From: Candidatus Zixiibacteriota bacterium
GTDB lineage: Bacteria > Zixibacteria > MSB-5A5 > WJJR01
Length of the DNA stretch: 12,028 bases
Assembly: GCA_036170655.1 (NCBI GenBank)
Contig: JAVHPP010000098.1
Span: 1-12,028, forward strand
Direction of reading: 5' to 3'
The position numbers and the translations under genes are program-made. The notes below the pieces were generated by a model. It saw only the letters and a program-made list of their open reading frames with translations, ran no database searches and was not told the DNA's origin. Below, piece after piece: positions 1-12,028 of the stretch (position 1 is its first letter; each line of letters starts with the position of its first letter).

Positions 1-129
1 CTTCTCGATAGACGGTTCGCCACCCCAAGGGATAACAATCACGAACTGGCCGGAGACAATACATCCGGCAAGGACGAGTATTGCGGTGATGCCTGTCAGT
101 GCGAGCGCGTGGCGTAAAAACCGTTTCAT
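1..129 (-). CDS. Putative lipoprotein, N-terminal 43 codons only (runs off the window)
   Basis: Not in the ORF track. ATG at 129 lies 8 nt after GGAGG (138-142). Translation MKRFLRHALALTGITAILVLAGCIVSGQFVIVIPWGGEPSIEK shows a basic N-region, a hydrophobic core and the lipobox LAGC. Confidence 0.85.
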   Translation of the reverse strand, partial: MKRFLRHALALTGITAILVLAGCIVSGQFVIVIPWGGEPSIEK

Positions 130-144
130 GGTCATCTCCTCCAC

Positions 145-693
145 CTATAAGATCCCGAAATAGTAGTTCAGTCCGCCCGTGATGTGCCCCCACTTGCGCG
201 AGGCGCCGCCCTTGACCTTCATCAGTTCACCGGAGGCGCGTGCCTCGATGCCAATGTGGCCGAGGCCAATCTCAAGGCCCATACCTGCATTCCACCCAAG
301 CTGGCTCTTGCTGTCCAAACCAGGTGCGCTCTCGTTGTAGTACTTCGCACCGATAAATGGGAAGAAGCGAAATCCGGTGACCGGCCCCGCACCGCCCAGA
401 ATCAGATTCACGCCAACGGCACTGTACTTGGCTCCCTTGAATGTCAAACCGGACAGATCATCGGTTTTCCAGTCTCCGTTCCGGAAAAACGTGACGTTGG
501 GCTCGAGGCCAAGCAGTCCCGCGAGCGAGAGTTTCAGATGCACACCAGCCACATAACCCCGCTCGGCATCCTTTTGGACAATGGGAATGTTGACACCGCC
601 AAAGCCGCCGATTCCCCACCCCGTAGCGTTGACGGCAGGCGCCGCGCCCGGCAATATCAATGCGAGCGCGGTGATAATCGTCCATTTCTTCAT
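145..693 (-). CDS. Outer-membrane beta-barrel protein (small OmpA/OmpW-like barrel), 182 aa
   Basis: Start reassigned to ATG 693 (MKKWTIITALALILPGAAPAVNA, a Sec signal peptide) behind AAAGGAG. Gly/aromatic-rich alternating strands (GWGIGGFGG, FFPFIGAKY, GWNAGMGLEI) and a terminal strand GGLNYYF. Confidence 0.8.
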   Translation of the reverse strand: MKKWTIITALALILPGAAPAVNATGWGIGGFGGVNIPIVQKDAERGYVAGVHLKLSLAGLLGLEPNVTFFRNGDWKTDDLSGLTFKGAKYSAVGVNLILGGAGPVTGFRFFPFIGAKYYNESAPGLDSKSQLGWNAGMGLEIGLGHIGIEARASGELMKVKGGASRKWGHITGGLNYYFGIL

Positions 694-723
694 CGTTGCT
701 CCTTTGTGAAACCGTTGCACTCC

Positions 724-729
724 ATTATA
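724..729 (-). promoter_or_regulatory. Candidate sigma70 -10 box (TATAAT) for the beta-barrel/lipoprotein pair
   Basis: Perfect TATAAT on the minus strand about 30 nt upstream of ATG 693. No good -35 at 17-nt spacing. Confidence 0.4.
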
Positions 730-802
730 CGCAATCAGGACAACTGGTCCTTCTTCGTCAATGGGAAAAGAGACGACCACACAGCCATGAGAGAGGCGCG
801 AC

Positions 803-1798
803 TCAGCTGGATGATGTCAGGATCCTCGTCCGCTGCATCTCGTCGAGCTCCAGAGAGTCGGCAAAAACGTCGAAATTGTGTCGGGCCAAGTTTTCCAGCA
901 GCGCCACATAGGTATCGACCAAGACAGTCAGGGCACCTGCATTCTCACGAGGCGCCGCCGCCAGAATCTCCTCCATGTGGCAGCGGCCACGCGCCAGATG
1001 TGTCTGTGCCCGATGGGATTCGAAACGCGCCAGACGAACATACGCCTCGCTCGCCCGGTGTTCCTCCTTCATGCGGTACAGGTCTTCAATGCTCAGATCA
1101 AAGGCATCCAAATCCGCCTGTGGCAGATAGACAAGACCGGAGCGCCCGACAGACAGATCATTGCCGACATCGCGGAGGATATGCACCCAATAACAGAAAA
1201 TCGCCAGGTCCTCGGTGGCTTGGGCAACCCGCGCATGATCCCAAGGACACTCGAAGCGGCCGGATTGCCTCGAAGGACTCATCAGCACCAGATGCGTGAA
1301 GACGACAGCCGGCGCGACCGACGCCCCGCTCATGTACCGGCGCAGGCCTGCCCAGTCGCGGAACATGGGCTGATGCAGATCGCTGACCATGGCCTGCGCC
1401 AGATTCTCCCAGGGATCGAGCGGTAATGCGAAGTGGTCAAACGTGTCCGCCAGCGCCAGCCAGACAGGTCCGGCGCCGACCTTCCCGGCATGGGCGTCGC
1501 GCACCAATTGCGACCATCGGCCGACCATATCCTCCGCCGCGCGGCGGGTCTTGTCTGTGAGAGCCGACCGATTGGGGATGTTGTCGACAAAGTCGTCGAC
1601 AAACCGCATCGAGGCGTAGGCGGCGGCAAATGCCCGACGCGTCTCGGGAAAAGCGAGATACTGCGCTGCCGCGTGCAGGTGCGGCTTGTCCCGGCACGCC
1701 ACCTGGTCGCAGATGGCATAGGCATCATCGACTTCGCTCCGATGTTTTCCCGCGTGCATCAGATCAAGTAACACATGAATGAGGTCTGGAGCAAACAA
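803..1798 (-). CDS. Squalene/phytoene synthase family protein (head-to-head trans-isoprenyl diphosphate synthase fold), divergent
   Basis: First Asp-rich motif YASMRFVDDFVD, a MVSDL segment, and second motif HILRDVGND followed by GLVYLP. Start is uncertain (TTG 1798 or ATG 1759); neither has a clear SD. Confidence 0.85.
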   Translation of the reverse strand: MFAPDLIHVLLDLMHAGKHRSEVDDAYAICDQVACRDKPHLHAAAQYLAFPETRRAFAAAYASMRFVDDFVDNIPNRSALTDKTRRAAEDMVGRWSQLVRDAHAGKVGAGPVWLALADTFDHFALPLDPWENLAQAMVSDLHQPMFRDWAGLRRYMSGASVAPAVVFTHLVLMSPSRQSGRFECPWDHARVAQATEDLAIFCYWVHILRDVGNDLSVGRSGLVYLPQADLDAFDLSIEDLYRMKEEHRASEAYVRLARFESHRAQTHLARGRCHMEEILAAAPRENAGALTVLVDTYVALLENLARHNFDVFADSLELDEMQRTRILTSSS

Positions 1799-1842
1799 AA
1801 CGGCCGCGGTTTACCGGGCTGATGACAAAGATGCGACCGCGC

Positions 1843-2067
1843 TTACCCGGGAATTGCCCCGAGGATTTCGCCATCTTCGGGAAACCGGCCGGCAACTTTC
1901 TTCGAAAAAATCAGCTTGCCGTTGACCGTCACGTCAAAAACGCCGCCCGCTCCCTGGATCAGTTCCGCGTCGATTCCGCGTCGATTCTTGAGTGTGGCCG
2001 CCAAACTGGAGGCCTGGGGCAGGTAGTTTCATTGACCGCAGTAGGTAATCGAAATTCTGCTCGGCAT
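1843..2067 (-). CDS. Rdx-family (SelW/SelT/SelH-like) selenoprotein, 74 aa, CxxU motif; TGA at 2029-2031 read as selenocysteine
   Basis: Manual translation: MPSRISITYCGQ-U-NYLPQASSLAATLKNRRGIDAELIQGAGGVFDVTVNGKLIFSKKVAGRFPEDGEILGAIPG then TAA (1843-1845). GAGGAGG SD (2076-2082) lies 8 nt before ATG 2067. Rdx hallmarks I-x-Y-C-x-x-U, GGxFxV, IFSK and GRFP continue in frame across the TGA. Confidence 0.93.
1996..2014 (-). promoter_or_regulatory. Candidate bacterial SECIS element
   Basis: Minus-strand GGCCUCCA-GUU-UGGCGGCC: 7 pairs with one U/C mismatch and an apical loop starting GU, 22 nt after the UGA. This fits the general bacterial SECIS model. Confidence 0.7.
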
Positions 2068-2091
2068 TCCTCATTCCTCCTCTGTTATTTT

Positions 2092-2119
2092 GAGTACCAA
2101 AGTTCAAGTCAATGCGCAA
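2092..2119 (-). promoter_or_regulatory. Possible sigma70-type promoter for the selenoprotein gene
   Basis: AT-rich stretch just upstream of the SD with TTGCGC-17 nt-TACTCA (preceded by TGn) and an overlapping TTGACT. Matches are imperfect. Confidence 0.3.
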
Positions 2120-2157
2120 TCATGGCACGAAGCGTTGATCTGTTCTGCAGGGACTTG

Positions 2158-2222
2158 CCATGCAGTCCATGCCGGTCCATGCAGTCCATGCAGTCCATGC
2201 AGTCCACGCCGTCAATCGTCCA
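2158..2222. repeat. 9-nt tandem repeat (TGCAGTCCA)n in the SDR-selenoprotein spacer
   Basis: Exact units at 2161, 2180, 2189 and 2198; a 10-nt variant TGCCGGTCCA at 2170; decayed copies CGCCGTCAA (2207) and TCGTCCA (2216). Confidence 0.9.
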
Positions 2223-2247
2223 CTCTCGTGCGAGAACCCTCCCCGGC

Positions 2248-3021
2248 TCAGTCGTCGCGATGAACCAGCGTGGACGAAGACTGGGCTGTCGGGAAGATGA
2301 TCATCTCGGTGATGTTGACATGCGGTGGACGGGAGGCGGACCACACGATGGCCTCGGCGATGTCCTCTCCGTGCAGCGGCGTAATTCCCTTGTACGGGAT
2401 CGCCGCTCGCTCCCGGTCGCCTTTGAACCGGACGACACTGAATTCGGTTTCCACCAAACCGGGGTCGATCGACGTGACACGAATCGGTGTGCCCGACAAA
2501 TCCATCTTCATCCCACGCGACAGCGCCCTGACCGCAAACTTGGTGGCGCAATAGACATTCCCGCCGGGATAAACCTCGTGACCGGCAATGGAACCCAAGT
2601 TGATAATGTGACCACGATTGCGCGCGACCATCCAGGGAATAACAGTGCGACTGACGGCTAAGAGACTCTTGATGTTGACGTTGATCATCTCGTCCCAATC
2701 GTCCAGCAGGCTCTCGTGGAGTTTCGACAGCCCGCGCACGAGCCCGGCATTGTTCACGAGAATATCGACGTCGCGCCAGCGGCCCGGCAACGTCTCCAGC
2801 TGACCGGCGATCTCCTTGTACTGCTGCAAGTCAACGGGCAAACAATAGCATTCGGTCTTATGCGCCTTTTTCAGTTCCGCGGCCAGCGCGTCGAGGCGAT
2901 CCGCCCGGCGGGCGATGAGAATCAGGCGGGTGCCCTCGCGGGCGAAGGCGCGTGCGGTTGCCAGACCGATACCCGACGAAGCACCGGTGATCAGAACGAG
3001 TTGATGAGTCAGACTGGTCAT
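2248..3021 (-). CDS. ydfG: Classical SDR oxidoreductase, YdfG-like NADP-dependent 3-hydroxy acid dehydrogenase, 257 aa
   Basis: TGASSGIG, ARR (NADP-type basic residues), NNAG and catalytic YCATK, plus YdfG-like segments YPGGNVY, TEFSVVRFKGD and PPHVNI. Start moved to ATG 3021 (GAAGGT upstream) to avoid overlap with the M16 gene. Exact orthology was not verified. Confidence 0.88.
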   Translation of the reverse strand: MTSLTHQLVLITGASSGIGLATARAFAREGTRLILIARRADRLDALAAELKKAHKTECYCLPVDLQQYKEIAGQLETLPGRWRDVDILVNNAGLVRGLSKLHESLLDDWDEMINVNIKSLLAVSRTVIPWMVARNRGHIINLGSIAGHEVYPGGNVYCATKFAVRALSRGMKMDLSGTPIRVTSIDPGLVETEFSVVRFKGDRERAAIPYKGITPLHGEDIAEAIVWSASRPPHVNITEMIIFPTAQSSSTLVHRDD

Positions 3022-3061
3022 CTCGATTACCTTCTTCCACCTGTTGAACCTTATCCCCGGC

Positions 3062-5689
3062 TTATTCCAGGTTCCCCACCGTTGCCAAGACACAGCTGCC
3101 GGTATTCAAGTACTTTCGTGCCACGCGCTGCACATCCGCCGGCTTTATGGCACGGACAGCCTCGGCCAGATGTTGCCCGTGATCGTACCCGACACCGGTG
3201 AACTCATCGACGCACATATAATAGGCCTGGTTCACACGGGACAACTGCGCCATCAGCGCCGATCCCCAGATTGAGTTCTGTGCGATCTCGACTTCCTCGG
3301 GTGCAGGGGGTTCATCCTGGAGACGTTTGATCTCTTTCAAGATGCCTTCTTTGGCCTGGGCGTAGTTCTTTTTCCCCGTTCCCATCGTACAGGCGTACCA
3401 GCCAAAGTCGCGATCGAACCGCACGAATGATCCGACGGAATAAGCCAGTCCCTGTTTTTCACGCAACTCGCCTCCCAATCGCGATGACAGAATTTGGTTG
3501 GCGACCATGATCGCCGATGCGTCGGCGTCGGCGGCTCCAGGCAACACTCCACCAAGATAAATGTAGACCTGCGCCTTCTCCATCGGTTTGTGCGTGACGA
3601 TCAGCCCACGAGGAGACATGGGCTTCGCCACAGTCACGCTGGAGGGCGTCCCCGTTGCAATCTTTCCGAAGCTGTCCTCCAGCAGTTTGAAGGCGCTTTC
3701 AACATCGAGGTTGCTGACGCATGTGAGAATCATGTTCGCAGGGGCATAGAGCGTATGGAGGTGCTTCTTCAGAACATCAGGCGTGAATCGCATGATGCTT
3801 TCGACCGTGCCCATAACCGGATGCGCGTAGGGAGCGCTGCCGAACAGCGAATCATAGAACAACTCCCGACAGGCCTGGTTCGTGGAGCCCGCGGACATCC
3901 CGAGGAGCCCCATCACCTGCTTTTGGGTCTTGGCCACTTCGTCGGGCGGGAAGACCGAATGATCCAGCATATCCGCCAGAAGGCCGGCCCCCGTCTGGGC
4001 GAACTCGTCAATCGTGGCAAATTTGATGAATGTGTATTGCGGTGTTGTGTAATGATCGTCATAGGGGATGTACGGATTGTCGTTGGTGGCCAGATCTGCG
4101 CCGATGGAAGTCAGCGTCCGGCTGATCTGGTCGGCGGTCCGTGTCTCCGTGCCGCTTTGGAGCATGCGGTTGACGAAATCCGAAATCCCGGTCAGCTCCT
4201 CCGGTTCACAGGCGGCACGGCCCTTCCCCAGGATGTTGATGGCAAAGACACGTGAATCGGGGTTGCTCTTGACGATTGCAGTCATGCCATTGGCGAGCGT
4301 CCGCTTTGCGTACGAGGCCAGCTTTGGCTTCGCGACGCCGCTGGCTGAATCGAATGCGGCCGCCTGCTTCGGTGTGACAATCGTGGCGACGTAGTTTTCT
4401 CCGCCGAGATACCGTGCCGCGGTCTGTCGCAATTCCCCCAACTTCACCCGTCCAAGACGATCGGGAAGTTCATCCATGAATTGGTATCCAGTCACCACCA
4501 TCATCGGTGCCTTCATGAGCGCGTAATAGTGCAGCTTCTCCCGGAGAAACAAGTCTTCAACCTTCAACCGGGTCACGATGGCCTGCAAATCCTCCGGCGG
4601 GACGTTCAATGACGGCAAATCGTGCATGACACGATCAATCACGGTTATGATCGTATCGGCCTTCGACGCGTCGCCCGATGTGATCGACAATCGCAGCGCG
4701 CTGAATTCTTCCTGCGATTCGAGAGACGCCGTGGCGCTCGTGGCAAGCGGATTTTCCCCTTCCGTGAGTGCTTTCTGCAAGGGCGACAGCGCGCGCTCAT
4801 TGAGGATCTCCGTGAGCAGCGTCAGCGGGAAGTATGAGGGATCGGTAAACACCGGCAGACGGAAATGAATATCGATATGTGTTTCAGCGATGCCGGCCTC
4901 GGTGCGCTTGATGGTCCGCCCAGCAACCGGGGAGATACTGATCGCGGGACGCGGCGGAATCGGCAGGGCCGGATGAAGTCCGAATGTGCTCTCCAGCGTC
5001 CTTTGCATGGCGGTGGCGCTGAAATCGCCGATCACCAGCATGATCATGTTGTTGGGCTGGTAATATGTGTGATAATAATCCATGACCTCCTGGCGAGGAA
5101 TCGTGGCGATCAGGTTCTCATAACCGATGACCGGACGCGCGTAGGGGCTTCCCTGATATGCCCAGCGATCGTGAAAGAGTTCGGCGATGTTGTCGGGCGT
5201 GTCGTTGTCTTTGCGGATTTCCTCGATGACGATCTTCCGTTCCTTGGGGAACCGATCCTCCGGGAAGATGGAATTGAATAACATGTCCTGCTGGATGTCG
5301 AGCGCTTCGCCGATGTACTCGGCGGGCACCAAAGACAGGTAGGCCGTCAGCTCCTTGCGGGTGAATGCGTTGATGTAGCCGCCCAAGTTCTTGATGCGGT
5401 CCGAAATCTGCTCCTGCGTCCGGGTCGCGGTGCCGTTGAAGAGCAGGTGCTCTAGGAAATGCGTGACGCCATTGTTGTAGTCTGTTTCGTACTTCGAGCC
5501 GGAGCGGACAAAGACAATCGACGCGATCATCGGGCTGGAGTGATTCTCTTTGAGAATGACATCCATCCCGTTGGACATCTTGTAGGTCGTGGTCGGGGCA
5601 ACTGGCTGCGTTTGTGCATGACCCAGCGCGTAAGCACCCACGGTCGCCAGCAGAGTCAAGATCACCACGCGGCGGTTCATCTGTCTCAT
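3062..5689 (-). CDS. Exported M16 (pitrilysin/PqqL-like) zinc metallopeptidase, 875 aa
   Basis: Signal peptide (RRVVILTLLATVGAYALGHA-Q), inverted zincin motif HFLEH, NAFT, and downstream ERKIVIEE. The C-terminal half lacks HxxEH but has LREKQGLAYSV. Strong SD AAGGAGG. Confidence 0.95.
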   Translation of the reverse strand: MRQMNRRVVILTLLATVGAYALGHAQTQPVAPTTTYKMSNGMDVILKENHSSPMIASIVFVRSGSKYETDYNNGVTHFLEHLLFNGTATRTQEQISDRIKNLGGYINAFTRKELTAYLSLVPAEYIGEALDIQQDMLFNSIFPEDRFPKERKIVIEEIRKDNDTPDNIAELFHDRWAYQGSPYARPVIGYENLIATIPRQEVMDYYHTYYQPNNMIMLVIGDFSATAMQRTLESTFGLHPALPIPPRPAISISPVAGRTIKRTEAGIAETHIDIHFRLPVFTDPSYFPLTLLTEILNERALSPLQKALTEGENPLATSATASLESQEEFSALRLSITSGDASKADTIITVIDRVMHDLPSLNVPPEDLQAIVTRLKVEDLFLREKLHYYALMKAPMMVVTGYQFMDELPDRLGRVKLGELRQTAARYLGGENYVATIVTPKQAAAFDSASGVAKPKLASYAKRTLANGMTAIVKSNPDSRVFAINILGKGRAACEPEELTGISDFVNRMLQSGTETRTADQISRTLTSIGADLATNDNPYIPYDDHYTTPQYTFIKFATIDEFAQTGAGLLADMLDHSVFPPDEVAKTQKQVMGLLGMSAGSTNQACRELFYDSLFGSAPYAHPVMGTVESIMRFTPDVLKKHLHTLYAPANMILTCVSNLDVESAFKLLEDSFGKIATGTPSSVTVAKPMSPRGLIVTHKPMEKAQVYIYLGGVLPGAADADASAIMVANQILSSRLGGELREKQGLAYSVGSFVRFDRDFGWYACTMGTGKKNYAQAKEGILKEIKRLQDEPPAPEEVEIAQNSIWGSALMAQLSRVNQAYYMCVDEFTGVGYDHGQHLAEAVRAIKPADVQRVARKYLNTGSCVLATVGNLE

Positions 5690-5833
5690 CGTTCCTCCTT
5701 TGCAATCGCGTTCCCATGCGAGCGCCCAATATAGACCTTACGCGAGGCGATTCGCAACGGATTCGGCGCCACAACGCAAGATCGCATAACGGCGCGAAAG
5801 AGTCGCGACCGCCCCGCGTACCAGCCCCAAGAA

Positions 5834-5852
5834 GCGGGTGCAAAGCACCCGC
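5834..5852 (-). terminator. GC-rich hairpin after the GT2 gene (possible terminator or REP-like palindrome)
   Basis: GCGGGTGC-TTT-GCACCCGC, a perfect 8-bp stem 15 nt after the GT2 stop, followed by only a weak U-tract (TTCTT). Confidence 0.45.
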
Positions 5853-5867
5853 CCTTCAGGATGAACC

Positions 5868-6656
5868 CTACTTTCGCAAACCAAACCAGAGGAGAAACAG
5901 CGGCTTGAGATTCTTCAGCCAATCGACCGGGCGGACCTTGGTGTACGATTCGGTTTTCTCGAAATCGTAGACTTTCGAGACAGGGACCTCGGCGACACGA
6001 AACTTGTGGGCGTTGACTTTGAACAAGAGATAGAATTCGATCTCGTAGGAAAAGCCCAACCATGGCTGGTTCCAGTCGATGCGCGGATCGGTCAAGAGCG
6101 AGATGCGGTAGGCACGAAAGCCGTTGGTCGCGTCGGTGAGACGTTTGCGCAGCGCCAGCGAGAAAGTCCACGTGTACATCTTCATCGCAATCCAGCGATG
6201 CACCGGCAGACCTCGGCTGAGGCCGCCCTTGGTGAAGCGCGACCCTTGGACATAGTCGGCCCGATCCTCCAGGATCGGCGCAACGAGCGGCGGGATATTG
6301 CGCGGATCGTCCTTGCCGTTTCCCGCCATCAACGTGAAGATATCGTACCCGTTCTTGATGGCGAAGTTGTAGGCGTTGCGGATGGCGGTGCCGGGGCCGA
6401 GATTCTTCCCGTGGGAGATGATCTCGACTTTGGGATGATCGACCGCACGGATCGCCTCGACCGAGCCGTCGGTGGAGCCATCGTCAACGATGAGAATGGT
6501 GTCGACGACGGCATCGACGGTGGCATCCTTGAATCGTTCGATCAGCGGACCGATCTTGCGCGCCTCGTTGTAGCAGAGGATGCAACTGACGACCCGTGGC
6601 TTCGCGGGTCGACGCGGAGTCTCTGGTGGCGATGCAAATAGGTCAGACTGCGTCAT
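5868..6656 (-). CDS. Glycosyltransferase family 2, DPM1-like (polyprenyl-phosphate glycosyltransferase), 262 aa
   Basis: CYNEA, IVDDGSTDGS, NLGPGTAIR, MAGNGKDDP at the usual MDADxQH position, VQGSRF, and TDATNGFRAY. Confidence 0.9.
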   Translation of the reverse strand: MTQSDLFASPPETPRRPAKPRVVSCILCYNEARKIGPLIERFKDATVDAVVDTILIVDDGSTDGSVEAIRAVDHPKVEIISHGKNLGPGTAIRNAYNFAIKNGYDIFTLMAGNGKDDPRNIPPLVAPILEDRADYVQGSRFTKGGLSRGLPVHRWIAMKMYTWTFSLALRKRLTDATNGFRAYRISLLTDPRIDWNQPWLGFSYEIEFYLLFKVNAHKFRVAEVPVSKVYDFEKTESYTKVRPVDWLKNLKPLFLLWFGLRK

Positions 6657-6671
6657 GGGAAATCGAAAACG

Positions 6672-6734
6672 GACCGCTCACGTTGAACTCCTTGCGGTAT
6701 ACCGTTCACGGTGAACTGCACACGGTGAACCGTA
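6672..6734. repeat. Degenerate 7-nt periodic repeat array (consensus nACnGTn)
   Basis: In register from 6672: GACCGCT CACGTTG AACTCCT TGCGGTA TACCGTT CACGGTG AACTGCA CACGGTG AACCGTA. CACG(G/T)TGAAC recurs at 6679, 6707 and 6721, at spacings that are multiples of 7. Confidence 0.65.
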
Positions 6735-6849
6735 CGGGCGGGTCCGTGACCCGACCTTTTCTTCAGGCAGCGGCAGGGCAAGTCTGAGACCCGTTCCGAC
6801 GCCGGAATCAGGGCACGATACGAAGGCGGACAAGAGTGTCCGCCCCACC
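6732..6849. repeat. Cluster of REP-like palindromes (degenerate REPIN-like doublet plus one clean REP-like unit)
   Basis: GTAC-GGGCGGGTC-CGT-GACCCGACC (6732-6756) and GGGCAAGTC-TGA-GACCCGTTC-CGAC (to 6800). On the minus strand, GTGG-GGCGGACA-CTCT-TGTCCGCC (6848-6825) is a GTRG tetranucleotide plus a perfect 8-bp stem. Confidence 0.65.
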
Positions 6850-6882
6850 AGAACCTGTCTCATGCTGTGATACATCACGAAC

Positions 6883-8010
6883 TCATTCCTCCGCCATCAA
6901 ATCTGCGCGGCGCACAATGCGCAATTGCTTCAAGTACTCCTCCGCGCGGCTGAAGTACTCTTTCGGTTTGCCGCGTGAGCGAATCCACTCGACATACTGG
7001 GCGATGCCATCGTCGACGGAGTACTTGGGCTGAAACCCCAGCGCCTTCAGCCGGTCAGCGTTCGCAAACAGATGCCGCAGATCAATCGGGCGGAAGAATC
7101 CCGGTGTCTCCGGCTCGGTGCTTACTTTGTAGGCCCTGGCGAGCTTGCGCGCGAACTCGGCCACGCCTGTCGCCCTGCCGGTCCCGACATTGAAGACGAC
7201 GCCATTGGCACGACCGTCTTCGGCCACCAGAAGGTTGGCTGCGGCAACGTCCTTGACAAAGATGAAATCACGCGACTGGCGTCCATCCTCATAAATGACC
7301 GGCGGGAGGCCATTGAGCAATCGCGTCGAAAAGATCGAGCAGATCCCGGAATACGGGTTGAACAGTGACTGACGCGGGCCATAGGTGAGCGAGTAGCGCA
7401 GGGCGGTCGCACCGATGCCCAATTCGCGGCCCATCGCCAGGGTCAGACGTTCTTCAAAGTACTTGGTGATTGAATAGACACCGGTGACGTCAGCGTCGGT
7501 CATCTCATCGGTGGGACGCGGGGCTGCGTCGGCACCGCACTGCGGGCAGGGGACCTCCCACTGGCCGCGGCGGAAACGGTCTTCCGAGCGAAGCGGCGGG
7601 TGGAAATCGCCATGGATGGCACACGTGTACTTGCCCTCACCATAGATGGCCTGCGACGATGCGGTCACCACCTTGCGAATCGGCAATGATTTTTTCTTGA
7701 TGACTTCGAACATCAGGGTCGTGCCGACAGCATTGACCGCGGTCATCTTGGAAATCTCGGGAGCAAATCCTCCGTAGGCGGCCTCGTGAAAAACGGTATC
7801 GATCCCCTTCAGTGCGCGTTCCCATGCAGATTCGTCACGGACATCAGCCTCAATGAACTCGGCATCATGCGGGATCCAGTCCGGCCGGCCATCCAAGTGG
7901 ACGGTCGGCTCAAGGTTGTCGAGGATGCGGACAGAATGCCCCCGTTCCAGCAGCAAATCCACAATGTGAGAACCAATGAGTCCGGCGCCGCCGGTCACCA
8001 GTGCCTTCAT
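6883..8010 (-). CDS. NAD-dependent NDP-sugar epimerase/dehydratase (extended SDR) with a Cys/His insertion, WbiB (dTDP-L-rhamnose 4-epimerase)-like, 375 aa
   Basis: VTGGAGLIGS, ASSQAIYGEG, catalytic YSITK, YGPRQ, EDGRQSRDFIFVKDVA and FNVGTG, with a C-x2-H-x21-C-x2-C insertion. GAGGAG lies 8 nt before ATG 8010. Substrate not established. Confidence 0.9.
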   Translation of the reverse strand: MKALVTGGAGLIGSHIVDLLLERGHSVRILDNLEPTVHLDGRPDWIPHDAEFIEADVRDESAWERALKGIDTVFHEAAYGGFAPEISKMTAVNAVGTTLMFEVIKKKSLPIRKVVTASSQAIYGEGKYTCAIHGDFHPPLRSEDRFRRGQWEVPCPQCGADAAPRPTDEMTDADVTGVYSITKYFEERLTLAMGRELGIGATALRYSLTYGPRQSLFNPYSGICSIFSTRLLNGLPPVIYEDGRQSRDFIFVKDVAAANLLVAEDGRANGVVFNVGTGRATGVAEFARKLARAYKVSTEPETPGFFRPIDLRHLFANADRLKALGFQPKYSVDDGIAQYVEWIRSRGKPKEYFSRAEEYLKQLRIVRRADLMAEE

Positions 8011-8058
8011 GGGCAAAACTCCTCAGTGGCCGTATTTTCAAACGGCCAAGAAATGGTC

Positions 8059-8086
8059 AAGTTACATGCCTTGCTGCCGCGCGCAA
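8059..8086 (-). promoter_or_regulatory. Candidate sigma70-type promoter for the epimerase gene
   Basis: TTGCGC (8086-8081), 16 nt, TAACTT (8064-8059), about 50 nt upstream of the start. The same ATGTAACTT occurs upstream of the DUF2723 gene. Confidence 0.45.
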
Positions 8087-8181
8087 GAGAAAGATCCCAG
8101 TGATGATTCCAACAGCAAATCTGCGGCTTGGCGCTGAATGGCCACGCAACATTCCTTTTGTTCGATAAAATAACCGCTTGA

Positions 8182-8216
8182 CAGAACCCGCAAGCAGGCG
8201 ATCTTGCGGGGGTCTG
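8182..8216 (-). terminator. Stable hairpin, possible terminator or 3' boundary
   Basis: CAGA-CC-CCCGCAAG / CTTGCGGG-T-TCTG, 12 bp with an 8-nt loop. The U-rich tract TTATTTTAT starts 8 nt downstream, so it is not a canonical intrinsic terminator. Confidence 0.45.
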
Positions 8217-8226
8217 GGCGGATCAG

Positions 8227-8344
8227 ATGCTGCCGGGGCCGGGTCTGGCCTCAGTTGTTGTTGGCACACCGTTTGAACGCTGCGTTCGTTCCCCCTCAGC
8301 CCAGCGCCTTGTAATTTTGCACCACATCTCGACCCCGGCGACAT
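8227..8344 (-). ncRNA. Candidate structured RNA (~118 nt rod with central bubble), family unassigned
   Basis: Hand-folded: the ends pair (AUGU-C-GCCGGGGUCG with CGGCCCCGGC-A-GCAU), followed by an A/C-rich central bubble and inner helices. Several G-U pairs form only on the minus strand. No expression evidence. Confidence 0.4.
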
Positions 8345-8346
8345 AT

Positions 8347-8369
8347 ATATCGTCGGAGCGGGACGATAT
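8347..8369. other. Perfect 8-bp inverted repeat immediately after the DUF2723 stop
   Basis: ATATCGTC (8347-8354), 7-nt loop, GACGATAT (8362-8369). No U-tract. Confidence 0.5.
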
Positions 8370-8371
8370 CG

Positions 8372-10900
8372 TTACTGGCCGGCGCCTGCGGCGAGGGTAC
8401 GGGCCCGAGCATCGTCCGGGTAGTACTCGAGCCATTTCCGCGCGGCCTTGGCGGACAAGTCTGATCTCTTGTTGGCGATGCAGTAATTGACAAATGACTG
8501 GTACGTCATCTGGTCGTACGGGTTCATGTAGAAGGCCCGCGCCAGATACTCGCCCGCCTGATCGGTCCGGCCGGCCAGTTCACACATCTTGCCCCAGAAC
8601 AGCCAATAGATGCGATTGTCCGGCGTTTCGCGTGCGTACGCGCCGACGGCGTCAGTTCCGCGGTCGATCAGGTCGCGTGCGCCCGCTGAGTCTCCGCGCG
8701 CCTTCATCATCTCGGCCATCTGGTCATAGCATCTCCAGTAGAACGGGAAGGTCTCGACCGCCTTTCGATTCCAATGCTCCCATTTCAGCGTGTCGTTCTG
8801 ACGCCGGTAATGGTCAGCGAGGCCCAGCATCTTCTCGGGAAACGCCATGGCCAGCCCGATGGCATTGTCATCCAAACCGACCTTGGGGGAATTGTAGCTG
8901 CGATATTGGAAGACCGAATCCATCAGGGCCGCGGTGCGATCGTAATCGAATTCGTAGTTCGCATCTTCCCGGATGACTTCAAACGCATTGCCAATCATCC
9001 GGCAGTGACGTTCCAGTCCGAGTCGCGATTTATCGGCGGGCGAGCCGGAAAAGTAGACGGGGCGCTCCCACTTGTTGTTAATGATGATGTGTTCGACAAT
9101 CAACTGGGCCGGCGAGACGACGTCCTCCCCGTCACGCGTGGTGAAGAGATAATGCCGCGATCCGGTCACGGGGTCGCGGTAGGGTTCTTTGGGACGGAAC
9201 ATGTCGGGACCCAGTGACCGATCCAGGACAGCCCAGAGGATTTGATCATCAGTGAAGGTGACCGGCAATCCCCAAGAATGTTTCATTTGGTAGATATACC
9301 AGTCAGTCTGCGCCAGCGACAGGTTGACAATCGAGACATCCCGTCGCACGCCATAAACGTCCTGGATACACCACAAAGGGAAGGTATCGTTGTCGCCGCC
9401 GGTGAAGAGAATGGCGTTTGGCCCGCAGGACTGAAGGAGATCATAGGCGTAATCGTACGGTGTGTAATTCCCCGAACGGTCCGCGCCACGCCAGTTGGCC
9501 CTCAGGGTGTGCAGGGGAAGCAGGGCCGCGACAATGCCAATCGCAATCGGGATCGCCTGACGCTTCCATTGTTTCATGGCGAGTTCTGCCAAGCCGGCTA
9601 GCCCCAAGCCCATCATCATGCCAAACACGATGAAGGCCGGTGTGAAGAAATAATCCCGGTCGCGCACCTCCATGTAGGCATCGGGCGCAAGACGGTAGTA
9701 CTGCGTGCCATCGGCAAAATTCATATACCAGACCAAACCGACTGATCCCGTCAGGAAAAGAAGCAGAACGTACATGCCCCACGGTGGGCGGCGACGGATC
9801 AACCACCAGACACCCCAGTAACCGACCAGCATGACCGGCACCATCGGCCAACCATCGAAACCATACTGTTTGCGGAAAGAGCGGTAGAACCCCATGTGGG
9901 CGTGATCGCCGAGCTGGTTGGTCCATGTTCCACGGCGGGTGAAGGCTCGTTCGACCATTCCGGTCTGGCCATACTGCTTGCGTTCGAGGAAGCTGCGGAA
10001 CGAGTCGAATGTTTCCGGATTGTTCTCATCGATGTGAGGATTCTGATGCGAGCGGATGGGGATAAAAAGCTGCGAGGTATACCCCAGCCAGCCGGCCACC
10101 ATGATGGCGGCGACCAGACTCCAACCCGCACGGGCCCGAGGGGACAAGGCCATCAGGACGGTGATGACCGCCCAAGCGCTGGCGGCGACAAGAAACCAGG
10201 TCAGGTCAACCGCAACCATGAACATGACGAGCCCGGTCACCCAGAAACGCCAGTCCCGCCGCAGGCCTTCATCAACCATCACAATCAGGAGGAAGACCAC
10301 GGGCATGGCGAGGAAAACCGTCATGTGGATGCCCAAGGAGAGCAATGCCAGATACCCGATCGCAATCAGGTAACGGTTCCCTCGCGGCTTGTGACGACTG
10401 TCAATCCAGCGCAAGGTCAGCCAAGTCAGGAACAGGATGAGAAACATGGATGCGCCATAAACTTCGGCTTCGACCGCGTTGTTCCAGTGGGTTTCCGAAA
10501 AAGCAAGAAAAAGAGACCCGGAAATACCGCCGCAGATGGCGACGACGGTTTGCCAAGGTTCCATTGGCTGGTCGTTGACACTCAGCGCGCCACGGATCAG
10601 CCGGACCAAAACTAACAGGGCGATCCCGGCGGCGAGGGCGCTGGAAAAGGCGGAAATGTAATTGATTCGAACCGCAAGGTCGGACGACAGTGGCAGAATG
10701 GAAAATATCCGTCCGATCAGCACAAAAAGCGGTGTCCCGGGCGGGTGGGGGATACCAAGGATATTGGAGCAGGCGATGAATTCCCCACAATCCCAATAGG
10801 ATAGCGTGGGTGCCGCCGTCAATACATAGACGGCCAGAGTGAACAGGGTGACAACCCCTGCCACGAGATACTGTATTCTGTTGAACGTCCGCTCATCCAT
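8372..10900 (-). CDS. DUF2723 / TMEM260-like multi-pass GT-C glycosyltransferase with C-terminal TPR-like domain, ~842 aa
   Basis: Signature LTAAPTLSYWDCGEF...LGIPHPPGTPLF, plus WNNAVEAEVY, EVRDRDYFF and FTGGDNDTFPLW. Many hydrophobic helices, then a soluble domain and TPR-like helices (YLARAFYMNPYD, WLEYYPDD). Start is ATG 10900 or TTG 10906. Confidence 0.92.
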   Translation of the reverse strand: MDERTFNRIQYLVAGVVTLFTLAVYVLTAAPTLSYWDCGEFIACSNILGIPHPPGTPLFVLIGRIFSILPLSSDLAVRINYISAFSSALAAGIALLVLVRLIRGALSVNDQPMEPWQTVVAICGGISGSLFLAFSETHWNNAVEAEVYGASMFLILFLTWLTLRWIDSRHKPRGNRYLIAIGYLALLSLGIHMTVFLAMPVVFLLIVMVDEGLRRDWRFWVTGLVMFMVAVDLTWFLVAASAWAVITVLMALSPRARAGWSLVAAIMVAGWLGYTSQLFIPIRSHQNPHIDENNPETFDSFRSFLERKQYGQTGMVERAFTRRGTWTNQLGDHAHMGFYRSFRKQYGFDGWPMVPVMLVGYWGVWWLIRRRPPWGMYVLLLFLTGSVGLVWYMNFADGTQYYRLAPDAYMEVRDRDYFFTPAFIVFGMMMGLGLAGLAELAMKQWKRQAIPIAIGIVAALLPLHTLRANWRGADRSGNYTPYDYAYDLLQSCGPNAILFTGGDNDTFPLWCIQDVYGVRRDVSIVNLSLAQTDWYIYQMKHSWGLPVTFTDDQILWAVLDRSLGPDMFRPKEPYRDPVTGSRHYLFTTRDGEDVVSPAQLIVEHIIINNKWERPVYFSGSPADKSRLGLERHCRMIGNAFEVIREDANYEFDYDRTAALMDSVFQYRSYNSPKVGLDDNAIGLAMAFPEKMLGLADHYRRQNDTLKWEHWNRKAVETFPFYWRCYDQMAEMMKARGDSAGARDLIDRGTDAVGAYARETPDNRIYWLFWGKMCELAGRTDQAGEYLARAFYMNPYDQMTYQSFVNYCIANKRSDLSAKAARKWLEYYPDDARARTLAAGAGQ

Positions 10901-10952
10901 TCTCAATTGGTCACCCCTTCAGAAGTTTCTGCCAGCAGCCGATGAATAAAGG

Positions 10953-10987
10953 GTAACTAAGTTACATCCCGTTGCCCTGTTGGCCAA
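10953..10987 (-). promoter_or_regulatory. Candidate promoter for the DUF2723 gene with an overlapping palindrome
   Basis: TTGGCC (10987-10982), 17 nt, TAACTT (10964-10959). The -10 lies within the palindrome GTAACT-A-AGTTAC (10953-10965). Confidence 0.45.
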
Positions 10988-11079
10988 CGGGAAACAGGCG
11001 TCCGAAGACCGGAATTCGGAATCATTGTCGAAGTTGACATTCGTCGCATTACGGGATGATCTCAAGCACGGGAGGGGAC

Positions 11080-11352
11080 ATGCTGATCTGGTGCGGGATA
11101 CTTTTCACTCTTGGCATCCTTGCCTTCATGGATAGTCTCTTCAATTATGGGGACATCTTCCGGCAGGTTAACTCGGTGCTGTTCATGCTGGTATCGCTGG
11201 GACTCCTGGTCAGAACGACCACGAAGATTCGTACCCATGCGATCGAAAAGAATCTTGAACGCATCAACGCCCTGGAAGAGCAAATCGTTGCTCTACAACA
11301 GGGTGGCCGGAAAGACCGGGAACCATCCCAGCGTGTCAGCGTGTCGGCCTGA
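11080..11352 (+). CDS. Small hypothetical membrane protein, 90 aa (two hydrophobic segments plus coiled-coil-like tail)
   Basis: GGAGGGG SD just before ATG 11080, with TTGACA at 11034-11039 upstream. Hydrophobic MLIWCGILFTLGILAFM and SVLFMLVSLGLLV, then heptad-like IEKNLERINALEEQIVALQ. It fills the gap between two minus-strand genes without overlap. Confidence 0.75.
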   Translation: MLIWCGILFTLGILAFMDSLFNYGDIFRQVNSVLFMLVSLGLLVRTTTKIRTHAIEKNLERINALEEQIVALQQGGRKDREPSQRVSVSA

Positions 11353-11394
11353 GTTTCCCGAGGCACGTGCGATTTCCATCATGTCACCGCAGGC

Positions 11395-12027
11395 TTAAGG
11401 CTGCGGGACATCCAGCTTCTGCAAGTGCAGCCGCGCGTCCTCAACAAGCGGCGAATCCTTGTATTCCATGATGATCGTCTGATACGCGGCGCGTGCCTGC
11501 TGGCGGTCGGCCAGCGGACCTTCGTACAACGCGCCGATCGCCGCCCAGGCCCTTGGGACAAGGTGACTGTCGCGATAACGTGCGATGAGTGAGTGGTAGT
11601 CTGCCACGGCCTCGCTTGGTGTTGTCCGTGCGGTGTGGATAGCCGCGATTTGGAAGAGACCATATGGCGCCAGTTTGTTGGCCGAATCGGCCACGATCTG
11701 GCCAAAGGATACGAGGGCAGAGTCTGTCATCCCTCGCCGCCATGCGTACAGACCTGCGGCGTACCGGTCCAGTGACCAGTTCATCGCATCCTTGCTGTCG
11801 GTGAGGAGAACCTTCAATTCGAGGGCATCGTTGACGTACAGGCCACGCGGGAATCGCTGGACCAGTCCTTTCAGATCAGTTGCGCACCCGTCATACTCCT
11901 TGGAGAACAACCGGAGTTCGGCAATCCGGAAGGCGATTTCCTCACTTTCGTCCTGATTGGGACGGGCGGCTTGTGCTGCGCGATAGGAGGAATCGGCGGC
12001 AGCAAGCTCCCCGAAATAGACATCCAA
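11395..12027 (-). CDS. Tetratricopeptide-repeat protein, C-terminal part (5' end outside the window)
   Basis: Open frame to the window edge with repeated BamD/CpoB-type TPR units (LVQRFPRG, YHSLIARYRDSHLVPRAWAAIG, YQTIIMEYKDSPLVEDAR). TAA at 11395-11397. Confidence 0.85.
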   Translation of the reverse strand: MDVYFGELAAADSSYRAAQAARPNQDESEEIAFRIAELRLFSKEYDGCATDLKGLVQRFPRGLYVNDALELKVLLTDSKDAMNWSLDRYAAGLYAWRRGMTDSALVSFGQIVADSANKLAPYGLFQIAAIHTARTTPSEAVADYHSLIARYRDSHLVPRAWAAIGALYEGPLADRQQARAAYQTIIMEYKDSPLVEDARLHLQKLDVPQP

Positions 12028-12028
12028 G

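Follow-up and report, generated by a model that had tools for sequence, protein, structure and literature searches.

The window analysed in this study, a stretch of 12,028 nucleotides from a Candidatus Zixiibacteriota bacterium (genome of 2.6 Mb in 184 contigs, 59% GC, 100% complete by markers), carries genes in the order M16 peptidase, short-chain dehydrogenase (SDR), Rdx/SelW-like protein, squalene/phytoene synthase and outer-membrane barrel. The Rdx/SelW-like gene (2067–1843, minus strand; identified from the sequence, family profiles and a structure model) would encode 74 residues if its single in-frame TGA is read as selenocysteine (Sec). It is flanked upstream by the SDR gene (3093–2248, minus strand), whose best match is YdfG-like and below the cut-off, and downstream by the gene of the squalene/phytoene synthase family (1798–803, minus strand; PF00494, E 1.5e-31).

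The initial annotation had described this gene, without stating the strand, as a strong Shine-Dalgarno (SD) sequence and an ATG followed by 12 codons ending in Y-C-G-Q, a TGA and 61 open codons. This layout holds, but on the minus strand: the SD sequence AGGAGG (2081–2076) lies 8 nt upstream of the ATG (2067–2065), Cys10 (TGC, 2040–2038) is the first residue of the CxxU motif, the TGA that stands for the putative Sec is codon 13 (2031–2029), and the 61 codons after it, which contain GGVFDVTVNGKLIFSKK and GRFP, run to a TAA stop at 1845–1843. A plus-strand reading of 1843..2067 gives an unrelated frame and was rejected. Most relatives show a similar purine-rich stretch ahead of the ATG or at the same place as AGGAGG. 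The sole entry of the ORF track at this site is a TTG-started ORF of 53 aa (2004–1843, minus strand), which lacks the redox motif and whose TTG lies inside the SECIS-like hairpin described below.

A consensus scan of the ends of the Rdx gene revealed no sigma-70-like promoter and no terminator, and the stretch after its stop folds no better than shuffled sequences. RNA sequencing runs containing the window were not listed in the run search. Between the SDR and Rdx genes there is a 9-bp tandem repeat of 5.3 copies (2158–2206), at which 37 bases are missing from the strain of run X5, so the repeat is strain-variable.

The combination of an SD sequence, an ATG, 5–40 codons, a TGA and at least 50 open codons occurs at 73 places genome-wide, four of which have a Cys three residues before the TGA. 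Since this layout alone is common, the case for the Rdx gene rests on homology and conservation, and it is the family match across the TGA, together with the conservation of this codon, that places the gene above chance. An ab initio selenoprotein scan gave 161 of 26,501 candidates, with neither the Rdx gene nor selD among them, and is therefore invalid as a description of the selenoproteome.

The 74-aa read-through protein, with the residue at the TGA given to HMMER and the other programs as Cys, matched the Pfam Rdx profile suggested for checking (PF10262, 66.3 bits against a cut-off of 22.6, E 2.8e-18) over model positions 1–71 of 74, and the alignment spans the TGA. It also exceeded the cut-offs of TIGR02174 (57.5 bits vs 34.2) and, narrowly, of NF041051 (89.6 bits vs 88); on the latter model the 53-aa fragment stays below the cut-off with 50.7. 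No second Rdx gene was found in the window's genome. The redox motif follows the first strand, as in other Rdx proteins, and C10-G-Q-TGA13 aligns to the CxxC of 2ojl, 2fa8 and 2ljk; comparison with solved Rdx homologues gave E values of 5e-9 to 3e-3 for sequences and 3e-16 to 2e-7 for profiles.

An AlphaFold2 model of the 74-aa protein (pLDDT 76.4, pTM 0.58) was built from a 77-row alignment, for which 76 of 93 eligible loci were taken in. The predicted model consists of a strand (residues 5–10), a helix (16–30), three further strands and a C-terminal helix, and places the motif in the loop that connects strand 1 to helix 1; as modelled, the protein matches the minimal thioredoxin-like fold (strand-helix-three strands-helix). 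The best Foldseek matches of the model were all members of the SelW family (E 1.4e-7, TM 0.83), and its TM-scores to SelW-family structures, including 2fa8, 2obk, 2p0g and 2npb, were 0.78–0.87 at 29–37% identity. Because the predicted strand 1 begins at residue 5, leaving no space for a signal peptide, the protein is probably cytoplasmic.

These results bear on the possibility that the true product is the 53-aa protein translated from the TTG at 2004, a fragment without the motif. It is this ORF that gene callers list, and 14 of the 15 database homologues examined (17 found) have the same form, starting after the CxxU motif. However, the SD sequence, the ATG, Y9, C10, Y15 and A19, all upstream of the TTG, are conserved, the fragment would lose the first strand and half of the first helix of the predicted model, and its start codon, TTG or CTG in the relatives, falls within the hairpin, which makes a 53-aa product exceedingly unlikely. 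The truncated homologues bear out the initial statement that standard gene callers miss the gene, and the 53-aa fragment should be re-annotated as a 74-aa predicted selenoprotein.

Orthologues were identified by protein and family searches in 20 of the 40 sampled relatives (54–73% identity), and codon 13 is TGA in every one of them. Two sequences were left out of this set: a weak second match in genome G001 (L043; E 8.9e-4, no tblastn match) and a second, Cys-form copy in genome G012 (L042). Among the 80 loci listed from other phyla (of at least 146 confirmed, the remaining 66 of which lie outside this count), 75 have the TGA in register, three have a TGA with one extra Ser and two have TGC. 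Neither TAA nor TAG was ever present at the Sec codon in the relatives' orthologues or in the 80 listed loci, and the terminal stop of these Rdx genes varies freely between TGA, TAA and TAG. Cys10 is invariant (77/77 aligned sequences). In the alignment to solved homologues the TGA falls on the second Cys of CxxC; Cys or TGA occupies this column in the homologues, as the initial annotation had anticipated.

Three actinobacterial loci (L110, L122 and L123) have the form CPT-TGA-SG, in which the TGA is followed by one additional codon, and the hairpin loop has moved along accordingly, to 25 nt from the UGA. The Cys-form copy L042 (G012:C74:21210-21410) is a second Rdx gene of proteobacterial type (CTQC-RWL), which G012 has in addition to its TGA gene.

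Were the TGA a nonsense mutation in a pseudogene, or an error of the assembly, the absence of selB from the assembly would find an explanation, and TGA is indeed the most frequent stop of this genome, ending 479 of 823 long frames. The same codon is nevertheless kept in 20/20 relatives and in 75 of the 80 listed loci of other phyla, and purifying selection acts on the frame downstream of it (codons +12 to +56: pN 0.22, pS 0.71; uncorrected values for the window against 13 family orthologues). Moreover, contigs of four DNA runs span codon 13, with no alternative letter listed there. Three of these runs belong to one study and gave contigs with 0 differences across the codon, although they may derive from the source sample and are then not independent; the single run of a second study represents a diverged strain with 16 differences over 1300–2157, of which 14 are listed, none in the codon. 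The codon conservation, the purifying selection and the run contigs thus exclude a pseudogene or an assembly error, whose residual probability we consider minute.

The genome could also read TGA as Trp or Gly throughout (table 4 or 25), in which case the protein would contain no Sec. In P0007, a full-length homologue from the database, the Sec position is occupied by Trp, which represents either a TGA mistranslated with table 4 or a real substitution. Against such a code, TGA is the commonest stop not only of the long frames but also of the coding-scored ones (594 of 1058), and release factor RF2 is present (520 bits vs a cut-off of 370), which together point to site-specific recoding and not to an altered code. 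In addition, tRNA-Trp(CCA) is the only tRNA-Trp among the 33 tRNAs reported by ARAGORN, the sole tRNA with a UCA anticodon that was found is tRNA-Sec, and homologues hold Cys in this column. We consider the probability of a genome-wide Trp or Gly reading to be negligible, the lowest of all the alternatives.

A candidate signal for such site-specific recoding, a bacterial SECIS-like hairpin, lies within the coding sequence at 2014–1996 (minus strand); it is indicated by the fold, an RNAalifold consensus, pair counts, codon constraint and a test against a published model. Its apical loop, (A)GUU(U), is at 2007–2003, and the loop G follows a spacer of 22 nt from the UGA. The bacterial SECIS model, as summarized in a 2026 review (PMC13188914), has a loop of 3–9 nt with a G in the first two loop positions, is placed 16–37 nt after the UGA and has a folding energy of at most −7.5 kcal/mol. 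The hairpin of the window agrees with our coded version of this model (loop GUU after 22 nt, −9.5 kcal/mol). The coded model passes only 57 of 96 TGA genes, and the selD hairpin of the same genome fails it; it also passes control sites, namely 60 of 600 Cys codons, 20 of 271 terminal TGAs and 1 of 3 Cys-form homologues. As about 10% of control sites pass, it is the comparative evidence that bears the weight.

RNAalifold, applied to 96 ungapped sequences, predicted the same five inner pairs. In the 89 distinct rows, 84.6% of the cells are paired, compared with 73.8% after shuffling and at most 45.4% in slid controls, and covariation is 0.338 vs 0.151 in shuffles (reached in 0 of 500). The pair 21-33, which joins two wobble positions, is retained in 89/89 distinct rows with 35 double changes, and the pair 24-30 is C-G in 85 rows and U-A in four. 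These pair counts disregard relatedness, and the structure under test was derived by folding the window sequence itself; two of the five pairing measures failed to exceed the shuffled values (78 and 36 of 500). The codons are constrained as well: Ser at codon +8 is AGT in 63/63 cases, whereas further along these genes AGT accounts for 20 of 356 Ser codons. Within the hairpin codons pS is down to 0.14.

The stability of the hairpin alone was not higher than that of shuffled sequences in windows set beforehand (z −0.30 to +0.22, and −0.92), and a z of −3.0 was obtained for the hairpin region in a window chosen afterwards. Rfam at gathering thresholds gave 0 matches over the window. In our reading, the hairpin downstream of the UGA fits the bacterial SECIS model, and the comparative evidence for it is strong; the 96 aligned genes form a covarying SECIS set that could seed a model.

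The proposal that the TGA encodes Sec had carried with it the expectation that the organism encodes the Sec machinery. Searches of the assembly revealed selC, selD and the 5′ part of selA, and selB was absent. The tRNA-Sec gene (G000:C90:635-728; 71.9 bits vs 47, UCA anticodon), which was detected with Rfam RF01852 and was not among the 33 tRNAs of ARAGORN, lies directly upstream of selA on contig C90. The selA gene matches model positions 5–134 of 455, remains open to the contig end, and is 61% identical to the full selA of G003, a genome of the same genus. The selD gene (L010; G000:C40:21480-22400, minus strand; 331 bits vs 125) has one in-frame TGA, in the motif SGG-TGA-AGK.

This selD is thus likely a selenoprotein gene itself. 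Its UGA region pairs with upstream sequence in a strong hairpin (−25.5 kcal/mol, z −3.0), in competition with a short hairpin of 5 bp that lies 17 nt past the UGA, and on refolding of the region the predicted structure differed from the short hairpin seen by eye.

A search of the assembly with TIGR00475, with PF09107 and by tblastn with the SelB of G003 did not detect selB; the matches to TIGR00475 were rejected, as they belong to other GTPases, the two examined being pieces of EF-Tu. In G003, however, the gene order is selC-selA-selB, and contigs of runs X2 and X4 aligned to this stretch of G003 carry selA-like DNA that continues into selB-like DNA, with a depth resembling that of the window. 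At two diagnostic bases the X4 contig agrees with C90 and not with G003. Since selB follows selA in relatives and in these contigs, it probably resides in the assembly gap behind selA.

Of 41 sampled genomes, 36 have selB, 35 selA and 36 tRNA-Sec above the cut-offs, so that the machinery is present in about 36/41 and this uncultured class uses Sec almost throughout. One exception is the relative G012, which by markers is 100% complete: its TGA gene is retained, but selA, selB and selC were not found in its assembly. The adjacent bshC is missing from G012 as well, and the TGA-containing selD is kept; as bshC, selC, selA and selB are neighbours elsewhere, the likely cause is a single assembly gap.

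The composition of this machinery is relevant to the option that the UGA is recoded to Cys in a SECIS-dependent manner, or is read through at a low level by a near-cognate tRNA, either of which would yield a CxxC protein. Cys-inserting UGA systems exist in a few anaerobes. Cys forms of the family do occur (2 of the 80 listed loci, and solved structures) and selA is incomplete in the assembly, but a canonical tRNA-Sec is encoded immediately ahead of selA, selD carries no interruption other than its own TGA, relatives have full selA and selB, and a second UCA tRNA was not found. We therefore regard a Cys product as very improbable, although less remote than the other alternatives considered so far.

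The HMM match, the conserved codon, the alignment to Cys, and the presence of selC, selD and part of selA support the initial proposal that the TGA specifies Sec, as a prediction. With high confidence, based on sequence comparison, we conclude that the locus carries a 74-residue gene of the Rdx/SelW family whose conserved TGA very likely encodes Sec, and that its product is a predicted CxxU thiol/selenol oxidoreductase.

Following the established bacterial pathway, SelD would make selenophosphate and SelA would convert Ser-tRNA(Sec) into Sec-tRNA(Sec). SelB would bind the hairpin loop, 22 nt beyond the UGA, and bring Sec-tRNA(Sec) to codon 13, according to the pathway outlined in the review (PMC13188914). 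When selenium is scarce, RF2 would terminate translation at the UGA, with release of a 12-residue peptide. In the SelW family Sec attacks first and Cys resolves. The selenolate of Sec13 would presumably attack an oxidised thiol or a disulfide on a partner, Cys10 would resolve the intermediate to give an internal selenenylsulfide, and a cellular thiol would re-reduce the C10-U13 bond. Since the genome encodes bshC, bshA and bshB1, directly upstream of selC, bacillithiol is the likeliest candidate for this reductant; we offer this as a guess, somewhat short of an even chance.

The initial annotation stated that the family itself is known, and published SelW-like selenoproteins agree with this. 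The gene is an ordinary member of the bacterial SelW-like family (PF10262; TIGR02174, CXXU_selWTH; NF041051, SelTWH_Campy), described since 2005, with which it shares the CxxU motif, a single small domain and a SECIS within the gene; protein and signal are alike, and only the host lineage and the neighbours differ. No selenoprotein family was more abundant in the Sargasso Sea data than the SelW-like one, with 48 genes (PMC1088965); it had 10 Sec members among the bacteria sequenced by 2006, where cultured anaerobes are tabulated (PMC1794560), and is listed in the 2026 review as CxxU/PF10262 (PMC13188914). The SelW-like genes treated in the review cluster with peroxiredoxin genes, in contrast to the Rdx gene of the window, and the review gives no activity or substrate for the bacterial family (PMC13188914).

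Mis-annotation of such genes is already well documented: epsilonproteobacterial selW genes are reported as missed by annotation and mostly equipped with SECIS elements (PMC4607533). A close parallel is SelW of Campylobacter jejuni (encoded on CJnc60, 80–81 aa), compared here through the NF041051 model, which is likewise an unannotated small gene requiring UGA decoding. For C. jejuni SelW, the published account includes Ribo-seq and proteomics that show translation past the UGA (PMC11955535). The Cys-form Rdx structures (Atu0228 2fa8, 2obk, 2oka, 2ojl, 2p0g and SAV_2001 3dex) differ in that Cys replaces Sec and the C-terminus is longer. Human MIEN1 (2ljk) and mouse SelW (2npb) have a homologous fold, but their roles in animal signalling do not transfer; the CxxC of MIEN1 is reported to form a disulfide with a potential of −225 mV (PMC3527542).

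In the matches seen of a literature search on Zixibacteria with selenocysteine or selenoprotein, the phylum appeared in a genome table only, and large surveys or their supplements may cover it. The additions made here are modest, namely the host lineage, the order-wide adjacency to a synthase gene, and the bacillithiol genes beside selC; nothing here would surprise a specialist.

The synthase gene is next to the Rdx gene in 14/14 loci of the family and in 2/3 loci of the sister family (16/17 in the order), and in the third sister-family genome it lies 3.6 kb downstream. The SDR gene is upstream of the Rdx gene in 11 of the 14 family loci. In four Rdx-bearing genomes of the class outside the order the synthase is unlinked to the Rdx gene, and in 10 sampled genomes the synthase is present and Rdx was not found. 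A synthase gene was near the Rdx gene in none of the 80 loci listed from other phyla. The five synthase homologues with an organism name (51–59% identity) are all labelled Zixibacteria, and on the basis of this one neighbouring gene the host would likely fall within that phylum. The synthase scored far below the cut-offs of the HpnD, HpnC and CrtB profiles, a search of the window's genome did not find a squalene-hopene cyclase, and two long PF01593 matches are present in it.

The adjacency raises the speculation that in this order the selenoprotein serves the synthase-like enzyme as a dedicated redox partner and is recycled by bacillithiol. If true, a bacterial SelW-like protein would for the first time have a known physiological role, and bacillithiol would be connected with selenocysteine in a way not described before. 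Inherited gene order would explain the adjacency equally well, given the synthase without Rdx in 10 genomes and the unlinked genes outside the order; we read the adjacency in this way and consider a dedicated partnership unlikely. A literature search linking the gene to phytoene synthase gave nothing among the matches listed.

On contig C90, bshC-bshA-bshB1 immediately precede selC-selA, all on one strand (L139:635-4732). In 21 of the 33 sampled genomes that have both genes, bshC is within 3.5 kb of selC; in 11 the two are on separate contigs, and in one they are 19 kb apart. This adjacency may be plain conserved gene order. Searching the literature for bacillithiol with selA, selB or selenocysteine returned nothing. 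Two intergenic elements in the related genome G003 (L137:3807-3861 and 6485-6674) match many places of the window's genome and represent dispersed REP-like repeats.

Elsewhere in the window, a gene at 11056–11352 (plus strand), which matches no Pfam or NCBIfam model, would encode a 98-aa predicted membrane protein with a coiled tail; it is the only plus-strand gene candidate scanned in the window.
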